A stretch of 64,000 nt of DNA from Fusobacterium sp. IOR10 (GTDB lineage Bacteria; Fusobacteriota; Fusobacteriia; Fusobacteriales; Fusobacteriaceae). The stretch spans positions 1 through 64,000 of the forward strand of contig NZ_WJWY01000005.1 in assembly GCF_010367435.1 (NCBI RefSeq). The letters are read 5' to 3'. Below, piece after piece: positions 1 through 64,000 of this stretch (positions within the stretch are counted from its first letter, which is position 1; the number at the start of each line of letters is the position of its first letter). A model generated the notes under the pieces. That model was not told the DNA's origin and did no database searches. It saw only the letters and a list, made by a program, of their open reading frames with translations. The position numbers and the translations under genes were made by a program.

Positions 1-75
1 TAAAGATTTTACTGTTTCTCCTTTCAACCTTCTTTCATAAATTTCTATTTTTTGTTTATTTGTTAATTTGGACAT
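1..75 (-). mobile_element. IS3-family (IS150-group-like) transposase OrfA, N-terminal fragment running off the window start
   Basis: Reverse-complementing 1-75 gives ATG at 75 reading MSKLTNKQKIEIYERRLKGETVKSL..., the stereotyped HTH N-terminus of IS3/IS150 orfA proteins. A GGAGGG RBS precedes it. The IS end is presumably between 76 and about 127, just downstream of the MATE gene stop at 138. Confidence 0.45.
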
Positions 76-137
76 AAGAAATGCACCCTCCATCTTATTT
101 GTCTAAGATTTTGGGTGCACTACACTTAGGGAGCTTT

Positions 138-1544
138 TTATATTATAACTTTTATCCATTTTCCTGACCTTAGTCTAGGAATAATAAAGAATATTTTTGC
201 TATGTCTTCAGCACAAACAAACATATAAACAATCCTTATATCAGCCTTTAAATATATTGCTGAAAAGAAAGCTAGAGGAATACCAATTACCCATAAACTC
301 ATCATTTCTGTGTAAATAGCATATAGTACGTCTCCTCCACTTCTAAATGTACCTATAATTTGTAGAACTCCAAAGAACCTAATTGGAAGTACCACAGACA
401 TTATTCTTATTATATAAACAACATTGTATTCAACTGTTTTAGTTACTTTAAATAAAAGAGTAATATATGGAGCTATTAAAAAGAATATTAATCCTATTAT
501 TATCCCCATGCTTATGGTAAAAATAGAAATATTATAGGCATCTTTTTTTATTTCTTTAAAGGACATACCCTTACCTATATTATTTCCTATCATTATTGAC
601 GCTGCTATTGCAATTCCTTGGCCAAATATTAAAAATAAACTATTCATTATTAAAGCAATTTGCATAGTGGCAATTGCTTCAACACCTAGTAATGCATAGG
701 CCTTAGAATAAAAAGTCATCCCTAGTATCCATAAAAAATCATTTGCAATTACAGGGGTAGCCTTTTGTATATAGGATTTTATCATAAAACTTGAGAATCC
801 AAATAATTCCTTTAAAGTTGATTTAATTACATTGTCCTTAGAATAAATCATATAAGTTAAATAAAATAATTCAACTCCCCTTGCAAAGGTTGTTCCTATT
901 GCTGCTCCTGAAACTCCCATTGGAGGTACACCTAATTTCCCAAAAATAAATATATAATTGAGTATTCCATTGAAAAATAATCCTATAATACTTCCTTTCA
1001 TAGGAAGGGATGTTTGTCCTGTACTTCTTAAACAAGTTTGAATACTAACAGATATAGCTGTTAGTATATAACTTAAAGATACATACTTTAAATATCCAAC
1101 ACCTAGGGATATTACTTTAGCATCACTTGTGAATATTCTAATTATATACTTAGGATATACCATTGCACCTATGGCAAATAATATTGAAAAACCAACTGCT
1201 GAAATTAAAGATAATCCTAAATATTTTTTTATGTTTTTTATTTCTTTTCTTCCCCAAAACTGTGACATGAATATTCCTGATCCAAAGGCACAACCTGTAA
1301 TAGTCATAAAAAATAACAAATAATATTGATTTGCAAGACCAATTGATGCTATTTCAGAAACTCCCAAATGTCCTACCATTACATTGTCTAAAAGATTCAA
1401 GGAAGCTGTAATTAAATTTTGTAATATTATAGGTACTGCTAATATCATTAATGACTTAATGAATTTATTATTTATTTTTTTCATTATTTCTCCTTTCCTT
1501 AACAATAAAAATAGCAAGTATATGGGTTGTTTAAAGTCGCCCAT
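138..1544 (-). CDS. MATE family efflux transporter
   Basis: 468 aa, 12-TM hydrophobic profile, MATE-like N-terminus (KINNKFIKSLMILAVPIILQNL...), duplicated 6-TM halves. Confidence 0.7.
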   Translation of the reverse strand: MGDFKQPIYLLFLLLRKGEIMKKINNKFIKSLMILAVPIILQNLITASLNLLDNVMVGHLGVSEIASIGLANQYYLLFFMTITGCAFGSGIFMSQFWGRKEIKNIKKYLGLSLISAVGFSILFAIGAMVYPKYIIRIFTSDAKVISLGVGYLKYVSLSYILTAISVSIQTCLRSTGQTSLPMKGSIIGLFFNGILNYIFIFGKLGVPPMGVSGAAIGTTFARGVELFYLTYMIYSKDNVIKSTLKELFGFSSFMIKSYIQKATPVIANDFLWILGMTFYSKAYALLGVEAIATMQIALIMNSLFLIFGQGIAIAASIMIGNNIGKGMSFKEIKKDAYNISIFTISMGIIIGLIFFLIAPYITLLFKVTKTVEYNVVYIIRIMSVVLPIRFFGVLQIIGTFRSGGDVLYAIYTEMMSLWVIGIPLAFFSAIYLKADIRIVYMFVCAEDIAKIFFIIPRLRSGKWIKVII

Positions 1545-1690
1545 CTCCTTGCATTTATATATATTAACCTTTTTTCTTTAATTAGTCAATCTTATTTAAT
1601 TTTTAGTGAATTTAATAATTTTGTATAGTATTGCTATTTATTTTTTGATATAATTAATTGGTATTAAACATTATACAAAATTAATTATAA

Positions 1691-2476
1691 TTGGAGGATA
1701 TTATGGGATACAAATGTAGCGAATATGAAGTTTTGGAACTTGTATCTTTTGTTGGAAAGTTATACTTAAAAAATGGAGCTGAAGTTTACAAAACTGAAGA
1801 GATAATCTGCAATGTTGGACAACATTTTGGATATACTGTAGAGACATTTTCCACTTTAACTTGCATAGTTGTATCTCTTTCTGGAAGAGACAAGGAATAT
1901 CGTTCCAAGGTAACTAGAATAAAGGCTAGGGACTTAAACATACAAAAACTTCATTTGGTTAACAAACTTACAAATGAGATAGACAAACATACTTACAAAG
2001 ATTTTTACAGGGAAATTTTAAAGATAAATGACAATTATTCTTTGGAATTTCATAGATATGTAATTGGATGTGTTATTGTTGGAATCTCCTTTGGTATTGT
2101 TTTTGGAGGGGGAAAACCTGAAGCAATTATTGGGGGATTTGGAGGATTATTTTTAAGTTTGGCCACTTCACTTTTTAACAAATACAATATTAATGGGGTT
2201 CTTGTTAATATTGCAGGTAGTGCTGCTTGTACAACTGTTGCATGTACAGCAACTTATTTAGGATACACCACTAAAACATCAATTATTATTGTAGGTTGCC
2301 TTATGATTTTAGTTCCTGGTCTTGCCTTTGCTAATTCAATGAGGGATTTTATTGCAGGGGATTTAATAGCTGGAAGTTCTAGATTAATGGAAGTTATCAT
2401 GGTTGCCACATCTCTTTCTGTTGGAGTTGGACTTGTTTTCAAGATTTTCACTTTAATGGGAGGTGTTATCTATTGA
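1691..2476 (+). CDS. Threonine/serine exporter family protein (ThrE/YjjP-like, large subunit)
   Basis: 261 aa; soluble N-terminal half then Gly-rich TM segments. The stop overlaps the start of the 149-aa partner, the typical YjjP/YjjB pair arrangement. Confidence 0.55.
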   Translation: MEDIMGYKCSEYEVLELVSFVGKLYLKNGAEVYKTEEIICNVGQHFGYTVETFSTLTCIVVSLSGRDKEYRSKVTRIKARDLNIQKLHLVNKLTNEIDKHTYKDFYREILKINDNYSLEFHRYVIGCVIVGISFGIVFGGGKPEAIIGGFGGLFLSLATSLFNKYNINGVLVNIAGSAACTTVACTATYLGYTTKTSIIIVGCLMILVPGLAFANSMRDFIAGDLIAGSSRLMEVIMVATSLSVGVGLVFKIFTLMGGVIY

Positions 2477-2922
2477 TAATTCAATTTATATTTTCAATTT
2501 TAAGTGTTATTGGTTTTACAATTATATTTAATGTTAGGGGAAAAATTGCATTCTGGTCTGCTATTGGAGGGGGAATTGGTTGGGTAATATATTTATTTAC
2601 TAAAGAAATTGGTTTTTCCCTTGGAGTTTCCTTTTTTCTAGCTGGAGCTTGGATAACATTTGTATCCCAATTAATTGCAATATACTTTAAAACCCCTGTT
2701 ACTTCAGCTTTAATTCCAACATTAACCCCTCTTGTTCCAGGGGGAGGAGCCTATTATACAATGTTTTATCTTTTAAATGAAAAATATGATCTTGCTTTAC
2801 AAAAAGGTACAGAAACTATTGTTGTTTGTGGGGCAATTATTCTAGGGTTCCTAACTGTTTCTGAAATATTTAGACTGTATCTCTTAAGAAAAAAAAGAAT
2901 AGAAAGAATAAAAAAACAGTAA
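2473..2922 (+). CDS. Threonine/serine exporter family protein (YjjB-like small subunit)
   Basis: 149 aa, 4-TM protein overlapping the upstream ThrE-like gene by 4 bp. Confidence 0.5.
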   Translation: MIIQFIFSILSVIGFTIIFNVRGKIAFWSAIGGGIGWVIYLFTKEIGFSLGVSFFLAGAWITFVSQLIAIYFKTPVTSALIPTLTPLVPGGGAYYTMFYLLNEKYDLALQKGTETIVVCGAIILGFLTVSEIFRLYLLRKKRIERIKKQ

Positions 2923-2947
2923 ATTTTAAATTTACTGTTTTTTGTTT
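2913..2947. terminator. Bidirectional Rho-independent terminator between convergent genes
   Basis: Perfect 13-bp stem aaaacagtaaatt/aatttactgtttt with a 3-nt loop, A-run before and T-run after. Confidence 0.55.
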
Positions 2948-3698
2948 ATTTAATTACAACTTCCACAGGACAATGATCTGACCCTAGGATTTCATTGTGA
3001 ATTTTAGCTGACTGTAATCTATTTTCCAAAGCTTTAGAAACCATAAAGTAGTCTATCCTCCACCCTGCATTTCTTGTTCTTGCACTGAATCTATAAGACC
3101 ACCAAGAGTATTGTTCTATTGCATCTGGGTAGAAATAACGGAAGGTATCTATAAATCCATCTTCCACTAGATTAGTAAATTTTCCTCTTTCTTCATCTGT
3201 AAATCCTGCATTTTTTTTGTTTGCCTTGGGGTTTTTCAAATCTATTTCCTTGTGAGCAACATTTAAGTCACCACAGAAAATAACTGGCTTTGATTTTTCT
3301 AAATTTTTCAAATATGATTTAAAATCATCTTCCCAAGTCATTCTATATTCTAATCTTTCCAATTTAGTTTTAGAATTTGGAGTGTATATAGTTACAAAAT
3401 AAAAATCCTCATATTCTGCTGTGATTATTCTTCCTTCTTTATCATGTTCTTCTATGTCCATTCCATATGTAACTTTCAAAGGTTTTTTCTTTGTAAAAAG
3501 TGCTGTTCCAGAATAACCTTTTCTCTCTGCATAATTCCAATATTGATAATAACCTTCAAGTTCTAAATCAATTTGTCCCTCTTGTAATTTTGTTTCTTGA
3601 AGACAGAATATATCTGCATCTACCTCATTGAAAAAATCTAAAAATCCTTTTTTTACACAAGCTCTAATCCCGTTCACATTCCATGAAATAAATTTCAT
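2946..3698 (-). CDS. xth: Exodeoxyribonuclease III
   Basis: 250 aa; [13 protein letters not shown]...CLQETK...[12 protein letters not shown]...WSYR...GWRIDY, the canonical ExoIII/APE1 motifs. Confidence 0.9.
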
Positions 3699-3714
3699 AT
3701 TCCCTCCTAGTAAT

Positions 3715-4521
3715 TTATAAGTTAAAATATTTATTCAAGTAATTTCCAACTCCGCTATTTTCATTGGAATCTGTTCTTTCTTTGATCTTGTTTTTAACTA
3801 CGTCCTTTGCATTTTTAACAGCTATTGGTAATCCTGCTTCCTCTAGCATTGCTAAATCATTTTCATTATCTCCAAAAGCCATTATATTAGCAAGGGGAAT
3901 TTTACAATCTTCTGATACTATCTTCAAGGCATTTCCCTTGTTACATTGAATATTTACAATATCCATTATATTATCCCCTGAAACAAATACATTAACAACA
4001 TTTGAGTACTTATCTTCCACATAGTCCCTTAAATTTTTTAGATAATTTAAGTCCCCATAAAAAACCATTTTCTCAAAATCCCTTACAACAACATTTTTTT
4101 TGTCCTCATTTGAAATAAAATTAAAATTTCTTTTTTCAAGGGCAAATTCCTTATAATATTCTGTATCAAGTTGAGAATAGCAGATATCCTTTCCTGCTGT
4201 TCCACTATAGTTTATATTCATTTTAGTGGCTCTTTGTAAAATATCAAGGGAAATGTCCCTGTCCACTGTTTTTTTATAAATTATTTTCCCATCCTTATAA
4301 ATTTTAGCTCCATTTAAACAAATATAGTAATTTATATTTGTAATATCCCTTGTTAAGTCCTTTATACTAGTATAATCCCTTCCTGAAGCTACTACAAATT
4401 CTATACCTTTTTCTATTAAAGTATTTACTGCTTTTTTGTTTATTTCACTAACCTCTTTATTTTTATTTACAAAGGTTCCATCTAAATCTGTAACTACTAA
4501 TTTTATATTTTTATTTTTCAT
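3715..4521 (-). CDS. Cof-type HAD-IIB family hydrolase
   Basis: 268 aa; N-terminal [11 protein letters not shown] motif and C-terminal [10 protein letters not shown] motif. Confidence 0.8.
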
Positions 4522-4674
4522 GATCCCTCTTTTCTTAAACTTTATAGTATAATTTTACCATATTATTAAAATTTCTTCTATATTTTTAAAATTTTTCCTT
4601 GATACTTTTATTTATTAATTGTATACTAGGGGTAGTCTTTTTTATAAAAAGGCTACATTTTAGAGGAGGAATGT

Positions 4675-5310
4675 ATGGGGTGTTATTTAAATTTAAAAGA
4701 AAAGGCCTATGACCTTATTAAGCATAAAATTATGAATATTGATTTTAAACCTGGAGACTATTTAGAGGAAAAGAAACTAAGTGAACTACTTGATGTTAGT
4801 AGAACCCCTATTAGAGAAGCTCTAGCAAGACTAGAATCTGAAATATGGATTACAAGTTTACCTAGAAAAGGAATGTTTGTAACTCAAGTTGATGAAAATA
4901 TGTTAAACAGTATTTTCCAAGCTAGAAAGAATTTTGAACCAATTATTTTAAAAATGGCTTTTTCAAATCTGTCAGAAATAAAATTAAAAATTTTTAAAAA
5001 AAGATTTGAAGTTTATAACTCTCTATCTCAAGAGGAAAGGGATAAATTAGATAATGATCTTCATTTATATTTTTTAAATTCTGTTGACAATGTATTTGTA
5101 AAATCTATGATGAACACAACATTTGAACACCTTATTAGAGTAAGAAAAATTTCCTTTGATAAGAGAAGTATGGAAAGAATATATACATCAAATGATGAAC
5201 ATATTCATATTATTGATTTAATATTAGAAGGAAAAAAGGAAGAAGCTATTAAAGCCTTTGAAGAACATATAGAAAATTCATATATTTATTATCTTGGATT
5301 ACTATTTTAA
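4675..5310 (+). CDS. GntR family transcriptional regulator (FadR/FCD-type)
   Basis: 211 aa; N-terminal winged HTH (...LSELLDVSRTPIREALARLESE...) followed by an all-helical C-terminal domain. Confidence 0.65.
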   Translation: MGCYLNLKEKAYDLIKHKIMNIDFKPGDYLEEKKLSELLDVSRTPIREALARLESEIWITSLPRKGMFVTQVDENMLNSIFQARKNFEPIILKMAFSNLSEIKLKIFKKRFEVYNSLSQEERDKLDNDLHLYFLNSVDNVFVKSMMNTTFEHLIRVRKISFDKRSMERIYTSNDEHIHIIDLILEGKKEEAIKAFEEHIENSYIYYLGLLF

Positions 5311-5314
5311 TAAG

Positions 5315-5343
5315 AAAGACCTTGGCCTAAAGCCAAGGTCTTT
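5315..5343. terminator. Bidirectional Rho-independent terminator
   Basis: aaagaccttggc-ctaaa-gccaaggtcttt hairpin between convergent GntR and coaX genes. Confidence 0.6.
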
Positions 5344-5347
5344 TATC

Positions 5348-6130
5348 TTATTTGTTTATTTTTTCATTCATTTTGTATAAAGTGTATATTCCTCTAATAC
5401 TTAATCTAGAACTACAAATATTTATTTCCTCTACCTTTTCTCCCATTATTTTACTAAGACCACCAGTTGCAATTACAAAGAAATCTTCTCCAACTTCCTC
5501 TTTTATTTTTTCAATAAGATATTTAACTTGCCCTATATATCCGTTAAATATTGCACATTGAATTTGTTCAACTGTATCCTTTCCTAAAACAGTATCTATT
5601 TCACAATAGTCAACCTTTGGAATTCTTGCAGTTCTTCCAAATAATGCATTAAAAGTAGTTCTTATTCCAGGAAATATTCCCCCACCAATATAAACATTCT
5701 TTTTTAAAACTTCATAGGTTGTAGCTGTCCCAAAATCAAATATAATAAGATTCCTATCTGGATATTCCTTTAGAGCTTGTACTATATCTATTATTCTATC
5801 TGGTCCCATTCCCTTTGAATTGTTTCCCTCTTCAAAGACAAAGGGTAAATGTTTATCCATATCAACTATGAATATGTCAATATTAAAATATTTTTTTGCA
5901 AAAAATTTCAACATTTGAGTTACCATAGGTACAACAGATGAAACCATCATTCCCTTTATTTCATCTATTTGAATTTCATTAACCTCAAGCATACTTTTAA
6001 AAAAAGTAAAAAATTCATCCTCTGTAGTTTTTTCATCAGTTGACTTTCTAAAAGTTTCCAAAACAAACCCGTCATTTCTAAGTATACTGGTACACATATG
6101 AGTGTTTCCCACATCAAAAACTATATACAT
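5348..6130 (-). CDS. coaX: Type III pantothenate kinase
   Basis: 260 aa; MYIVFDVGNTHM N-terminus, ...IIFDFGTATT..., GGLS... motifs of the CoaX/Bvg accessory factor family. Confidence 0.85.
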   Translation of the reverse strand: MYIVFDVGNTHMCTSILRNDGFVLETFRKSTDEKTTEDEFFTFFKSMLEVNEIQIDEIKGMMVSSVVPMVTQMLKFFAKKYFNIDIFIVDMDKHLPFVFEEGNNSKGMGPDRIIDIVQALKEYPDRNLIIFDFGTATTYEVLKKNVYIGGGIFPGIRTTFNALFGRTARIPKVDYCEIDTVLGKDTVEQIQCAIFNGYIGQVKYLIEKIKEEVGEDFFVIATGGLSKIMGEKVEEINICSSRLSIRGIYTLYKMNEKINK

Positions 6131-6148
6131 TAATTATCCTCACTTTTA

Positions 6149-7348
6149 TTACAAAATTTTATCAGCCATTTCTTTAGCTAGGGCCTTTAATCTAGTTATT
6201 ATCTCTTCAGTTGGAGCTCCCTTTGCTTCAACTGATTCTCCTACTTTTTCAATTCCCTTTGTTTCTTGTGCAAATTTTTCTAAACCTTTAACTCCTCCAC
6301 CGCTCCACATCATATTTCCAAATATTCCTAAATATCTATTTTTAACTCCATAGTTATTTAATTTTGATATTAGTGGTATCATTTTAGGATAAACAGCTCC
6401 ATTGTGAGCACAGCTTCCTAGGATAAGTCCTTGATATTTCCAAACTTCCCCTATAATTACTGAGGAATCTGTTTTAGAAACATCATATACTCTAACATTT
6501 TTAATTCCACATCTAAATAATTCCTTAGCCACTATTTCTGCCATTTTTTCTGTATTCCCATACATACTTCCATAGGCTACTATAACTCCCTTTTCTTCAG
6601 GAATAAAATTTCCCCAATCAGAATAAAGTTTAATAACTCCAGGAATTTTATTTCTCCACAAAAGACCATGAGATGGACAAATGTAGTCTATTTCCAACTG
6701 TGACAACTTTGAAATAGCTTTATTTACTTGCATTCCATATTTTCCTATTATGTTTGCATAATATCTTCTCATTTCAGCTCTAAAGTCATTAAAATCAACT
6801 TCATCATCAAATAGCCCTCCATTTAAAGTTCCAAAACCTCCAAAGGCATCATTTGAAAATAATATTTTTTCTGTTTTATCGTAAGTTACCATTGATTCTG
6901 GCCAATGTACCATTGGAATAGTTGCAAAACCTAATTTATGAGTTCCTAAATCCAATTCAAACTCTTCATTTACACATAAAAATTTACTTTCATCAAAATC
7001 ATGATAAAAAGCCTTTATCATTCTTAAAGTCATTTTATTTCCCACTATTTTAACTTCTGGAAATAAATTTATAATTTCTTCCATTGCCCCTGAATGATCT
7101 GGTTCCATATGATTAACAATTAAATAATCAATTTTTTTGTCACCTATTACATATTTTACTTTATTTAAAAACTCTATACTTGATCCTGATTCAACTGTAT
7201 CTATTAAGCAAACCTTCTCATCATCTATTATATAAGAATTATATGTTACCCCGTGAGGTAATGGTAAATAATTTTCAAATCTTTCAGTTTTTCTATCATT
7301 TACCCCTATCCAATATATATCTTTTCCTATTATTTTCCTCAAATTCAT
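6149..7348 (-). CDS. FprA-family flavodiiron protein (A-type flavoprotein)
   Basis: 399 aa; metallo-beta-lactamase-like di-iron domain (HMEPDHSG) fused to a C-terminal flavodoxin domain (VAYGSMYGNTEKMA). Confidence 0.85.
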   Translation of the reverse strand: MNLRKIIGKDIYWIGVNDRKTERFENYLPLPHGVTYNSYIIDDEKVCLIDTVESGSSIEFLNKVKYVIGDKKIDYLIVNHMEPDHSGAMEEIINLFPEVKIVGNKMTLRMIKAFYHDFDESKFLCVNEEFELDLGTHKLGFATIPMVHWPESMVTYDKTEKILFSNDAFGGFGTLNGGLFDDEVDFNDFRAEMRRYYANIIGKYGMQVNKAISKLSQLEIDYICPSHGLLWRNKIPGVIKLYSDWGNFIPEEKGVIVAYGSMYGNTEKMAEIVAKELFRCGIKNVRVYDVSKTDSSVIIGEVWKYQGLILGSCAHNGAVYPKMIPLISKLNNYGVKNRYLGIFGNMMWSGGGVKGLEKFAQETKGIEKVGESVEAKGAPTEEIITRLKALAKEMADKIL

Positions 7349-7526
7349 CTAATCCCCCTTTATAGTATTAAGCAAATTTCCTTTACACTTAGGTAAATTC
7401 TATATCATTTTAAAATTTTTTACAATATTTTTCTACTATTTTTTTAAATAATTCAAATATTAACCATAAAATGATATAATCTAGGATATATTATATTAAA
7501 TACGTATAAACTTTAAAGGAGATAAA

Positions 7527-8393
7527 ATGAACCCTATACTATTTTCACTTGGAAAAATTAAAATAACTTATTATGGTCTTATGTATGCAATATCTTTTTT
7601 ACTTGGAATTGAAATTGCAAAAAAATATGGAGAGAAAAAAGGTCTTTCCCCTGAAGCAATAGAAAATTATGCATTTATTGCTATGATATCAGGATTGATT
7701 GGAGGAAGAATATACTATGTGATTTTTAACTTAGATTATTATCTTGCTTATCCTGGGGATATTTTAGCTGTATGGAAGGGTGGTATGGCCATTCACGGTG
7801 GTATTTTAGGAGGTATCATTGGAACTTGTATATATGGTCGTATAAAAAAGCTAAATCCTCTTCTTTTAGGAGACTGTGTAGCTGTCCCTCTTCTTCTTGG
7901 ACAGGCTATTGGTAGAATTGGTAATCTTATGAATGGAGAAATCTATGGAGTTCCAACTTTTACCCCTTTAAAATATATTTTCACATTGAAACCAAAATTT
8001 TATGAATGGTTTAACTACTATAATTCTTTGTCAGTTGATGGAAAGGGAGCATTTAAAGAGCTTGTACCTTGGGGACTTGTTTTTCCAAATTCTTCCCCTG
8101 CTGGAACTGAATTTCCAAATTTACCTTTGCATCCTGCAATGTTATATGAACTTGTATTAAATTTAATTGGAGTTTTATTCCTTTGGTTCTTTTTAAGAAA
8201 AAAGAATTATAAAACTGGAACATTGTGGTGTAGTTATATAATAATTTACAGTATTATTAGAACATTTGTTAGTTTCTTTAGAGCTGAAGATCTAATGTTT
8301 TATGGATTTAGAGCCCCCCATGTAATAAGTGTTGTATTAATAATTATATCTAGTTTATTAATATATAAGATAAACAAAAAAAATAAAAATTAG
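7527..8393 (+). CDS. lgt: Prolipoprotein diacylglyceryl transferase
   Basis: 288 aa polytopic membrane protein with the Lgt signature G-R-I-G-N-x-x-N-G-E (GRIGNLMNGE) and a YGLMY N-terminal motif. Confidence 0.8.
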   Translation: MNPILFSLGKIKITYYGLMYAISFLLGIEIAKKYGEKKGLSPEAIENYAFIAMISGLIGGRIYYVIFNLDYYLAYPGDILAVWKGGMAIHGGILGGIIGTCIYGRIKKLNPLLLGDCVAVPLLLGQAIGRIGNLMNGEIYGVPTFTPLKYIFTLKPKFYEWFNYYNSLSVDGKGAFKELVPWGLVFPNSSPAGTEFPNLPLHPAMLYELVLNLIGVLFLWFFLRKKNYKTGTLWCSYIIIYSIIRTFVSFFRAEDLMFYGFRAPHVISVVLIIISSLLIYKINKKNKN

Positions 8394-8401
8394 GAGGATG
8401 T

Positions 8402-8794
8402 ATGAAAAAAGTTTTACTATCCATTGTTTTAGGTCTATCCCTTATAGGATGTTCATCTTTAAAATCTGTGCCAAATAAAAAAATCTTGGGAAAAAGTTAT
8501 GTTTTAAGTTCTTCTTCTAAAGATTATAAAATTTCCCTTAACTTTGCAGAGGATAATTTCTTTGGATATTCTGGAGTTAATAATTATTTTGGAAAATATG
8601 AAGTTCAAGGAAATAATCTTAAATTTGACGCCATTGGTTCTACATTAATGAGTGGTCCAACTAAGGCAATGAATGCTGAAATTGATTACTTAAATTCTTT
8701 AGGTGAAGTTAATTCCTTTTATTTTTACAAAGAACAGTTAGTTTTAAAAACTATCAATGGAAAAAAATTATTGTTTAATGAAATTAAAGATTAA
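8402..8794 (+). CDS. META-domain (HslJ-like) lipoprotein
   Basis: 130 aa; signal peptide with lipobox LIGC; SGVNNYFGKYEVQGNNLKF ... LMSGPTKAM pattern typical of META/DUF306. 8 bp after lgt, so likely co-transcribed. Confidence 0.5.
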   Translation: MKKVLLSIVLGLSLIGCSSLKSVPNKKILGKSYVLSSSSKDYKISLNFAEDNFFGYSGVNNYFGKYEVQGNNLKFDAIGSTLMSGPTKAMNAEIDYLNSLGEVNSFYFYKEQLVLKTINGKKLLFNEIKD

Positions 8795-8796
8795 TA

Positions 8797-8830
8797 AAAA
8801 AGGTTGTTACTATGTAACAACCTTTTCTTT
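8797..8830. terminator. Bidirectional Rho-independent terminator
   Basis: aaaaggttgttac-tat-gtaacaacctttt hairpin with a T-run. Confidence 0.6.
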
Positions 8831-10449
8831 TATAATTTTTTTGCCTTTTCAAGGGCACTGTTAATATTAGTAACAAAATTATCTGCACCTATTTTCTCAA
8901 CATATCCAGCTTTTAATAGGGCTCTATAAGGTTGAGGTTGAATATCTGAAATAACTATCTTTATATTATCCTCTTTACATTTATTGATAAATCCCTTTAT
9001 AACCTTCATTACAGAAATATCTATAGCTCCAACTGAACGCATTCTAATAATTATTACCCTTGTATTTTTATCAGGTAATATTTTTAAAAATGTCTCTGCT
9101 GCTGCAAAAAACATTGGTCCTTCAATTTCATAAACTAATATATCCTTTGGAATATTATGAAAATTTTCTGTATCCATTTCAGTTTCAGTCCAACGACGAA
9201 CCTTTGTTTCATCAACCATTCTCTTCATAAATAATAGAGAACTTAAGATTAATCCAACTTCTATTGCTATAACTAAATCAAAGACAATAGTTAATAAGAA
9301 AGTCATTAAAAATACGGCTATATCTGATTTTGGAGCTCTTTTTAAAATACCAACACATTCTCTCCACCCTGACATATTATATGCAACTATAAATAAAATT
9401 GCTGCAATTGTTGCCATTGGTATTAAAGCTGCATAGGGCATTAGAATAACTAAAATTAGAAACAATACTATTGCATGAACCATTGCTGCAATAGGGGAAC
9501 GTCCTCCATTTTTAACATTTGCAGCTGTTCTTGCTATGGCACCTGTTGCTGGTATTCCACCAAATAATCCAGAAGCTATATTTCCAAGACCTTGACCTAT
9601 TAATTCTGAATTAGAATCATGTTTCCCCCCTATCATTCCATCTGAAACTACACATGATAGCAAAGATTCTATTGAGGCTAATATAGCTATTGTAAAGGCA
9701 CTGGGTAATAATTCTGTTATCATATTTATACTAACTGTAGGTAGTTTAAATGTTGGTAAACTTGCTGAAACATTGTACAGTGAACCTATGGTATTTATAT
9801 TTAAATCTAAAACTTTAACTATTAAAGCTGTGAAAATTACAGCTACTAAACTCCCTGGTATTCTTTCATTTATTTTAGGCCAAAAAATTAAAATAATTAA
9901 TGCTAAAATTCCAATTCCCAGGCTTTCCTTTTTAAGAGTACTTAGGTTTAAAATAATTTCATATACTTTGTCTAGGGACTCTATAGGTGAATTTTTAAAA
10001 GTTAAACCTAAGAAATCCTTAACTTGTCCAATAATAATTGTTATTGCAATACCTGCTGTAAAACCTGTTACTATTGTGTATGGAATGTATTTTATTAATA
10101 TCCCCATTTTAAATACTCCCATAAGTATTAAAATAATCCCTGCTAGTATAGTGGCCACAACTAGCCCATCCATACCCTTAGTTGCAACTATTCCTGCAAC
10201 TATAGTTGCAAATGCTGCTGTTGGCCCACTAACTTGAACCCTTGATCCTCCAAAGGTTGCAATTACAAAACCTGCAACTATTGCTGTGTAAAGTCCTTCC
10301 TTTGGCCCAACCCCTGAAGCTAAAGCTAAAGCTATTGACAAAGGTAGAGCTATTATGGCAACTATCACCCCTGCTATAATATCCTTTATAAATTCTTCCT
10401 TTGAATACCCCCTTAAAGCTGTTAATAATTTTGGTGTATAGCCTATCAT
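8830..10449 (-). CDS. SulP family inorganic anion transporter with C-terminal STAS domain
   Basis: 539 aa; multi-TM core plus a cytoplasmic STAS-like C-terminus. Confidence 0.8.
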   Translation of the reverse strand: MIGYTPKLLTALRGYSKEEFIKDIIAGVIVAIIALPLSIALALASGVGPKEGLYTAIVAGFVIATFGGSRVQVSGPTAAFATIVAGIVATKGMDGLVVATILAGIILILMGVFKMGILIKYIPYTIVTGFTAGIAITIIIGQVKDFLGLTFKNSPIESLDKVYEIILNLSTLKKESLGIGILALIILIFWPKINERIPGSLVAVIFTALIVKVLDLNINTIGSLYNVSASLPTFKLPTVSINMITELLPSAFTIAILASIESLLSCVVSDGMIGGKHDSNSELIGQGLGNIASGLFGGIPATGAIARTAANVKNGGRSPIAAMVHAIVLFLILVILMPYAALIPMATIAAILFIVAYNMSGWRECVGILKRAPKSDIAVFLMTFLLTIVFDLVIAIEVGLILSSLLFMKRMVDETKVRRWTETEMDTENFHNIPKDILVYEIEGPMFFAAAETFLKILPDKNTRVIIIRMRSVGAIDISVMKVIKGFINKCKEDNIKIVISDIQPQPYRALLKAGYVEKIGADNFVTNINSALEKAKKL

Positions 10450-10581
10450 TTCCCTGTATCCTCTCCCTTTTTTATTTTTTGAATAAACTATGCCATTATA
10501 CTACTTTATAAGGATTTTTAAAAGTTATTTTATAACAAAAAAAGCTATCTTCAAAATCTAAAGATAGCTTTTCCATTAAAT

Positions 10582-12930
10582 TTATTTTTTTGATTGTATA
10601 TATTCATCTATTGCAACTGCTGCTTTTTTACCAGCTCCCATTGCAAGAATAACTGTTGCTGCACCTGAAACTGCGTCTCCCCCTGCAAATATTCCAGCTC
10701 TTGAAGTTTGTCCATTATCATCAGCAATTATTCCATTCCATTTATTAATCTCTAAATTCTTAGTTGTAGAAGGGATTAATGTATTTGAAGAAGTTCCCAA
10801 AGCCATTATTACAGTATCCACATCCATTATAAATTCTGAATTTTCAACTTCAATAAATGAAGCTCTTCCTGAGGCATCCTTTTCCCCAAGTCTTGTTCTA
10901 ATACATCTCATTCCAATTACATTTCCATCTTTGTCCCCTAGAATTTCCTTTGGTAAAGTTAATTCATCAATTATAACTCCCTCTTCCTTTGCATGATGAA
11001 CTTCCTCTAATCTAGCTGGGAAATCCTGTTCACTTCTTCTATATACAATGTGAGCCTCTGCACCTAGTCTTTTACCAGTTCTAACAGAATCCATTGCAAC
11101 ATTTCCTCCACCAATAACTGCTACTTTTTTACCTATTCTTACTGGTGTTCTATATTCCTCCTTGTATGCTTTCATTAAGTTTACTCTAGTTAAAAATTCG
11201 TTTGCAGAAAAAACTCCATTTAAGTTTTCCCCAGGTATATTCATAAATCTAGGAAGTCCTGCTCCACTACCTATGAATACAGCTTGAAAACCTTCTTTAT
11301 CTAAAAGTTTTTCAATAATAGTTGTTCTTCCTATTATTTCATTTGTTGAAATTTTAACTCCTAGTTTTTTAATATTTTCTATTTCCCTTTGAACAACATC
11401 ATCCTTTGGCAATCTAAATTCAGGTATACCATATGTTAAAACTCCACCAGTTTTGTGTAAAGCTTCAAAAATTGTCACATCATAACCTATTTTAGCCAAA
11501 TCTCCAGCAACTGTTAACCCTGCAGGACCACTACCAACAACTGCAACTTTTTTATTATTTTTTTCTAAAACTTCTATGTCTATAGGGTTATTTAACATAT
11601 AATCCCCTACAAATTTTTCTAACTTACCTATTGCTACAGGTTCCCCTTTTATTCCTAGTATACATTTTCCTTCACATTGAACTTCCTGTGGACAAACTCT
11701 ACCACAAACTGCAGGAAGAGAAGTATATTTCATTAGAATTTTTCCAGCCTCTTTAATATTTCCCTTTTTAACCTCTTGGATAAATCCAGGAATATCTATT
11801 GAAACAGGACATCCTAAAACACATAGGGGATTTTTACAATTTAGACATCTAGAAGCTTCTTCCATTGCCTCTTGTAAATTATACCCATAGGTAACTTCTT
11901 TAAAATTAGTTGCTCTTACTTTTGGATCTTGCTCCCTTGCAGGAACTCTTCCCTTTGGTTTTTTAATGTTTTCAACTTGTATTTCTTCATGATCTTCATG
12001 ATCATGTCCCATTGGGCAATCATCTGCTGAGTGAGTAGCTCCATCTTCTTTAACTAAAGAATCTCTTCCCTCTTGAGTTTTATACATTAATTGTCTTCTC
12101 ATTGCCTCATCAAAGTCAACCTTGTGTCCATCAAATTCTGGCCCATCAACACAGGCAAATTTTATTTCATTTCCTATCCTAACTCTACAAGCTCCACACA
12201 TTCCTGTTCCATCAACCATTAATGTATTTAAACTTACAACAGTTGGAATGTTGTATTCCTTTGTTTTTATACATACAAATTTCATCATTATCATAGGACC
12301 TATTGCAACAACATAGTCATAGTGTTTTCCTTTGTTTTTAATAAGGTCATCTAATACATTTGTTACTAGTCCCTTATATCCATAAGTTCCATCATCAGTT
12401 GCAATGTAAACATTTTCTGCAACTTTTTTCATTCTATCTTCCAATATAACTACATCTTTAGTTTTAGCTCCTATTATAACATCTGCCTTTAATCCATTTT
12501 CATTGAACCATTTTACTTGAGGATAAATTGGAGCAGTTCCAACTCCACCAGCTATAAATAAAACTTTTTTGTCCTTTAGTTCTTCAATATTTTCATGTAA
12601 GAACTCGCTTTCTCTTCCAAGGGGTCCCACAACATCTTGGAAATAATTTCCCTCTTCTAATTTTGCCATTTCCTCTGTACTTTTCCCCACTACAAAGAAA
12701 ACTATAGTAACTGTTCCTTTAATTTTATCATAATCACAAATAGTTAAAGGTATTCTCTCTCCAAACTCGTTTATTTTAACAATTAGAAATTGTCCTGGTT
12801 TAGCAGAAGAGGATAGTTTTTTAGCCTCTATTTCCATAAGACATATCTTTTCACTTAACCATTCTTTTTTTAGTATTTTAAACATTTTTCCTCCTCTATA
12901 TAAACTTCTTGTATTTAATTTTATTAACAT
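10582..12930 (-). CDS. Fused NfnA-like (FAD/NAD(P)-binding oxidoreductase) and NfnB/GltD-like (glutamate synthase small-subunit-like, FAD, [4Fe-4S]) protein
   Basis: 782 aa. The N-terminal approx. 280 aa is ferredoxin-NADP reductase-like with a 2Fe-2S Cys cluster (CGACRV...C). The C-terminal approx. 470 aa has CxxC...CP ferredoxin-like cysteines and two Rossmann motifs, VAVVGSGPAGL and VAVIGGGNVAMD, diagnostic of GltD/SudA/NfnB. Confidence 0.7.
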   Translation of the reverse strand: MLIKLNTRSLYRGGKMFKILKKEWLSEKICLMEIEAKKLSSSAKPGQFLIVKINEFGERIPLTICDYDKIKGTVTIVFFVVGKSTEEMAKLEEGNYFQDVVGPLGRESEFLHENIEELKDKKVLFIAGGVGTAPIYPQVKWFNENGLKADVIIGAKTKDVVILEDRMKKVAENVYIATDDGTYGYKGLVTNVLDDLIKNKGKHYDYVVAIGPMIMMKFVCIKTKEYNIPTVVSLNTLMVDGTGMCGACRVRIGNEIKFACVDGPEFDGHKVDFDEAMRRQLMYKTQEGRDSLVKEDGATHSADDCPMGHDHEDHEEIQVENIKKPKGRVPAREQDPKVRATNFKEVTYGYNLQEAMEEASRCLNCKNPLCVLGCPVSIDIPGFIQEVKKGNIKEAGKILMKYTSLPAVCGRVCPQEVQCEGKCILGIKGEPVAIGKLEKFVGDYMLNNPIDIEVLEKNNKKVAVVGSGPAGLTVAGDLAKIGYDVTIFEALHKTGGVLTYGIPEFRLPKDDVVQREIENIKKLGVKISTNEIIGRTTIIEKLLDKEGFQAVFIGSGAGLPRFMNIPGENLNGVFSANEFLTRVNLMKAYKEEYRTPVRIGKKVAVIGGGNVAMDSVRTGKRLGAEAHIVYRRSEQDFPARLEEVHHAKEEGVIIDELTLPKEILGDKDGNVIGMRCIRTRLGEKDASGRASFIEVENSEFIMDVDTVIMALGTSSNTLIPSTTKNLEINKWNGIIADDNGQTSRAGIFAGGDAVSGAATVILAMGAGKKAAVAIDEYIQSKK

Positions 12931-12977
12931 TTTTTTATATTTTTATGATTATATCATAATTTGCTTAGATAACAAAA

Positions 12978-13139
12978 TTAATTTAACCACCAACCTAAGT
13001 CTTTTCCTATCCCCATAGCTAGAAATAATAAAATTAATCCCCCTAGTATTCTTTTTTTCCTATCATTACTTAAAAATCCAAGAACAGCAAAGACCAAACC
13101 AGCTGCTATTACCACCATTGAAGCTACTTTCATTTTCAT
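12978..13139 (-). CDS. Small (53 aa) two-TM membrane protein, not in the ORF track (below the length cutoff)
   Basis: MKMKVASMVVIAAGLVFAVLGFLSNDRKKRILGGLILLFLAMGIGKDLGWWLN. An AGGAGA RBS lies 8 nt upstream of ATG, and the hairpin hydrophobic profile is clean. Confidence 0.45.
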   Translation of the reverse strand: MKMKVASMVVIAAGLVFAVLGFLSNDRKKRILGGLILLFLAMGIGKDLGWWLN

Positions 13140-13180
13140 ATTTATATTCTCCTAAATTTTATCTATTTTATATTGAAAAC

Positions 13181-13831
13181 CTACCATTTTTCCACTGAAT
13201 AACTATAAATTATAAATTTGGAAAAAATATCAATAAATTTTTTCATATCTTCTATATCTTTTTTATCTAAAAAATTATCACTAAATTCAACATATTCACT
13301 CCAATTAAAGGACATGGCTAAATCTACAATTTTTGAATCTGGTATTTTTTTTAAAATATCCTTAAAGGAGAGTCTTAAAATTTCTATTTTATTTTCCTTT
13401 CTAAAATTTATTAAATAATCTCTTGTTAGAATTTCAATTGATTTTTTAAAACCTATACTAGCTATTTCATAAAGATTATATGTTTCTGATATTAAAGCTT
13501 GTCCGTAAACTTCTACAAATCTTTCTGAAATTTTTTTTAATTCCTTTGTATAATCTTTATAGTTTATTTTGTTTGTAATTTTATACTCTATTGGTTGGGG
13601 AATTTTGGTACCAAAGGGTAGTTTATAAGCCATTATAAAATATTTGCTGCATCTGGGGCATTGAGCTATTATGACAAATGTCCTTGTTTCCATATCTGTT
13701 TCGCTTATTGTAAGTACATAAGGTGCAATTCCATTATGGCAATGGGGACACTCATTAATTTTAGGAACATTATAAAATTTTTCTATTCCATTTACTTTTA
13801 CTGATAACCTCTCAAAAATATATTCTGACAT
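13181..13831 (-). CDS. Hypothetical protein with N-terminal Cys4 zinc-ribbon (CPHC...CPRC) and helical C-terminal domain
   Basis: 216 aa; two CxxC pairs about 30 residues apart, then a K/E-rich helical region. Borders the non-coding repeat/CRISPR-like island. Confidence 0.55.
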   Translation of the reverse strand: MSEYIFERLSVKVNGIEKFYNVPKINECPHCHNGIAPYVLTISETDMETRTFVIIAQCPRCSKYFIMAYKLPFGTKIPQPIEYKITNKINYKDYTKELKKISERFVEVYGQALISETYNLYEIASIGFKKSIEILTRDYLINFRKENKIEILRLSFKDILKKIPDSKIVDLAMSFNWSEYVEFSDNFLDKKDIEDMKKFIDIFSKFIIYSYSVEKW

Positions 13832-14181
13832 TTCTAAACTCCTTTAAATAAATTATCTTCCTCCAACTATTTTTTCTTATTGATTGCTATTAACAATTGT
13901 TACACAAATACTTTCATTTTCAAAGATTTGTATCTTAAAATTTACCTTTATTTTAAGCATTTAGATTATATCACAAAATTACAATTTTTTTTTATTTAAT
14001 TATTTATAACATCCTTTATTTTCATGTCATTAAAGATTATTCTTTGCTTTTTTAACTTAAGTTATTATTTCATTTCAATTGACAATCTTTTGTTTTATTT
14101 ATATTAATTCATAATTTTATTTTAATTTACCATTATAAAACATTTAAATTAAAAGGCATAAGATTTTAATTTTATTAAAAC

Positions 14182-14429
14182 AAAAAAAGAAAACCTTTAA
14201 TTTTTCAAGGCTTTCTTTTTTTATTGATTAAAGTTTAGGGTAGGAAACTCTTTAGTTTGACTAGAACAGAAGAGTTAACAAAATTTGATTTATTTTGTAC
14301 AAAGAAATAGTATCATAAAAAGATTTGAAAGTCAAACTATTTGTTTGTATTAATTAAATAATTCCATTATCTATGGAATAGTTCATACTTATTCTAGTAT
14401 TCTCTCTAGAATTTATTAATTTAAAGAAT
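14182..14429. repeat. Non-coding tandem module A (248-bp unit): terminator hairpin plus conserved 36-nt box
   Basis: Hairpin aagaaaacc...ggctttctt + T7 at 14187-14222. The box atagtatcataaaaagatTTTGAAAGTCAAACTATTT at 14307-14342 matches module B at 31/36 positions, and the spacing is identical (terminator to terminator 248 bp, box to box 248 bp). Confidence 0.5.
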
Positions 14430-14620
14430 AAAAAAAGAAAACCATTTTATTCAAAGGTTTTCTTTTTTTTATAAATCAATGTTAAGAAAGGAGATCCTAA
14501 AGTTTATTAAAAATTAGGACTTTTATAATTGAAACTATCCATCACCACAAGATAATAGTATCACAGAATAATTTGAAAGTCAAACTATTTATTCCGCCAT
14601 AACATTAATTGTGTATCTAA
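14430..14620. repeat. Non-coding tandem module B (second copy), immediately adjoining the CRISPR-like array
   Basis: Hairpin aagaaaacc-attttattcaaa-ggttttctt + T8 at 14435-14470. Box atagtatcacagaataatTTTGAAAGTCAAACTATTT at 14555-14590. Confidence 0.5.
14435..14470. terminator. Bidirectional intrinsic terminator (module B), positioned to stop a minus-strand array transcript
   Basis: Perfect 9-bp GC-clamped stem flanked by an A-run (5') and a T-run (3'). Module A carries the equivalent hairpin at 14187-14222. Confidence 0.5.
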
Positions 14621-14785
14621 ATTTATATTCCACATTGGTTAGATTAAAAGTAAAATCTATGAAATTTATAAGATAATAGAAGAAGTATTTACATTCCACA
14701 CTGGTTAGATTAAAAGAATTTTTAGCTGGTTCTGTAACAACTGGTTCTGTAACAAATTTACATTCCACACTGGTTAGATTAAAAG
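14621..14785 (-). CRISPR. CRISPR-like mini-array: 3 repeats (30 nt), 2 spacers (36 and 39 nt); type I-B-like repeat; no cas genes in the window
   Basis: Repeats at 14621-14650 (atttaTattccacaTtggttagattaaaag, 2 mismatches), 14687-14716 and 14756-14785 (atttacattccacactggttagattaaaag, identical). The reverse complement CTTTTAATCTAACCAGTGTGGAATGTAAAT ends in ...TGTGG-ATGTAAAT like clostridial type I-B repeats. The degenerate repeat is distal to the putative leader at 14786-14928. Confidence 0.55.
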
Positions 14786-14832
14786 AGGTATACTTATAAC
14801 CTCATTAAAATTATAGCATAATAATCCTATTT

Positions 14833-14894
14833 CTGTCGACCCCTTAAATTTTTCTATTTTTCCATATAATTTTTACACTGTTAGAGGTCGACAG
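14833..14894. promoter_or_regulatory. GC-rich 9-bp inverted repeat (ctgtcgacc ... ggtcgacag) with a 44-nt AT-rich spacer, in the putative array leader / tldD 3' region
   Basis: A perfect 9-bp dyad in an otherwise AT-rich intergenic stretch. There is no U-tract, so it is not a canonical terminator. Confidence 0.35.
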
Positions 14895-14928
14895 CTTTAT
14901 ATTATTTAATTATTTTCTTGTGTATTCT

Positions 14929-16314
14929 CTACTTTTCTCTTCCACCAACTAAGACGTTCCTAATTTTTATAGAGGGTTGCCCCACATTAGTTGGGACACT
15001 TCCAGAAACTGAACCACACATTCCTTGTCCATATCCTAAATTGTTTCCAACCATGTCAATTTCCTTTAAAACTTCTCCACCATTACCTATTAAAGTTGCT
15101 CCTCTAACAGGTTTTGTTATTTTCCCATCTTCTATTAAATAACCTTCCATAACTGCAAAATTAAAATCTCCTGTGGCAGGATTAACTGATCCCCCTCCCA
15201 TATATTTTGCATACAGTCCTTTTTTTGTACTTTTTATCATTTCTTCAAGTGTTGATTCCCCATTTAAAATAAATGTATTTGTCATTCTTGAAGTGGGAGC
15301 ATATTTATAAGATTCCCTTCTTCCACTTCCTGTGGATTCCATTCCCATTCTTCTTCCATTTAGTTTGTCAATCATGTATCCCTTTAAAATTCCCTTTTCA
15401 ATTAGAATGTTTCTTCTAGTTTTAGTACCTTCATCATCAACTGTTAAACTTCCCCATTCATTTTTTAAAGTTCCATCATCAACAAAAGTTACAAGGGAAC
15501 TTGCTATTTTTTCTCCTATTTTCCCAGCAAATATAGAGTTTCCCTTGGCCACACTTGTAGCTTCTAGTCCATGACCACATGCTTCGTGAAAGATAACTCC
15601 TCCAAATTTGTGATCAATTATTACTGGCATTTTTCCACTTGGACAATAATCTGCATAAAGCATTGTTTTAGCTATTCTTGAAGCTTCTCTAGCATAACTT
15701 TCAACATCTAAATCCCTTAGAAATTCAAATCCCATTGAAGCACCTGGACTCATTCTTCCAGTTTGCATTTCTCCATTTTCTTCAGCTATACTTTCAATAC
15801 TTATTCTACTTCTAATTCTTTCATCTTCAGTGTATAACCCTTCACTATTTGCAATTATTACCTCTTGTTTCACATCTGAATATGAAACTCTCACTTCATT
15901 TATAATAGAATCATAATTTTTAGCTGCATTGTAAGCCTTTCTCATTATATGAACCTTTTCACTTTTCTTTACATCCTCAGGATATATTTCAATTTCATTT
16001 ATATTTTGAAACTTCACTTCATTTAAATCAATGTTTACATCTTCCTTTATTCCTTCTATGGATTTAGATAATTTTTTTGCTGAATTTATTAAACTGTCCT
16101 CTTCCATATTATTAGTATATCCATAAACAGAATAAACTCCTTTAAATATCCTAATTCCCATACCAAAATCTTTTCCAGAATTTGATGTTTCTAGTTTTCC
16201 TTCAGTCATAAAAAGACTACTAACTCTCTTTTTTTCTATGAAGATTTCTGCAAAATCTCCCCCTGTGGATAGAGCTTCCATTAAAATTTTATTTAATAAT
16301 TTTTTATTTATCAT
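14929..16314 (-). CDS. tldD: TldD/PmbA family metallopeptidase
   Basis: 461 aa; the HEACGHGLE zinc motif and Gly-rich C-terminal beta region typical of TldD/PmbA. Only one member of the usual pair is present here. Confidence 0.8.
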   Translation of the reverse strand: MINKKLLNKILMEALSTGGDFAEIFIEKKRVSSLFMTEGKLETSNSGKDFGMGIRIFKGVYSVYGYTNNMEEDSLINSAKKLSKSIEGIKEDVNIDLNEVKFQNINEIEIYPEDVKKSEKVHIMRKAYNAAKNYDSIINEVRVSYSDVKQEVIIANSEGLYTEDERIRSRISIESIAEENGEMQTGRMSPGASMGFEFLRDLDVESYAREASRIAKTMLYADYCPSGKMPVIIDHKFGGVIFHEACGHGLEATSVAKGNSIFAGKIGEKIASSLVTFVDDGTLKNEWGSLTVDDEGTKTRRNILIEKGILKGYMIDKLNGRRMGMESTGSGRRESYKYAPTSRMTNTFILNGESTLEEMIKSTKKGLYAKYMGGGSVNPATGDFNFAVMEGYLIEDGKITKPVRGATLIGNGGEVLKEIDMVGNNLGYGQGMCGSVSGSVPTNVGQPSIKIRNVLVGGREK

Positions 16315-16446
16315 CTTCTCATCCTTTCTTATAAACGTTTACTTTTATTATAGCATATTTTATCTTAATTTATTTCTGCATTTTTTACAAAAAAATAGTA
16401 TAATACAAGTATATAACAAACTTAAAAATTTATTAGGAGGATTCTT

Positions 16447-17037
16447 ATGAGAAACATAATATTTGGACTTTTTGCACTTTCTACTTTTTCTTTTGGAGCT
16501 ACTGGGGATAATAGTATTTACTTTAAAGGTGAATTTACTCCCTTTGCAACATACCAAATTGAACAAAATGATAAAGTAAAAGATGATATTGATGAGGCTG
16601 CTTACGGATTTTATATTGAAAAGACACAAGAAATTTCAAATGGTGTAGAAGCTGGTCTTGGTATAGGATACCAATGGAATGGAAGCCTTAAATATGACAT
16701 TGGATACGACGGAGATTCTTTACCTGAAATGTGTTCTGCTCCTTTGTACGCAACTATTAAAGTTGATCTTCCAGGTTTAAGAACTGGACAATGGACTCCA
16801 TACTTAAAGGGAGACCTAGGTTATTCTTTTAATGACTTAAATGATAATAAAAATTTTTCCTATGAAAATGGTCTTTATTATTCTTTAGGATTTGGACTAG
16901 AAATAGAAGAATTATCAATAGAAATTGCTTATAAAGTAAATACAGGAGAGCTTAATAACAAAAAAACTCATTCTAAATATGATGTTGAAAGCGATAGAAT
17001 TATGTTAGGAGCTGCTCTTAAATTTGATTTAAACTAA
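16447..17037 (+). CDS. Outer-membrane beta-barrel protein (OmpW/OmpA-like small porin family)
   Basis: 196 aa; signal peptide MRNIIFGLFALSTFSFGATG, alternating hydrophobic/aromatic beta-strand pattern, C-terminal ...LKFDLN. Confidence 0.5.
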   Translation: MRNIIFGLFALSTFSFGATGDNSIYFKGEFTPFATYQIEQNDKVKDDIDEAAYGFYIEKTQEISNGVEAGLGIGYQWNGSLKYDIGYDGDSLPEMCSAPLYATIKVDLPGLRTGQWTPYLKGDLGYSFNDLNDNKNFSYENGLYYSLGFGLEIEELSIEIAYKVNTGELNNKKTHSKYDVESDRIMLGAALKFDLN

Positions 17038-17050
17038 TAAGGAGGAATAT

Positions 17051-17452
17051 ATGGCTATCTGGCTTGCATTATTTATTGTTTTTGTGATAATTGAAGTTTC
17101 TTTCCCAGCATTAGTAAGTATTTGGTTTGCTATTTCTGCAATGGTTTTAACCCTTTTATCTGGACGTATTAATAATCTTCTTTATGAATTTTATATTTTT
17201 ATAGGGCTAAGTTTAGTACTGTTGGTTTTAACAAAACCAATTGTGAAAAAAATTACCAGTAAAAAAAATCCAATTGATGAGAGAATTTTTGGTCAAAGGG
17301 TAAAAGTTCTTAAGGTTTCAAATGAAAACATATATGAAGTAAAACTTGATGGAAAGCATTGGAAAGCTATTTGTGATGAAGCATTGCAAGTAGGGGACTA
17401 TGGAATAGTTGAAAAATACGAAGGTAACAAATTAGTTTTGAAAAAAGCTTAA
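17051..17452 (+). CDS. NfeD-family membrane protein (short form, C-terminal OB-fold)
   Basis: 133 aa; two N-terminal TM helices then a soluble beta domain. Sits 19 bp upstream of an SPFH gene, the canonical NfeD-stomatin pairing. Confidence 0.7.
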   Translation: MAIWLALFIVFVIIEVSFPALVSIWFAISAMVLTLLSGRINNLLYEFYIFIGLSLVLLVLTKPIVKKITSKKNPIDERIFGQRVKVLKVSNENIYEVKLDGKHWKAICDEALQVGDYGIVEKYEGNKLVLKKA

Positions 17453-17470
17453 GGTTTAAAGGAGGAATAT

Positions 17471-18391
17471 ATGATTATAACATTTTTATTGATTTTGGTG
17501 GTAATTTTACTAATAATAACTAATATTAGGATTGTCCCTCAATCCCGTGCATATGTAATTGAAAGATTAGGAGGTTACTTAACTACTTGGCAAGTTGGAT
17601 TAAAATTTAAAATTCCATTTGTTGATAGAATTTCAAGAAAAGTTTCTTTAAAGGAACAAGTTATTGATTTTCCACCACAACCAGTTATCACAAGAGATAA
17701 TGTAACAATGCAAATAGATACAGTTATTTATTTTCAAATCACTGATCCTAAACTATATACTTATGGAGTTGAACGTCCATTAAATGCAATTGAAAATCTT
17801 ACTGCAACAACACTTAGAAACATTATTGGTGACTTAGAACTTGATGCCACTTTAACTTCTAGAGATATTATAAATACCAAAATGAGAGCTATCTTAGATG
17901 AAGCTACTGATCCTTGGGGAATAAAAATAAACAGAGTTGAATTGAAAAACATTATGCCTCCAGCAGCAATTCAAGATGCTATGGAAAAACAAATGAAAGC
18001 AGAAAGAGAAAAAAGAGAATCAATTATAATTGCTGAAGGTCATAAAAGATCAGCTATCTTAGTTGCTGAAGGGGAAAAAGCTGCTGCTATCCTAAGAGCT
18101 GAAGCATCTAAGGAATCATCTGTAAGAGTTGCTGAAGGGGAAGCTAAAGCTCTAATAGAATTAACCACTGCTAAAGCTGAAGCTTTAACACTATTAACTA
18201 ATGCTAATCCAAGTGACAAGGTTTTATCACTAAAAGCTATGGAAACATTTGAAAAAGTGGCAGATGGAAAGGCAACAAAAATAATTATTCCTTCTGAACT
18301 TCAAGGTGTAGCTAATCTTGCAACTGCATTTACTGCAGTTTCTAACTCAACTCCTGATGTTAAAACTATAACTAAAACTGTTAAAAAATAA
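17471..18391 (+). CDS. SPFH/band-7 (stomatin-like) protein
   Basis: 306 aa; N-terminal TM anchor, SPFH core, and a C-terminal Ala/Glu-rich coiled region (AEGHKRSAILVAEGEKAAAILRAEA...). Confidence 0.85.
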   Translation: MIITFLLILVVILLIITNIRIVPQSRAYVIERLGGYLTTWQVGLKFKIPFVDRISRKVSLKEQVIDFPPQPVITRDNVTMQIDTVIYFQITDPKLYTYGVERPLNAIENLTATTLRNIIGDLELDATLTSRDIINTKMRAILDEATDPWGIKINRVELKNIMPPAAIQDAMEKQMKAEREKRESIIIAEGHKRSAILVAEGEKAAAILRAEASKESSVRVAEGEAKALIELTTAKAEALTLLTNANPSDKVLSLKAMETFEKVADGKATKIIIPSELQGVANLATAFTAVSNSTPDVKTITKTVKK

Positions 18392-18410
18392 TAGTAAGTA
18401 ACGTGCATTA

Positions 18411-18446
18411 AAAAAGAAGTGTATCCCAAGATACACTTCTTTTTAT
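18411..18446. terminator. Bidirectional Rho-independent terminator
   Basis: aagaagtgtatc-ccaa-gatacacttctt hairpin + T-run between convergent SPFH and Cof genes. Confidence 0.6.
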
Positions 18447-19244
18447 TTATTTAATCTTATTTCCAAAGACATATTCTTCTATACTTTTAATTACCCCTGC
18501 ATCGTTGTTATCTCCACCTCTGTATTTGGCAATAGCCTTTAAATCAGGATGAGCATTGTCCATTGCAAAGGAATATTCCCCTTGTTTTATTAATTCATAA
18601 TCATTTAAATAATCTCCAAAAACCATTGTTTCAGATTTTTTTATTCCTAACTTTTCTTGTAATTTTCCCAAAGCTAGTCCCTTGTTAATATCCTTATCCA
18701 CAACATCTACCCAAATTTCTCCAGAAATTGCAACCTTGTATTTATCACAATATTTCTCATAATATGGATAAGCATTTTTTTCTGCACCTGTTAAGTCACA
18801 AACAGTTATTTTTAAAGCCTCATCGTCAACCTTTGTAATATCTTTCACAACTTCGTATCTTTTATAGTATTTTTCCAATTGTTCTATAAATTCAGGAGTT
18901 GTGTCTTCAATATAGGCTTTTTTCTTTCCACAAAAAATTACATGTCCTGTGGGAATTGTTCTTCCAATTTCAATTAACTTTATTGCATCTTCCCTAGGTA
19001 AACATTTTGAAAATAATTCCTTTCCATTTTCCATTACAATGGAACCATTTTCTGCAAGAATTATAATATTAGACTCTAAATTCTTAAAATATTCAAATAT
19101 ATTATAGTATTGTCTTCCACTTGCAATTAAAAAATATATACCCTTTTCTGTTAATTTCTCATGCAATTTCCAAAATCTGTCATCTATTTGTTTTTTATCA
19201 TTAAGTAATGTTCCATCCATGTCAACAGCTATTAATTTTATCAT
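18447..19244 (-). CDS. Cof-type HAD-IIB family hydrolase
   Basis: 265 aa; MIKLIAVDMDGTLL N-terminus, ...GDYLNDYEL... C-terminal motif. Confidence 0.8.
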   Translation of the reverse strand: MIKLIAVDMDGTLLNDKKQIDDRFWKLHEKLTEKGIYFLIASGRQYYNIFEYFKNLESNIIILAENGSIVMENGKELFSKCLPREDAIKLIEIGRTIPTGHVIFCGKKKAYIEDTTPEFIEQLEKYYKRYEVVKDITKVDDEALKITVCDLTGAEKNAYPYYEKYCDKYKVAISGEIWVDVVDKDINKGLALGKLQEKLGIKKSETMVFGDYLNDYELIKQGEYSFAMDNAHPDLKAIAKYRGGDNNDAGVIKSIEEYVFGNKIK

Positions 19245-19399
19245 ACTATCTCCTTAGAATTTATTTCTATTTCTTTTAATATAGTATAGTATACTTTCAT
19301 TATTTTTTCAACTTGGAAAGAAAAAAAGAGAGAACGGGAACTTTCTCTCTTTTTACAAACTAATGTGATTATAAGTAAAAACTCATTTTAAACTTATAT

Positions 19400-20746
19400 T
19401 TATTCTGCCTTACCTGTTTCAAAATTCCAAGGATGTTTTCTTAAATACATATCTGAAAATGGAATATATATTGAAACTAAAGTAAGGATTAATAATAATC
19501 CTTGGTACCATAATAATGGGAATACATCTAGAAAACTAATTGCTCCATTTGTGAAACTTAAAAGAATCAACATTTGAGCCCCGTAAGGTATTATTCCTTG
19601 TCCTACACAAGAAAAAATATCTAGTATTGTGGCAGTTTTTCTAGGATCTATCTTGTATTCTTCACTGATATTCTTTGCTATTGGTCCACTAATAATAATT
19701 GCAACTGTATTATTTGCAACAGCTACATCTATTAGTCCAACTAGCATTCCTATTCCTAAAGTTGCACTTTTTTTACCTTTCATCATTTTTGAAGCTTGTT
19801 CTATTAACCAATGAACACCTCCAGCTCTTCTAACTAGAGCAGCAAGTCCTCCTGTTAATAAAGATAATAGGAAAATTTCATTCATACCCTTAAAACCATT
19901 GTAAATTTCTCCTGCATAGGCAAGTAATGTAAATTCACCATAGGCAAATCCAATTATTCCTGAAACCATTATTCCCAAAGTAAGAACTGCAAATACATTT
20001 ACTCCAACAAGAGATAGTCCTAATACTAAAATATAAGGAATTATTTTTATTAGAGAATAAGCATACTCTTGAACTTCTGGAACTACTTCAGGTTTACCAA
20101 ATATAACCAATAGAACTAAAGTAATAATTGCTGCTATTCCTGCAATTACTAAGTTAACTCTAAATTTATCTCTCATTTCAACACCTTGAGTTCTTGTGGC
20201 TGCTATAGTTGTATCTGATATAACTGATAAGTTATCTCCAAACATAGCTCCACCTATTAAAGCTGCCATTACAAAGGCCATTGGAACTCCACTTTTTTGA
20301 GCTAGTCCAACACCTATTGGTCCTATTGCAACTATTGATCCAACTGATGTTCCTGTTGCTGTTGAAATAAAAGCTGCTATTATGAATATTCCTGCTGCGA
20401 TAAATTGAGGGGGAATATAAGTTAATCCAAAATTTACTGTTGAATCTACCCCACCCATTGCTTTAGAAACTGTTGCAAAGGCACCAGCTAATAAATAAAT
20501 TATACACATGATTAAAATGTCTTGATCTCCGCATCCCTTAAGGAAACAATCAAATTTCTCTGTTAAATTACCTTTAAATATTAAAAATGCTACTATTACA
20601 CCTACAAATATAGCAACTGGTGCTGGTAATTGATAAAAGGCCATTGGAACACCTTTCATTTTAAGAATAATCCCAGTTCCTAAATAAATTAAAATAAAAA
20701 CTATAAATGGCACCAACCCTAAAAAACTACTTTTCTTCTCTTCCAT
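19400..20746 (-). CDS. Na+/H+ antiporter NhaC family protein
   Basis: The ORF track starts at 20779, but a strong AAGGGGGG RBS sits 3 nt before the internal ATG at 20746 (MEEKKSSFLGLVPF...). Polytopic NhaC-like profile. Confidence 0.7.
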   Translation of the reverse strand: MEEKKSSFLGLVPFIVFILIYLGTGIILKMKGVPMAFYQLPAPVAIFVGVIVAFLIFKGNLTEKFDCFLKGCGDQDILIMCIIYLLAGAFATVSKAMGGVDSTVNFGLTYIPPQFIAAGIFIIAAFISTATGTSVGSIVAIGPIGVGLAQKSGVPMAFVMAALIGGAMFGDNLSVISDTTIAATRTQGVEMRDKFRVNLVIAGIAAIITLVLLVIFGKPEVVPEVQEYAYSLIKIIPYILVLGLSLVGVNVFAVLTLGIMVSGIIGFAYGEFTLLAYAGEIYNGFKGMNEIFLLSLLTGGLAALVRRAGGVHWLIEQASKMMKGKKSATLGIGMLVGLIDVAVANNTVAIIISGPIAKNISEEYKIDPRKTATILDIFSCVGQGIIPYGAQMLILLSFTNGAISFLDVFPLLWYQGLLLILTLVSIYIPFSDMYLRKHPWNFETGKAE

Positions 20747-20906
20747 ATACCCCCCTTTAAATAGTAAATACATATACATAGGTCTCCCTATAATGAAGAC
20801 CTATATATATTATTATTTTTTTCCTACAAAAAACAAATTTACTATTTGAAAGATTATATCATATTCCATTCATATTTTATATAGTATTTTTCATATTTCT
20901 ATATTT

Positions 20907-21845
20907 TTATAATTCTTCTCCACATCTTTTTAATAATCTCGCCCATCTAATGTCAACTTCTTTTTGGAATTGTTCTAATAAATGCTCATTTCCTTTTTTA
21001 AATAGATGTTTAAATCTACCTTGAGTCTTTAAGAATTCTGTAACTGGTAATTTTGTTTTTGGTCTATAAGAAAGTTTCCATTCTCCATCTATAACTTCAT
21101 ATAATGGCCAGTAACAAGTTTCAACTGCTGCCTTACAAATTTCCATAATTTTTTCTGAACTATATCTCCATCCTCTTGGACATGGTGCCATTACTGATAA
21201 ATATGCTGCACCTTCTGTATATATAGCTTTTTCAGCCTTTTCATATAAATCCTTCATATTTCCAATTAAAGTAGATTGTCCAACATAAGGTATATTATGA
21301 GCGGCCATTATTGCAGTTAAGTCCTTTTGTACTTGAACTTTTCCTGGAATAACTGTTCCTGCTGGAGTTGTTGTTGTATCTGCATAGTGAGGAGTAGCTG
21401 ATGATCTTTGGATACCTGTATTCATATAAGCACCGTTGTCATAACATACATAAACCATATCATGACCTCTTTCCATAGCCCCTGACAATGATTGGAACCC
21501 TATATCATATGTTCCACCGTCTCCACCAAATGCAATAAATTTAAATGTTTCTTTAATTCTACCTCTTTTCTTTAATACTTTATAAGCTGTTTCAACACCA
21601 CTTATTGTTGCCCCAGCATTTTCAAATGCTGAATGAATAAATGAATCTGTCCAAGCTGTATATGGATATAAAAATGTAGATACTTCTAAACAACTTGTAG
21701 CACTACATATAACTGCGTGATCTTCTGGTTTTAAAGCTCTTAAGACTGTTCTAACTGCTATTGGTGCTCCACAACCAGCACACATTCTTTGCCCACCAGT
21801 TAATCTTTCAGGCTTACTCATTACTTCTTTAAAATTATATGCCAT
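20907..21845 (-). CDS. porB: 2-oxoacid:ferredoxin oxidoreductase, beta (TPP-binding) subunit
   Basis: 312 aa; CAGCG...GDGG TPP/Fe-S motifs of PorB/VorB/KorB. Confidence 0.85.
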   Translation of the reverse strand: MAYNFKEVMSKPERLTGGQRMCAGCGAPIAVRTVLRALKPEDHAVICSATSCLEVSTFLYPYTAWTDSFIHSAFENAGATISGVETAYKVLKKRGRIKETFKFIAFGGDGGTYDIGFQSLSGAMERGHDMVYVCYDNGAYMNTGIQRSSATPHYADTTTTPAGTVIPGKVQVQKDLTAIMAAHNIPYVGQSTLIGNMKDLYEKAEKAIYTEGAAYLSVMAPCPRGWRYSSEKIMEICKAAVETCYWPLYEVIDGEWKLSYRPKTKLPVTEFLKTQGRFKHLFKKGNEHLLEQFQKEVDIRWARLLKRCGEEL

Positions 21846-21856
21846 TGAATTTCCTC

Positions 21857-23038
21857 CTATTCTCTTACACCTAGAAATCTATATGTTTCCAAAGTCTCTT
21901 TACTATCTTTTTCAGCTAGTAAAGTTTCAAAAATTCCTTTTATATGATCGATAGTTACATCTCTTCCACCTAGACCATAAACATAGTTTACTATTTTAGG
22001 AGAGTTTACCACATCATACAAAGCTGATCTAGTTTCTGCAAAAACTGGTCCACCACAAGCTGAGAATCCTTCTGATTTATCCATAACTGCAACCATATCA
22101 ATGTGTTTAAGAGCATCTGCTAGTTCTTCCATTGGGAAAGGTCTAAATACTCTTAGTTTTAAAACTCCAACTTTTTTACCTGCAGCTCTTAATTCATCCA
22201 CTGCTTCCTTTGCTGTACCAGCTGTTGAACTTAAAACTACAATAGCTACCTGTGCATCATCTAATTTATATTCTTCAAATAATCCATATTTTCTTCCTGA
22301 AATTTTTTCAAATTTTTCTGCAGCTTTTAATATAACTTCCTTAGCATTGATCATTCCTTGAGCTTGAAGTCTTTTATGTTCCATATAGTATTTTTCAATA
22401 TCATAAGGTCCATGAGCTATTGGTCTAGCTGCATTTAATAAGTAATCTTCTGGTGCATATTCCCCTACAAAATCCTTAACTGTTTTATCATCTAACAATT
22501 CAATATTTTCAACTGCATGGGAAGTAATAAATCCATCTTGACAAACCATTACTGGTAATTGAACTTCTGGATCTTCACCTATTGTAACAGCTTGTATAAA
22601 GTTGTCATAGGCTTCTTGATTTGTTTCACTATATATTTGAATCCAACCTGCATCCCTTGCACCCATAGAGTCACTATGATCTGCATTGATATTTATTGGA
22701 CCTGACAAAGCTCTGTTAACACAAGCTAAAGTTATTGGCAATCTAGATGAAGCTGCTACATATAGCATTTCAAACATTAAAGCCAATCCACAAGAAGAAG
22801 TAGCACTAAAGGTTCTTGCACCTGCTGCTTCAGCTCCTATAGCTGCTGACATAGCACTGTGTTCTGATTCAACTGGAATAAATTCAGTATCAACTTGTCC
22901 GTTAGCAACAAATTGTGAGAAATATTGAGGTATCTCAGTTGATGGTGTAATAGGAAAAGCTGGCATTACATCTGGATTTATTTGTCTCATAGCAATGGCT
23001 ATAGCTTCATTACCTGACATTCTTTCTTTTATACTCAT
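21857..23038 (-). CDS. porA: 2-oxoacid:ferredoxin oxidoreductase, alpha subunit
   Basis: 393 aa; PorA/VorA-like N-terminal domain (MSGNEAIAIAMRQINPDVMPAFPITPSTEI). Confidence 0.85.
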   Translation of the reverse strand: MSIKERMSGNEAIAIAMRQINPDVMPAFPITPSTEIPQYFSQFVANGQVDTEFIPVESEHSAMSAAIGAEAAGARTFSATSSCGLALMFEMLYVAASSRLPITLACVNRALSGPININADHSDSMGARDAGWIQIYSETNQEAYDNFIQAVTIGEDPEVQLPVMVCQDGFITSHAVENIELLDDKTVKDFVGEYAPEDYLLNAARPIAHGPYDIEKYYMEHKRLQAQGMINAKEVILKAAEKFEKISGRKYGLFEEYKLDDAQVAIVVLSSTAGTAKEAVDELRAAGKKVGVLKLRVFRPFPMEELADALKHIDMVAVMDKSEGFSACGGPVFAETRSALYDVVNSPKIVNYVYGLGGRDVTIDHIKGIFETLLAEKDSKETLETYRFLGVRE

Positions 23039-23056
23039 TAATTTTTCCTCCTAACT

Positions 23057-23359
23057 TTATTCTTTAACAAATTCTATTGCATCAAAGGGACATACTTCAT
23101 AACAAATCCCGCAACCTTTACAGTGATCATAGTCAAAATCTAATCTTTTTCCATCTACAACTGGAATTGAAGAATCTGGACAAACTGGAGCACACAATAA
23201 ACATCGTTTACATTTATCAGCAATAAATACTGGTCTCATTGATCTCCAGTCACCTGTTTTAAAATGTTTTGCACTTCCTGACTCATAAACTACTCCACCT
23301 GGAGTTATATCTTTCCAAGACATTGTTTCTTCTATAGCTACACCTTTTTTATTTTTCAT
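23057..23359 (-). CDS. porD: 2-oxoacid:ferredoxin oxidoreductase, delta subunit (2x[4Fe-4S] ferredoxin)
   Basis: 100 aa with CKRCLLCAPVCP and CKGCGICYEVCP motifs. Confidence 0.85.
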   Translation of the reverse strand: MKNKKGVAIEETMSWKDITPGGVVYESGSAKHFKTGDWRSMRPVFIADKCKRCLLCAPVCPDSSIPVVDGKRLDFDYDHCKGCGICYEVCPFDAIEFVKE

Positions 23360-23360
23360 C

Positions 23361-23936
23361 CTATTTCTTCACCTCTTTCATAGAACGTACTAAAGCTTCC
23401 ATATTTCCCTTAAGCACTTCTGGTTTAGTTGCAAATTTATGTTTAAAAGAATCTTCCATTGACTCAATAAACTGAGTTTCATCAAGAACTCCACTTATTT
23501 TAACTATTGCCCCTAGCATTGGAGTATTAGGGAAATTCTTACCTAAACATTCTTCAGATATTTTTCTTGCATCACAAGTATAAACTCCTCCCTTGTATCC
23601 CTTTAATAAAGGTCTAATTTCATCTGGGGATTTAGGAGTATTAATAACTATTGCTCCTTTTTCTTGTAATCCTTTTGTAACATCAACACTTGAAAGTAAT
23701 GTTTCATCAACTACAACTACAAACTCAGGCTCATAAATGTTAGAATGAACTCTAACTCTTTCATCAGATATACGGTTATATGCTGTAATTGGAGCTCCCA
23801 TTCTCTCAGGACCATACTCAGGAAATCCTTGAACATATTTACCAGTACTAAAAGCAGAATCTGCTAAAAGAAGTGATGCTGTTTTTGCTCCTTGTCCACC
23901 TCTACCATGCCATCTAATTTCTACTACTTCTTTCAT
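23361..23936 (-). CDS. porG: 2-oxoacid:ferredoxin oxidoreductase, gamma subunit
   Basis: The track begins at 23978, but AAGGAG lies 8 nt before the internal ATG at 23936 (MKEVVEIRWHGRGGQGA...), the conserved gamma-subunit N-terminus. Confidence 0.8.
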   Translation of the reverse strand: MKEVVEIRWHGRGGQGAKTASLLLADSAFSTGKYVQGFPEYGPERMGAPITAYNRISDERVRVHSNIYEPEFVVVVDETLLSSVDVTKGLQEKGAIVINTPKSPDEIRPLLKGYKGGVYTCDARKISEECLGKNFPNTPMLGAIVKISGVLDETQFIESMEDSFKHKFATKPEVLKGNMEALVRSMKEVKK

Positions 23937-24000
23937 CCTTTCGTCTCCTTTACTATCTTTTATATATAAATCATACAAAATACAACAAATTAATAACTTC

Positions 24001-24663
24001 CTAACTTTCCATTTTCTTTATAGTGTTTAAATATCTATATACTGTAGGTTCTGAAATTTTTAAAGATTCTGAAACTTCTGATATTCCACCTCTTAAATTA
24101 AATATACCCTTACTATCTAACTTTTTTATAACATTTAATTTTTCTTCTTTATTTAGTCTTTGCCAGTCATAGCCATTTTTAGTTAAATAACTTGAAAGAG
24201 ATGCATTTATCATCTCCTTTACAGATTTTGGGAAATCTGCAACTATAGTTGGTTTTTCCAAGTCTTCCTTTCTAATTCCATAATAGGCTAAATCATTTAA
24301 TTCTTTACTCATTGTAAGATATTTTGTAATATCCACATTTACGCAAAGCATGCCTAAAAGATTTTCCTTGTCATCCTTTATGAACAAAGTTGAAGATCTT
24401 AGAATTTTCCCCCCTGTAACTCCTTTGTAATTCATAACAAAATTTTCATTTTTAAATATTTCAGTTTCAAGTAAATTAAGACCAAACTCTGTCATTGGAG
24501 CTCCATCGCTTCTTCCACTTACATAATTATTAAAAATCTTCACACCTGAATGATCTATATCCCTTAAATCATGTAGAACAACCTCCACATTTTCCCCAAA
24601 ACACTTGGATATAAATTCCCCTATAACTATATATTTTTGTAAAATATGTTCCGCTTTAGTCAT
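24001..24663 (-). CDS. YheO-like PAS-domain transcriptional regulator with C-terminal HTH
   Basis: 220 aa; EVVLHDL...GRSDGAPMT N-terminal YheO/PAS-like block and a C-terminal HTH (ISEPTVYRYLN). Co-directional with and 64 bp upstream of porG. Confidence 0.55.
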   Translation of the reverse strand: MTKAEHILQKYIVIGEFISKCFGENVEVVLHDLRDIDHSGVKIFNNYVSGRSDGAPMTEFGLNLLETEIFKNENFVMNYKGVTGGKILRSSTLFIKDDKENLLGMLCVNVDITKYLTMSKELNDLAYYGIRKEDLEKPTIVADFPKSVKEMINASLSSYLTKNGYDWQRLNKEEKLNVIKKLDSKGIFNLRGGISEVSESLKISEPTVYRYLNTIKKMES

Positions 24664-24814
24664 TATCTACCTCTTTTTTTACTAAATGTTAATATTATAA
24701 TCTCCACAACAAAAGGATACCTCTTTTTGTTAAAATTGTCAATAATTTTTTTATCACTGTGATATTTTTTTTATCATAAATTCCTCCTATGTTTTTTATT
24801 ATTAAAGTTGTAAA

Positions 24815-24860
24815 CAAAATAAAAAAGGTAATCTTAATTTTCTAAGATTACCTTTTAAAT
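24815..24860. terminator. Bidirectional Rho-independent terminator downstream of the ABC operon
   Basis: aaaaggtaatctta-attttc-taagattacctttt, a 14-bp perfect stem with flanking A/T runs. Confidence 0.55.
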
Positions 24861-24894
24861 AATTTCAATTCCAATTTAATTATATATACATTTT

Positions 24895-25047
24895 TCAAGC
24901 TTGGCCAATGTATCCCAAATGGAAGTTAGATATATTTTTTGTACTACTTAGAATATTATTTGTTTTTTCTAATATAATTATTATGCTTATTATTATTATT
25001 GTAATTATTATATTTATAACAAATATTATACTTTGTAGTATAGTCAT
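24895..25047 (-). CDS. Possible 50-aa Ile-rich hydrophobic micro-protein at the 3' end of the ABC operon (could be an AT-richness artefact)
   Basis: MTILQSIIFVINIIITIIIISIIIILEKTNNILSSTKNISNFHLGYIGQA, with GGAG 9 nt upstream. Lies between the ATPase stop and the terminator. Confidence 0.2.
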   Translation of the reverse strand: MTILQSIIFVINIIITIIIISIIIILEKTNNILSSTKNISNFHLGYIGQA

Positions 25048-25101
25048 ATATACTTTCTCCTTCCTTTCCATTTAAAAAAAATTGTTTTTTATTAAATTTA
25101 A

Positions 25102-25893
25102 TTATGCAGCAAATACGCTTTTATCGTCTAACTGCCCCTTTGCATTTTGGAATTTTTCTAATAATTTTTCTGTTGTTAAATTTTGTTTTTCTGTTCCTGA
25201 AACATTTAAAATTATACGACCCTCATGAAGCATAATAAGCCTGTCCCCATAAGTAATTGCATCTTCTAAATTATGAGTTATCATTAGAGCTGTAATGTTA
25301 TTTTTTCTAACTATCTCATCTGTTTTATCTAAAATTATTCTAGATGTTTTAGGATCAAGAGCTGCTGTATGCTCATCTAGCAACAATAATTTTGGTTTGT
25401 TTAAAGTTACCATTAAAAGAGCTAAACACTGTCTTTGCCCCCCTGATAATAATCCAACCTCTGTATCCAATTGTTTTTCTATTCCTAGATCCAATTCCTC
25501 TAAAAGTTTTTTATATATATTTTTTCTCTTGTGGTTTAAACCAATTGTAAAATTAAACTTTTTACCCTTATTGTCAGCCATTGATAAATTTTCAAAAACT
25601 GTCATAGAAGGAGCAGTTCCAACCTTAGGATCTTGGTAAACCTTAGATATGAAATTATTTTTTTTATAGAATTTTAAATTTGTTATGTCTTTATCTTCTA
25701 AACACACATTTCCACAGTCTGGTTCTATACTTCCCATTATTAGATTCAAAAGAGTTGACTTTCCAGCTCCATTACTTCCTATTACTGTTATGAACTCACC
25801 TTTGTTTATTTCTAAGTTTAAATTATTGAAAACTTTCTTCCTTGTACCTAACTCAGATACGAAAGTTTTAGTTATAGAATTTAATTTAAGCAT
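25102..25893 (-). CDS. ABC transporter ATP-binding protein (COG1101-type)
   Basis: 263 aa; Walker A GSNGAGKST, signature LSGGQRQ, Walker B LLLLDEHTAALD. Confidence 0.85.
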   Translation of the reverse strand: MLKLNSITKTFVSELGTRKKVFNNLNLEINKGEFITVIGSNGAGKSTLLNLIMGSIEPDCGNVCLEDKDITNLKFYKKNNFISKVYQDPKVGTAPSMTVFENLSMADNKGKKFNFTIGLNHKRKNIYKKLLEELDLGIEKQLDTEVGLLSGGQRQCLALLMVTLNKPKLLLLDEHTAALDPKTSRIILDKTDEIVRKNNITALMITHNLEDAITYGDRLIMLHEGRIILNVSGTEKQNLTTEKLLEKFQNAKGQLDDKSVFAA

Positions 25894-26734
25894 TCTTGAT
25901 CCCCCCTTTTTTCAACATTTTATTATTTTTCAAAGCTAAAATTACAACTACTATAATTGCAGATATTAATTTTAAATCACTTGCATTGAATCCAATTTTT
26001 AAAGCTAAAGTTATTATTATTTTATAAATAATAGTTCCAACTATAACTGTTGTAGTTAATGTAAATTTTCTTCTATTTTTTATTATTGTTTCACCTATGA
26101 TAATTGAAGCTAAACCTGTTACTATTGTTCCAGTACCCATCCCAACATCTGCAAAGCCTTGATATTGAGCATATAGTCCACCTGACAAAGCAACTATTCC
26201 ATTGGATATTACTAATCCATATATTTTCAATTTACTTTTATCTACACCTAAAGTTTCAACTAAAGTTTCATTGTCCCCTAGGGCCTTTAATATAAATCCA
26301 AATTTTGTTTTAAATAAAAAGTCCAAAGATAATTTACATAAAATTACAATTATACTTATTAGTAATAGTTTATTAATATGTAAAGTAAACAAATGATTCA
26401 CTGTGAATAAAGAAATATTAGATCTACCCATTATTTTTATATTAATACTGTAAAGACCTGTCATTACTATTATCCCAGCAAGTAAGTTTGCTATTTTATA
26501 TTTAACATTTATATATCCTGTTATAAATCCTGCTATGCTTCCACCAACTACAGCTAGTAACAAAGCTAATACTGGATTCATTCCTTTTACTAAACAACTT
26601 GCAACTATTGATGCTCCTAGTGGAAAACTTCCGTCAACTGTCATATCAGGAAAGTCTAATATCCTAAAGGATATATATACACCCATAACCATTATTGCAA
26701 ATATTAAGCTCTGTTCTAAAGTACCAATTAACAT
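25886..26734 (-). CDS. ABC transporter permease (COG4120-type)
   Basis: 282 aa polytopic permease overlapping the ATPase start by 8 bp. Confidence 0.7.
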   Translation of the reverse strand: MLIGTLEQSLIFAIMVMGVYISFRILDFPDMTVDGSFPLGASIVASCLVKGMNPVLALLLAVVGGSIAGFITGYINVKYKIANLLAGIIVMTGLYSINIKIMGRSNISLFTVNHLFTLHINKLLLISIIVILCKLSLDFLFKTKFGFILKALGDNETLVETLGVDKSKLKIYGLVISNGIVALSGGLYAQYQGFADVGMGTGTIVTGLASIIIGETIIKNRRKFTLTTTVIVGTIIYKIIITLALKIGFNASDLKLISAIIVVVILALKNNKMLKKGGIKNA

Positions 26735-26774
26735 CCTATCACCCTTTCCCCTTACATCATTTGTGCTCTATTTT

Positions 26775-27722
26775 TTAGTTCAGCTGGAAATTAATGTTTA
26801 ATCTTTCTGCCACTTCTTTGTTTATTAATAATTTTGTATCCCTTTGTGTTTCAATTGGAATATCCTTAGGATTTTCTCCATTTAATACTCTTACTGCAAT
26901 TTCCCCTGTTTGATATCCTAATTGTTTGTAATCTAATGTTTCTGTAGCTAGGGCTCCTTGGATAACTTGATCTTCTATACAACCTATAACTGGTACATTT
27001 GCCTCATTTGCCTTTGATAAAACTAAAGGTGTTGCAGCAACAATTAAATTATCTGTTGGAGTATAAAGTACATCAACATCTTTTAACAAAACATCTAGGG
27101 CTTGACCAACTTCATTTACACTTGTTACTCCCTTTTCAACAACTTTGTATCCATATTTTTCACTTTCAACTTTTAATTTTTTAACTAAAATTTGAGAATT
27201 TTCTTCACTTGTGTTATATACAACTCCTATTCTTTTAGTATTTGGAAGCAAAGCTTTTATTAGCTCAACTTGCTTATTAACTGGAGCCATATCACTAGTT
27301 CCTGTTATGTTATCTCCAACTAAACCAACTGCAACTGGATCTGTTACTGCAGTTATTAATATTGGAATATCCTTTGTTGCATTAAATGCTGATTGAGCTG
27401 ATGGAGTTGATACAGCTAAGATCAAATCCTTTTTACTTTGAACAAAGTTTGAAGCTATAGTTTGAGCTATTCCAAAATCCCCTTGGGCATTTTGAGCTTC
27501 TATGTTTACCTTGTCTTCTGTATAGCCACCATCTTCTAGAGCTTCTTTAAATCCTGCAACTGTAGCATCTAAAGCTGGATGTTCAATTATTTGTGTTATT
27601 CCTATGTTTATTTTTTTATTATTAGTGGAACTTTCCTTTCCACATGCTGCTAATATCATAACTCCTAGTAAAGTTATTCCTATTTTCTTTATATTTTTCC
27701 TAATTATATTCATTATTATCAC
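26775..27722 (-). CDS. ABC transporter substrate-binding lipoprotein (COG2984 / ABC_sub_bind family), paralog 1
   Basis: 315 aa; lipobox LAAC; KINIGITQIIEHPALDA...ILAVSTP...TAVTDPVAVGLV, characteristic of the TrpX-like SBP family. Confidence 0.7.
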   Translation of the reverse strand: MIIMNIIRKNIKKIGITLLGVMILAACGKESSTNNKKINIGITQIIEHPALDATVAGFKEALEDGGYTEDKVNIEAQNAQGDFGIAQTIASNFVQSKKDLILAVSTPSAQSAFNATKDIPILITAVTDPVAVGLVGDNITGTSDMAPVNKQVELIKALLPNTKRIGVVYNTSEENSQILVKKLKVESEKYGYKVVEKGVTSVNEVGQALDVLLKDVDVLYTPTDNLIVAATPLVLSKANEANVPVIGCIEDQVIQGALATETLDYKQLGYQTGEIAVRVLNGENPKDIPIETQRDTKLLINKEVAERLNINFQLN

Positions 27723-27890
27723 CCCTAAAGATTTATTTTGTATGGAATAATGATACCATTGTTAGGGCATTATTTATAGATAACAATTTTTTTATTCTTT
27801 TGTTCTACTTTTTTTGATATTTTTTTAAAAATTACTTATTTACCAATAACTTTTTTTATTTATTGTTATTTTTGTTGTTCGTATATATCA

Positions 27891-28835
27891 TTAATTTAAT
27901 TCATCCATTAGTTCTTTTGGAATAATTACGTTAAATTTCTTAGCCATTTCTTTGTTTATCATTAGCTGTGTATCTTCTAAAGTTTCAATTGGCATATCAC
28001 TTATTTTTTCCCCATTTAAAACTTTAACTGCCATTTCCCCTGTTTGGTATCCTAAATTTCTAAAACTAAGAGCTTCTGTTGCCAAGGCTCCAGCTTTAAA
28101 TTGTGCTGCGTCTGATGTAATTATAGGAATATTTCTTTCTTCAGCTCTATTTGAAATTAAACTCATAGATGCAGTTATAACATTATCACTTGGTGTGTAT
28201 AGTACATCTATTTCACCTAATAAAACATCAACTGCTTGTCCTACTTCATTTATATTTGTTACACCCTTTTCAACAATTTCATAACCTAAAGGTTCTGCTA
28301 TACTTTTCATTTTCTTTAAAAGTACTCTTGAATTTTCTTCACTTGTATTATATAAGAAACCTATTTTCTTAGCTTTAGGAAGTAAAGTCTTCATTAGAGC
28401 AACTTGTTTTTCCATTGGTGGCATATCACTAGTTCCTGTTATGTTATCCCCAACTAAACCAACTGCAACTGGATCTGTTACTGCAGTTATTAATATTGGA
28501 ATATCCTTTGTTGCATTAAATACTGATTGAGCTGATGGAGTTGATACAGCTAAGATCAAATCCTTTTTACTTTGAACAAAGTTTGAAGCTATAGTTTGAG
28601 CCACTCCAAAGTCCCCTTGGGCATTTTGAATTTCTATGTTTACTTTGTCTTCTGTATAGCCCCCATCTTCTAGAGCTTCTCTAAATCCTACAACTGCAGC
28701 ATCTAAAGCTGGATGTTCGATTATTTGTGTTATTCCTATATTTATTTTTTTCTTATTTGCAGCTTCTTTTTTTCCACATCCAAAAATAAACAAACTTGCT
28801 ATTATTAACATTGATATTTTTTTCATATTGTTCAT
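27891..28835 (-). CDS. ABC transporter substrate-binding lipoprotein (COG2984 family), paralog 2
   Basis: 314 aa; lipobox IFGC. The N-terminal approx. 145 aa is over 90% identical to paralog 1 (DNA nearly identical 27290-27620 vs 28430-28760), while the C-terminal half diverges. Confidence 0.7.
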   Translation of the reverse strand: MNNMKKISMLIIASLFIFGCGKKEAANKKKINIGITQIIEHPALDAAVVGFREALEDGGYTEDKVNIEIQNAQGDFGVAQTIASNFVQSKKDLILAVSTPSAQSVFNATKDIPILITAVTDPVAVGLVGDNITGTSDMPPMEKQVALMKTLLPKAKKIGFLYNTSEENSRVLLKKMKSIAEPLGYEIVEKGVTNINEVGQAVDVLLGEIDVLYTPSDNVITASMSLISNRAEERNIPIITSDAAQFKAGALATEALSFRNLGYQTGEMAVKVLNGEKISDMPIETLEDTQLMINKEMAKKFNVIIPKELMDELN

Positions 28836-29174
28836 CTCCCCATTGAAATTATTTGATTTTATCTATGATAACACATTTACACACTAAATTGCAACTTTTT
28901 TTACAATCATTATTTGTTTAATTTATTTTGTTTAAATTTATGTTTAAATTTTAGACTTTTTTAAACAAATTTTATAAAAAATTTTTTTATGTTCACTTTA
29001 AAAATGTTAATTTCCAAAAGTGAAATATACCCTGTAACCATCTAGGAGTAAAGTCTTTAATACCAACTGTTTGCAAAGGGAATAAAAAAAAATATAAAAA
29101 AACTATTGCAATTTTTTTTCTTTGCTGTACTATGGTCTGAATGATAAAAATTTTAAAAGGAAATGTGATGAAAA

Positions 29175-30503
29175 ATGACTAAAAAAATTGATTTAGAAAG
29201 GGACTCTATTTTTTCTCTTTTTGTGAAATTTGCCATACCTTCTATCATAAGTATGCTTGTAATTTCTTTGTATACTATTATAGATGGTATTTTTATTGCT
29301 AGAGGTGTGGGAAGTGCTGCTATGGCTGCTGTTAACATAGGATACCCTATTTTAACCCTAGGTACTTCTGTTAGTTTTATGCTTGGAATAGGTGGGGCAA
29401 CTTTAATTTCTTTTAAGAAGGATGATGTGGAATATCAAAACAAATGTTTTACCCACATTATATTCTTAAATTTAGTTATATATTTTTTCATTGCTCTTTT
29501 AGTCTTTAAATTTACAAATCCATTAATATATTTTCTTGGAGGTAACGATGAAATTTTACCTTTAATTAAAGGATATTTATATCCATGTACAGGGGCTGCA
29601 CTTTTTCTTATGTTATCCTTGTCATTAAATGCCATTGTTAGAAATGATGGTAACCCTAAAAAAGCAATGCTTTCAACTGTTATTGGGGCGTGTATAAACA
29701 TAGTTTTAGACTATATTTTTATTTTTAAATTTAATATGGGAATAGAAGGGGGAGCCACTGCCACTGCAATAAGTCAAATTGTGTCAGCTCTTTATCTTTT
29801 CACACATTTTATAGGTTCTACTTTTAAAATTGAGTTTAATAAAAAAATAGATTTTCATTTAACTAATTCTATAATTTTAATTGGATTTCCATCTTTTATG
29901 TTGGAATTTTCAGCTGGGGTTATTGCTATATTATTAAATATTGAATTTATGAAAATAGGAGGAGTTTTTGCTGCAGCATCATACAGCATTGTAGCTTATG
30001 CCTTTATGTTTTATAGAATGTTATTTTTAGGTCTTGCCCAAGCAGGACAACCAATTATAAGCTACAACTACGGGAAACAACATTTGGAAAAAATAAAGGA
30101 AGCCTTTAAAATAGCACATAAATTAACTTTTATTATTTCAATTGTTTCTCTAATAAGTGTATTTACTTTATCTGATAATATCATTGGTATATTTACAAAG
30201 GATCCAACTATGTTAGCTGCTTGCACTAGAGGTTTCATCCTTTATTCAATATCAATATCTTGTCTTGGATTTAATTGTATAAATATAGCTTACCTTCAAG
30301 CTATTAATGAGCCCCTTATATCAGTTATCCTTTCAATATCTAGAAGTTTTGGATTTGGTGCTGTGGCTTTCATTGTTTTCCCTGATATTTTAAGCATTGA
30401 TGGAGTATGGTTGAACTTGCCCTTTGCAGATTTTGCAACAAGTATAGCTAGTGTCCCTTTTCTTAAAAAATTTCTATCTATAAAAAAATATAAATTGAGC
30501 TAA
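29175..30503 (+). CDS. MATE family efflux transporter
   Basis: 442 aa, 12 TM; divergent from the ABC operon. Confidence 0.7.
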   Translation: MTKKIDLERDSIFSLFVKFAIPSIISMLVISLYTIIDGIFIARGVGSAAMAAVNIGYPILTLGTSVSFMLGIGGATLISFKKDDVEYQNKCFTHIIFLNLVIYFFIALLVFKFTNPLIYFLGGNDEILPLIKGYLYPCTGAALFLMLSLSLNAIVRNDGNPKKAMLSTVIGACINIVLDYIFIFKFNMGIEGGATATAISQIVSALYLFTHFIGSTFKIEFNKKIDFHLTNSIILIGFPSFMLEFSAGVIAILLNIEFMKIGGVFAAASYSIVAYAFMFYRMLFLGLAQAGQPIISYNYGKQHLEKIKEAFKIAHKLTFIISIVSLISVFTLSDNIIGIFTKDPTMLAACTRGFILYSISISCLGFNCINIAYLQAINEPLISVILSISRSFGFGAVAFIVFPDILSIDGVWLNLPFADFATSIASVPFLKKFLSIKKYKLS

Positions 30504-30572
30504 TGAAGGTTGACTTTTAAATAATTTAGTCGTATATTTAAGGTATAATGTAGTTAAAGGAGGAAGATAGAT

Positions 30573-30920
30573 ATGGCACAATATCATGAAGTTAATTTAA
30601 GTAGCAAAGTTAAAGATCAAGCTAGAGCTCTTAACAGTTTAAAAGAAGAAATTGAAGCTATTGACTGGTATAATCAAAGGGCAGATGTCTGCGGTGATAC
30701 TGAATTGAAATCCATTTTAGAACACAACAGAGATGAGGAAACAGAACACGCTGTAATGCTATTTGAATGGTTAAGGAGAAATATGCCTGCATTTGAAAAG
30801 GAAGCTGCAGACTATCTATTTACCAAGGGATCTCTTTTGGATTTAGAGTCACAAGCTGATGCTAAGGAAGAAGAACCAAAGGAAGAAAAGGAAGATTCTG
30901 ATAATATTTTTTTAAAGTAA
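30573..30920 (+). CDS. Encapsulated ferritin-like protein (EncFtn-type cargo) with acidic C-terminal tail
   Basis: 115 aa; EEIEAIDWYNQRA...EETEHAVM supplies a Glu/Glu/His (ExxH) di-iron site on a short helical protein. GSLLDLES near the C-terminus resembles an encapsulin targeting peptide. Ends 6 bp before the encapsulin gene. Confidence 0.6.
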   Translation: MAQYHEVNLSSKVKDQARALNSLKEEIEAIDWYNQRADVCGDTELKSILEHNRDEETEHAVMLFEWLRRNMPAFEKEAADYLFTKGSLLDLESQADAKEEEPKEEKEDSDNIFLK

Positions 30921-30926
30921 AGGAGA

Positions 30927-31706
30927 GTGTTTATGAATAATCTAAATAAAAATATGGCCCCAATATCTGATAAAGCTTGGGAAGTTTTAAATGAAAGAAC
31001 AAAGGAAATTTTATTAAAAGTTATCTCTGCTAGAAAATTTATGAGTATTAAAAATGTAGGTGATTCAAAGGGAATATTTACAGGAAAAATAAATATAAAA
31101 AAAGCAAATGATACAGAATATGGAGTTTACCATGTGTTGCCATTAATTGAAACTAGATTTAACTTTACTTTAAACAGATGGGAACTTGATAATCTAAATA
31201 GAGGAGATACTAATATAGATTTAGATAATCTTGATAAGGCAGTATTTGAATCTGGTAAATTTGAAGAAGAATTAATATACAAGGGACTAGATAATATTAA
31301 AGGATTGCTTGATTCTTGTAATAATCCTCCAATGAAAATAGGAGACACTCCAAAGGAAATTTTAACAAATATATCCAAAGCTATTATAGTACTTAAGGAT
31401 AAATACAGTTCTGACACTTTGGACTTAGTAGTTAACTATGATACTTGGGTTAAATTAAATTCCATAGAAAGTCATATTCCCCTTGTAAAAAGAATAAAAG
31501 AACTTATACAAGGAGATATTATAATAAGTAAGTTTATTCCAAAAACAATTTTAATTCCACATAAAAATGAGAATTTTGAAATTTCTGTGGGAAATGATTT
31601 TTCAATAGGTTACCAAAATCACACAAGTAGAGAAGTTACTTTATTTATAACTGAAAGTCTTGTGTTTAGAATCTTAGATAAGGATTTGTTCATTATCTTA
31701 GAATAA
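30927..31706 (+). CDS. Family 1 encapsulin nanocompartment shell protein (linocin M18-like)
   Basis: 259 aa; aligns by eye along its whole length with T. maritima encapsulin (APISDKAWEVLNERTKEI... ; ...LPLIETRFNFTLNRWELDNLNRGDTNIDL... ; ...DFSIGYQNHTSREVTLFITESLVFRIL). Confidence 0.85.
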   Translation: MFMNNLNKNMAPISDKAWEVLNERTKEILLKVISARKFMSIKNVGDSKGIFTGKINIKKANDTEYGVYHVLPLIETRFNFTLNRWELDNLNRGDTNIDLDNLDKAVFESGKFEEELIYKGLDNIKGLLDSCNNPPMKIGDTPKEILTNISKAIIVLKDKYSSDTLDLVVNYDTWVKLNSIESHIPLVKRIKELIQGDIIISKFIPKTILIPHKNENFEISVGNDFSIGYQNHTSREVTLFITESLVFRILDKDLFIILE

Positions 31707-31724
31707 TAATAAATAATATTAAAA

Positions 31725-31753
31725 TTAAAAATGCCGTTTAACGGCATTTTTAA
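31725..31753. terminator. Bidirectional Rho-independent terminator
   Basis: aaaaatgccgtt-ta-aacggcattttt between convergent encapsulin and phoU genes. Confidence 0.6.
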
Positions 31754-32433
31754 TTTTCCTTTTCTAATAATTCCTTTTTCCTTAAATTTTCACCCTTTAA
31801 AATATATACTAAATCTATAACCAAATGAATAATATGATCTGCAAATCTTTCATATTTTTTTGTAAGTATAACACCCTTTATAAGGCTATCTATATTATCA
31901 TTATTTTCCCTCATACAATTACCCATTTCACTCATTATCCTATTAGCTTCCCTATTAATTTTTTCATCAGCAACTATTAGTTCATAGAGTAAAGTTTCAT
32001 TTCCATTTATAAAAGAAGAAATATAAACCTCGTAAACATTTTTTATTTCCTTAATATATGGACACAGTACCCTATTAACATCCTCTGCTAACTGGGGAGA
32101 TTCCTCATTTATTTCCTTTAATATTTTAATATTCTTTTTTAAAATATCTCCCATTCTTTCAATTAACCTTCCCCCGTCAATTAACATAACTAATTCCCTT
32201 AAATTTTTTGCAGCTGGTTGAAATCTAGCTATGGCTATTATTGAATTTTCCTTTAAACTAACTTCAAAGGCATTTATAATATCTTCCACAACTAAACACT
32301 CTCCATATAAACTAGATATATTTTTTCCCCCTTGAACCATCTCTATGTTTATATCTAACATCCTATTTAAATTTTTTAACATTTCCAAATAATGCTCATT
32401 TAAATTTTTTAAATTTTCTTGCAGATTCTTCAT
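31750..32433 (-). CDS. phoU: PhoU-family phosphate signalling regulator
   Basis: 227 aa; two PhoU repeats (...LIERMGDILKKNI... and ...ERFADHIIHLV...). Last gene of the pst operon. Confidence 0.75.
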   Translation of the reverse strand: MKNLQENLKNLNEHYLEMLKNLNRMLDINIEMVQGGKNISSLYGECLVVEDIINAFEVSLKENSIIAIARFQPAAKNLRELVMLIDGGRLIERMGDILKKNIKILKEINEESPQLAEDVNRVLCPYIKEIKNVYEVYISSFINGNETLLYELIVADEKINREANRIMSEMGNCMRENNDNIDSLIKGVILTKKYERFADHIIHLVIDLVYILKGENLRKKELLEKEN

Positions 32434-32454
32434 ATTTCTCCTCCTAATTATTTA

Positions 32455-33204
32455 TCAAAATTTTCCTGTAATATAGTCCTCTGTTTTTTTGTTATTTGGT
32501 GCTGTGAATATTATTTCTGTTTTATCAAACTCCTCTAAATTCCCTTGATAGAAAAATCCTGTATATTCTGATATTCTTGAAGCTTGTTGCATATTGTGAG
32601 TTACAATAACTATTGTATAATCCTTAGATAACTTTCTAATTAACTCCTCTATTTTTGTTGTGGATATTGGATCTAAGGCTGAAGTTGGCTCATCCATTAA
32701 TAAAATCTCTGGTTTAATTGATATTGCCCTTGCTATACAAAGTCTTTGTTGTTGACCCCCTGATAATTTCAATGCAGATTCATGTAGCTTATCCTTAACC
32801 TCATCCCACAGGGCAACCTCTTTAAGGGAATTTTCCACAATTTCATCTAAAACCTTCTTATTTTTTTCCCCATGAAGAATAGGTGCGTAAGTTATATTTT
32901 CATATATACTCTTTGGAAATGGATTTGGTTTTTGAAATACCATTCCAACTTTTTTCCTAAGTTCTGTTACATTAAAATCCCTGTCTAAAATGTTTTCCCT
33001 GTCTAAAAATATTTTTCCCTCATATTTAATATCTAAAATAAGGTCATTCATTCTATTAATAGACCTTAAAAATGTTGATTTCCCACAACCTGAAGGACCA
33101 ATTAAAGCTGTAACTTTTTTTTCTTGTATCTTCATACTTATATCCTTTATTGCTTGAAACTTTCCATAATAAAAATTAAAGTTTTCTATTGTTATTCTAT
33201 CCAT
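32455..33204 (-). CDS. pstB: Phosphate ABC transporter ATP-binding protein
   Basis: 249 aa; the [25 protein letters not shown]-terminus is diagnostic of PstB; Walker [18 protein letters not shown]. Confidence 0.9.
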
Positions 33205-33205
33205 T

Positions 33206-34054
33206 TTATTCTCCTTTATTTTTATAAATATTTCTAATAAATGCCCCTAACAAATTAAATCCAACTGTTATAAACACAAGTACAAACAAGGTTCCATACA
33301 TATTTGAAAGGGGCATGTTTGGTACTTGAGTTGAAATTACAAATAAATGATATGGTAGAGCCATTACCTTATCTAGCACTCCAGTTGGTAGGAAAGGAAA
33401 ATAAAAGGCAACTGCTGTAAACATTATTGGAGCAGTTTCCCCTGCTGCCCTTGAAATACTAAGTATTATCCCTGTTAAAATTCCAGGACTTGCTGCTGGT
33501 AAAACAACTTTCATTGTTGTTTCCCATTTAGTTGCACCTAGTGCTAGGGATGCTTCCCTTAAACTATTTGGAACATTTAATAGAGCCTCTCTCACTGCAG
33601 TTATAATAACTGGCAAGCACATTATTCCAAGAGTTAAAGATCCTGATAAAATAGATGATCCAAAGTTTAAAAAGATTACAAATAGGGCCATTCCAAAAAG
33701 ACCATATATTATACTTGGAATTCCAGCTAAATTAATAATTGTTAAATTTATAAATCTTTTAAGTAAACTTTCCCTAGCATATTCAACTAAATATATACCT
33801 GTAAATATCCCAAAGGGAACAGCAAATATAATTGTTCCAAGGGTTAAATATATAGTTCCAACTATTGCAGGAAATATTCCCCCTTCCCTCATTCCATTTG
33901 TTGGCATACTAAATATAAAATCAAAGTTAATAGCTGACACACCCTTTACAGTAATAAAGAAAAGAATTAATATTACTGGAACTATTGAAAGTAACCCAAT
34001 AGCATTTATAAACACTTTAAAAACTTTTTCCCCTGTATCCTTTATAATTATCAT
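33206..34054 (-). CDS. pstA: Phosphate ABC transporter permease PstA
   Basis: 282 aa permease with an EAA-like loop (...[20 protein letters not shown]...). Confidence 0.85.
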
Positions 34055-34079
34055 ATTTACCTCACTTTTTAATAGATGT

Positions 34080-34958
34080 CTAATTTCTTAATTTTCTAGA
34101 TTTTGTAACATAATGTTCTGCTAAAGTATTTGTAATAAAACTTATTATAAATAGCACAATTCCAATTGCAAATAAAGCATAGTAGTGGGAACTATCTTTA
34201 ACTACTTCTCCCATTTCTGCTGCAATTGTCGCTGTTAAAGTTCTAACAGATGACAGGGGACTTTTTGCTATTATTGGAGCGTTTCCTGTAATCATTAAAA
34301 CAGTTAGTGTTTCTCCAACTATCCTACCAAAGCCAAGCATTATACCTGCAAGTATTCCTGGAAAGGCAGCTGGAACTAAAACATTAAATATAGTTTCTGT
34401 TTTACTTGCTCCAAGGGCAAGAGATGCCTCTTTATAGGAAATATCATTGGCATTTAAAGAATCTTCAGTCATTGAAACTATTGTGGGAAAGGCCATGAAA
34501 GCAAGCATTATCCCCCCTGTTAAAGCAGTTAAACCACTGTTTAGGGAAAACATTCTCTTTATAGGACCAGATAAAATATACAGTCCTATGAAACCTAGTA
34601 CAACAGATGGTATAGCTGACATAACTTCTATTATTATTTTCATCATTGATTTAATCCTTTTGGGAGCATACTCTGCAATATATATAGCTATTAGTATTCC
34701 AAGGGGCACTGAAATTATAACTGCAATAATAGTTACCCAAAAAGTTCCTACTAATAATGGAATAAAACCAAACTTACCTGAAAGGGATATCCAGCTTCTT
34801 CCAAATAAAAAATCAGATACACTATAACCTGTAAAAAATTTTGATCCATTAATAAATATAAATAAAAACATTGCAAATATTATTACAATATTTAATATTC
34901 CCATTCCCAAAAGGAATTTTTTCATGATCTTATCCTTTAACCTTCTTATTTCATTCAT
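34080..34958 (-). CDS. pstC: Phosphate ABC transporter permease PstC
   Basis: 292 aa permease (...[20 protein letters not shown]...). Confidence 0.85.
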   Translation of the reverse strand: MNEIRRLKDKIMKKFLLGMGILNIVIIFAMFLFIFINGSKFFTGYSVSDFLFGRSWISLSGKFGFIPLLVGTFWVTIIAVIISVPLGILIAIYIAEYAPKRIKSMMKIIIEVMSAIPSVVLGFIGLYILSGPIKRMFSLNSGLTALTGGIMLAFMAFPTIVSMTEDSLNANDISYKEASLALGASKTETIFNVLVPAAFPGILAGIMLGFGRIVGETLTVLMITGNAPIIAKSPLSSVRTLTATIAAEMGEVVKDSSHYYALFAIGIVLFIISFITNTLAEHYVTKSRKLRN

Positions 34959-35146
34959 TTTTCACCTCTACATTATTTTATATTTTATTTACGTCATTAT
35001 ATATCTCCTTTGTTAATTTAATATTAACCTAATGTAAATTTTGTGTTAAATGTTATTTACATAAACTTTACTCTATTTTCATAGGCTTTTAACAAGAAAA
35101 TATTATAGTTGTAATATGAAAAACAAAATATAACTTAGGAGGAAAT

Positions 35147-35995
35147 ATGAAAATTAAAAAAAGAAATTTATTAGGTGTTTGCTTAGTTATGGGAGCATTA
35201 GTTACAGGGTGTGGAGGAAAAAAATCAACAATTATAGAATTAAAGGGATCTGATACAATACTTAATGTATCACAAGGAATAGCTGAAAAATATATGAAAA
35301 CTCATCCTAATACTAAGATAGCAGTTACTGGTGGAGGATCTGGAGTTGGAATATCAGCATTACTTAATAAAACAACTGATATAGCAATGGCATCTAGAAG
35401 TATGAAAGGTAAAGAGTATGACCAAGCAAAGAAGGAAAATTTAAACATTAAAGAAATTGTTCTTGCATATGATGGAATAACAGTAATAGTAAATAATGAT
35501 AATCCTATTAAAGAAATTGATTCAAAGGAACTTGGGGAAATATTTAGAGGAGAAATTACAAACTGGAAGGATGTTGGAGGAAATGACAGTCCAATAGTAG
35601 TTTTATCTAGAGACTCTTCATCTGGAACTCATGAATTCTTTAAGGAACATATTATAAGAGAAGGTAAGAAAAACAGTATGGAATATGGGCCTAAAACTTT
35701 ATATGCACCTTCTAACCAAGCTATTAAACAAGAAGTAAAAAGTAATGGAAATGCAATTGGTTACATAGGTATGGGTTACATGGATACTACAGTTCACTCT
35801 TTAGCAGTTGATGGAATAACTCCATCTGTTAAAAATGTTTCTAATAAATCATATCCAATAGCTAGAGCAGTATACTGGTATGTACCTACAGCTTCAGATA
35901 AAGAAACTGAAATTAATGAACTTGTTGATTTTGCAACTTCTAAGGATGGACAAGAAATTGTGAAAAAAGAAGGATTTATACCTAAGGGATTATAA
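35147..35995 (+). CDS. pstS: Phosphate ABC transporter substrate-binding lipoprotein
   Basis: 282 aa; lipobox VTGC; GSDT...TGGGSGVG...SRDSSSGT motifs of PstS/PBP. Confidence 0.85.
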   Translation: MKIKKRNLLGVCLVMGALVTGCGGKKSTIIELKGSDTILNVSQGIAEKYMKTHPNTKIAVTGGGSGVGISALLNKTTDIAMASRSMKGKEYDQAKKENLNIKEIVLAYDGITVIVNNDNPIKEIDSKELGEIFRGEITNWKDVGGNDSPIVVLSRDSSSGTHEFFKEHIIREGKKNSMEYGPKTLYAPSNQAIKQEVKSNGNAIGYIGMGYMDTTVHSLAVDGITPSVKNVSNKSYPIARAVYWYVPTASDKETEINELVDFATSKDGQEIVKKEGFIPKGL

Positions 35996-36036
35996 TCTTG
36001 TGGTATAATTAAAGAAAAAAACAAGGAGACTTTCTT

Positions 36037-36714
36037 ATGAAAATACTAATTATTGAGGATGACTTGGAAATACAAAATTTAATATATTACTTTTTAAAAA
36101 AGGAAAACTTCCAAGTTGATAAAACATCAAATGGACTAGAAGGATTGAAATTATTAAAGGACAATCATTATGATGCTATAATTTTGGATTTAATGATCCC
36201 TGGAATAGATGGAACTAATTTTACTAAAATAATAAAAACACTTCCAGAGGATTATGGTCATCCTAAAATAATTATGGTAACTGCTAAAACTGACATTGAT
36301 GATGTTTTAACAGGTCTTGAAATAGGAGCTGATGATTACCTAAAAAAACCATTTGACCCTAGAGAGCTAGTACTTAGAACAAAGAAACTCCTTAAATCAG
36401 CTGATGATCATTTAAATGACAATATTATATTTAAGGATATTGTTATTAAATCAAAGGAACATATTGTTATTTCTGAGGAACATGAAATAGAGCTTTCTAA
36501 AAAAGAATATGATTTACTTAGTTTTCTTATACAAAATAAAAATTTAGTTATAACAAGGGAAAAAATATTAGATAATATTTGGAAAAGTAATTATTACCCT
36601 GGGGATAGAACTGTTGATGTTTACATTTCTAAACTCAGGGATAAACTTCCTACTTTTTCAAAATACATAAAAACTGTGAAAGGAGTTGGTTATAAATTAG
36701 AAGAAAAGAAATAA
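36037..36714 (+). CDS. OmpR/PhoB-family response regulator
   Basis: 225 aa; receiver domain (MKILIIEDD...DAIILDLMIPG) plus winged-helix effector domain. Adjacent to pst. Confidence 0.85.
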   Translation: MKILIIEDDLEIQNLIYYFLKKENFQVDKTSNGLEGLKLLKDNHYDAIILDLMIPGIDGTNFTKIIKTLPEDYGHPKIIMVTAKTDIDDVLTGLEIGADDYLKKPFDPRELVLRTKKLLKSADDHLNDNIIFKDIVIKSKEHIVISEEHEIELSKKEYDLLSFLIQNKNLVITREKILDNIWKSNYYPGDRTVDVYISKLRDKLPTFSKYIKTVKGVGYKLEEKK

Positions 36715-38381
36715 TTACATTAATTGTCATTTTATTTTTACAACTGATTTTTGTTTTTTTTAATTCTGAAATTTTATCCAATCTCTATAAAAATATTGAA
36801 AAACAAAATTTACAAAAGGATGCTTTTCTTATAAAAACAATTGCTGAAAAAAATCCCTATGAAAGTTATACTAGCTTATTTAATAAATCTAAAATTCGTT
36901 TCACCCTTATAAATAATGAGGGAACTGTAATTTATGATTCTAAAAACAAAGACAATGAACATTTTATGGATAATCACAGAAACAGAGAAGAAATAAAAGA
37001 AGCTATCACCCTAGGAGAAGGATTTTCCATTAGAAAAAGCAAAACCCTAGGTTTAAACTATGCCTATTACGCCCTTAGATTTAAAAATATTAATAATGAA
37101 TTCTATATTTTAAGAACCTCAGGGGACTATAGCAAACAGCTGTATCAACTGAAACTATTTTCAGGAATATTAATAATATTTTTCCTTATTTTAAATTTTT
37201 CAGTTCATTTTTTCTATAAGAACTATATTAAAAGGGATTTCTACAATAAAATAAATAAAATGAAAACTTTTTTAATACACGGGGAAAAACTAAATTCAAA
37301 AACATTAAAGGATGAAGCTTGGCTACTTGAATTTTGGAATGTATTAAAGGAATGGCAGCATATAAATTTGGAAAATATAGCAAGCTTGGACATTGAAAGA
37401 AAGATTTTAAATAATGTTATTACATCTGTGGATTCCTTCATTGGATTAATTGATGAAAATGGTGATTTTATTATTAAAAATGACTCTCTAGATTATTTAA
37501 TATTAAAGGGGAAGGATAAGTATTTAGAAGCTGTTAAGTACATTGAAATTGTTAATATTATAAAGGAAAGTTTAAGCACAAAGAAAAACATTTCAAAGGA
37601 AGTATACATTCTTCCTATTAAAGAATACTTTATTGTATCTGTTAAAAATATTAAAAATGAAAATAGATTTTTAATTACTATAAAAAATATAACCAAAACA
37701 AAAAAGACAATTGAATTTCAAAAGAAGTTCATTAATAATGTTGGACATGAATTAAAAACCCCTTTAACAAATATAAAGGGATATTTAATAGCCCTAGAGG
37801 ATGCACCTGAAAACATGAAGGGGGAATTTTTAGAAACTGTTAATCACAATGTTAATAAATTGGAAAACATTATTTCTGATTTCTTAAATATATCTAAAAT
37901 TGAAAATTATCCCTCTTTAAATTTAAGGGTTTTTTCTGTTGAAGATTTGGAAAAGTCCCTTAGGAAATCATTGCACATGATAATACTAAATAAAAATGCA
38001 AAGGTTTCATTTAATGTCCAAAACGGCTTAATTAATATTGTAAGTGACTTTGAGAAACTTAATACTATTTTAAAAAATCTAGTGGAAAACAGCATTCTAT
38101 ACAATAATTCTAAAATTCCACACAGTGAAATATTCCTAAAAGAAAGTTATACTCACTATGTACTTGAAATAAAAGATAATGGTATTGGAATACCTAGAAA
38201 TAAATTAAATAAAATATTTGATAGATTCTACAGGGTTGATAAGGCTAGAACCACTAATTTAGGTGGAACTGGTCTTGGCCTTTCAATAGTTAAGGCTCTT
38301 GTTGAACAATTAAATGGTGAAATTTCTGTAATATCTGAGGAAAATAAAGGATCCACATTTAAAATAGAAATAAAAAAATAA
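36714..38381 (+). CDS. PhoR-like sensor histidine kinase (start codon uncertain; the frame is open from the response-regulator stop)
   Basis: The track calls M at 36966, but the same frame is open back to 36696 and encodes TM1 (ITLIVILFLQLIFVFF), a sensor domain and TM2 before that Met. H-box NVGHELKTPL, then the N, G1 (DNGIGIP) and G2 (GGTGLGLSIV) boxes. No ATG/GTG/TTG lies upstream, so it must use ATT/ATA/CTG or contain a sequencing frameshift. Confidence 0.7.
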   Translation: MTLIVILFLQLIFVFFNSEILSNLYKNIEKQNLQKDAFLIKTIAEKNPYESYTSLFNKSKIRFTLINNEGTVIYDSKNKDNEHFMDNHRNREEIKEAITLGEGFSIRKSKTLGLNYAYYALRFKNINNEFYILRTSGDYSKQLYQLKLFSGILIIFFLILNFSVHFFYKNYIKRDFYNKINKMKTFLIHGEKLNSKTLKDEAWLLEFWNVLKEWQHINLENIASLDIERKILNNVITSVDSFIGLIDENGDFIIKNDSLDYLILKGKDKYLEAVKYIEIVNIIKESLSTKKNISKEVYILPIKEYFIVSVKNIKNENRFLITIKNITKTKKTIEFQKKFINNVGHELKTPLTNIKGYLIALEDAPENMKGEFLETVNHNVNKLENIISDFLNISKIENYPSLNLRVFSVEDLEKSLRKSLHMIILNKNAKVSFNVQNGLINIVSDFEKLNTILKNLVENSILYNNSKIPHSEIFLKESYTHYVLEIKDNGIGIPRNKLNKIFDRFYRVDKARTTNLGGTGLGLSIVKALVEQLNGEISVISEENKGSTFKIEIKK

Positions 38382-38446
38382 AATTTAAACTCCCAACTAA
38401 AATTATGTTATAATTCATATAATTATAATAAAAGGGAGACAAGTTA

Positions 38447-39136
38447 ATGAATAAAGAATATTCTGTAATATTTAATTTAGATAAACAAAATAACATGAGA
38501 AATTTTTTCTTAAATGTTCTAGTTCCATATGGAAAAATAACTTCCTATGAAAAACAAAATATTTTATCCATTGATGTTGTAGACTCACTGTACATAGTTG
38601 TATCTGGAGAGGTTCAAATTTCTCTATGTGAAGAAAATGGTGATGAGCAACTTATTTACACCCTATGCCCTGGGGAAATTTTAGGTGAGTTTGAGATTTT
38701 TTCTCAAATACCTGAAAGTTATAATCTATATTTTATCACTGATGTTAAAATATGTAAAATTAATAAAAATGAAATAGATAAAATTCTTCTAGATCATCCT
38801 AATTATTATCCATACTTTATACACAGTATGTCTAGAAAATATCATCTAGCTCTTTTTCAAATGAGCTTTAATAAATTTTATGTTAATGAAGAAAGAATAT
38901 TGGAGTTTTTAATTAGAATAGCTGTTATTAGAGAGCCTAATAAAGAAGAGAATGTGGAAGTGTTGGGATACACCCATGAAAATATTGGAAATGCATTGAA
39001 TATTTCAAGAATAGGAGTTACTAAAATCTTAACAAAGCTACAGGAAAAAAATCTAATTGTAACAAAAAGAAAGCTTATAAAAATTTTATCTGTTCCTAAA
39101 TTAATAAACTATAGAAAGAGTGTAAAAAAATCTTAA
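38447..39136 (+). CDS. Crp/Fnr-family transcriptional regulator
   Basis: 229 aa; cNMP-binding beta-roll (...GEILGEFEIF...) and C-terminal HTH (...IGNALNISRIGVTKIL...). Confidence 0.55.
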   Translation: MNKEYSVIFNLDKQNNMRNFFLNVLVPYGKITSYEKQNILSIDVVDSLYIVVSGEVQISLCEENGDEQLIYTLCPGEILGEFEIFSQIPESYNLYFITDVKICKINKNEIDKILLDHPNYYPYFIHSMSRKYHLALFQMSFNKFYVNEERILEFLIRIAVIREPNKEENVEVLGYTHENIGNALNISRIGVTKILTKLQEKNLIVTKRKLIKILSVPKLINYRKSVKKS

Positions 39137-39161
39137 ATTTTACACTCTTTCTTATTTTAGT

Positions 39162-39803
39162 CTAAAATTCTTTCCCACCTGTTACTTTCTTATCTTGATC
39201 ATTTTCATATAGTCCTTTAATTGCAGCTTCTAACCCTCTAACCACAGTGTTTAAATCCATAGATGGTGTATCTTTTTTATCTAATACTTGTTCTAAAATA
39301 AATGGAACATGAATGAATCCACCTTTTTTTACTAGGGAAGATTTTTCTATATTGTATAGTAACCCATACATTACATGATTACATACAAATGTCCCTGCTG
39401 TATTTGAAATTGAAGCTGGTATATTATTTTTTTTAATTTCTTCAACCATTGCCTTTATTGGAAGACTTGCAAAATATGCATTTTTTCCACCAGGATATAC
39501 AGGTTCATCTATTGGTTGATTTCCTTTGTTATCCTTTATTCTAGCATCGTCTAAATTAATTGCAACTCTTTCAACTGTTATATCGTATCTTCCCCCTGCT
39601 TGTCCAACACATAGAACAACATCTGGTTTATATTCCTTTATTCCTTCTAAAACCTTATTTATAGATTCTTTAAAAACTGTAGGAATTTGAAGTTTTATAA
39701 CTTCCACACCTTCTATTTTTGATGGTAAAAGTTTTACTGCCTCCCAAGCTGGGTTTATTTTTTCATTTCCAAATGGATCAAATCCTGTAATAAGTAATTT
39801 CAT
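39162..39803 (-). CDS. pcp: Pyroglutamyl-peptidase I (pyrrolidone-carboxylate peptidase)
   Basis: 213 aa; MKLLITGFDPFGNEKINPAWEAV..., catalytic region ...GTFVCNHVMY.... Confidence 0.9.
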   Translation of the reverse strand: MKLLITGFDPFGNEKINPAWEAVKLLPSKIEGVEVIKLQIPTVFKESINKVLEGIKEYKPDVVLCVGQAGGRYDITVERVAINLDDARIKDNKGNQPIDEPVYPGGKNAYFASLPIKAMVEEIKKNNIPASISNTAGTFVCNHVMYGLLYNIEKSSLVKKGGFIHVPFILEQVLDKKDTPSMDLNTVVRGLEAAIKGLYENDQDKKVTGGKEF

Positions 39804-39812
39804 TTTTCCTCC

Positions 39813-40727
39813 TTAAAATGCCCAAAAATACATAAGTACAATGTGAATAAACAATAGAGCTATTGCAACTGGTGCCTGTGCTATTATAACTCCATTTTTA
39901 TTTTTCATTTCCATAATTGCTGTAGGAACTATATTAAAATTAGCTCCCATTGGTGTTAATAATGTTCCACAATATCCTGCTGTAAGACCTAGGGAACCTG
40001 CAATTGCTGGATTTGCCCCTTGGGAAAAAACAAATGGCAATCCTATACCTGCTGTAATAACAGCAAAGGCAGCAAAGGCATTTCCCATAATCATAGTAAA
40101 TACAGCCATTCCAACGCAATAAATTATAACCCCTGCTAGAATATTCCCCTCAGGAACTATTGAGCTCATTAAATTAGCTATAACCTCTCCAACACCTGAT
40201 AGGGTAAACAATGCTCCAAGGGCAGCTAAAAGTTGTGGAAGTATTGTTGATGGACCCATTTGTTGTAACATTCTAGAACTTTCATAACCTAAATATTTTG
40301 GATGTTCCTTTGTAACTACCAAGGAAAGAATCAAAGCCACTAGAGATCCTACTCCTAGTCCAACTAATCCACCTAAACTAGTAAACTGAGCAACAGCAAA
40401 GGCACTTACCCCAATTGATAAAGCTGGAATAAACAACCTATTTCCTATAATTTCACTTTTTTTAGCTCTATATTCACTGGTAGAATTTTCTTGAGATCCA
40501 ACTCCTACCTTATTAAAAACTGTTAATAATCCCATAAGTATTAGTAACAACCCAACAATATAAGAGGGAATCATTTTTCCTACAATGAAAATAAATCCAA
40601 ATATAATCCAAAATGCCCCTGTACCAAATTTCTTTTTATGCTCTTTATCAGCTAGGGCATAGGCCCCTGCACATATTGCCACTAAACCTGTTAATATATA
40701 CATAATTTCAAGAATTGTATTTTTCAT
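39813..40727 (-). CDS. DUF979-family membrane protein (pcp-associated)
   Basis: 304 aa polytopic protein, 10 bp upstream of pcp on the same strand. Confidence 0.55.
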   Translation of the reverse strand: MKNTILEIMYILTGLVAICAGAYALADKEHKKKFGTGAFWIIFGFIFIVGKMIPSYIVGLLLILMGLLTVFNKVGVGSQENSTSEYRAKKSEIIGNRLFIPALSIGVSAFAVAQFTSLGGLVGLGVGSLVALILSLVVTKEHPKYLGYESSRMLQQMGPSTILPQLLAALGALFTLSGVGEVIANLMSSIVPEGNILAGVIIYCVGMAVFTMIMGNAFAAFAVITAGIGLPFVFSQGANPAIAGSLGLTAGYCGTLLTPMGANFNIVPTAIMEMKNKNGVIIAQAPVAIALLFIHIVLMYFWAF

Positions 40728-40730
40728 ATT

Positions 40731-41417
40731 TTATCCTCCAATTTCAACTTTTTTTTCTCTCTTAGCTAATTTTTTTTCTAAAAAATGATTTTGTATTGCA
40801 GAAAAAATAACTGCCAATATACTAATTGGAATAGCTGCCTTGGAAACTGCATAGGGTGCTACTTTTATTCCTAATTCTTGAAGAGTTCCAACTATTAACA
40901 ATACCCCTGCACTGGCTACAAATACATTTTGTCCAAAAAAGTTTCCATAATTTTCTATAGCACAGGCAACACCTTTAATTTCTTCTTTTTCATTTTGAGA
41001 TAATTCTCCATGCTTCTTTTCCCCAGCTCCTATGGCCATTGGATAAACAAGTGGTCTTATAAACTGTATATGTCCTCCTAACCTAAGGGATAATACTGCT
41101 AAAAATGTTCTTATAATCATATATGAACTTAGAACTTTCCCACATGTTACAGAGTGCAATTTCCCAATACATTTAGAAGCTTGTTCCTTTAGTCCATTTC
41201 TTTCTAATATTCCTATAACTGCAAGGGTTAAAAGAAATACTGTCATATACCTTGTTTTAACAAAGGCATCTCCAAGTGTTGATAAAATATCAATAAAATC
41301 AATTCCAGAAACTAAACCTGTAGCAATTCCAGCAACAATAACAACAGCTATTGTGTCCAATTTTAATAGGAATCCTATAATTATAATAATAACTCCTATA
41401 AGTTTTAATGTGACCAT
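40731..41417 (-). CDS. DUF969-family membrane protein (pcp-associated)
   Basis: 228 aa membrane protein, first gene of the DUF969-DUF979-pcp triplet. Confidence 0.55.
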   Translation of the reverse strand: MVTLKLIGVIIIIIGFLLKLDTIAVVIVAGIATGLVSGIDFIDILSTLGDAFVKTRYMTVFLLTLAVIGILERNGLKEQASKCIGKLHSVTCGKVLSSYMIIRTFLAVLSLRLGGHIQFIRPLVYPMAIGAGEKKHGELSQNEKEEIKGVACAIENYGNFFGQNVFVASAGVLLIVGTLQELGIKVAPYAVSKAAIPISILAVIFSAIQNHFLEKKLAKREKKVEIGG

Positions 41418-41589
41418 AAGTTAATCCCCCCCTTTTTTTAAAAACAAAATCTTACTTTTCGTGTCCTTATCATACAATATTTTCTAAAAAAGTTTTGTAA
41501 TATATTTTACATTTAAAGAAATATTATTTACCAATGAAAAATCCCCCAGTAAAGAACTGGAGGATTTAAAATTTAATATTTTTTTGTTT

Positions 41590-42039
41590 TTATTCTAGAG
41601 AAATTAATTTTCCTGATATAACATCTGGGATATCCTTTAATCCTATAATTATTTCCTCTATGGGAATGTTTATATCAGAAATATCCAAAGAAATTATTAC
41701 TGAGGCAGAATCATTAATAGGCATATTTTGATTTATTGTAATAATATTTCCATTAACAACTGACAAATAATTTATAACATCTGATAAAACTCCCCTTTTA
41801 TGTTCTAACATTAATGAAACAAGGGCCTTTCTCCCTATTGTGCTTTTTGATGGTAAAAATATATAGTCCTTGTACTTATAATATGTACTTCTACTTATTC
41901 CAACCATTTTAACAACTTCACTAACATTTTTTATTTTTCCCTCTTCTAGTATTCTCCTAGCTTCTATAACCTTTTCATAATAATCTGGAAGTATTTTTTT
42001 ACTAACTATTAAATATTTATCCTTCATTTCCCCTCCCAC
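41590..42039 (-). CDS. UPF0735-family ACT-domain protein
   Basis: 149 aa; KDKYLIVSKKILPDYYEKVIEARRIL...VGISRSTYYKYKDYIF N-terminal HTH-like segment and a C-terminal ACT fold. Last gene after thrC-thrB. Confidence 0.6.
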   Translation of the reverse strand: MGGEMKDKYLIVSKKILPDYYEKVIEARRILEEGKIKNVSEVVKMVGISRSTYYKYKDYIFLPSKSTIGRKALVSLMLEHKRGVLSDVINYLSVVNGNIITINQNMPINDSASVIISLDISDINIPIEEIIIGLKDIPDVISGKLISLE

Positions 42040-42044
42040 ACATT

Positions 42045-42920
42045 TTATAAAACTAAAGCCCCGTGAAAATCAACTTCTAATTTTTTCACTGTCCAATTAT
42101 TTTTTAAATTGGACATTTCTTCTTTTAATTTAAGATTATTTGTATTATTATTTATTATTCCCATTAAAGTTGGACCTGCACCACTTATAAAAAATCCAAC
42201 TACTTTATTTTCTTCACATATTTTTTTAACTTCATCATATTCTCCTATTAAACTTTTTCTATAGGGCTCGTGAAGTTTATCCTCAAGGGCTATTTTTATT
42301 AAATCAACATCCCCATTTTCTAAGGATTTTAGTAAAACTGCTGTTCTAGAAACATTGTGCACTGCTTGAGTATATAATACAATATTTGGCAAAACTTTTC
42401 TAGCATCTTGTGTGGAAAGTTTAAAATCAGGTATAAAGGCACAAAATGATAGTTCCCTATCTATTTCATATTTTGTAAAATAGGGAATATTCTCATTAAC
42501 TAGGGAAGCTGTTAATCCACCAAATATCCCTGGACTAATATTATCAGGATGTCCCTCTATTTCATTTGAAATATTGAAAATTTCCATTTTAGAAAGACCA
42601 CTTTTTGATATTTCATTTGCTCCCATAACTCCACCTATTATACAAGAAGCACTACTTCCAAGACCTCTTGAAACTGGAATATTACTTTCTATTTTTATTC
42701 TTATTCCTGTTACATTGGCATTTAATTTTTCCAAAGTTTTCATAAAGGAAATATACACAAGATTTTCCTCATTTCTATATTCCTCATCACACCCTATAAT
42801 TTCAACTCCACTTGGTATTTCTTCAAAGGAAAAATATGAATATAGTTTAAAGGCTAAACCTAGGGAATCAAATCCTGGGCCAATATTTGCAGTAGTTGCT
42901 GGTACTCTTATTGTTATCAT
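42045..42920 (-). CDS. thrB: Homoserine kinase
   Basis: 291 aa GHMP kinase; MITIRVPATTANIGPGFDSLGLA and the Gly-rich ATP loop GLGSSAS. Confidence 0.9.
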   Translation of the reverse strand: MITIRVPATTANIGPGFDSLGLAFKLYSYFSFEEIPSGVEIIGCDEEYRNEENLVYISFMKTLEKLNANVTGIRIKIESNIPVSRGLGSSASCIIGGVMGANEISKSGLSKMEIFNISNEIEGHPDNISPGIFGGLTASLVNENIPYFTKYEIDRELSFCAFIPDFKLSTQDARKVLPNIVLYTQAVHNVSRTAVLLKSLENGDVDLIKIALEDKLHEPYRKSLIGEYDEVKKICEENKVVGFFISGAGPTLMGIINNNTNNLKLKEEMSNLKNNWTVKKLEVDFHGALVL

Positions 42921-44398
42921 AATATCACCTTAAAAGTATCTTTTATTTTATCCTTATCTATTACACCAGTGTGAATATCTTTTTTATTTTTTAAATTTTT
43001 TAGATTCTTTGGAATTTCAACCTTTGTTTTCTCATGTAAATCTTCCATTATTTGAAACTCATCTACATCTTTAGTTTCTTCATCTTTAAAAATAGAATTA
43101 TACACAGACTTACTAAATTTATAAGGGCTTGCTGTTGCTAAAACCACATTCTTACATCCCTTTTCTCTATTTTTCTCCATTACATTAAAGGCAACTCCTG
43201 TATGGGGATCTAAAACATAGGAATATTTTTCATATATCTTTCTTATTTCTTCCTCTGTTTCCTCATCTGTTGAATATCCCCCTTGGAAAATTTCTCCAAT
43301 GCTCTTTTTCATATTTTCACTTATTTCATATTTCCCATTTTCCTTTAACTCTTTCATTAGAGAATTTACATATGCATTGTCATTTCCACTTATGTGATAA
43401 AGTAATCTTTCTAAATTACTTGAAATTAATATGTCCATTGAAGGGGAAATAGTTTTGTAAAAATCTCTATTTTTGTCATAAACCCCTGTTTTTAAAAAGT
43501 CACAAAGAACATTATTTTCATTGGATGCACAAATTAATTTATTTATAGGAAGTCCTAATAGTTTTGCGTAATATCCAGCTAATATATCTCCAAAATTTCC
43601 TGTGGGAACAGTGAAATTAATTTTTTCCCCAAGGGATATTTCATTTAAACTTACAAGTTTCATATAAGAATAGAAATAATATACCATTTGAGGTACAAGT
43701 CTTCCAATGTTTATGGAATTAGCTGAAGATAATCTAACATTTCTTTTTAATAATTCTTCCTTAGTATCATTATCTGTGAATATTTTTTTCACTTGGCTTT
43801 GAGCATCGTCAAAATTTCCACCTATAGCATAAACATAAGTATTTTCACCCTCTTGAGACCTCATTTGTTTTTCTTGAATTTTACTTACACCTTTGTTTGG
43901 GTATATTACTAATATTTTTATTCCCGGAACATCCTTAAATCCTTCCAGTGCTGCCTTCCCTGTATCCCCTGAAGTGGCAGTTAGAATAAGAATCTCTTCC
44001 TTTATATTATTTTTTTCCAAGGATTTTTTTAGTAAATGAGGTAATATTGAAAGGGCTATATCTTTAAAGGCTGAAGTTGGACCATGGAATAATTCCAGAA
44101 CAAAGTCATCTCCAACTTTTTTTATTGGAGTAATTTCATCATTTGAAAATTTACTGTCATAGGCTTTCTCAACTAGTTCATCTATTTCATCTGTTGTATA
44201 GTCATCTAGCATTAGGGATAAAATTTTCTTTCCCATATAAAGATAAGATTTACCAACTAAATCCTTTAAATCTATCTTTAAAGAATCCATATCATTTCTA
44301 ACAAATAATCCACCATCTAGAGCTATGCCCTTTGCCACTGCTTCAGAAGCCAGGCATTTTATTTTCTTATTTCTTGTACTCTCATAATTATATTTCAT
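42917..44398 (-). CDS. thrC: Threonine synthase (long form)
   Basis: The track starts at 44455, but the conserved ThrC N-terminus MKYNYESTRN begins at the internal Met at 44398. PLP-fold motifs follow (...HGPTSAFKD...). Confidence 0.85.
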   Translation of the reverse strand: MKYNYESTRNKKIKCLASEAVAKGIALDGGLFVRNDMDSLKIDLKDLVGKSYLYMGKKILSLMLDDYTTDEIDELVEKAYDSKFSNDEITPIKKVGDDFVLELFHGPTSAFKDIALSILPHLLKKSLEKNNIKEEILILTATSGDTGKAALEGFKDVPGIKILVIYPNKGVSKIQEKQMRSQEGENTYVYAIGGNFDDAQSQVKKIFTDNDTKEELLKRNVRLSSANSINIGRLVPQMVYYFYSYMKLVSLNEISLGEKINFTVPTGNFGDILAGYYAKLLGLPINKLICASNENNVLCDFLKTGVYDKNRDFYKTISPSMDILISSNLERLLYHISGNDNAYVNSLMKELKENGKYEISENMKKSIGEIFQGGYSTDEETEEEIRKIYEKYSYVLDPHTGVAFNVMEKNREKGCKNVVLATASPYKFSKSVYNSIFKDEETKDVDEFQIMEDLHEKTKVEIPKNLKNLKNKKDIHTGVIDKDKIKDTFKVIL

Positions 44399-44524
44399 AA
44401 ATTCCCTCCAAAGTATATTGCATTTAGTTACTTGCCATGATATAATGTTTTTCACATAAATACAAGTGTTTTTATTGAAAAAACATAAATTTATTAAAAT
44501 TTTAGGGACAAAGGGAGAATACTT

Positions 44525-45847
44525 ATGATAAAAGTTGCAAAATTTGGTGGCTCTTCTCTAGCTGACGCCAATCAGTTTAAAAAAGTCAAAGATATTATAT
44601 TAAGGGACAGCAGTATAGTTATAACTGTTGCATCTGCACCTGGGAAAAGATTTTCAGAGGACAATAAAATAACCGACTTACTATATCTTTCCTATGCCCA
44701 TTTAAAATATTCTGTGGAATATACAAAAATGTTTGTCCATATTGAGGATAGATATGCTAAAATAAAAAAAGAATTAAATTTAAAGTTGAATTTAGGAAAA
44801 GAATTTGATAAAATTAAATCTAAAATGAAGAAGGGAATGAACAAGGATTATTTAATAAGTAGAGGTGAGTATTTAAATGCTAAACTTCTTGCTGAATACC
44901 TTGGTTATACTTTTATAGATGCAAAGGATATTATATTTTTTAATTTTAATGGAAATATTAATATTGAAAAGACAACTAGGGCAATTGAAGAAGTATTTAA
45001 ATGTAATTCAAAGATAATAGTACCTGGTTTCTATGGATCCCTTCCAAATGGGGAAATTAAAGTATTTTCAAGGGGAGGATCTGATATTACAGGTTCCATT
45101 ATTTCCCGTGCTATAAATGCCAGTGTCTATGAAAACTGGACTGATGTATCTGGAATATTAATGGCTGATCCTAGAATAGTTGATCAACCTAAAAAAATAG
45201 ATTTTATTACATATAACGAGCTTAGGGAGCTTTCATATATGGGAGCTAATGTACTTCATACTAATGCTGTTGCCCCTGTTAAAGAGGCTAATATCCCAAT
45301 AAATATAAGAAATACCAATGAACCTGATAACCCTGGAACTATGATTGTAAACAATAATTATGAGATTTTAGAAGAGCATAGTATTTCTCCAATTACTGGT
45401 ATTGCAGGGAAAAAAGATTTTTCAATACTTTCAATATATAAGTATCCTATGAGTGAAGAACCTAATTCACTTTTAAATATACTAGAGGTATTAAAAAAAT
45501 ACAAAATAAATATTGAGCATATTTCATCTGGAATTGATAATTTCTCATTAATATTATCCAGTGAACACTTGGAAAAATATTTGTATGAAATAATTGCAGA
45601 CACAAAAAAATTATGTAATTCAATTGAAATTAAAGTAGTTAGAGATATAAGTCTTATTGCTATAGTTGGAAGAAATATGGTTCATAAACCTGGCACTTCT
45701 GGAAAGCTTTTTGCAGCTATGGGAAATAATGGTGTAAATATTAGGGTTATATCCCAAAGTTCAGATGAATTAAACATAATTATTGGAGTGGCAAATGAAA
45801 ATTTTGAAAAATGTATTAACGTAATTTATAATAATTTTATTGTATAA
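44525..45847 (+). CDS. lysC: Aspartate kinase with tandem C-terminal ACT domains
   Basis: 440 aa; MIKVAKFGGSSLADA N-terminus typical of aspartokinase. Confidence 0.85.
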   Translation: MIKVAKFGGSSLADANQFKKVKDIILRDSSIVITVASAPGKRFSEDNKITDLLYLSYAHLKYSVEYTKMFVHIEDRYAKIKKELNLKLNLGKEFDKIKSKMKKGMNKDYLISRGEYLNAKLLAEYLGYTFIDAKDIIFFNFNGNINIEKTTRAIEEVFKCNSKIIVPGFYGSLPNGEIKVFSRGGSDITGSIISRAINASVYENWTDVSGILMADPRIVDQPKKIDFITYNELRELSYMGANVLHTNAVAPVKEANIPINIRNTNEPDNPGTMIVNNNYEILEEHSISPITGIAGKKDFSILSIYKYPMSEEPNSLLNILEVLKKYKINIEHISSGIDNFSLILSSEHLEKYLYEIIADTKKLCNSIEIKVVRDISLIAIVGRNMVHKPGTSGKLFAAMGNNGVNIRVISQSSDELNIIIGVANENFEKCINVIYNNFIV

Positions 45848-45859
45848 AAGGAGATAAGA

Positions 45860-46876
45860 ATGAAAAAATATAACGTTGGAATACTTGGAGCTACTGGGGC
45901 AGTTGGACAAGAAATGATAAAACTGCTAGAGGAAAGAAATTTTCCCATTAATGAAATTAGATTTTTTGCAAGTGCTAGAAGTGTAGATAAGAAGATTCAA
46001 TTTAATGGTAAGGAATATAAAGTTGAAGAGGCTAAAAAGGGAGTATTTAAAAACATTGATATATTACTTGGAGCTTCTCCAAATGAACTAGCAATTGAAC
46101 TTATACCTTCAGCAATTGAACAAGGATGTGTTGTAGTTGACAACAGTAGTGCCTTTAGATTAGATGAAGATGTTCCTTTAGTTGTTCCTGAGGTTAATCC
46201 TGAAGCTGTTAAAAATCACAAGGGTCTTATTGCAAACCCAAATTGTGCTACTATTATTGGATTAGTTGCAATTAATAAATTAAATGCACACCACAAAATA
46301 AAAAGAGTTATAGTTTCAACTTACCAAGCAGTATCAGGTGCTGGAGCTGGTGGAATAACAGAATTAGATGAACAAGTTAAAAATATTTCTCAAAATAAAG
46401 AGGTTACTCCTAAGGTTTTCTCTCATCAAATAGCCTATAACCTTATACCACAAATTGGAGGCTTCAATGATATGGGATACAGTTCTGAGGAAATGAAATT
46501 CCAAAATGAAGGTAGAAAAATATTAGAAAATAAAGAGTTAAAAGTTAACTGTACTTGTGTTAGAGTTCCTGTATACAGAAGTCATTCAGAATCTATTACC
46601 CTTGAATTCCATGATGATATTTCCATAGAAGAAGCTGAAGATATCTTGAAAAATTCTCCAGGCGTTAAATACATTAAAACAGAAAATAATGGAAGCCTAC
46701 CTATGCCTCTAGACACAAGTGATCAAGATTTAGTTTTCGTTGGAAGATTAAGACGTGATATGAGTAGAGATGACAATAAAGGTCTTTCTCTTTGGTGTTG
46801 TGGGGATCAAATAAGAAAAGGTGCTGCTACTAATGCAATTCAAATTGCAGAACTTGTAATTAAAAATAAAAACTAA
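45860..46876 (+). CDS. asd: Aspartate-semialdehyde dehydrogenase
   Basis: 338 aa; NAD(P) motif GILGATGAVGQE and active-site NPNCATI. Confidence 0.9.
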   Translation: MKKYNVGILGATGAVGQEMIKLLEERNFPINEIRFFASARSVDKKIQFNGKEYKVEEAKKGVFKNIDILLGASPNELAIELIPSAIEQGCVVVDNSSAFRLDEDVPLVVPEVNPEAVKNHKGLIANPNCATIIGLVAINKLNAHHKIKRVIVSTYQAVSGAGAGGITELDEQVKNISQNKEVTPKVFSHQIAYNLIPQIGGFNDMGYSSEEMKFQNEGRKILENKELKVNCTCVRVPVYRSHSESITLEFHDDISIEEAEDILKNSPGVKYIKTENNGSLPMPLDTSDQDLVFVGRLRRDMSRDDNKGLSLWCCGDQIRKGAATNAIQIAELVIKNKN

Positions 46877-46887
46877 TACAATACAGT

Positions 46888-46918
46888 AAAAGAGTCAATT
46901 TAAAAAATTGACTCTTTT
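46888..46918. terminator. Bidirectional Rho-independent terminator
   Basis: aaaagagtcaatt-taaaa-aattgactctttt between convergent asd and cutC genes. Confidence 0.6.
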
Positions 46919-46920
46919 TA

Positions 46921-47529
46921 TTATACTATTTTTCTTCCATGATACTCTGAAGATTTTATCTTACTTGCTACCTCTTGTAAATTATCCTTTGTTATCCTAC
47001 CTGCAACAATTATAGGAATATCCTTACCTGCTTCTTGTATCATCTTATTAAAAAGATCCTTTCCAAGTAAAGCTGTTTCTTCCTTTCCATAGGATAATAT
47101 CCTAGTTACTCCAACTGCTTTTAATTTTTTAATTTCTTTTACTGGGTCTTCTAACTCATCTATAGCATTACTAAAAGTAACTTCCATAGGTAGAGCTAAA
47201 TCTATAAACTCTTGTAATGTATCATAATCAATTTTATTTTCATTTGTTAAAAAACCTATTACTATTCCATCTACTCCAGCTGCTTTACAAAGTTTTACAT
47301 CTTCCTTCATAATTTCTATTTCATAGGATGAATATACATAGTCACCTATCCTTGGTCTAATTAACGCAAAAATTGGAACCTTTAATGAATCAACACATTT
47401 CTTTATAATACCATAAGATGCTGTTGTTCCCCCTTCTTTTACTTTATCACAAAGTTCTATCCTATCTGCCCCTCTTTGTTCTGCCAACTTTGCCTCTAAA
47501 AAAGAGCCTGCATAAACTTCTTTTATCAT
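46921..47529 (-). CDS. cutC: Copper homeostasis protein CutC
   Basis: 202 aa TIM-barrel; MIKEVYAGSFLEAKLAEQRGADRIELCD N-terminus typical of CutC. Confidence 0.75.
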   Translation of the reverse strand: MIKEVYAGSFLEAKLAEQRGADRIELCDKVKEGGTTASYGIIKKCVDSLKVPIFALIRPRIGDYVYSSYEIEIMKEDVKLCKAAGVDGIVIGFLTNENKIDYDTLQEFIDLALPMEVTFSNAIDELEDPVKEIKKLKAVGVTRILSYGKEETALLGKDLFNKMIQEAGKDIPIIVAGRITKDNLQEVASKIKSSEYHGRKIV

Positions 47530-47643
47530 TGCATTCCCTCCTATCTATATATGTCATAAATATAATTGCTTACTTCTATTTTACATTATAAATGATAAAT
47601 TAGCAATTTTTTTCAACAAAAAAAAGATAAACTCTTAATATTA

Positions 47644-48186
47644 TTAAGAGTTTATCTTTTTATTATCTATTAAATATCCCTTTTTTTCAAGTTCTTCACA
47701 AATTAGATCCAAGGTGTATTCGTCCTTTGCTCTTATTGTATGGGAATGTTTCCCAAAGGTTAAATTTTTAAGGGGTTTTGCTTCACCTGAATTTATTTTT
47801 TTCAAAAATTCTTTAATTTCTCTTCTATTGCTTATATTTAATTTTGCTTCTAAATGTCCATATATTTTATGATCAATAAAAACATTTTCAACCATTCCAC
47901 CTATATCCACTATTGTATTTAATTCGTCTTCAATTTCAGTATCTGTATGAAATACATTTATCACTCTCTCTGATATATCTAAAGTTAAACTGGTAATTAA
48001 ATAACCTCTAGAAGTTGAAATAATTTCATAATCCAAAGCTCTTAAAAGAGCAATATCTTGAACAATTATCTGTCTACTCACTCCTAAAACCTTTGATAAA
48101 TAAGTTCCTGATAAGGGTTTTTGTGAATCTTTTATTAACTCTACTATTTTCTCACGTCTTTCATTTCCAATCATAATATCTCCCAA
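47644..48186 (-). CDS. niaR: NiaR/YrxA-type transcriptional repressor of NAD biosynthesis (HTH + 3H domain)
   Basis: 180 aa; N-terminal HTH_11 (...PLSGTYLSKVLGVSRQIIVQDIALLRA...) plus 3H domain. Last gene of the nad operon; its stop lies inside a terminator hairpin at 47624-47658. Confidence 0.7.
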   Translation of the reverse strand: MGDIMIGNERREKIVELIKDSQKPLSGTYLSKVLGVSRQIIVQDIALLRALDYEIISTSRGYLITSLTLDISERVINVFHTDTEIEDELNTIVDIGGMVENVFIDHKIYGHLEAKLNISNRREIKEFLKKINSGEAKPLKNLTFGKHSHTIRAKDEYTLDLICEELEKKGYLIDNKKINS

Positions 48187-48199
48187 CCTTTAATATATA

Positions 48200-49051
48200 T
48201 TACAATTTCTGAAGATTTTTTAAGGAAATATCCAATATAGGAGCTGAATGAGTTATTGCTCCACTTGAAACAAAATCAACACCACATTTGGATATTTTAA
48301 GTATATTCTCCCTTGTAATATTTCCTGAACACTCTGTTTTACAACGACCACCTATAATTTCAACAGCTTTTTTCATTGTAAATTCATCCATATTATCAAG
48401 CATAATAATGTCAGCTTTAGCTTCAATTGCCTCTTCTACCATTTGCAAATTTTCAACTTCCACTTCTATTTTTTTCACAAAGGAAACATATGCTCTTGCC
48501 ATTTCAACTGCTGATTTTATACTTCCTGCAACTGCAATATGATTGTCCTTTATTAATACCCCGTCAGATAGATTATATCGATGATTGTATCCACCTCCCA
48601 CCTTAACAGCATACTTTTCAAAAATCCTCATATTTGGAGTTGTCTTCCTTGTATCAAGTAATTTAATACTTGTTCCTTTTAACAATTGTACCACATCATT
48701 TGTATAAGTTGCAATACCACTCATATGTTGTAAATAATTTAAAGCCACCCTTTCCCCTGAAAGAATAACCCTTAAATCCCCTGTAATCTCACATATTATT
48801 TGACCCTTTTGTAATTTATCCCCGTCTTTAAAATTAACTTTAAACTCTATATTTTCATCTAATAATTTAAATACTCTTTTAAATATTTCTATTCCAGCTA
48901 AAATTCCATCTTCCTTTGCAATTAAATGTCCTCTTCCTAGAATATTGTCCTTTATTATTGAATTTGTAGTTATGTCCTCTGAAGATATATCTTCCCTTAA
49001 AGCAAGTAAAATAAGGTTGTCCACATTTAAATTTTCTGTAATTATATCCAT
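48200..49051 (-). CDS. nadC: Nicotinate-nucleotide pyrophosphorylase (carboxylating)
   Basis: 283 aa QPRTase; ...LLDTRKTTPNMR...IMLDNM... motifs. Confidence 0.85.
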   Translation of the reverse strand: MDIITENLNVDNLILLALREDISSEDITTNSIIKDNILGRGHLIAKEDGILAGIEIFKRVFKLLDENIEFKVNFKDGDKLQKGQIICEITGDLRVILSGERVALNYLQHMSGIATYTNDVVQLLKGTSIKLLDTRKTTPNMRIFEKYAVKVGGGYNHRYNLSDGVLIKDNHIAVAGSIKSAVEMARAYVSFVKKIEVEVENLQMVEEAIEAKADIIMLDNMDEFTMKKAVEIIGGRCKTECSGNITRENILKISKCGVDFVSSGAITHSAPILDISLKNLQKL

Positions 49052-49052
49052 A

Positions 49053-51155
49053 TTATTTCCCCTCTTGTGTTAATGTTTTATTTTCAATATTTCTTATTGC
49101 ATTTCTAGAAAAAACCAATGTTTCAAGTAGGGAATTACTAGCCAACCTATTTTCCCCATGCACACCATTACAGCTAGTTTCCCCAACTGCATATAAGTTT
49201 GACATTGATGTTTTACTATTTAAATCAACTTCTATTCCCCCCATAAAATAATGCTGAGCTGGAACCACTGGTATTAATTCTTTATTTGGATCATAGCCTT
49301 CCTCTTTACATTTTTTCAATATATTTGGGAATCTTTCCTCTAAATTTATACCTCTTTTTTTTATTGGTCTCATATCTAACCACACATGTTTTGAATTATC
49401 TTTCTCCATTTGAGCTAAAATTTCCTTTGTAACATAGTCCCTTGGCATAAGCTCATCTACAAATCTATTTCCCTGTGCATTATAAAGAAGGGCTCCTTCA
49501 CCTCTTACAGATTCTGAAATTAAAAATCTTCTCCCCTTGCTTTTAGAGTATAAAGTTGTTGGATGAACTTGAATATAGTCTAAATTTTTTAATTTGATAT
49601 TGTTTTTTTCAGAAATTTTTATTCCATCCCCTGTTAAATGAGGATAATTAGTTGAATTTTCAAAATTTCCCCCTATTCCCCCACAGGCTAATATAACATT
49701 TTTAGAATATACCCTGTGAATTTTATTCTTTGTATCTTTTAATATGGCACCATAACATGCATTGTCATTTGAAATTATATCAACCAAAGTTGTATTTTCT
49801 AATATTAGAGTATTTTCTCTCTTCTTTACATTTTTAAGTAGTTTCCTTGTTATTTCCTTTCCAGTTATATCCTCATGGTAAAGTATTCTAGCCTTTGAAT
49901 GGGCACCTTCCCTTGTATATGCAAACTTCCCATTAACTTTTTTAAAATCTACACCGTAGGATACTAAATCTTCTATTATTTTAGGGGAGTTTTCTATCAT
50001 TTCTTTCACTGAATCCCTATTGTTTTTATAATGCCCAGCCTTCATAGTATCTTGAAAGAAACTGTCATAGTCCTTTTCATCCCTTAAAACACAAATTCCC
50101 CCTTGGGCCAAATAAGAGTCACTTTCTTCTAACTTAGCTTTGGTTATCATTAATATTTTCTTGTTTTCACTGGAATTTAAAACTGAGTAACAACCTCCAA
50201 CACCTGTTCCCACAACTATTAAATCATACTCCTCTGTGAATATGTTTTTTTCCCCTAGTTCTAACATTTTTTCTAGGGATAAGGATGCTTTTTCTATAGT
50301 TTCCCTTGGTAGTTCAACTTTTAAATCTTCATTTTCCAATACACTTAATAATTTATCCACTGTGATTTTTTTCATGTTTTTGCAATAAAAATCTTCCTTA
50401 ACTAAATGAAATTTTTTATTAGGAGCTTTTTCATTTAACTTATACAATATCCCTGCCTCTGTTCCTATTATAAATTCTTCATATGGGGAAGTAGCAGCAT
50501 AATCAATAATTCCAGAAGTACTTCCAATATAATCTGCTAGCTCTAAAATTTCATATTCACATTCAGGATGAGCTAAAAATTTAGCCATTGGATATTTCTT
50601 TTTCATATGTAATACTTGATCTTTTAAAACACTTGCGTGAACTATACAATAGCCTTCATTAAATATGAAATTTTTATCTGGTATTTTCTTTGACAAATAA
50701 GTTCCTAAATTTTTATCTGGTATGAAATATATATTTTTATTAGGTAAGGATCTAATTATAGTTTCTGCATTGGAAGAAGTTACGCAAACATCAACTAAAG
50801 CCTTTGTTTCAGCTGTTGAATTTATATAACAAACAACAGCTAAATCCTCATATTTATTTCTCATTTTTGTTATTTCATCCCTATCAACCATATGTGCCAT
50901 TGGACAATTAGCCTCTATTTCTGGAATATATATTGTTTTTTCTGGACTCAATATTTTAGCACTTTCACCCATGAAAGAAACTCCACAAAATACTATTTTA
51001 TCTTCCTTTAACTCCTTGGCAATCTTACTAAGATAAAAGGAATCTCCAATATAATCTGCAATTTTTTGGATCTCTTCATCCACATAATAATGGGCTAATA
51101 TTACAATACCCTTTTCTTTTTTTAATCTCCTAATCTTTTCAAGTTTCATATCCAT
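49053..51155 (-). CDS. Bifunctional fusion: quinolinate synthase NadA (N-terminal ~305 aa) and L-aspartate oxidase NadB (C-terminal ~395 aa)
   Basis: 700 aa. The N-terminus aligns with NadA (GIVILAHYYVDEEIQKIADYIGDSFYL...NCPMAHM...CYINSTAETKA...HPEC...). From ~residue 306 comes EYDLIVVGTGVGG...AQGGI..., the FAD-binding L-aspartate oxidase fold, with no intervening stop. Confidence 0.75.
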   Translation of the reverse strand: MDMKLEKIRRLKKEKGIVILAHYYVDEEIQKIADYIGDSFYLSKIAKELKEDKIVFCGVSFMGESAKILSPEKTIYIPEIEANCPMAHMVDRDEITKMRNKYEDLAVVCYINSTAETKALVDVCVTSSNAETIIRSLPNKNIYFIPDKNLGTYLSKKIPDKNFIFNEGYCIVHASVLKDQVLHMKKKYPMAKFLAHPECEYEILELADYIGSTSGIIDYAATSPYEEFIIGTEAGILYKLNEKAPNKKFHLVKEDFYCKNMKKITVDKLLSVLENEDLKVELPRETIEKASLSLEKMLELGEKNIFTEEYDLIVVGTGVGGCYSVLNSSENKKILMITKAKLEESDSYLAQGGICVLRDEKDYDSFFQDTMKAGHYKNNRDSVKEMIENSPKIIEDLVSYGVDFKKVNGKFAYTREGAHSKARILYHEDITGKEITRKLLKNVKKRENTLILENTTLVDIISNDNACYGAILKDTKNKIHRVYSKNVILACGGIGGNFENSTNYPHLTGDGIKISEKNNIKLKNLDYIQVHPTTLYSKSKGRRFLISESVRGEGALLYNAQGNRFVDELMPRDYVTKEILAQMEKDNSKHVWLDMRPIKKRGINLEERFPNILKKCKEEGYDPNKELIPVVPAQHYFMGGIEVDLNSKTSMSNLYAVGETSCNGVHGENRLASNSLLETLVFSRNAIRNIENKTLTQEGK

Positions 51156-51192
51156 TTAAATCTACCCTCCACTTTCCATTGTTTTGTGAGTA

Positions 51193-51224
51193 TACATGTG
51201 TCTTGTCACAAACTGAGTATAGCA
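51193..51224. promoter_or_regulatory. Dyad-symmetry element (TTGTGA-N16-TCACAA; inner TGTGTCTTGTCACA) upstream of the nad operon; candidate NiaR operator
   Basis: The only strong dyad in the 140-bp nad promoter region, and NiaR is encoded in the operon. The motif assignment is inference. Confidence 0.3.
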
Positions 51225-51244
51225 TATTTATTTTTTTTTATCAA

Positions 51245-51275
51245 TATGAAAAAAACACCCCTAAGGGTGTTTTCC
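51245..51275 (-). terminator. Rho-independent terminator for the Met-rich lipoprotein gene
   Basis: aaaacaccc-ctaa-gggtgtttt hairpin, followed on the minus strand by a U7 tract. Confidence 0.55.
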
Positions 51276-51298
51276 ATTATTATATTTAAATTTTATTT

Positions 51299-51604
51299 TT
51301 AATATCCAGCTTTATAAACTTTTCCATCTTTCATCATTACTTCAGACATTGTTCCATTGTCATCCATCATCATTTTTCCATCTTTCATCATTACCTTATG
51401 CATCATTCCATCTTTGTCTTTAACCATCATCATTTTCCCATCTTGCATCATCATTTTGCTGTCTTTAACCATCATCATTTGACCACTTTGATCCTTCATC
51501 ATCATTGTTCCTAATTCTTCTTTATCATTATTATACATATTAGAACAACCAACTAAAAGAAAAGCTACAAATATTCCCAAACCTAACATTTTACTTTTTT
51601 TCAT
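51299..51604 (-). CDS. Met-rich MXKDX-repeat lipoprotein (putative Cu(I)/Ag(I)-binding periplasmic protein)
   Basis: The true start is likely 51604 (GGAGGG RBS; MKKSKMLGLGIFVAFLLVGCSN with a lipobox). The mature protein is about 80 aa with 8 tandem MM(M)xKDx repeats. The 33-aa N-terminal extension in the ORF track is probably not translated. Confidence 0.65.
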   Translation of the reverse strand: MKKSKMLGLGIFVAFLLVGCSNMYNNDKEELGTMMMKDQSGQMMMVKDSKMMMQDGKMMMVKDKDGMMHKVMMKDGKMMMDDNGTMSEVMMKDGKVYKAGY

Positions 51605-51739
51605 ATTTTCCCTCCTATTAAATAAATAATAAAAAATAATTAAACGGAGTGCAATGTTAATGCTCTTCAGTTTGAGTATATAACCAGTATATGATTTTGT
51701 CAAATGAATTATGGTTATTTGTACTTGTTTCTTTCAATT

Positions 51740-52753
51740 TTATTTAATTCTTTCTATTTCCACTTGTACTTTTTTGCCTTGAAGTACTATTGAGTAGACT
51801 TTTTTCTTACCTTCTATTTCATAGGAATTTTCACTATTAATTAACTCATCATTTTCCCTCATTAATCTAATAGCTTCATTTTCAAAAACCTCTTTAAATC
51901 TTACCTTTGTTCCAGGTTTACCTTGGGCTAATTTTGGTAAATCAACTGATATTACATTACCAATTTTAGTATATCCCCCTGTTGTTTGTCTATCTGCCAT
52001 CATTATTATTGGTTGACCGTTTCCAGGAATTTGTATAGCTCCAAATGTTATACCATCTGAAATTATATCTGCTCCCTTAATATGCTCAACCTCTGCACCT
52101 GCTAATCTAATTCCCATTCTATCCCCATCTTGGGTAGTTGTATATGTCTCATTAAAGAAAGTTTTAATACCAGCATCTGTGAAATAATCACATTGTTGTC
52201 CTAATATAACTCTAACTTCTATTTCCCCTGAATTTTGTGGAATAAGGTTTTCATCTAACTTCATTATTTCTGTTTTGGCTAAATTTTCAAAGGAACATAT
52301 TACATCATTTACCATAAGTTTTCTTCCTTTAAATCCACCAATTTTCGCCTTTAAATTAGTTGATCTACTGTTCATTACAACTGGTACATCTATTCCCCCT
52401 GAAAAAGCAATATAGTTTCTAAGACCAGATTTACAAAATCCCATCTTTAAAATGTCCCCTGCTTTAACACTGTGAGATTTCCACAACTCTATTTTTTCCC
52501 CATTTAAAAATACATCACATTGTCCACCTGTTACAGAGATCATAGTATCTGTTAAAAATTTCCCTGAAATACCCTTTAATGTAGTTTCTATAACTGCAGC
52601 ACCTTCATTATTTCCAACTAACTTATTTCCTATTTTAGCAGCATACTCATCCATAACACCAGAACATGAAACTCCATATCTTTGGTATCCATATCTTCCT
52701 AAATCTTGAATAGAACTTAAAAGTCCACTATCTGTAATTTTTAAAGTTTCCAT
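51740..52753 (-). CDS. pxpC: 5-oxoprolinase subunit C (biotin-independent carboxyltransferase-like; KipA/allophanate hydrolase subunit 2 family)
   Basis: 337 aa; KipA-family pattern with the conserved cyclophilin-like C-terminal region. Confidence 0.75.
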   Translation of the reverse strand: METLKITDSGLLSSIQDLGRYGYQRYGVSCSGVMDEYAAKIGNKLVGNNEGAAVIETTLKGISGKFLTDTMISVTGGQCDVFLNGEKIELWKSHSVKAGDILKMGFCKSGLRNYIAFSGGIDVPVVMNSRSTNLKAKIGGFKGRKLMVNDVICSFENLAKTEIMKLDENLIPQNSGEIEVRVILGQQCDYFTDAGIKTFFNETYTTTQDGDRMGIRLAGAEVEHIKGADIISDGITFGAIQIPGNGQPIIMMADRQTTGGYTKIGNVISVDLPKLAQGKPGTKVRFKEVFENEAIRLMRENDELINSENSYEIEGKKKVYSIVLQGKKVQVEIERIK

Positions 52754-53454
52754 TAGTCCTCCTTCCCTTTTAATTTCAAGTACTCTTCCTCTGTTACAGA
52801 AACAAATTTAATGTATTGACCTGCTTTTAAAAGAAAAGGCTTATCACTATTTGGATTGAAGAAATTAAGAGGAGATCTTCCTAGCAACTGCCAACCTCCA
52901 GGGCTTTCTATTGGATAAACTCCTGTTTGTTCCCCTGCTATTCCAACTGATCCTGCAGGAATCTTTGTTCTTGGTTCCTTAAGTCTTGGTGTTGCAATTT
53001 TCTTAGACATTCCCCCTAAATATGGGAATCCTGGTGTGAACCCTAACATATATACTAAGTATTCCCCTGAAGTATGGATTTTTATAACCTCTTCTGTTGT
53101 TATATTGTTATGTTTAGCAATATTTTCAAGGTCAGGTCCGTACTCTCCACCATAAAGCACAGGTATTTCAACTATTTCTTTTTCTATTTCATCTATTTTT
53201 TCATTTTCAAAATTACAATTTTCTTCAACTATATTTTTTATTTCATCAAAGGAAACCAACAAGGGATTGTAATAAACTATTATAGATCTATATGTTGGTA
53301 ACAAATCCTTAATTCCTTGTTTATTTAAATTATCTAAAAATTCTGTTATTTTCTTTAGTTTAAAATTAATTACAGGAGATATTTCATTTCCTAGTTCTAT
53401 AACTAAAGCTGAATCTCCAGCCTTTAAAAATTTCATATTCTTCCCCCTAACCAA
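52753..53454 (-). CDS. pxpB: 5-oxoprolinase subunit B (KipI family)
   Basis: 233 aa; the start may be the internal Met at 53436 (MKFLKAGDSALVIELG...). KipI-type cyclophilin-like fold motifs. Confidence 0.75.
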   Translation of the reverse strand: MVRGKNMKFLKAGDSALVIELGNEISPVINFKLKKITEFLDNLNKQGIKDLLPTYRSIIVYYNPLLVSFDEIKNIVEENCNFENEKIDEIEKEIVEIPVLYGGEYGPDLENIAKHNNITTEEVIKIHTSGEYLVYMLGFTPGFPYLGGMSKKIATPRLKEPRTKIPAGSVGIAGEQTGVYPIESPGGWQLLGRSPLNFFNPNSDKPFLLKAGQYIKFVSVTEEEYLKLKGKED

Positions 53455-54655
53455 ATATTTTCATAATATTTTGTAAAGATAGCACTCCTGCATATCCACT
53501 TGCTACAACTACTATCCATCCTAAAACAGTTAGTAATTGAGAATGTTTGTATTCTCCAACTATTTCTTTCTTTTTAGAACCTAAAAGTATAACTCCTAAA
53601 GTTAAAGGTAAAATTAAACCATTTAAAGATCCTGCAAGAACAAGAAGTACAACTGGTTTTCCAATAAATGCCATTACAGCAGTTGAAAAAACAATAAATC
53701 CAATTATAAATTGTTTTTCATTGTTCATAACTGTTTTTGATAAAGTTTTTAAGAAAGAAACTGATGTATAAGCTGCTCCTACAATAGATGTTAAAGCTGC
53801 TGAGAATATTACTAGTCCAAATATTTTATAACCAACTATTCCTGCCCCTGCTTTAAAAGCTGATGCTGGTGGATTAGATGGATCTAATTTAAATCCTGTT
53901 GAAACAACTCCAAGTACTGCTAAAAATAGCATAACTCTAATTATTGATGCAACTGAAACACCTAAAATAGAACTTTGATTAATTTTCCCTAAGTTTTCAA
54001 TTCCCTTAGTATCTGCATCAACAAGTCTATGAGCCCCTGCAAATGTAATGTATCCTCCAATAGTACCACCTAGTAAAGTTATAATTGAAAAAGTAAGTGC
54101 CCCATAACTTTCAGGTAAAACTGCATCATGTAAAGCTCTTCCAACTGGAGGGTTTGAAGACACAGCAACATAGGTCATAACTATTATCATCATAGCTCCT
54201 AAAACCTTTGTAAGTCTATCCATTATATTACCCATATCTTTTTGTAAAAATACAAATGCTCCTAAAGCTCCTGAAATAAGAACTCCAACTGTTGTATTTA
54301 AACCAAATAAAACATTTAATCCTAGAGCTGCTCCTCCAATATTTCCTATATTAAAAGCAAGTCCACCTAATGCAACTAAAAATGCAACAACATATCCAAG
54401 TCCTGGAAGAACTTTATTTGCAATATCTTGTCCTCTCATTCCTGATACACAAATAACTCTCCAAATATTAAGTTGAATAATTATTGTAGCTATTGTTACC
54501 ATTAGTATAACAAAGGCAAAGTTAGATCCAAACTTTTCTGTAAATACTGCTGTTTGAGTTAAAAATCCAGGTCCTACTGCTGAAGTTGCCATAATAAAAG
54601 CTGCACCTATTATGGCTCCTTTTTTCTTTTTCTCTGATGTATTACTTTTTGTCAT
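53447..54655 (-). CDS. Nramp-related divalent metal cation transporter (YcsG-like, pxp-associated)
   Basis: 402 aa, about 11 TM; ...SAVGPGFLTQTA... in TM1 resembles the Nramp consensus. Embedded between pxpA and pxpB as in the B. subtilis ycsF-ycsG-...-kipI-kipA cluster. Confidence 0.55.
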   Translation of the reverse strand: MTKSNTSEKKKKGAIIGAAFIMATSAVGPGFLTQTAVFTEKFGSNFAFVILMVTIATIIIQLNIWRVICVSGMRGQDIANKVLPGLGYVVAFLVALGGLAFNIGNIGGAALGLNVLFGLNTTVGVLISGALGAFVFLQKDMGNIMDRLTKVLGAMMIIVMTYVAVSSNPPVGRALHDAVLPESYGALTFSIITLLGGTIGGYITFAGAHRLVDADTKGIENLGKINQSSILGVSVASIIRVMLFLAVLGVVSTGFKLDPSNPPASAFKAGAGIVGYKIFGLVIFSAALTSIVGAAYTSVSFLKTLSKTVMNNEKQFIIGFIVFSTAVMAFIGKPVVLLVLAGSLNGLILPLTLGVILLGSKKKEIVGEYKHSQLLTVLGWIVVVASGYAGVLSLQNIMKIFG

Positions 54656-54673
54656 TTGTATTCCTCCTATTTT

Positions 54674-55426
54674 TTATAAAGATGATATTTCTATACCTTC
54701 ATTTATTAATGCTTCCTTTATATTTTTAGCAAATTCCAAAGCTTCTGGGTTATCCCCATGTATACAAATTGATTCAACTGTTATGTCCACATCTTTTCCT
54801 GTTATACTTTCAACTTTTCCCTCTTTAACCATTCTTATAACTCTTTTTATTGCCACATCTTTATCATGTATTACTGCTCCTGGAAGAGATCTTGCAACTA
54901 AACTTCCATCATCATTGTAAGCTCTATCTGCAAAAACTTCATTTGCAACTTTAAGACCAACATCCTTTGCTGCTCTTATCATTTCACTATTTGCAAGTCC
55001 CATTAGCACTAAATTTTCATCCACTTCTTTTATCCCTTGGGCTATTGCTAGGGCAAGTTTATAGTCCTTTGCTGCCATATTATACATTGCTCCGTGGGGT
55101 TTAACATGTTGCATCCTAACTCCAGCTCCCTTTGTAAAGGCAAGTAAAGCACCAACTTGGTATTTAACATAAGTTTTAACTTCTTCAGGTGTAACATTTA
55201 AAGTTCTTCTTCCAAATCCAACTAAATCAGGATAACCTGGATGAGCACCAACTGCAACTCCATTTTTTTTAGCTAAAGCCACTGTTTTTTCCATAACCAT
55301 TGAATCTCCAGCATGCCATCCACAGGCAACGTTAGCAGAGGAAATATATTTCAAAACCTCTTGGTCCATCCCAATCTTATAAACTCCAAAACTTTCTCCT
55401 AGATCACTGTTTAAGTCAATTTTCAT
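54674..55426 (-). CDS. pxpA: 5-oxoprolinase subunit A (LamB/YcsF family)
   Basis: 250 aa; the [15 protein letters not shown]-terminus is diagnostic of LamB/YcsF. Confidence 0.85.
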
Positions 55427-55541
55427 TTTGTAGCCCCCCTTAATCTTAATTTTAAATTAAATTTCCAATATTATACCATATAATTTTTAAATATAAACGT
55501 TTTTATTCATCAGTAATATATATGTCTTTCTAGAGCTTTCC

Positions 55542-56222
55542 CTAGACCAACCTATATGGAATAGAAAATATTTTATTTTCTGAATAAGTTACATTTTTCA
55601 AATTAAAAATTATTTGTTCCTTTAAAGTTTCAACAAAATTTGAAGGATAATATCCAGTTGAGGATTTTATAAAAGCATTTTTTTGAATAGAATCTGGATT
55701 AGACAATGGATAGAACCCAATTACAAAACATCCTAGTATCTCTATAAATTTTCTTATTTCTTTTGAATTAAGTTCTGGAAAGGCAGTTTGTACAACCTTT
55801 ACAAATTCACTCATAACTTCACTAAAACTCTCCTTAAACTCTATTAATTTTTCTTCAGAAACATTTTTTTCAAGAAAGGCATATAAAATTGAATAAAGCT
55901 TTAAAAACCTTTCATGTTCACTTATGGTTAATGCAAGTATATTGGCAAAATTTTCAACTTCCTTTGAGAATTTTTTACAAATCTTAACCTGTAAATCTCC
56001 CACTAACTGAGCAAATTCATCAGCTATAACAAGTAAATAGATCTCCTCCTTAGAAGAAACATATTTATAGAGATTCCCCCTTGTAAAATTAGTCTCTTTG
56101 GCTATTTCTGCCAAGGTAATGTCCAAATATTTACGCTTGTCAAATATCTTGATAGCTGCGTCTTTTATTTGTTTCACCCTTATTTTTCTTTGCTCCTCAT
56201 TTTTAACTCTCTCAAAATCCAT
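55542..56222 (-). CDS. TetR/AcrR family transcriptional regulator
   Basis: 226 aa; N-terminal HTH ...ITLAEIAKETNFTRGNLYKYVSSKEEIY.... Divergent from the hutD-hutG-gltS genes. Confidence 0.75.
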   Translation of the reverse strand: MDFERVKNEEQRKIRVKQIKDAAIKIFDKRKYLDITLAEIAKETNFTRGNLYKYVSSKEEIYLLVIADEFAQLVGDLQVKICKKFSKEVENFANILALTISEHERFLKLYSILYAFLEKNVSEEKLIEFKESFSEVMSEFVKVVQTAFPELNSKEIRKFIEILGCFVIGFYPLSNPDSIQKNAFIKSSTGYYPSNFVETLKEQIIFNLKNVTYSENKIFSIPYRLV

Positions 56223-56456
56223 ACATTACCCCTTGAATTTTCCCATTGTTTTATAATTCTAATCTTCACAATTATAGCACAAATGTTAAAATAAAAAAAG
56301 CATGTTTCTTATTAATACATAATATTTATTTTTTATATGTTATATCCCTGTTTTCTACATTTTTTTCTTGTTTTTTCCAAAATAAAATGCTATCATAAAA
56401 TAGTTAAGTGACACTGTGTTACTTAGAAGATTATTTTTCATAGGGAAGGTGGACAT

Positions 56457-57005
56457 ATGTTTAAGATAATACCTGGTAAAAAAGGGATTATAAGTAAATG
56501 GAGTGGTGGAATAACCAAAGAGCTATACATCTATCCTGAACATTGTGATTTTAAAAAAAGAGATTTTAAATTTAGAATTAGCACTGCTACAACTGAAGTT
56601 GAAGAAAGTACCTTTACAAAATTTAATAATATGAATAGGGTTATTTCTATTTTACAAGGTAAGATGAACTTAAAACATTTGGATCATGGTGAGGTTACAA
56701 TTGATCCCTATAAGATTCACAGATTCTCTGGAGATTGGACAACTTATTCCAAGGGAAGGGTAACTGATTTTAATTTAATTATAAACAACAATGGAAGGGG
56801 AGACTTTCATTTTAAAGAAATTTCACAAAATAATATAAATACCATTGATTCTAAAAATAACATATCCTTTATATATTGTATTTTAGGAAACATAAAAATT
56901 GGGGACCATGTACTTGACCCTGGGAGTATAGCTATTTTCAAAGGAGAGGTAATTAATTACACCTCCCTAGGGGCTAAATTATTTTATGGATATGTTGAAC
57001 TTTAA
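56457..57005 (+). CDS. hutD: HutD/Ves-family cupin protein
   Basis: 182 aa; size, all-beta composition and position ahead of hutG fit HutD. Assigned from context and weak motif recall. Confidence 0.45.
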   Translation: MFKIIPGKKGIISKWSGGITKELYIYPEHCDFKKRDFKFRISTATTEVEESTFTKFNNMNRVISILQGKMNLKHLDHGEVTIDPYKIHRFSGDWTTYSKGRVTDFNLIINNNGRGDFHFKEISQNNINTIDSKNNISFIYCILGNIKIGDHVLDPGSIAIFKGEVINYTSLGAKLFYGYVEL

Positions 57006-57023
57006 TTTTAAGGGGGAGAGATT

Positions 57024-57920
57024 ATGAAAACATTATGGAGCGGAAGATATGATGGAGATGAAGAAATAGATTTAAGACTGTGGCAAGTAATAAGGGAAGC
57101 AAAGGACATGAAGGAAAATTCTGGATATTGTTTCATTGGTTATGACACAGATGAAGGGGTTAGAAGAAATAATGGAAGAGTTGGAGCAAAGGATGGATCT
57201 GATTCAATTAGAAAGGCAATGGGTTCTTTTCCTAAAATAGATAATTTGGAAATTTATGATTTTGGAAATTTATCAAATAAAATCACAGAAGCTGCCCAAG
57301 AGGAATATTCAAATAAGGTAGCTGAAGTTATAAAGAAAGGAAATTTTCCAATTGGACTTGGAGGAGGACATGACATAGCCTATGGATCTTATCTTGGAAT
57401 AAGAAAGGCCTATCCTGATAAAAAAATAGGATTAATTAATTTTGACACTCACTTGGACATAAGACCATACTCTAAAGAAAGAACCTCTGGAACTTCCTTT
57501 AAGGAAATTCTAGACCATGACAACAATGTTTTATATTCAATTGTTGGATATAAAAGTATCGGAAATACAAAACGTTTAATTGAAACAGCTAAAGAATTTA
57601 ATACTTTAATTTTAGATGAAAACCAAAGGGAAGATTTTATTATTGAAAGTTTGAAAAAATATTGTGATAGTGTTGACATTGTCTATGTAACTTTTTGTGT
57701 TGATGTTTTTGATGCAAATTACGCACCTGGAGTTTCTGCTCCAACAGTTTTAGGTTTGGATCCTAGAAAGGGAGAGAGAATCTTTCAAGAAATTCTAAAA
57801 ACTAAAAAGGTTGTTTGTGTTGACTTTGCTGAAGTTAATCCAGTTTATGACATTGATAAGAAAACTGCTAAATTAGTTGGGGTTTTAATCTATAATATGA
57901 TGTTAAATTCCAAAAAATAA
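57024..57920 (+). CDS. hutG: Formimidoylglutamase (arginase/ureohydrolase family)
   Basis: 298 aa; Mn-binding arginase-family motifs GGGHD, DTHLD, and D..D in VDFAEVNPVYD. Confidence 0.75.
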   Translation: MKTLWSGRYDGDEEIDLRLWQVIREAKDMKENSGYCFIGYDTDEGVRRNNGRVGAKDGSDSIRKAMGSFPKIDNLEIYDFGNLSNKITEAAQEEYSNKVAEVIKKGNFPIGLGGGHDIAYGSYLGIRKAYPDKKIGLINFDTHLDIRPYSKERTSGTSFKEILDHDNNVLYSIVGYKSIGNTKRLIETAKEFNTLILDENQREDFIIESLKKYCDSVDIVYVTFCVDVFDANYAPGVSAPTVLGLDPRKGERIFQEILKTKKVVCVDFAEVNPVYDIDKKTAKLVGVLIYNMMLNSKK

Positions 57921-57945
57921 ATAATTTAAGTTTAGAGGGGGACAA

Positions 57946-59169
57946 ATGAATTTTAGCTTTAATGACTTGGGAATACTTTTTAATTTTGATATGGTTGGAA
58001 CTGTTGCCATTGGGCTTATATCACTTTACGTTGGAAAACTTATGAAGGAAAAACTCAATTTTCTAGATAAGTTTGGAGTACCTGCTGCTGTTTTAGGGGG
58101 ATTATTATTTGCAATAATACATCTTACTATTAGAAGTGTACATATTGGAAGTATACAATATAACACTGCTTTACTTACTCCTTTCATGGTTGTCTTCTTT
58201 ACAACTATTGGTTTAGGTTCTTCAATTGATGGACTTAAAAAAGGTGGAAAACTTTTAATTATATTTTGGCTTTTAAGTGGATTTATGACTTTTATGCAAA
58301 CAGTTATTGGGGTGTCTGTTGCTAAATTCACTGGAATCAATCCTCTTCTTGGGGTTCTTGCAGGTTCTGTTTCAATGTCTGGTGGACATGGTGCAGCTGG
58401 AGCCTTTGGACAAACTGTTGAAAGTTTAGGTGTCACTGGTTCCCTTACAATGGCCTTATCTTCAGCTACTTTTGGACTTGTGGCAGGGGGATTATTAGGA
58501 GCTCCCCTAGGAATTAGTTTAATAAAAAAATACAAATTAAAACCTAAAAATGTTGTAAATGAAAATGAAGTTGGACTTAAAATAGACATTGATAAAAAGG
58601 AAATCAACCTTAACTCAATGCTAAGACATATTTCCATGTTAGCTATTATTATGACTGTTGGAATATCAATTAGTAACCTTTTAAAGGCTAGTTTCAACCT
58701 AGCACTTCCATCTTATGTTGGAGCAATGTTTTGCGCTATTATTTTCAATAACTTAAATATTAAATACAAATGGTTTAATATGGACAGAAACTTAATCAAT
58801 ATAATTGGAGAGGCATCTTTAAATATTTTCCTTTCAATGGCTTTAATTTCTTTAAAGCTTTGGGAATTAGCTGCCCTAGCTGTTCCAATGATTATAATTT
58901 TACTGTGTCAAGTTCTCTTTATGTTCCTTTATACAAGATTCATTGTATTTAGAGCTATGGGTAGAGATTATGACGCTGCTGTTATGGTTTCAGGAATGTG
59001 TGGTTCTGGACTTGGAGCGACTACAAATGCAATGATAAACATGGGTGAAGTTAGTGGAAGATATGGATATACTGTAAATCCCTACCTTATAATTCCCCTT
59101 ACAGGAGCATTTTTAATTGATATTTTCCAAATGCCAATTATTATAACAGCAATTAACTTATTTAAATAA
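57946..59169 (+). CDS. gltS: Sodium/glutamate symporter
   Basis: 407 aa; co-linear similarity to E. coli GltS, including ...LAGSVSMSGGHGAAGAFG... (GltS: LAGSITLSGGHGTGAAW). Confidence 0.75.
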   Translation: MNFSFNDLGILFNFDMVGTVAIGLISLYVGKLMKEKLNFLDKFGVPAAVLGGLLFAIIHLTIRSVHIGSIQYNTALLTPFMVVFFTTIGLGSSIDGLKKGGKLLIIFWLLSGFMTFMQTVIGVSVAKFTGINPLLGVLAGSVSMSGGHGAAGAFGQTVESLGVTGSLTMALSSATFGLVAGGLLGAPLGISLIKKYKLKPKNVVNENEVGLKIDIDKKEINLNSMLRHISMLAIIMTVGISISNLLKASFNLALPSYVGAMFCAIIFNNLNIKYKWFNMDRNLINIIGEASLNIFLSMALISLKLWELAALAVPMIIILLCQVLFMFLYTRFIVFRAMGRDYDAAVMVSGMCGSGLGATTNAMINMGEVSGRYGYTVNPYLIIPLTGAFLIDIFQMPIIITAINLFK

Positions 59170-59194
59170 CTTTAGTATTACCCCTAAGTATACT

Positions 59195-59235
59195 AAAAAA
59201 TCTCCTAGGACTATTCCTAGGAGATTTCTTTTTAT
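59195..59235. terminator. Bidirectional Rho-independent terminator
   Basis: aaatctcctagg-actatt-cctaggagattt + T-run between convergent gltS and hutI genes. Confidence 0.6.
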
Positions 59236-59251
59236 ATTCATTTTCTGTAAT

Positions 59252-60514
59252 CTATGAGAAATTTATTTTCCCCTTTGATATTACTTTTTCCCCTTGTTTA
59301 TACACATCTTCCACATGATTAATTCCAAAATTATAGAAAATATAGTTTAGATTTTCCACATTGAAAACTACAAAATCTGCTAGCTTCCCAACTTCTAAAC
59401 TTCCTATAGTATCTTGTCTTCCCACTGCCTTTGCAGCATTTATAGTTACACTTTTAAATATTTCAATTGGAGTCATTTTTATTTGAGCTGAAGCTATGTT
59501 CATAGCAAGTTGTATGTTTTCACATGGACAAGACCCTGGATTATAATCTGTTGAAATAGCAACTGTTATCCCCTTATCTATCATTTTTCTAACAGGGGCA
59601 TAATCCTTTCCTAAATTAAAGGATGTTCCTGGAAGTATATTTGCTATTACATTATTTTTGCATAATTCTTTAATCCCCTTATCACTAATTGCCATTAAAT
59701 GCTCTGCAGAAATTGCACTAAGTTCCCCAGCTAACTCAGCTCCCCCAAGGGAAACTATTTCATCAGCATGGATTTTTAATTTAAAGGCACATTTTTTAGC
59801 TTCTTTTAATATATGTCTACTTTCTTCCACATTGAAAACACTGTCTTCACAGAAAATATCACAAAATTCTGCTAAATTACTTTCCTTAATAATAGGTAAC
59901 ATTCTTATAACTTCATTAACATATCCCTTTGGATCATCCTTATATTCCTCAGGAACTGCGTGGGCCCCTAAGAAAGTTGAAATTACATCAATTGGATGAT
60001 TTTCATTTAATTTTTTATTTGTTCTTAACTGTTTTAATTCAGTTTCCAAGTTCAATCCATAACCACTTTTACTTTCAACAGTTGTCACTCCAAAGGCAAG
60101 CATTCTATTTAAAACATCATAGGCCTTTTGAAATAATTGTTCCTCTGTTGCCTTTCTTGTATCCCTAACTGTACTTAATATTCCTCCACCTTTTTTTAAT
60201 ATTCCCAAATATGGAACTCCTTTTATTTTAAGGGGAAGTTCATTTTCCCTAGATCCATAGTGAACCAAATGAGTGTGGGAATCTATTATCCCTGGAGTTA
60301 CAACTTTTTTATGAGCATCAACAAGTAAAGTCTCTTCCCCTACAATTGACTTTGGAACCTCACCTTGTCCAAGGGCTAAAACCTTTCCCTTGGAAACAGC
60401 TAAATAGGCATTATGTAAAATTTCAATATTTTCCATATCTCCAATTGATTCCCTTTGTAATTCCTTGGATGTTACTAGGGTTCCAATATTATACAATATT
60501 AAATCTCCCTTCAT
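59252..60514 (-). CDS. hutI: Imidazolonepropionase
   Basis: 420 aa amidohydrolase; ...PGIIDSHTHLV... metal-binding motif and HutI-like overall pattern. Confidence 0.9.
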   Translation of the reverse strand: MKGDLILYNIGTLVTSKELQRESIGDMENIEILHNAYLAVSKGKVLALGQGEVPKSIVGEETLLVDAHKKVVTPGIIDSHTHLVHYGSRENELPLKIKGVPYLGILKKGGGILSTVRDTRKATEEQLFQKAYDVLNRMLAFGVTTVESKSGYGLNLETELKQLRTNKKLNENHPIDVISTFLGAHAVPEEYKDDPKGYVNEVIRMLPIIKESNLAEFCDIFCEDSVFNVEESRHILKEAKKCAFKLKIHADEIVSLGGAELAGELSAISAEHLMAISDKGIKELCKNNVIANILPGTSFNLGKDYAPVRKMIDKGITVAISTDYNPGSCPCENIQLAMNIASAQIKMTPIEIFKSVTINAAKAVGRQDTIGSLEVGKLADFVVFNVENLNYIFYNFGINHVEDVYKQGEKVISKGKINFS

Positions 60515-62535
60515 ATACCCTCCTTAACTAATTTTTTAATAAATTCTTCATTTGCAATATAAGGAATAGTTATATGATCTGTTCCCTTGTTGTTTTTATT
60601 ATATAACATTGCAGTTTCAATAGAGTGGGGATTTCTAGCCCAAGCTCTTCTTGCAACTCCACCCATTACATCCCAAGGCATGGCTTGAGCAAGGATTTCA
60701 TCAACTCTTTTACTTCCGTCAAGAACCATTCCAAATCCACCATTTATAGATTTTCCAATTCCAACTCCCCCACCATTGTGAAGGGCAATCATTGACATTC
60801 CACGAGCTGCGTTTCCTGCAAAACATTGAGTTGCCATATCTGCCATTATATTACTTCCATCTTTAATATTTGAAGTTTCTCTAAAGGGAGAATCTGTTCC
60901 TGATACATCATGGTGATCTCTTCCTAGCATAACTGGTCCTATTTCCCCATCTCTTACCATTTTATTAAAGGAAAGAGCTATTTTAGTTCTGCTTTCTGCA
61001 TCTTGATAGAATATTCTTGCTTGGGTTCCAACTACCAATCCATTTTTATCTGCGTCACGTATCCAAATATAGTTGTCCCTATCTTGATATCTTCTATTTG
61101 GATCAACTAAGTCAAGGGCAGCCTTATCTGTTTTTAATAGATCTTCCTTTTTACCAGATAAGCACACCCATCTAAATGGTCCATATCCATAGTCAAATAA
61201 TTCAGGTCCCAATATATCTTCAACATAGGAAGGATAAATAAATCCACCCTTGTCATCTCTACCATTTTTTGAAATTTCTTTTATTCCAACATCATACAAG
61301 GCCTTTAGGAAACTATTTCCATAGTCAAAGAAATATACTCCCTTACTAGTTAGTCTTTTAATAACTGCATAATGTTTTTTCAAAGTTTCATTTACAAGTT
61401 CATTGAATTTTTCCCTATCTTCCCCAAGTAAAGCTGTTCTTTCTTCAAAGGTCATTCCCACAGGACAATATCCCCCATCATAAACAGCGTGGCAAGATGT
61501 TTGATCTGACAACAAATCAATGTGAATATTATTTTCATCTGCATACTCTAACAGATCAACTATATTTCCGTGGAAGGCTATTGCATAGGGAAGTTTCTTC
61601 TCTTGTTTTTCATTGGCAATTTCAAAAGCAGCTTTTGGACTTTCTGCTATTTCATCAACCCATCCTTGGTCCAATCTAGTTTGGATTCTTGATCTATCAA
61701 CTTCAGCTATAATTCCAACACCTTTAGCAATTACAGTTGCCTTTCCTTGGGCTCCACTCATTCCCCCAAGTCCTGAGGTAACAAATAGTTTTCCAGCTAA
61801 GTTCCCATCCTTGGGAACTCCACAAAATAGTCTAGCTGCATTTAATATTGTGGAATAAGTTCCATGAACTATCCCTTGGGGACCAATGTACATCCATCCA
61901 CCAGCTGTCATTTGTCCATAGTTTGCAACTCCTATAGCTGCAGCTCTAGCCCAGTTATTATAGTCATCAAATTCTCCAATCATAAGAGCATTTGTCATAA
62001 TACATCTAGGTGCAGTTGCTTTGGATCTAAAGAGTCCAGTTGGATGTCCTGATGCTACTACTAAAGTTTGATCTTGTTTTAAATGTTGTAAATATTTTTT
62101 TATTAATCTATATTGCATCCAGTTTTGACAAACTTGTCCTGTTTCACCATAAGTAACTAACTCATAAGGATACAGAGCAATTTCAAAGTCCAAATTATTT
62201 TCTATCATAACTTGAATTGCCTTTCCTTCAACACAGTTTCCCTTGTATTCATCTATTGGTTTTCCATAAATTCTTCCTTCAGGTCTAAATCTATATCCAT
62301 AGATTCTACCATGTTCCATTAGCTCATGTAAAAATTCTGGAGCTAGCTTTTCATGATATTCCTCTGGAATATATCTTAAGGCATTTTTAAGGGCTAACTC
62401 TATGTCATCCTTTTCCAAATGCACAACTCTTTTAGGTGCTCTTCTATATTTTGGATCCATCTTAGGAATATAATTTGGAATATCTTCTTTTTCCAGTTTA
62501 ATAGTCATAGTTTTAAAAATTTCTTCATTTATCAT
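60511..62535 (-). CDS. hutU: Urocanate hydratase
   Basis: 674 aa; highly conserved urocanase blocks (...GGGVGIGKSINGGFGMV..., NAD-binding GLGGMSGAQ). Confidence 0.9.
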   Translation of the reverse strand: MINEEIFKTMTIKLEKEDIPNYIPKMDPKYRRAPKRVVHLEKDDIELALKNALRYIPEEYHEKLAPEFLHELMEHGRIYGYRFRPEGRIYGKPIDEYKGNCVEGKAIQVMIENNLDFEIALYPYELVTYGETGQVCQNWMQYRLIKKYLQHLKQDQTLVVASGHPTGLFRSKATAPRCIMTNALMIGEFDDYNNWARAAAIGVANYGQMTAGGWMYIGPQGIVHGTYSTILNAARLFCGVPKDGNLAGKLFVTSGLGGMSGAQGKATVIAKGVGIIAEVDRSRIQTRLDQGWVDEIAESPKAAFEIANEKQEKKLPYAIAFHGNIVDLLEYADENNIHIDLLSDQTSCHAVYDGGYCPVGMTFEERTALLGEDREKFNELVNETLKKHYAVIKRLTSKGVYFFDYGNSFLKALYDVGIKEISKNGRDDKGGFIYPSYVEDILGPELFDYGYGPFRWVCLSGKKEDLLKTDKAALDLVDPNRRYQDRDNYIWIRDADKNGLVVGTQARIFYQDAESRTKIALSFNKMVRDGEIGPVMLGRDHHDVSGTDSPFRETSNIKDGSNIMADMATQCFAGNAARGMSMIALHNGGGVGIGKSINGGFGMVLDGSKRVDEILAQAMPWDVMGGVARRAWARNPHSIETAMLYNKNNKGTDHITIPYIANEEFIKKLVKEGI

Positions 62536-62549
62536 AATATTTCTCCCTC

Positions 62550-64000
62550 CTATATTTCTAGTTCCCCTATTTTTCCTTGTACACTTTCAACTATTTTATT
62601 TTCTTCTATTAATTTTTCCACTGCATCTATGTCTATATGCATAACCCTATCAGTATCATAGTGGGAAACTATTTCCCTTACAAGTTTGTATGCTTCCTTA
62701 GTTCCTTGTCCTAAACCATCAACTGCTTTTCTAAGGTCAATACCTTGACAAGCTGTTAATATTTCCATTGAAATAACCTTTCTTGCATTTTGTAATATTT
62801 CCCCAGCCTTTCTTGCTCCTATTGTTCCCATGGATACATGGTCCTCTTGGTTAGCTGAAGATGGAATTGAATCCACAGATGCTGGATGAGCTAAGATTTT
62901 ATTTTCTGAAACTAAGGCTGCTGCTGCATATTGAACTATCATAAACCCTGAATTTACTCCACCCTTTTCCACTAAAAATGCTGGTAATCCATAGTTTAAA
63001 CTTGGATTCACTAATCTTTCAAGTCTTCTTTCTGATACATTTGCCATTTCTGATATTGCTATGCCTAGGAAATCAAAGGGAAGTGCCATTGGTTGTCCAT
63101 GGAAGTTTCCTCCAGAAATAACATCATCTGTGTCACAGAATATAATTGGATTATCTGTTACAGCGTCCATTTCTGTTTCAACTTTTTCCCTAACATAGTC
63201 TAGGGTATCCTTACTAGCCCCGTGAATTTGAGGAATACATCTCAATGTATATGGATCTTGAACCCTTAATTCCCCTTGTTTTTTAGTGTTTTTACTTTCC
63301 TTTAAAATTTTTCTAAAGTTTGCTGCTGTTCTTATTTGTCCTGCATGTCCTCTAACCTCATGAATTCTAGGATCAAAGGCACAAGTTATTCCATTTAGAG
63401 CTTCCATTGTTAGGGAACCTGCTAAATCAAGATGTTTCATTAAATTTATTGCATCATAGGTTACATGGGCCCCAACTGAAGTCATAACTTGAGTTCCATT
63501 TATTAGTGCTAATCCTTCCTTTGATGAAAGTTCTGGAAGAATTTTTACTCCACCCTTTTCCATTGCTTTTTTACCATCCATTAGTTCACCATTGTAGTAG
63601 GCTCTTCCCATTCCAAGCATTACTAAAACCATATGTGCCAAGGGAGCCAAATCTCCAGAAGCTCCAAGGGAACCCTTTTCTGGAATATAAGGAGTTACAC
63701 CTTTGTTTAACATTTCAACTAATGTGTCCACTGTTATTTTTCTTGCACCTGAATATCCCTTAGATAGGTTAACTACCCTTAGTAACATAATTCCCCTAAC
63801 AACATCAATTCCAAGGGGATTTCCAACTCCACAAGAATGACTCATTATTAAGTTCTTTTGTAACTGTCCTGTTTCTTCCTTTGACACAACTGTATCACAA
63901 AATTTTCCAAATCCTGTTGTGATTCCATAAGATACTCTTTTTTCTTCCACATATCTGTCAACTAAAGCTCTTGCCCTAGCTATTCTATCATAGGCACCTT
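62550..64000 (-). CDS. hutH: Histidine ammonia-lyase, 5' end truncated by the window edge
   Basis: The frame stays open to position 64000 (...RARALVDRYVEEKRVSYGITTGFGKF...). The MIO-forming ASGDL motif is present (...GSLGASGDLAPLAHM...). The start codon lies beyond the window. Confidence 0.9.
   Translation of the reverse strand, partial: GAYDRIARARALVDRYVEEKRVSYGITTGFGKFCDTVVSKEETGQLQKNLIMSHSCGVGNPLGIDVVRGIMLLRVVNLSKGYSGARKITVDTLVEMLNKGVTPYIPEKGSLGASGDLAPLAHMVLVMLGMGRAYYNGELMDGKKAMEKGGVKILPELSSKEGLALINGTQVMTSVGAHVTYDAINLMKHLDLAGSLTMEALNGITCAFDPRIHEVRGHAGQIRTAANFRKILKESKNTKKQGELRVQDPYTLRCIPQIHGASKDTLDYVREKVETEMDAVTDNPIIFCDTDDVISGGNFHGQPMALPFDFLGIAISEMANVSERRLERLVNPSLNYGLPAFLVEKGGVNSGFMIVQYAAAALVSENKILAHPASVDSIPSSANQEDHVSMGTIGARKAGEILQNARKVISMEILTACQGIDLRKAVDGLGQGTKEAYKLVREIVSHYDTDRVMHIDIDAVEKLIEENKIVESVQGKIGELEI

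What the first reader, a model, noticed from the sequence alone, without database searches (positions are those of the whole stretch)
13832..14928. Gene-free 1.1-kb AT-rich island holding an orphan CRISPR-like mini-array with a type I-B-like repeat
There are three 30-nt direct repeats, two of them identical and the leader-distal one carrying 2 mismatches, separated by 36- and 39-nt unique spacers. In the minus orientation the repeat reads CTTTTAATCTAACCAGTGTGGAATGTAAAT, whose 3' end (...TGTGGAATGTAAAT) matches the 8-nt handle region of clostridial type I-B repeats. The periodicity, a spacer length equal to or slightly above repeat length, and the degenerate terminal repeat are the architecture of a real CRISPR array rather than iterons. 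No cas gene exists anywhere in the 64 kb. So the array is either trans-serviced by a distant cas locus, is a relic, or has been co-opted (for example regulatory crRNA, or a fragment left by a mobile element). The island also sits between a zinc-ribbon hypothetical protein and tldD, away from any operon logic.
Basis: partly seen in the sequence, partly recalled or inferred. Interest (0 to 1): 0.7.

Follow-up and report, generated by a model that had tools for sequence, protein, structure and literature searches.

The report
Small cas-remote CRISPR array, real
This is a genuine but tiny CRISPR array (two spacers) with no cas genes nearby in a Fusobacterium genome; related strains gain and lose spacers at the same site, so it is ordinary immunity DNA, and the one notable point is that sister species carry an RNA-targeting Cas13c system with a related leader at this spot.

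Summary
Three 30-nt repeats lie at 14621-14785, the trailer-end copy with 2 mismatches, separated by 36- and 39-nt spacers; 0 such matches are expected by chance. The 1.1-kb interval is 19-23% GC and has no credible ORF. No Cas family is found in the 64 kb.

It is a real CRISPR array. The source is Fusobacterium sp. IOR10. Relatives with 97-99% identical TldD carry the same leader and repeat just after tldD, with 1, 2, 3, 7 or at least 12 different spacers. Old spacers are shared at the trailer end and new ones sit at the leader end. A sibling spacer matches a phage terminase gene 37/37, with a 5' CCT flank.

The repeat is unstructured, and its last 12 nt equal published clostridial type I-B repeats. 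New context: in sister species the same site holds cas13c (type VI-C), a hairpin-repeat array and, in one of them, a second array of this repeat family. All the leaders are homologous. In IOR10 only the I-B-like array remains, with a shortened leader fused to the tldD 3' end.

Whether IOR10 has cas genes elsewhere could not be tested. The "gene-free" stretch also holds two promoter-to-terminator units that look like small-RNA genes. This is a new member of a known kind, of modest interest.

The parts
14756..14785 (-). Leader-proximal CRISPR repeat, CTTTTAATCTAACCAGTGTGGAATGTAAAT
   Evidence: Exact consensus copy. It is identical to the repeat in L001, L002, L004-L006, L010-L012, L014, L024 and L025.
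14717..14755 (-). Spacer 1, the newer one (39 nt): TTGTTACAGAACCAGTTGTTACAGAACCAGCTAAAAATT. It contains a 15-nt tandem duplication.
   Evidence: It is unique to this strain. It has no match in GenBank phages, PLSDB plasmids or IMG/VR, and no match beyond 14 nt in the window.
14687..14716 (-). Middle CRISPR repeat (exact consensus copy)
14651..14686 (-). Spacer 2, the older one (36 nt): ACTTCTTCTATTATCTTATAAATTTCATAGATTTTA
   Evidence: No match in phages, plasmids or IMG/VR, and none in the window beyond 18 nt with 2 mismatches, which is chance level.
14621..14650 (-). Terminal degenerate repeat, CTTTTAATCTAACCAATGTGGAATATAAAT (2 mismatches)
   Evidence: It is identical to the terminal repeat of L012 and L014. 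Its CCAATGTGG variant equals the consensus repeat of the JB019 second array.
14786..14928 (-). Leader, running from the tldD stop codon to the first repeat. It is homologous to the leaders of relatives but lacks 83 nt that they all have.
   Evidence: Alignment A3; leader sequences.
14810..14839 (-). Predicted array promoter TCGACA-18-TGcTATAAT (11 of 12 consensus positions, extended -10)
   Evidence: It is conserved in all the I-B-like-array leaders (window, L006, L012, JB019 leader 2); the two VI-C leaders keep only the TCGACA box. The -35 box lies inside one arm of the inverted repeat.
14833..14894 (.). Leader inverted repeat CTGTCGACC(C/T)C, with arms at 14833-14843 and 14884-14894. These are the only two copies in the window.
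   Evidence: 2 found, 0.09 expected. The same motif is present in the leaders of the VI-C arrays of L016 and L017 and next to the array of L022.
14427..14593 (-). Unit A, a candidate small-RNA gene. It has promoter TTGACT-17-TGaTACTAT (14583..14555), a non-coding body of about 115 nt, and an A-run/hairpin/U-run terminator (14430-14472). That terminator is the first one downstream of the array.
   Evidence: The unit is conserved directly after the terminal repeat in L012 and L014. No ORF and no Rfam hit.
14179..14345 (-). Unit B, a paralogue of unit A. It has promoter 14335..14307, a diverged body of about 115 nt, and a terminator at 14182-14225.
   Evidence: Fold energy -28.2 kcal/mol, z = -6.0. 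The promoter and body are seen only in the window. The terminator alone is present in L002, L006, L010 and L012.
13832..14178 (-). Upstream region of the zinc-ribbon gene (AT-rich, non-coding)
   Evidence: It aligns at 85% with L002 and has no credible ORF.
13181..13831 (-). 216-aa zinc-ribbon protein gene on the trailer-side flank. It belongs to a phage-associated family.
   Evidence: phrog_1305, E 8e-23. A 62% identical orthologue sits in the same position in JB019. The oldest spacer of L005 is about 28/36 identical to 13709-13744.
14929..16314 (-). tldD on the leader-side flank, same strand as the array. There is no terminator between it and the array.
   Evidence: Pfam; 100% identical to TldD of Fusobacterium sp. 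IOR10; terminator scan.

Best explanation
The feature is a bona fide CRISPR array with two spacers. It is transcribed on the minus strand from its own leader promoter, and probably also by read-through from tldD. Transcription ends at the first terminator downstream, at 14430-14472. The repeat belongs to the unstructured clostridial/fusobacterial type I-B kind. By inference, a Cas6 made elsewhere in the genome would cut the pre-crRNA inside each repeat, leaving the 8-nt 5' tag AUGUAAAU. The crRNAs would then guide a type I-B Cascade/Cas3 against DNA that carries a 5' CCN-type PAM. New spacers are inserted at the leader-repeat junction (...TACCT|CTTTT) by a Cas1-Cas2(-Cas4) module acting in trans. 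The array lies in a variable defence hotspot just after tldD. In sister species this site also holds cas13c and a type VI-C array whose leader is a paralogue of this one. In the IOR10 lineage only the I-B-like array remains.

Shown here: array anatomy, the conserved leader, spacer turnover with polarity, a phage target for a sibling spacer, synteny with the Cas13c loci, and absence of cas genes from the window. Inferred: the processing enzyme, the effector, the PAM, and the presence of cas genes elsewhere in this strain.
For: Anatomy. Leader promoter.

The source is Fusobacterium sp. IOR10.

Same site, same leader and same repeat in 97-99% TldD relatives, with different spacer sets. L012 has 1 spacer. 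L014 has that spacer plus 6 newer ones at the leader end. L006 and L010 share their oldest spacer (1 nt different) and differ at the leader end. L005 has at least 12 spacers, and its trailer flank is 97.8% identical to window 12471-13337.

The identical repeat also forms an array of at least 9 repeats in a Cetobacterium genome bin.

L004 spacer 1 matches a phage terminase large-subunit gene 37/37, with a 5' CCT flank. The next spacer continues into the opposite strand of the same gene. Targeting of both strands suggests DNA targeting.

The last 12 nt, TGGAATGTAAAT, are identical to published type I-B repeats of C. difficile (PMC7064742), C. tetani (PMC6677821) and C. septicum (PMC8696124).

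The repeat is unstructured (-0.6 kcal/mol), like the C. difficile I-B repeat. Three Cas13c-adjacent repeats form 5-6 bp hairpins of -5.2 to -7.3 kcal/mol.

Type I-B is the predominant CRISPR type reported in Fusobacterium (bioRxiv 10.1101/2022.01.21.477265).
Against: No cas gene could be tied to this repeat. There is none in the window and none on the visible trailer sides of L001 and L005. The rest of the IOR10 genome could not be reached.

The window array is the second shortest seen, and its leader has lost 83 nt. This particular copy may therefore be inactive.

The two window spacers match nothing in the phage, plasmid or viral collections searched.

The PAM evidence rests on one true protospacer.

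The leader and the leader-repeat junction are shared with type VI-C arrays, so use by Cas13c is not formally excluded.
Confidence: 0.65

Rival explanations
1. Relic in this strain. The array is real by descent, but IOR10 no longer has compatible cas genes. The two spacers are then inert leftovers of a decaying locus that lost cas13c, the first array and part of the leader.
For: The array has only 2 spacers. The leader has an 83-nt internal deletion compared with every relative. The tldD terminator, cas13c and the VI-C array that occupy this site in sister species are absent. A Cas13c homology search returned no IOR10 protein. No cas gene is present in 64 kb.
Against: Two of the three repeats are still perfect. 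The promoter and the 60 or so leader bases next to the first repeat are intact. The window's two spacers are found in none of the close relatives that share its terminal repeat and unit A. The array has therefore turned over recently in this lineage.
Confidence: 0.2
2. A Cas13c (type VI-C) array. The crRNAs are used by an RNA-targeting Cas13c rather than by a type I-B complex, and the I-B resemblance of the repeat reflects shared adaptation machinery only.
For: In Fusobacterium sp. JB019 an array of this repeat family (27/30 identical) lies about 1.6 kb downstream of cas13c in the same site. Its leader is homologous to the VI-C leaders, and the repeats align in register at 20/30.
Against: JB019 and MFO224 have a separate hairpin-forming repeat directly next to cas13c, and MFO224 has only that one. 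All three Cas13c-adjacent repeat types fold into stable hairpins, while this repeat does not. There is no cas13c in the window and no IOR10 hit in the Cas13c search. Two of three traceable sibling spacers have the sense of the mRNA, so they could not pair with it.
Confidence: 0.08
3. The array is co-opted or not an immunity element. The repeats act as protein-binding iterons, or the array makes a regulatory crRNA (CreA/CreR-like) or an RliB-like small RNA that works without cas genes, perhaps together with the adjacent small-RNA-like units.
For: There are no cas genes nearby. Two small transcription units lie directly downstream on the same strand. JB019 arrays give weak sub-threshold Rfam hits to Listeria rliB (E 0.1, 23 bits against a 40-bit threshold).
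Against: The spacers differ completely between near-identical strains, which a conserved regulatory guide would not do. The window spacers have no seed-type match to the window, including the unit promoters. The best match there is a 10-nt internal stretch, which is chance level. Two repeats are perfect rather than degenerate as in Cre elements. Sibling spacers target phage genes.
Confidence: 0.04

Closest known systems
Cas-remote (orphan) arrays of type I-B systems in Clostridia, for example the many dispersed and prophage-borne arrays of Clostridioides difficile that are served by one or two cas operons
   Same: The repeat is about 30 nt, unstructured and ends in TGGAATGTAAAT. Spacers are 34-40 nt. 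There is an AT-rich leader with its own promoter and a degenerate terminal repeat. There are no adjacent cas genes. The one usable protospacer has a 5' CCT flank, which fits the CCW PAM I recall for C. difficile I-B (my own knowledge).
   Different: The host is a fusobacterium. The array is very short. No cas operon with this repeat has been seen, so membership rests on repeat resemblance. The leader carries a CTGTCGACC inverted-repeat motif that it shares with neighbouring type VI-C arrays.
Type VI-C (Cas13c) CRISPR loci of Fusobacteriaceae
   Same: The chromosomal site is the same (downstream of tldD) in sister species. The leader and the leader-repeat junction are homologous. Repeat length (30 nt) and spacer length are the same. 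Repeats are 20/30 identical in register. Like VI-C loci, there is no adaptation module next to the array.
   Different: There is no cas13c in the window. The repeat lacks the 5-6 bp hairpin and the GACTA...AAAC ends of the three Cas13c-adjacent repeat types examined.
RliB-CRISPR of Listeria monocytogenes, a small cas-less array at a fixed chromosomal position (Rfam RF01471; processing by PNPase is from my own knowledge of Sesto et al. 2014)
   Same: It is a short array at a conserved site without adjacent cas genes. The repeat likewise ends in ...ATGTAAAT (from memory, not checked here).
   Different: Rfam finds only sub-threshold similarity, and only in a relative's array. Here the spacer content differs between strains. 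Nothing is known about cas-independent processing.
Adaptation in trans for effector-only CRISPR loci, for example type VI-B arrays filled by a co-resident type II-C Cas1-Cas2 in Flavobacterium columnare (my own knowledge)
   Same: In JB019 two arrays with different repeats share a paralogous leader and junction. That is what use of a single integrase by two systems would predict.
   Different: This is not shown experimentally here. It concerns the sister species more than the window itself.

Membership tests
CRISPR array (generic) | At least three direct repeats of 23-47 nt separated by unique spacers of similar length | tested here: met
   3 x 30 nt with spacers of 36 and 39 nt; 0 expected by chance
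CRISPR array (generic) | An AT-rich leader with a promoter on one side and a degenerate terminal repeat on the other | tested here: met
   Promoter TCGACA-18-TGcTATAAT in a conserved leader. The trailer-end repeat has 2 mismatches that are shared with L012 and L014.
CRISPR array (generic) | Spacer content varies between related strains, with gain at the leader end | tested here: met
   L012 compared with L014, and L006 compared with L010. The window spacers are unique.
CRISPR array (generic) | Spacers derive from phages or plasmids | tested here: inconclusive
   A sibling spacer matches a phage terminase gene 37/37. The two window spacers match nothing in the phage, plasmid or IMG/VR collections.
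CRISPR array (generic) | cas genes in the same genome; transcription and processing into crRNAs | not testable with these tools
   There are none in the 64-kb window. Other IOR10 contigs could not be reached. No RNA data are available.
Type I-B repeat family | Repeat sequence resembles repeats with documented I-B cas operons | tested here: met
   The 3' 12 nt TGGAATGTAAAT are identical to the C. difficile, C. tetani and C. septicum I-B repeats quoted in PMC7064742, PMC6677821 and PMC8696124.
Type I-B repeat family | Little or no stable hairpin in the repeat | tested here: met
   -0.6 kcal/mol, the same as the C. difficile I-B repeat
Type I-B repeat family | Physical or genomic link to a cas6-cas8b-cas7-cas5-cas3-cas4-cas1-cas2 operon | not testable with these tools
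   The leader side of the L001 and L005 arrays lies outside the DNA held. An attempt to extend L001 failed.
Type I-B repeat family | A PAM 5' of the protospacer, with both DNA strands targeted | tested here: inconclusive
   One true protospacer has a 5' CCT flank. A diverged homologue of a second has CCC. Two spacers hit opposite strands of one gene. The sample is too small.
Type VI-C (Cas13c) array | An adjacent cas13c gene | tested here: not met
   No Cas13c hit among the window ORFs. It is present at the syntenic site in L016 and L017 (NCBIfam NF038193, 547 and 533 bits against a cut-off of 150).
Type VI-C (Cas13c) array | A repeat with a stable 5-6 bp stem-loop and GACTA...AAAC ends, as in Cas13c-adjacent arrays | tested here: not met
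   Three Cas13c-adjacent repeats fold at -5.2 to -7.3 kcal/mol, the window repeat at -0.6.
Type VI-C (Cas13c) array | Leader homologous to VI-C leaders | tested here: met
   Alignment A3 shows a shared CTGTCGACCTC...GATCGACAG...TCGACA...TACCT| layout. The motif is also next to the array of L022.
RliB-type cas-less CRISPR small RNA (Rfam RF01471) | A match to the Rfam model at its gathering score | tested here: not met
   No hit in the window. In L017 there are only 23 bits against a 40-bit threshold.
Cre-type regulatory mini-array (CreA/CreR) | Degenerate repeats flanking a spacer with a PAM-proximal seed match to a promoter in the same genome | tested here: not met
   Two repeats are perfect. 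The best spacer match to the neighbouring promoters is an internal 10-mer at chance level.

The most novel reading that the evidence does not exclude
The window array may be the type I-B half of a two-array defence hotspot. In this reading one adaptation machinery, presumably I-B Cas1-Cas2-Cas4, recognises a common leader and leader-repeat junction. It feeds spacers both to a DNA-targeting I-B array and to the neighbouring hairpin-repeat array of Cas13c, which has no cas1/cas2 of its own. The VI-C leader and repeat would then be a duplicated, diverged copy of the I-B ones. IOR10 shows the state after cas13c and its array were lost. This would offer a concrete, testable explanation of how type VI-C systems acquire spacers.
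Probability: 0.3. Interest if true: 0.6.

Novelty: new member of a known kind. Interest (0 to 1): 0.35.

Why it matters
For the window itself this is an annotation point. The interval between tldD and the zinc-ribbon gene should be annotated as a CRISPR array with its leader, followed by two candidate small-RNA genes. It should not be treated as an unexplained island.

The wider value lies in the comparison. The same chromosomal site holds a bare I-B-like array, a Cas13c locus, both arrays together, a P-loop NTPase gene or a recombinase element in closely related fusobacteria. The Cas13c array leader is a paralogue of the I-B-like leader. That gives a natural system in which to ask how adaptation-less type VI-C loci obtain spacers, and how arrays outlive the loss of their effector.

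Tried and rejected
1. Exact-protein look-ups of the window's TldD and zinc-ribbon protein found nothing on record. The IOR10 contigs themselves could therefore not be fetched.

2. I tried to reach the leader (cas) side of the L001 Cetobacterium array through its neighbouring ABC ATPase.

3. The repeat was searched against PLSDB plasmids to find an annotated cas operon. Only chance-level hits came back.

4. The repeat, and a looser 3' version of it, were scanned against IMG/VR with 0 hits.

5. 84 spacers from window-type and VI-C arrays were searched against GenBank phages, and the 51 window-type ones against PLSDB plasmids. Three spacers were also scanned against IMG/VR. The only hits were low-complexity ones.

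6. Self-targeting and a Cre-like seed match of the window spacers were checked. Nothing exceeded chance.

7. Rfam was run on the island and on the whole window. No family reached threshold, and CRISPR-DR models scored about 20 bits against 35-37.

8. Target prediction for the two small-RNA-like units against 64 translation-start regions of the window was no better than with shuffled seeds.

9. I first read L009 and L013 as alleles without an array. I rejected this because a serine-recombinase element is inserted right after tldD and the contigs end inside it.

10. Literature searches for Cetobacterium CRISPR typing, or for this repeat in print, found nothing.
Full report
**Observation**

The sequence shows three 30-nt direct repeats at 14621-14650, 14687-14716 and 14756-14785. 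The first has two mismatches and the other two are identical. A search with up to 3 mismatches finds only these three copies in the 64 kb, against 0.00 expected in 100 shuffles.

The spacers are 36 and 39 nt. That spacer carries an exact 15-nt tandem duplication.

The interval 13832-14928 is 19-23% GC, against 30-35% in the flanking genes. It has no credible ORF.

The flanks are tldD and a 216-aa CxxC...CxxC protein. That protein has no Pfam family but gives a full-length match to phage family phrog_1305.

I scanned 64 ORFs of the window against PADLOC and found no Cas family. The same library recognises Cas13c in related loci, so the negative result is meaningful.

**Is it a real CRISPR array?**

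The window's TldD is 100% identical to that of Fusobacterium sp. IOR10. Scans of public genomes and metagenomes for the repeat, together with look-ups of TldD proteins 97-99% identical to the window's, returned the same chromosomal site from many samples.

In all of these, tldD is followed by a homologous leader and then by the same 30-nt repeat. The spacer content differs:

- L012 has one spacer.
- L014 has that same spacer at the trailer end plus six more towards the leader.
- L006 has two spacers and L010/L002 has three. Their oldest spacers differ by one base and their leader-end spacers are unrelated.
- L005 has at least twelve spacers. Its trailer flank is 97.8% identical to window 12471-13337.

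The window's two spacers occur in none of them, even though it shares its exact terminal repeat with L012 and L014. Shared old spacers with unrelated new ones at the leader end are the signature of an array that acquires and loses spacers. Many of these contigs also break at the first repeat, as assemblies do at variable arrays.

A minus-strand promoter, TCGACA-18-TGcTATAAT, lies in the leader. It is conserved in the I-B-like-array leaders; the two VI-C leaders keep only the TCGACA box.

One metagenome contig, L004, joins two repeats to a truncated phage terminase large-subunit gene (Pfam Terminase_3 and Terminase_3C). Its complete spacer matches that gene 37/37 on the antisense strand with CCT immediately 5'. 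The next spacer runs straight into the sense strand of the same gene about 30 nt away. I read this as an assembly join through a spacer. It shows that arrays with this repeat target phage DNA on both strands.

The window's own spacers match nothing in GenBank phages, PLSDB plasmids, IMG/VR or the window itself.

**Which kind of repeat is it?**

The last 12 nt, TGGAATGTAAAT, are identical to repeats published with type I-B cas operons in three species:

- C. difficile, GTTTTAGATTAACTATATGGAATGTAAAT (PMC7064742)
- C. tetani, ...CCATATTGGAATGTAAAT (PMC6677821)
- C. septicum, GTTTTATCTTAACTAGTGGAATGTAAAT (PMC8696124)

Type I-B is the commonest type reported in Fusobacterium (bioRxiv 10.1101/2022.01.21.477265). 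The repeat is essentially unstructured at -0.6 kcal/mol, as is the C. difficile repeat. I could not tie the repeat to a cas operon, so membership is not proven.

**Unexpected context**

TldD proteins 85-86% identical to the window's come from Fusobacterium sp. MFO224 (L016) and JB019 (L017). In both, the gene order on either side matches the window. It runs from the NfeD and SPFH genes through tldD on one side, and on the other from the zinc-ribbon gene (62% identical) through the 53-aa membrane protein to the oxidoreductase.

Between tldD and the zinc-ribbon gene, however, these species have a 1008- or 1115-aa protein. It is Cas13c: NCBIfam NF038193 gives 547 and 533 bits against a cut-off of 150, four PADLOC Cas13c models match, and two RxxxxH motifs are present.

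Directly after cas13c comes a leader and an array with a different 30-nt repeat, AGACTAAACTCACTAATGTGAGATTTAAAC. JB019 then has a second leader and a 17-repeat array of AATTTAATCTAACCAATGTGGAATGTAAAT. That repeat is 27/30 identical to the window repeat and carries the same CCAATGTGG variant as the window's terminal repeat.

An alignment of six leaders shows that they are homologous. The six are the window, two conspecific relatives, JB019 leader 2, and the two VI-C leaders. They share these blocks:

- CAAAAACTGTCGACCTC
- GATCGACAG
- a TCGACA box that serves as the -35 element
- an invariant TACCT immediately before the first repeat

The two repeat types also align in register at 20 of 30 positions. 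The CTGTCGACC inverted-repeat motif occurs nowhere else in the window. It is also found next to the array of a distant Cas13c locus, L022.

The window leader lacks 83 nt that all relatives have. It begins about 17 nt after the tldD stop codon, and the terminator that follows tldD in L009, L016 and L026 is missing. The simplest history is a deletion that fused tldD to the second leader and removed cas13c and its array. An insertion in the other lineage is not excluded.

Other alleles of the same site hold a serine-recombinase element (L009 and L013) or a 726-aa P-loop membrane protein (L026). The site is therefore a variable defence hotspot.

**Is the window array a Cas13c array?**

Probably not, for four reasons.

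- Three different Cas13c-adjacent repeats (JB019/MFO224, L022, and Cetobacterium L019) all form stable 5-6 bp hairpins of -5.2 to -7.3 kcal/mol. The window repeat does not.
- MFO224 has only the hairpin array.
- A Cas13c homology search returned 30 proteins, none from IOR10, and the window has none.
- Two of the three traceable sibling spacers have mRNA sense, so they could not pair with a transcript.

The shared leader is better explained by both arrays being filled by one adaptation module. That fits the known lack of cas1/cas2 in VI-C loci. This is an inference and it forms my "novel case".

**The rest of the island**

Between the array and the zinc-ribbon gene lie two 248-nt-spaced units on the minus strand. 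Each has three parts:

- a near-consensus promoter, TTGACT-17-TGaTACTAT
- a non-coding body of about 115 nt with a C/U-rich unpaired stretch
- an A-run/hairpin/U-run terminator

Between the two units the promoters are almost identical, the terminators are similar, and the bodies are diverged. Unit A follows the terminal repeat directly in L012 and L014. Its two body substitutions there keep a predicted 7-bp stem (C-G becomes U-G). The promoter and body of unit B are seen only in the window. L002, L006 and L010 have just the terminator.

There is no Rfam match, no ORF and no stand-out target among the window's genes. I regard the units as candidate small-RNA genes of unknown role. Unit A's terminator is also the first terminator available to the array transcript.

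**Verdict**

The main interpretation, a real cas-remote CRISPR array with a I-B-like repeat, is supported. The population data favour an array serviced in trans over a co-opted element.

Whether this strain still has the cas genes is the one decisive open point, and the tools here could not settle it. The feature is a new member of a known kind. The interesting by-product is the paralogy between this array's leader and the leader of neighbouring Cas13c arrays in sister species.

Noticed in passing
window 14179-14345 and 14427-14593 (minus strand): Two tandem promoter-to-terminator units, each with a non-coding body of about 115 nt, lie directly downstream of the array. The promoters are near-identical and the bodies diverged. 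Unit A is also present in L012 and L014, and both are absent from L002, L006 and L010. They are candidate small-RNA genes with no Rfam match.
   Followed up: partly
L016 11490-14516 and L017 11491-14838: The Cas13c proteins of two sister species sit at the same site and share an identical repeat and a near-identical leader. They are nevertheless only 32% identical overall, with a well-conserved first 35 residues or so. This suggests allele replacement or very fast evolution.
   Followed up: partly
L016 14630-14719; L017 14973-15035: Short hydrophobic ORFs (29 and 20 aa) with strong ribosome-binding sites lie between cas13c and the leader of its array in both species. They could be a small membrane accessory peptide.
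   Followed up: no
L004 1-1315: This metagenome contig fuses two repeats of this family to a truncated phage terminase gene. Two neighbouring spacers target opposite strands of that gene within about 100 nt. That pattern is reminiscent of primed adaptation in type I systems.
   Followed up: partly
window 13709-13744 (inside the 216-aa gene) compared with the oldest spacer of L005: The oldest spacer of the L005 array is about 28/36 identical to the window's zinc-ribbon gene, with CCC at the PAM position. The gene belongs to phage family phrog_1305, so the spacer probably came from a phage homologue. In L005 most of this gene is missing.
   Followed up: partly
L009 2611-3567, L013, L026 3193-5373: Other alleles of the tldD 3' flank in the same species carry a serine-recombinase element or a 726-aa P-loop (GNGKTKL) membrane protein instead of the array. 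The site behaves as a defence or integration hotspot.
   Followed up: partly
L017 17905-17994: Two degenerate repeats separated by a 30-nt spacer lie about 350 nt beyond the end of the second array in JB019. They are either a decayed array fragment or a Cre-like mini-array.
   Followed up: no
window 14786-14928: No terminator separates tldD from the array. The terminator present after tldD in L009, L016 and L026 is absent here. The array is therefore probably also transcribed by read-through from tldD.
   Followed up: partly
window 51320-51502: Imperfect tandem repeats with periods of 24, 30 and 54 nt lie inside the ORF 51299-51703 (minus strand). They would encode a repetitive, probably His/Asp/Met-rich, short protein.
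   Followed up: no

Follow-up and report, generated by a model that had tools for sequence, protein, structure and literature searches.

The question raised by a short intergenic region of Fusobacterium sp. IOR10 is what two near-copies of a hairpin and a box, set at equal distances beside a CRISPR array, represent. The region lies within the 64,000-nucleotide stretch of DNA analyzed here (hereafter called the window; 30% G+C across its length), where the two copies and the array occupy the 1.1-kb gap between a TldD/PmbA peptidase gene, identified by a Pfam scan and 100% identical to that of Fusobacterium sp. IOR10, and an ORF of 216 amino acids, both on the minus strand (Table 1). No cas family was detected among 56 window ORFs scanned with PADLOC or among nine neighbouring ORFs with Pfam, and the 216-aa ORF and a neighbouring ORF of 196 aa belong to no family in Pfam or NCBIfam. 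The 216-aa ORF carries a CPHC motif; at one related locus (L013, 6167-7000) it is called as three pieces of 113, 111, and 53 aa and may be a pseudogene there. A first-pass annotation had read the region on the plus strand, proposing that a terminator-box-array unit had been duplicated precisely, at 248 bp, with later decay of one of the two arrays.

The anchors on which that reading was built are sound. The hairpins, marked by AAAAAAAGAAAACC at 14182 and 14430 with reverse-strand partners at 14209-14222 and 14456-14469, are exactly 248 bp apart as described, and AAAAAAAGAAAACC is itself enriched, with four sites in 64 kb where 0.42 would be expected. The boxes at 14307 and 14555 show the same spacing, with an identity of 32 of 36 positions rather than the 31 originally counted, and the 19-mer TTTGAAAGTCAAACTATTT does occur exactly twice in the window (14324 and 14572). 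Homology of the two units was likewise confirmed: an offset of 248 gives the best block identity of all offsets between 200 and 299, and in register the copies agree at 117 of 248 positions, compared to 75.8 ± 7.5 for other 248-mers of the window. Conservation is selective, as had been noted, with some parts kept and others diverged.

The similarity nevertheless does not span the whole 248 bp, as the duplication would have it, and is limited to the segment from the box to the hairpin, identified below as promoter and terminator. The hairpin-to-box stretch is weakly similar between copies (z = 1.95, p about 0.04), and the sequence beyond the box, occupied in copy 2 by the terminal repeat of the array and a portion of a spacer, shows no significant similarity (z = 0.76, p = 0.23). 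The two anchors share their 248-bp spacing because the distance from box to hairpin is 120 nt in both units. The supposed decayed repeat, ATTCCATTATCTATGG, is part of a palindrome (ATTCCAT-tatct-ATGGAAT, 14361-14379) and is absent from the repeat-like matches; with no significant similarity in the region equivalent to the repeat, a duplicated array that later decayed finds no footing. The pair also does not look like a REP- or MITE-like dispersed repeat, there being two copies in 64 kb and 12 single matches of an exact 20-mer among the GTDB species representatives.

Orientation of the array is central to how its neighbours are read. Its direction was taken from the loci of strains whose PmbA is 97-99% identical to that of the window. 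A leader is kept beside PmbA at L013, L017, L019, L035, and L036, and the leader-proximal spacers vary by strain. The promoter scan places a leader promoter at 14839->14810 (TCGACA-18 nt-TATAAT with an upstream TG; 11/12 match to consensus). At the opposite end, the terminal repeat of the window is degenerate, as is the last repeat in every strain compared, and the spacer farthest from the leader and PmbA is common to L017 and L019. Spacers number one in L017, two in L013 and the window, and seven in L019. Judged by these comparisons, the array is polymorphic and is read on the minus strand, with its leader beside PmbA/TldD; therefore, the units sit beyond its trailer end, past the degenerate terminal repeat, and the proposal of a leader or anti-leader element is not sustained. 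It is important to note that a conserved "box" beside a CRISPR array can be misread if the direction of the array is not established first.

Several further features of the array and its surroundings were recorded. Neither spacer of the window matched the viral contig collection exactly, and within the one at 14717-14755 a 13-nt sequence, GTTACAGAACCAG, is directly repeated. An inverted repeat, CTGTCGACC...GGTCGACAG, frames the leader. Compared with the leaders of L013 (5440-5540), L017, L019, L035, and L036, that of the window is missing about 80 nt at 14840-14900, a segment bounded by AAAAATTA and the following TGGAAAAA and including a second copy of GATCGACAG. Just downstream of the hairpin of unit 1, at 14125-14155 on the minus strand, CTTTTAATTTAAATGTTTTATAATGGTAAAT aligns with the CRISPR repeat from one end of the repeat to the other, with 20 of 30 positions identical and both ends conserved. 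Its score falls only at the 95th percentile of the null distribution, and neither L013 nor L017 keeps its 3' half; a very ancient remnant of a repeat and a chance resemblance are both conceivable.

Read on the minus strand, each box has the order AAATAGT-TTGACT-(17 nt ending in TG)-n-TACTAT, the AAATAGT element being conserved just upstream of the -35 hexamer in both. The two copies differ in the promoter spacer and are identical in the hexamers, the TG, and the 5' flank. The same pattern holds across the six family members described below, in which the hexamers are invariant and the spacer is variable, with the proviso that two of them (L023 unit A and L026) were found by a pattern requiring the promoter hexamers, so that hexamer conservation there is partly a selection effect. 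A promoter scan of this AT-rich region returned 13 sites, compared to 9.2 ± 3.5 in shuffled sequences, which is not significant alone. An instructive parallel comes from Rummeliibacillus (L002), where identical -35 and -10 hexamers with the same 17-nt spacing immediately precede a SAM riboswitch. The box is thus most likely a strong sigma-70-type promoter on the minus strand, as predicted from these motifs. The plus-strand reading is thereby reversed, with the hairpin downstream of the box, and the suggestion that the box is an sRNA seed is not supported, the box lying upstream of the predicted transcript. The idea of a protein operator fares better: a palindrome, TTTGA-CTT-TCAAA, overlaps the -35 hexamer and makes an operator possible there, and, more speculatively, the palindrome and AAATAGT together may form a regulator site.

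A partial match to the box 19-mer (16/19, in inverted orientation) was seen at 13906-13924 on the minus strand, upstream of the 216-aa ORF. It overlaps a weak promoter-like site (13923->13896); about 0.18 such matches are expected, and it is probably due to chance.

The hairpins lie about 120 nt downstream of their boxes, each set between an A-tract and a T-tract. In fold predictions both form strong structures, an A/U-rich stem of 14-16 pairs with two G-C pairs at its top followed by a tail of seven to eight U residues, which bears out their earlier description as terminator-like; because of the A-tract, they are terminator-like in both directions. A simple terminator scan made no report at either hairpin, whose stems have only two G-C pairs (fewer than three). 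Most likely, each hairpin is the intrinsic terminator of its own unit, a prediction drawn from fold and position, and the first terminator probably would also stop read-through transcripts from the CRISPR array.

From the readings of box and hairpin it follows that each unit would yield, between its promoter and its terminator, a transcript of about 119 nt (Table 1). Both predicted RNAs begin with a 5' part that varies, after which come a central hairpin, an unpaired C/U-rich stretch, and the terminator, and the consensus of an alignment of six sequences retains one central hairpin, the unpaired stretch, and the terminator. In that alignment the central hairpin is 86% paired, and six of its 11 pairs have changed on both sides, compared to none or one in slid controls; with about four of the six sequences independent and the structure derived from the same alignment, this is modest evidence. 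A covariance model found exactly two full copies in the 64 kb, scoring 119.6 bits (sRNA 1) and 112.3 bits (sRNA 2), and all its other matches in the window cover the terminator only. The element GAGTTTCCTACCCTAAACTT is identical in three copies that have differing 5' parts.

Table 1. Predicted and observed features of the region, in window coordinates
Feature	Position	Strand	Description
216-aa ORF	13181-13831	-	
Predicted sRNA 1, ~119 nt	14182..14300	-	Supported by fold (z -6.0), covariance model, and the L023 match
sRNA 1, parts		-	5' hairpin; central hairpin 14276->14246 (AACUCUU/AAGAGUU); unpaired UCCUACCCUAAACUUUAAUCAAU 14245->14223; terminator 14222->14182 with U-run
Box 1, predicted promoter of unit 1	14299..14345	-	-35 TTGACT 14335-14330; 17-nt spacer ending TG; -10 TACTAT 14312-14307
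Inter-unit stretch	14343..14429		Short palindromes 14361-14379 and 14392-14411; not significantly similar to its unit 2 counterpart
Predicted sRNA 2, ~119 nt	14430..14548	-	Supported by fold, covariance model, and orthologues in L017 and L019
sRNA 2, parts		-	Central hairpin 14520->14494 (GUCCUAA/UUAGGAU); unpaired CUCCUUUCUUAACAUUGAUUUAU 14493->14470; terminator 14469->14430, then U-run
Box 2, predicted promoter of unit 2	14547..14593	-	-35 TTGACT 14583-14578; 17-nt spacer ending TG; -10 TACTAT 14560-14555
CRISPR array	14621..14785	-	Three 30-nt repeats CTTTTAATCTAACCAGTGTGGAATGTAAAT at 14756-14785, 14687-14716, and 14621-14650 (terminal)
Array spacers	14717-14755 and 14651-14686		
CRISPR leader	14787..14928	-	From the PmbA/TldD stop to the first repeat
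TldD/PmbA peptidase gene	14929-16314	-	Pfam scan

Coding potential and known RNA families were considered alongside the structural data. Neither the ORF list nor the alignment reveals an ORF shared by the copies: the ORFs of at least 20 aa in unit 1 all have their starts within the promoter or upstream of it, unit 2, the array set aside, has none, and the indels between copies are not multiples of three. No Rfam family was found at gathering thresholds in the whole window, at E values up to 10 in 13800-14950, or on L017, L023, and L026, the sole output being weak terminator-type and CRISPR-repeat matches. Based on these properties, the region probably holds two tandem sibling sRNA genes on the minus strand, each with a predicted promoter and terminator of its own. 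They would most likely belong to a small, undescribed, fusobacterial sRNA family, making the feature unannotated but ordinary in kind.

Relatives at other loci bear on the age and independence of the pair. A metagenome scan with the pattern TTGACTTTCAAA-N8-TGATACTAT returned nine loci, two of them true relatives (L023 and L026). L023 carries two units in tandem, 365 bp apart, with ordinary ORFs upstream. Its unit B (1945-2063), truncated at the edge of the contig, shares 87.5% identity with window unit 1, which is about 72% identical to the other L023 unit, A; the 3' part of unit A (TTAACATCAATTTAT plus terminator) is in turn common to window unit 2, so that a unit-2-like copy followed by a unit-1-like copy recurs there. 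The single unit of L026 carries GAGTTTCCTACCCTAAACTT just as unit 1 does, with no co-directional ORF of at least 30 aa after it. No CRISPR repeats were found on either contig. Unit 1 is therefore closer to a unit on a CRISPR-free contig than to its own neighbour, to which it is weakly similar outside the anchors; this argues against a precise local duplication and for an old pair from a dispersed family. Just upstream of the tandem units of L023, a short frame at 1283-1497 that ends ...IQEKHIKHSNMVGFASYL resembles, by eye, a HicB-type antitoxin.

Other collections added little to this picture. Among GTDB species representatives, the 20-mer AAATAGTTTGACTTTCAAAT gave 12 single matches in unrelated taxa, mostly in ordinary promoters; the absence of any Fusobacterium match is explained by box variants that differ at the last base, which an exact scan misses. 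The box 19-mer AAATAGTTTGACTTTCAAA gave three matches in viral contigs, in unrelated contexts, and the plasmid and phage collections yielded nothing relevant. At L032 (2343-2480) and L034, the 19-mer AAATAGTTTGACTTTCAAA is followed about 120 nt downstream by the 12-mer TTTCCTACCCTA, which also occurs in sRNA 1. The resemblance was judged to be most likely chance (rough p about 0.1), there being no correctly spaced -10 hexamer and no covariance-model match.

Closely related strains differ in how much of the pair they carry. Where PmbA is 97-99% identical, the number of units is zero in L013, one in L019, one plus an extra terminator in L017, and two in the window. L019 has unit 2 only; in L017, unit 2 leads directly into the terminator of unit 1, the promoter and body of unit 1 being missing; and L013 retains its array but no box, with about 12 nt resembling the 3' end of the unit body followed by a terminator. 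L016, L018, L037, and L038 (PmbA 98-99% identical) have neither the array nor the sRNA units nor the 216-aa ORF. In their place, PmbA is followed in L038 by a serine recombinase gene, to which the sequence after PmbA in L016 and L018 matches, and in L037 by an ORF of 726 aa. Species with 85-86% identical PmbA have no array at the site. As these comparisons indicate, a variable island or integration hotspot lies downstream of PmbA/TldD. The units are dispensable, since one or both have been lost in strains of the same species. Deletions between the near-identical terminators of an old pair, rather than a recent precise duplication, would account for the variation.

The same variability lends itself to a different explanation, in which the units are functionless, decaying relics, promoter and terminator fragments in a recombination-prone island where repeated terminators drive deletions and duplications. 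Unit numbers from zero to two among strains with 97-99% identical PmbA and a hotspot occupied elsewhere by a recombinase gene or a 726-aa ORF are in keeping with it. Relics would not, however, be expected to keep the hexamers, a central hairpin with compensatory changes, the C/U-rich stretch, and the transcript length at unrelated loci, or an identical GAGTTTCCTACCCTAAACTT in three copies despite differing 5' parts, and this explanation is considered unlikely. The 248-bp duplication of a terminator-box-array unit, with the box as an operator or leader-type element, retains in its favour the exact spacing of both anchors and a second copy that abuts a CRISPR repeat. That repeat is the degenerate terminal one, the array leader and its promoter lying next to PmbA where the spacers vary; the corresponding segment of copy 1 resembles neither the repeat nor the spacer of copy 2 (z = 0.76), no significant repeat-like sequence is present at 14360-14425, related units exist without any CRISPR repeat, and L013 has an array without a box. 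Almost no weight can be given to the duplication.

Co-directional promoters, terminators, and a downstream 216-aa ORF would also suit a cis-acting leader or attenuator, with the box promoters driving the ORF and the hairpins serving as regulated terminators. Yet the ORF has its own upstream region of about 350 nt, including TTGTAA...TGTGATATAAT, which is kept in the box-less L013; the first unit of L023 is followed by another unit and that of L026 by no co-directional ORF of at least 30 aa; and neither an alternative antiterminator fold nor an Rfam leader was found, which leaves such a role very unlikely. There is precedent for small transcription units beside CRISPR arrays (PMC5961336; bioRxiv 10.1101/2023.03.03.530964), and the units could on that ground be taken for a type I toxin-antitoxin or small-peptide module, a CRISPR-derived regulatory RNA (CreA/CreR/CreT), or a tracrRNA-like RNA. 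A toxin or peptide is at odds with copies that have no ORF in common and indels that are not multiples of three. For the RNA variants, repeat or anti-repeat matches within the units score at most 14 on either strand against a null mean of 20.2, the sole full-length repeat look-alike (14155->14125, 20/30) falls beyond the unit boundaries, the terminal spacer is not conserved between strains, and no cas gene was detected among the window ORFs scanned. The whole group is accordingly regarded as highly improbable, and two sibling sRNA genes remain the preferred reading.

How such sRNAs would act can be outlined in conditional terms. The unpaired C/U-rich stretch would pair with G-rich ribosome-binding regions of mRNAs encoded elsewhere, with UCCUACCCUAAACUU (unit 1) and CUCCUUUCUUAACAU (unit 2) as candidate seeds, and pairing would change the translation or stability of the target mRNA. 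Other fusobacterial sRNAs use C-rich seeds in this manner. In sRNA 2, the unpaired CUCCUUUCU probably corresponds to the 3' tail of 16S rRNA and would accordingly be expected to pair with ribosome-binding sites. Shared transcriptional control of the units is suggested by sequence near the -35 hexamer that is specific to the family. Transcription, pairing in trans, and co-regulation of the units are what we infer from sequence. When seed duplex energies were computed against the 70 translation-start regions of the window, no target was singled out; the 216-aa ORF, by its 5' region, came 49th of 70 for one seed and 30th for the other, no better than for shuffled seeds. The trans-acting base-pairing role proposed for both RNAs would be analogous to that of the C-stretch seeds of FoxI/FoxJ (PMC11005410) and to sibling sRNAs in general (PMC4211561). 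Fusobacterium is without the common RNA chaperones Hfq, ProQ, and CsrA, and its RNA regulators are sparsely charted (PMC11039985). There is only a slim chance that the pair is tied to CRISPR immunity, being kept at trailers and regulating cas or phage-response genes in trans, or that sRNA 2 competes in a general way for ribosome-binding sites. Although unusual, the position at a CRISPR trailer is apparently incidental, and the units reveal no new CRISPR component.

Among systems described at CRISPR loci, the type I toxin-antitoxin modules by type I-B arrays of C. difficile (PMC5961336) resemble the window units in being small, independently transcribed units of a low-GC anaerobe, a property that is here predicted from sequence; unlike those modules, the window units contain no toxin ORF and no convergent antisense pair. 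CreA/CreT, CreR, and mini-arrays (bioRxiv 10.1101/2023.03.03.530964, 10.1101/2023.03.10.532045) are likewise small RNA genes at CRISPR loci, but the window units have no repeat-like sequence, spacer-like promoter match, or nearby cas genes, and their relatives occur away from CRISPR. Within the fusobacteria, C-stretch seeds have been reported for the F. nucleatum sRNAs FoxI and FoxJ, which, compared by description, share with the window units, as predicted here, an intergenic location, a C-rich seed, and an intrinsic terminator (PMC11005410). Both are sigma-E dependent (PMC11005410), whereas the window promoters look to be of the housekeeping type. If expressed, the window units would represent an undescribed Fusobacterium sRNA family with paralogues that vary in number between strains.

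Tandem sibling sRNAs are known from several bacteria, including LhrC1-4 of Listeria and the csRNAs of Streptococcus. A further example is NgncR_162/163 of Neisseria (PMC9973317, PMC13104608; review PMC4211561). The window units have no sequence similarity to any of these and no Rfam match, and, unlike them, they are dispensable between strains. The likeness lies in their organization: homologous genes stand side by side, each with a similar promoter and intrinsic terminator of its own, and their predicted RNAs combine conserved 3' parts and C/U-rich single-stranded stretches with more variable 5' parts.

Follow-up and report, generated by a model that had tools for sequence, protein, structure and literature searches.

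The window analysed here, a stretch of 64,000 nucleotides of Fusobacterium DNA with a G+C content of 30%, carries a self-contained two-gene operon that very probably codes for an iron-storage nanocompartment of the classical Family 1 encapsulin type, with an encapsulated ferritin (EncFtn) docked via its C-terminal peptide, DSDNIFLK, in a T=1 shell. The original prediction had coupled an EncFtn cargo to a T. maritima-type Family 1 shell, and sequence, predicted fold, catalytic residues and context all agree with this pairing. Its reading of the cargo’s C-terminus needs revision, as does its view that such compartments are not generally recognised in Fusobacteriaceae-like anaerobes. The operon adds one lineage to the thousands of catalogued Family 1 operons with ferritin-like (FLP) cargos, and it belongs to a phylum where these systems are rare and unstudied.

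In the mechanism that we propose, the 115-aa EncFtn would assemble into the annular decamer typical of the family (D5), and di-iron ferroxidase centres built from E26, E56 and H59 at its dimer interfaces would oxidize Fe(II). A disordered acidic linker of ~15 residues would present the 8-residue DSDNIFLK, which, as the shell assembles, would dock in a hydrophobic cleft on the side of the protomer that faces the lumen. The shell itself, made from a 257-aa HK97-fold protein, would be a T. maritima-like T=1 60-mer. Fe(III) mineral would build up within it, apart from the cytoplasm, and an oxygen-sensitive anaerobe would gain both an iron reserve and protection from iron- or oxidant-driven damage. 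Of this, the analysis itself establishes the families of the two proteins, the catalytic residues, the predicted folds, the layout of the operon and the way in which conservation differs between domain, linker and terminus. We infer that the decamer and the 60-mer assemble, that the variant peptide docks, that iron is mineralised and flavin bound, and what the operon does for the cell.

Anatomy of the operon

Two co-directional open reading frames lie on the + strand where they had been placed, at 30573..30920 (115 aa) and 30927..31706 (259 aa when read from a GTG), and both match their protein families far beyond chance. Upstream of them, a candidate sigma-70-type promoter for the two-gene operon (TTGACT, a 17-nt spacer and TATATT; 30510..30538, + strand) agrees with the consensus at 10 of 12 positions. 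Fusobacterium sp. MFO224 has the same two hexamers but a different spacer, and this conservation, together with the consensus match, makes the segment promoter-like. A 5-1-5 palindrome in the spacer, TAAATAATTTA, was considered as a Fur/PerR-like operator and dropped, as it is not conserved in MFO224. The cargo gene has a ribosome-binding site, AGGAGG (30558..30563, + strand), which is read from the sequence, lies 9 nt 5' of the cargo ATG and is kept in MFO224. Beyond the shell gene, a stem of 17 pairs, with a run of T on each strand (31721..31757), marks a bidirectional intrinsic terminator hairpin common to the operon and the convergent phoU gene. This one candidate promoter and one terminator would serve both genes. 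Scans of the whole 64-kb window with Rfam (at gathering thresholds) and for tRNAs gave no match.

The start of the shell gene had been set at the GTG, giving a protein of 259 aa and a gap of 6 bp behind the cargo gene. This frame exists, but the most likely start is the in-frame ATG at 30933 (257 aa) rather than the GTG at 30927, because three observations converge on it. First, a GGAG ribosome-binding site read from the sequence (30922..30925, + strand) stands only 1 nt before the GTG, compared with 7 nt before the ATG. Second, Met1 of the T. maritima encapsulin pairs in the alignment with residue 3 of the 259-aa frame. Third, the MFO224 orthologue begins at the equivalent ATG, and the gene calls on metagenome contigs all have 257 aa. 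The shell gene would then run from 30933 to 31706 (+ strand, 257 aa and a stop codon), and the cargo gene therefore ends 12 bp, not 6 bp, 5' of the shell ATG.

The ferritin-like cargo and its shell

Sequence, predicted fold, catalytic residues and context together give full support to the 115-aa protein as an EncFtn of the FLP-TP class. It matches the Pfam EncFtn-like family PF22277 with an E-value of 5.6e-37 (125.8 bits, cutoff 27), and scores 123.9 bits against the narrower NCBIfam model TIGR04535 (‘encapsulin-associated ferritin-like protein’), marginally under the cutoff of 125 bits. Its PDB matches (3k6c, 5n5f and 5da5, with E-values of about 1e-22 to 1e-28) are NE0167 at 4.7e-28, the H. 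ochraceum EncFtn at 1.5e-24 and the R. rubrum EncFtn at 4.7e-22. The catalytic domain, as outlined by PF22277, the PDB matches, the invariant residues, the AF2 model and Foldseek, covers residues 1-92 (30573..30848, + strand) and ends in the conserved YLFTKGSLLDLE.

The predicted Glu / Glu-x-x-His signature is present as E26, E56 and H59. An alignment with R. rubrum EncFtn (chain residues 17-100 against query residues 11-94) pairs these positions with the ferroxidase ligands E32, E62 and H65; the role of the R. rubrum ligands was established by mutagenesis (PMC11202242). In the same alignment the entry-site residues E25, E28 and W32 and the accessory Y33 correspond to E31, E34, W38 and Y39. 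All of these positions (E25, E26, E28, W32, Y33, E56 and H59) are invariant in an alignment of 50 homologues.

Structure prediction of both proteins bears out their assignment, since TM scores of 0.83-0.92 link the AlphaFold models to solved structures of EncFtn and of T=1 encapsulins. The cargo model (pLDDT 81.7) has helices at residues 11-39, 43-70 and 72-82; for residues 101-115 the pLDDT is under 50. This predicted structure shows the EncFtn fold, that is, two long antiparallel helices and a short third one, with Foldseek TMt values of 0.83-0.92 to 3k6c, 5da5 and 5n5f. The R. rubrum and H. ochraceum systems (PDB 5DA5, 5N5F and 7OE2) are close parallels: where Foldseek aligns the structures, their EncFtn domains are ~46-49% identical to the one described here and have the same ferroxidase and entry-site residues, and domain, terminal ...LE, acidic linker and terminal peptide follow one another in the same order. 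T=1 shells are another common trait (predicted in our case). The likeness is lower for the shell sequences, which are only ~25-28% identical to the one in the window.

The shell protein matches Pfam PF04454 (Linocin_M18) over its full length with an E-value of 2.2e-56 (191.4 bits, cutoff 24.3). It also matches the NCBIfam equivalog NF041155 (encap_f1, ‘family 1 encapsulin nanocompartment shell protein’), again over its full length, at 185.1 bits (cutoff 100). Against the T. maritima encapsulin (PDB 3DKT) the E-value is 1.4e-42, with residues 5-258 aligned to residues 3-263 of 264. In particular, T. maritima (TM_0785, PDB 3DKT/7KQ5/7MU1), whose cargo is likewise an Flp/EncFtn, offers a close comparison in several respects: the cargo gene precedes the shell gene, the host is anaerobic, and the shells (264 aa there, 257 aa here) align end to end at ~32% identity. 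The hosts differ in that T. maritima is a hyperthermophile and this Fusobacterium a mesophile. The predicted fold of our shell matches that of T. maritima with a TM score of 0.89-0.92 and an rmsd of 1.8-2.0 Å. In the AF2 model (pLDDT 91.1, pTM 0.85) the best 27 PDB matches found by Foldseek are all T=1 Family 1 encapsulins (TM 0.85-0.92, rmsd 1.8-2.8 Å), and T=3 and T=4 shells rank after them at an rmsd of 4-8 Å. Judging from these closest matches of a monomer model, the protein’s length and its sequence similarity, the HK97-fold shell would be expected to form a T=1 particle of 60 subunits.

The HK97 fold is common to encapsulins and phage capsids. One could thus read the 257/259-aa protein as the capsid remnant of a prophage rather than as a cellular encapsulin, and one relative (P0130) does have a weak precomputed match to the phage family PF09950 (Major_capside). 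We give this reading next to no chance. The Family 1 equivalog score is far over its cutoff, the top 50 structural matches of the model are encapsulins or encapsulin-like particles with no phage capsid among them, and a dedicated cargo gene with a terminal peptide sits directly upstream of the shell gene. Moreover, no portal, terminase, protease, tail or other phage genes occur within ~13 kb of the operon, and its synteny with housekeeping genes is kept across species. The original prediction had also judged the protein unlikely to be such a remnant, rightly on this evidence.

A further trait of the shell concerns flavin. The flavin-stacking Trp of T. maritima is numbered W87 in one study (PMC8086157) and W90 in another (PMC8610991), and we equate the two, since the segment contains no other Trp. 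This Trp87 is kept here as W83, which aligns with it and is invariant among the 14 closest shells. A Trp at the flavin site occurs in only ~10% of the family, mostly in FLP-loaded shells of anaerobes (PMC8086157), and W83 agrees with this published observation. On the strength of the conserved Trp, the shell is probably also a flavoprotein.

The C-terminal tail of the cargo

In the original prediction, GSLLDLES was the targeting segment and the acidic stretch behind it an unusual tail of 25 residues (the actual count is 22). Taken at face value, this makes GSLLDLES an internal targeting segment and the Lys-punctuated tail a novel appendage, used for example for cation capture or mineral nucleation. 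Such a reading has some appeal: GSLLDLES superficially resembles the G-S-L motifs of targeting peptides, and the stretch that follows is rich in acidic residues, so that a secondary role in attracting Fe(II) may be imagined. We nevertheless hold it to be very improbable. When the C-termini of the best 120 cargo homologues were compared (121 sequences with that of the window), GSLLDLES was found to lie within a 12-residue motif, YLFTxGS(I/L)x(E/D)(L/I/V)E, that is kept in essentially all of them, including those that end in a canonical targeting peptide; the last Glu of this motif (YLFTxGSxxExE) is present in 115 of the 117 homologues for which it was counted. Because the motif is conserved family-wide, GSLLDLE is the end of the EncFtn domain. 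The H. ochraceum protein leads to the same view. GSLLDLE aligns with its residues 91-97 (...ERPILELE), which form the end of the truncated crystallisation construct 5n5f and were thus retained in the crystal, separate from the localisation sequence. The latter was observed bound to the shell and lies further downstream, as 117-GSLGIGSLR-125 (PMC8791618).

What follows the domain is better described as a linker and a terminal peptide. The linker (residues 93-107, SQADAKEEEPKEEKE; 30849..30893, + strand) appears flexible from its composition, low pLDDT and drift within the clade. With 15 aa, 47% D/E and a net charge of -4, it is close to the medians of the best 120 homologues (14 aa, 33% D/E and -3.5), and published descriptions give flexible linkers of 10-20 aa (PMC7925596) and disordered C-termini of 10-40 aa (PMC11202242). 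The acidic Lys-punctuated stretch, read from sequence, is the family’s usual disordered linker, so that the supposedly unusual tail resolves into a linker of near-median length and the real targeting peptide. DSDNIFLK sits where canonical termini sit in other homologues, and the last 7-8 residues of the protein (residues 108-115; 30894..30917, + strand) are, by position and conservation, the likely true targeting peptide in a variant form.

Conservation within the clade separates these parts clearly. The terminus SD(N/D)IFLK, of the form xIFLK, occurs in 8 of the 121 sequences, namely in the window and in P0001-P0007, which make up the Fusobacterium clade; the species compared within it are 72-97% identical. 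Mean pairwise identity is 0.89 in the domain, 0.26 in the linker (with indels) and again 0.89 in the last eight residues. One would expect this pattern where a tether varies freely and the docking peptide at its end is under constraint. It also bears on the novel-appendage reading, as free drift of linker sequence and length among close relatives is incompatible with a sequence-specific function.

The peptide nonetheless departs from the canonical targeting motif (GxLGIxxL, in which two hydrophobics around a Gly are followed by a basic residue). Specifically, a canonical hydrophobic-x-hydrophobic terminus (LNIGDLK, DLGIGSLK or DLGLSKK) is found in 99 of the 121 sequences, and the R. rubrum and H. 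ochraceum localisation sequences (GSLGIGSLR; core GxLGIxxL) are canonical as well. DSDNIFLK has neither the Gly hinge nor the L-x-I spacing of the core GxLGIxxL; it has a contiguous I-F-L and keeps the terminal Lys. The C-terminal extension is therefore present in the cargo but its motif is non-canonical, which concerns the motif only and not membership of the EncFtn family. In the T. maritima cargo, too, an acidic linker leads to a short peptide at the terminus whose hydrophobic core stands between Asp and Lys, but this peptide is GGDLGIRKL, with the Gly hinge that is missing here and without the three contiguous hydrophobics. A targeting peptide without the canonical Gly hinge is the only mildly new feature of the operon. 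In the K. pneumoniae dye-decolorizing peroxidase (DyP) system, loading is abolished by mutating the inner Gly, any hydrophobic anchor or the terminal Lys (PMC10960027). Because changes to the Gly or to an anchor abolish loading in that system, we only infer, from its position and conservation, that DSDNIFLK docks.

These departures may also be taken as signs of a decayed or decoupled system, in which the divergent terminus no longer docks, EncFtn works outside the shell in the cytoplasm, and the shell stays empty or takes up another cargo. The Gly and the anchor spacing that are missing from DSDNIFLK are those essential in the K. pneumoniae system, an Asp of the shell (Asp38) is absent, and short EncFtn homologues without any targeting peptide do exist (s-FLPs such as 3k6c). 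We regard decay as improbable all the same. The terminal eight residues are as conserved as the catalytic domain while the linker drifts, and this argues for purifying selection on a binding function. In every relative examined, the EncFtn and shell genes are tightly linked and their reading frames intact. Finally, none of the other ORFs of the 64-kb window carries the same terminal motif or a candidate targeting peptide that would mark a second cargo.

If the peptide docks as we propose, its site on the shell should be the luminal one described for K. pneumoniae, which comprises Arg34, Asp38, Asp229 and Ile230 (PMC10960027). R34 and D222, which correspond to K. pneumoniae and T. maritima Arg34 and Asp229, are invariant. 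At the other positions, Asp38, which is the acidic partner of the terminal Lys in both species, is replaced by Ser, and Ile/Leu230 by Phe. Relative to T. maritima, the differences are thus Asp38 to Ser, Leu230 to Phe and GPYGWE to NVG--D, the last a 2-residue deletion just after the first strand of the shell, which is found in the Fusobacterium clade and in P0126. Neither the Asp38 change nor the deletion was accepted as a sign of co-evolution with the peptide. Position 38 also varies in shells beside canonical-terminus cargos; the deletion goes along with the variant peptide, yet in one clade only, which amounts to shared ancestry.

A possible intermediate comes from locus L003, where a shell 57% identical to that of the window (P0126) neighbours a cargo ending in SDLGNIFSK. 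Compared by sequence, this terminus looks like a step between SDLGIGSLK and SD--NIFLK. The cargos beside more distant shell relatives (P0129, P0130 and P0132) have the canonical termini LKIGDFK, LGIGKIK and LGIGEL. It is conceivable, though on balance doubtful, that the Fusobacterium clade evolved a compact, Gly-less SD-NIFLK from SDLGIGSLK via an SDLGNIFSK-like form, and that this peptide docks at a reshaped luminal site (with Asp38 lost, Leu230 changed to Phe and the adjacent 2-residue deletion) in an anchor register unlike that of all structurally characterised Family 1 peptides. If this were true, the peptide and its shell would form a pair that is by nature orthogonal to those of T. maritima and of the consensus type. 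DSDNIFLK and its shell could then serve as a naturally orthogonal cargo-loading pair for encapsulin engineering, although the practical value would be modest. The two also offer a natural case for testing how far targeting peptides depend on the Gly hinge. For basic biology all this carries little weight.

Genomic setting, relatives and earlier recognition

Iron-storage nanocompartments had been described beforehand as not generally recognised in Fusobacteriaceae-like anaerobes, a view that the existing records contradict. The 2021 encapsulin census by Andreas & Giessen counted 31 phyla with Family 1 systems and 23 bacterial phyla with Flp cargos (PMC8346489), and Fusobacterium sp. HMSC073F01 is among the entries of its supplement, with an FLP as cargo; the gene neighbourhood in that strain is a different one. 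NCBI names the MFO224 cargo ‘encapsulin-associated ferritin-like protein’ and the shells of MFO224 and Fusobacterium sp. JB021 ‘family 1 encapsulin nanocompartment shell protein’. In the literature library that was searched by full text, no paper discusses fusobacterial encapsulins in its text, the census supplement entry aside. Fusobacterial encapsulins are unstudied, yet already recognised in databases.

Upstream of the operon lie a MatE transporter gene and genes for two paralogous ABC substrate-binding proteins with a permease and an ATPase. Downstream, on the minus strand, phoU and pstBAC are followed by pstS and a two-component system; farther out come genes for 2-oxoacid:ferredoxin oxidoreductase, a hydrolase and an antiporter. 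The position between a MATE pump and the pst/phoU genes is real, as predicted, and related Fusobacterium genomes keep it; it is absent from two other loci (L005 and L006) and is not conserved in other lineages. As the adjacency to pst/phoU is conserved only in this Fusobacterium group, we do not claim it as a functional link to an iron-phosphate mineral.

A scan of genome contigs with a single protein as query, which reaches close relatives only, gave 2 loci. One locus (L008) seemed to have no shell gene, and this was rejected because a 100-N scaffold gap lies there. The order MatE, EncFtn, Enc and PhoU/PstBAC recurs in MFO224 and in several metagenome contigs. In MFO224, where the operon has the same neighbours, the cargo is 82% identical and ends in NSDNIFLK, and the shell is 78% identical; for the shell of JB021 the figure is 80%. 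At the DNA level, the operon is 80.6% identical to that of MFO224, ~94.7% to those of two metagenome contigs and 99.3-99.7% to those of three others. Only metagenome contigs exceed 99%, and by these sequence identities the window represents a species-level lineage distinct from MFO224.

The cargo C-terminus and the family model

With the NCBIfam model for encapsulated ferritins (TIGR04535), the window cargo (30573-30917) scores 123.9 bits, about 1 bit short of the curated cutoff of 125. Despite this sub-cutoff score, it is unambiguously an EncFtn. The shortfall probably reflects its divergent C-terminus, and therefore the Fusobacterium clade (the window cargo and its relatives P0001-P0007) could be under-annotated if TIGR04535 were the sole model used. 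A related EncFtn gene (L003, 1-354), beside a shell gene whose product (P0126) is 57% identical to the window shell, encodes a protein ending in SNSDLGNIFSK. This terminus seems to be intermediate between the canonical SDLGIGSLK and the SDNIFLK of the Fusobacterium clade.

A probable flavin-stacking tryptophan in the shell

Tryptophan at the flavin-stacking site is found in only ~10% of the encapsulin family, mostly in anaerobes (PMC8086157). In our alignment, W83 of the window shell (31179-31181) corresponds to the FMN-stacking tryptophan of T. maritima encapsulin (W87/W90), and it does not vary among the 14 closest shells. Since the stacking residue is present and invariant, the window shell is probably a flavoprotein as well, like T. 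maritima encapsulin.

Genes around the operon and in relatives

Downstream, the phosphate-uptake locus (31750-38381) is split across both strands: phoU-pstB-pstA-pstC lie on the minus strand, and pstS diverges from them on the plus strand. After pstS come genes for a PhoB/PhoR-like pair, an OmpR-type response regulator and a histidine kinase. Farther on, a minus-strand cluster of a pyroglutamyl peptidase (PF01470) and DUF979 and DUF969 membrane proteins (39162-41417) has no relation to the encapsulin operon. Upstream, on the minus strand (26775-28835), lie tandem genes for two lipoprotein-like ABC substrate-binding paralogues (PF04392) of 315 and 314 aa that clearly resemble each other; one permease and one ATPase (25102-26734) adjoin them. 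Fusobacterium sp. MFO224 also has the PF04392 duplication.

The genes flanking a distant EncFtn-encapsulin pair (L004, 49-4700; shell 42% identical) encode a MatE transporter and an ABC protein that carries phosphonate-type binding domains. These flanks loosely resemble the MatE and pst/phoU setting of the window, which could be chance or remote synteny; such neighbours are absent at two other compared loci, L005 and L006. A metagenome scaffold (L008) carries the same locus as the window, and no shell gene is called there because a 100-N gap (4092-4191) falls inside that gene. The gap is an assembly artefact, and natural disruption of the gene was rejected.
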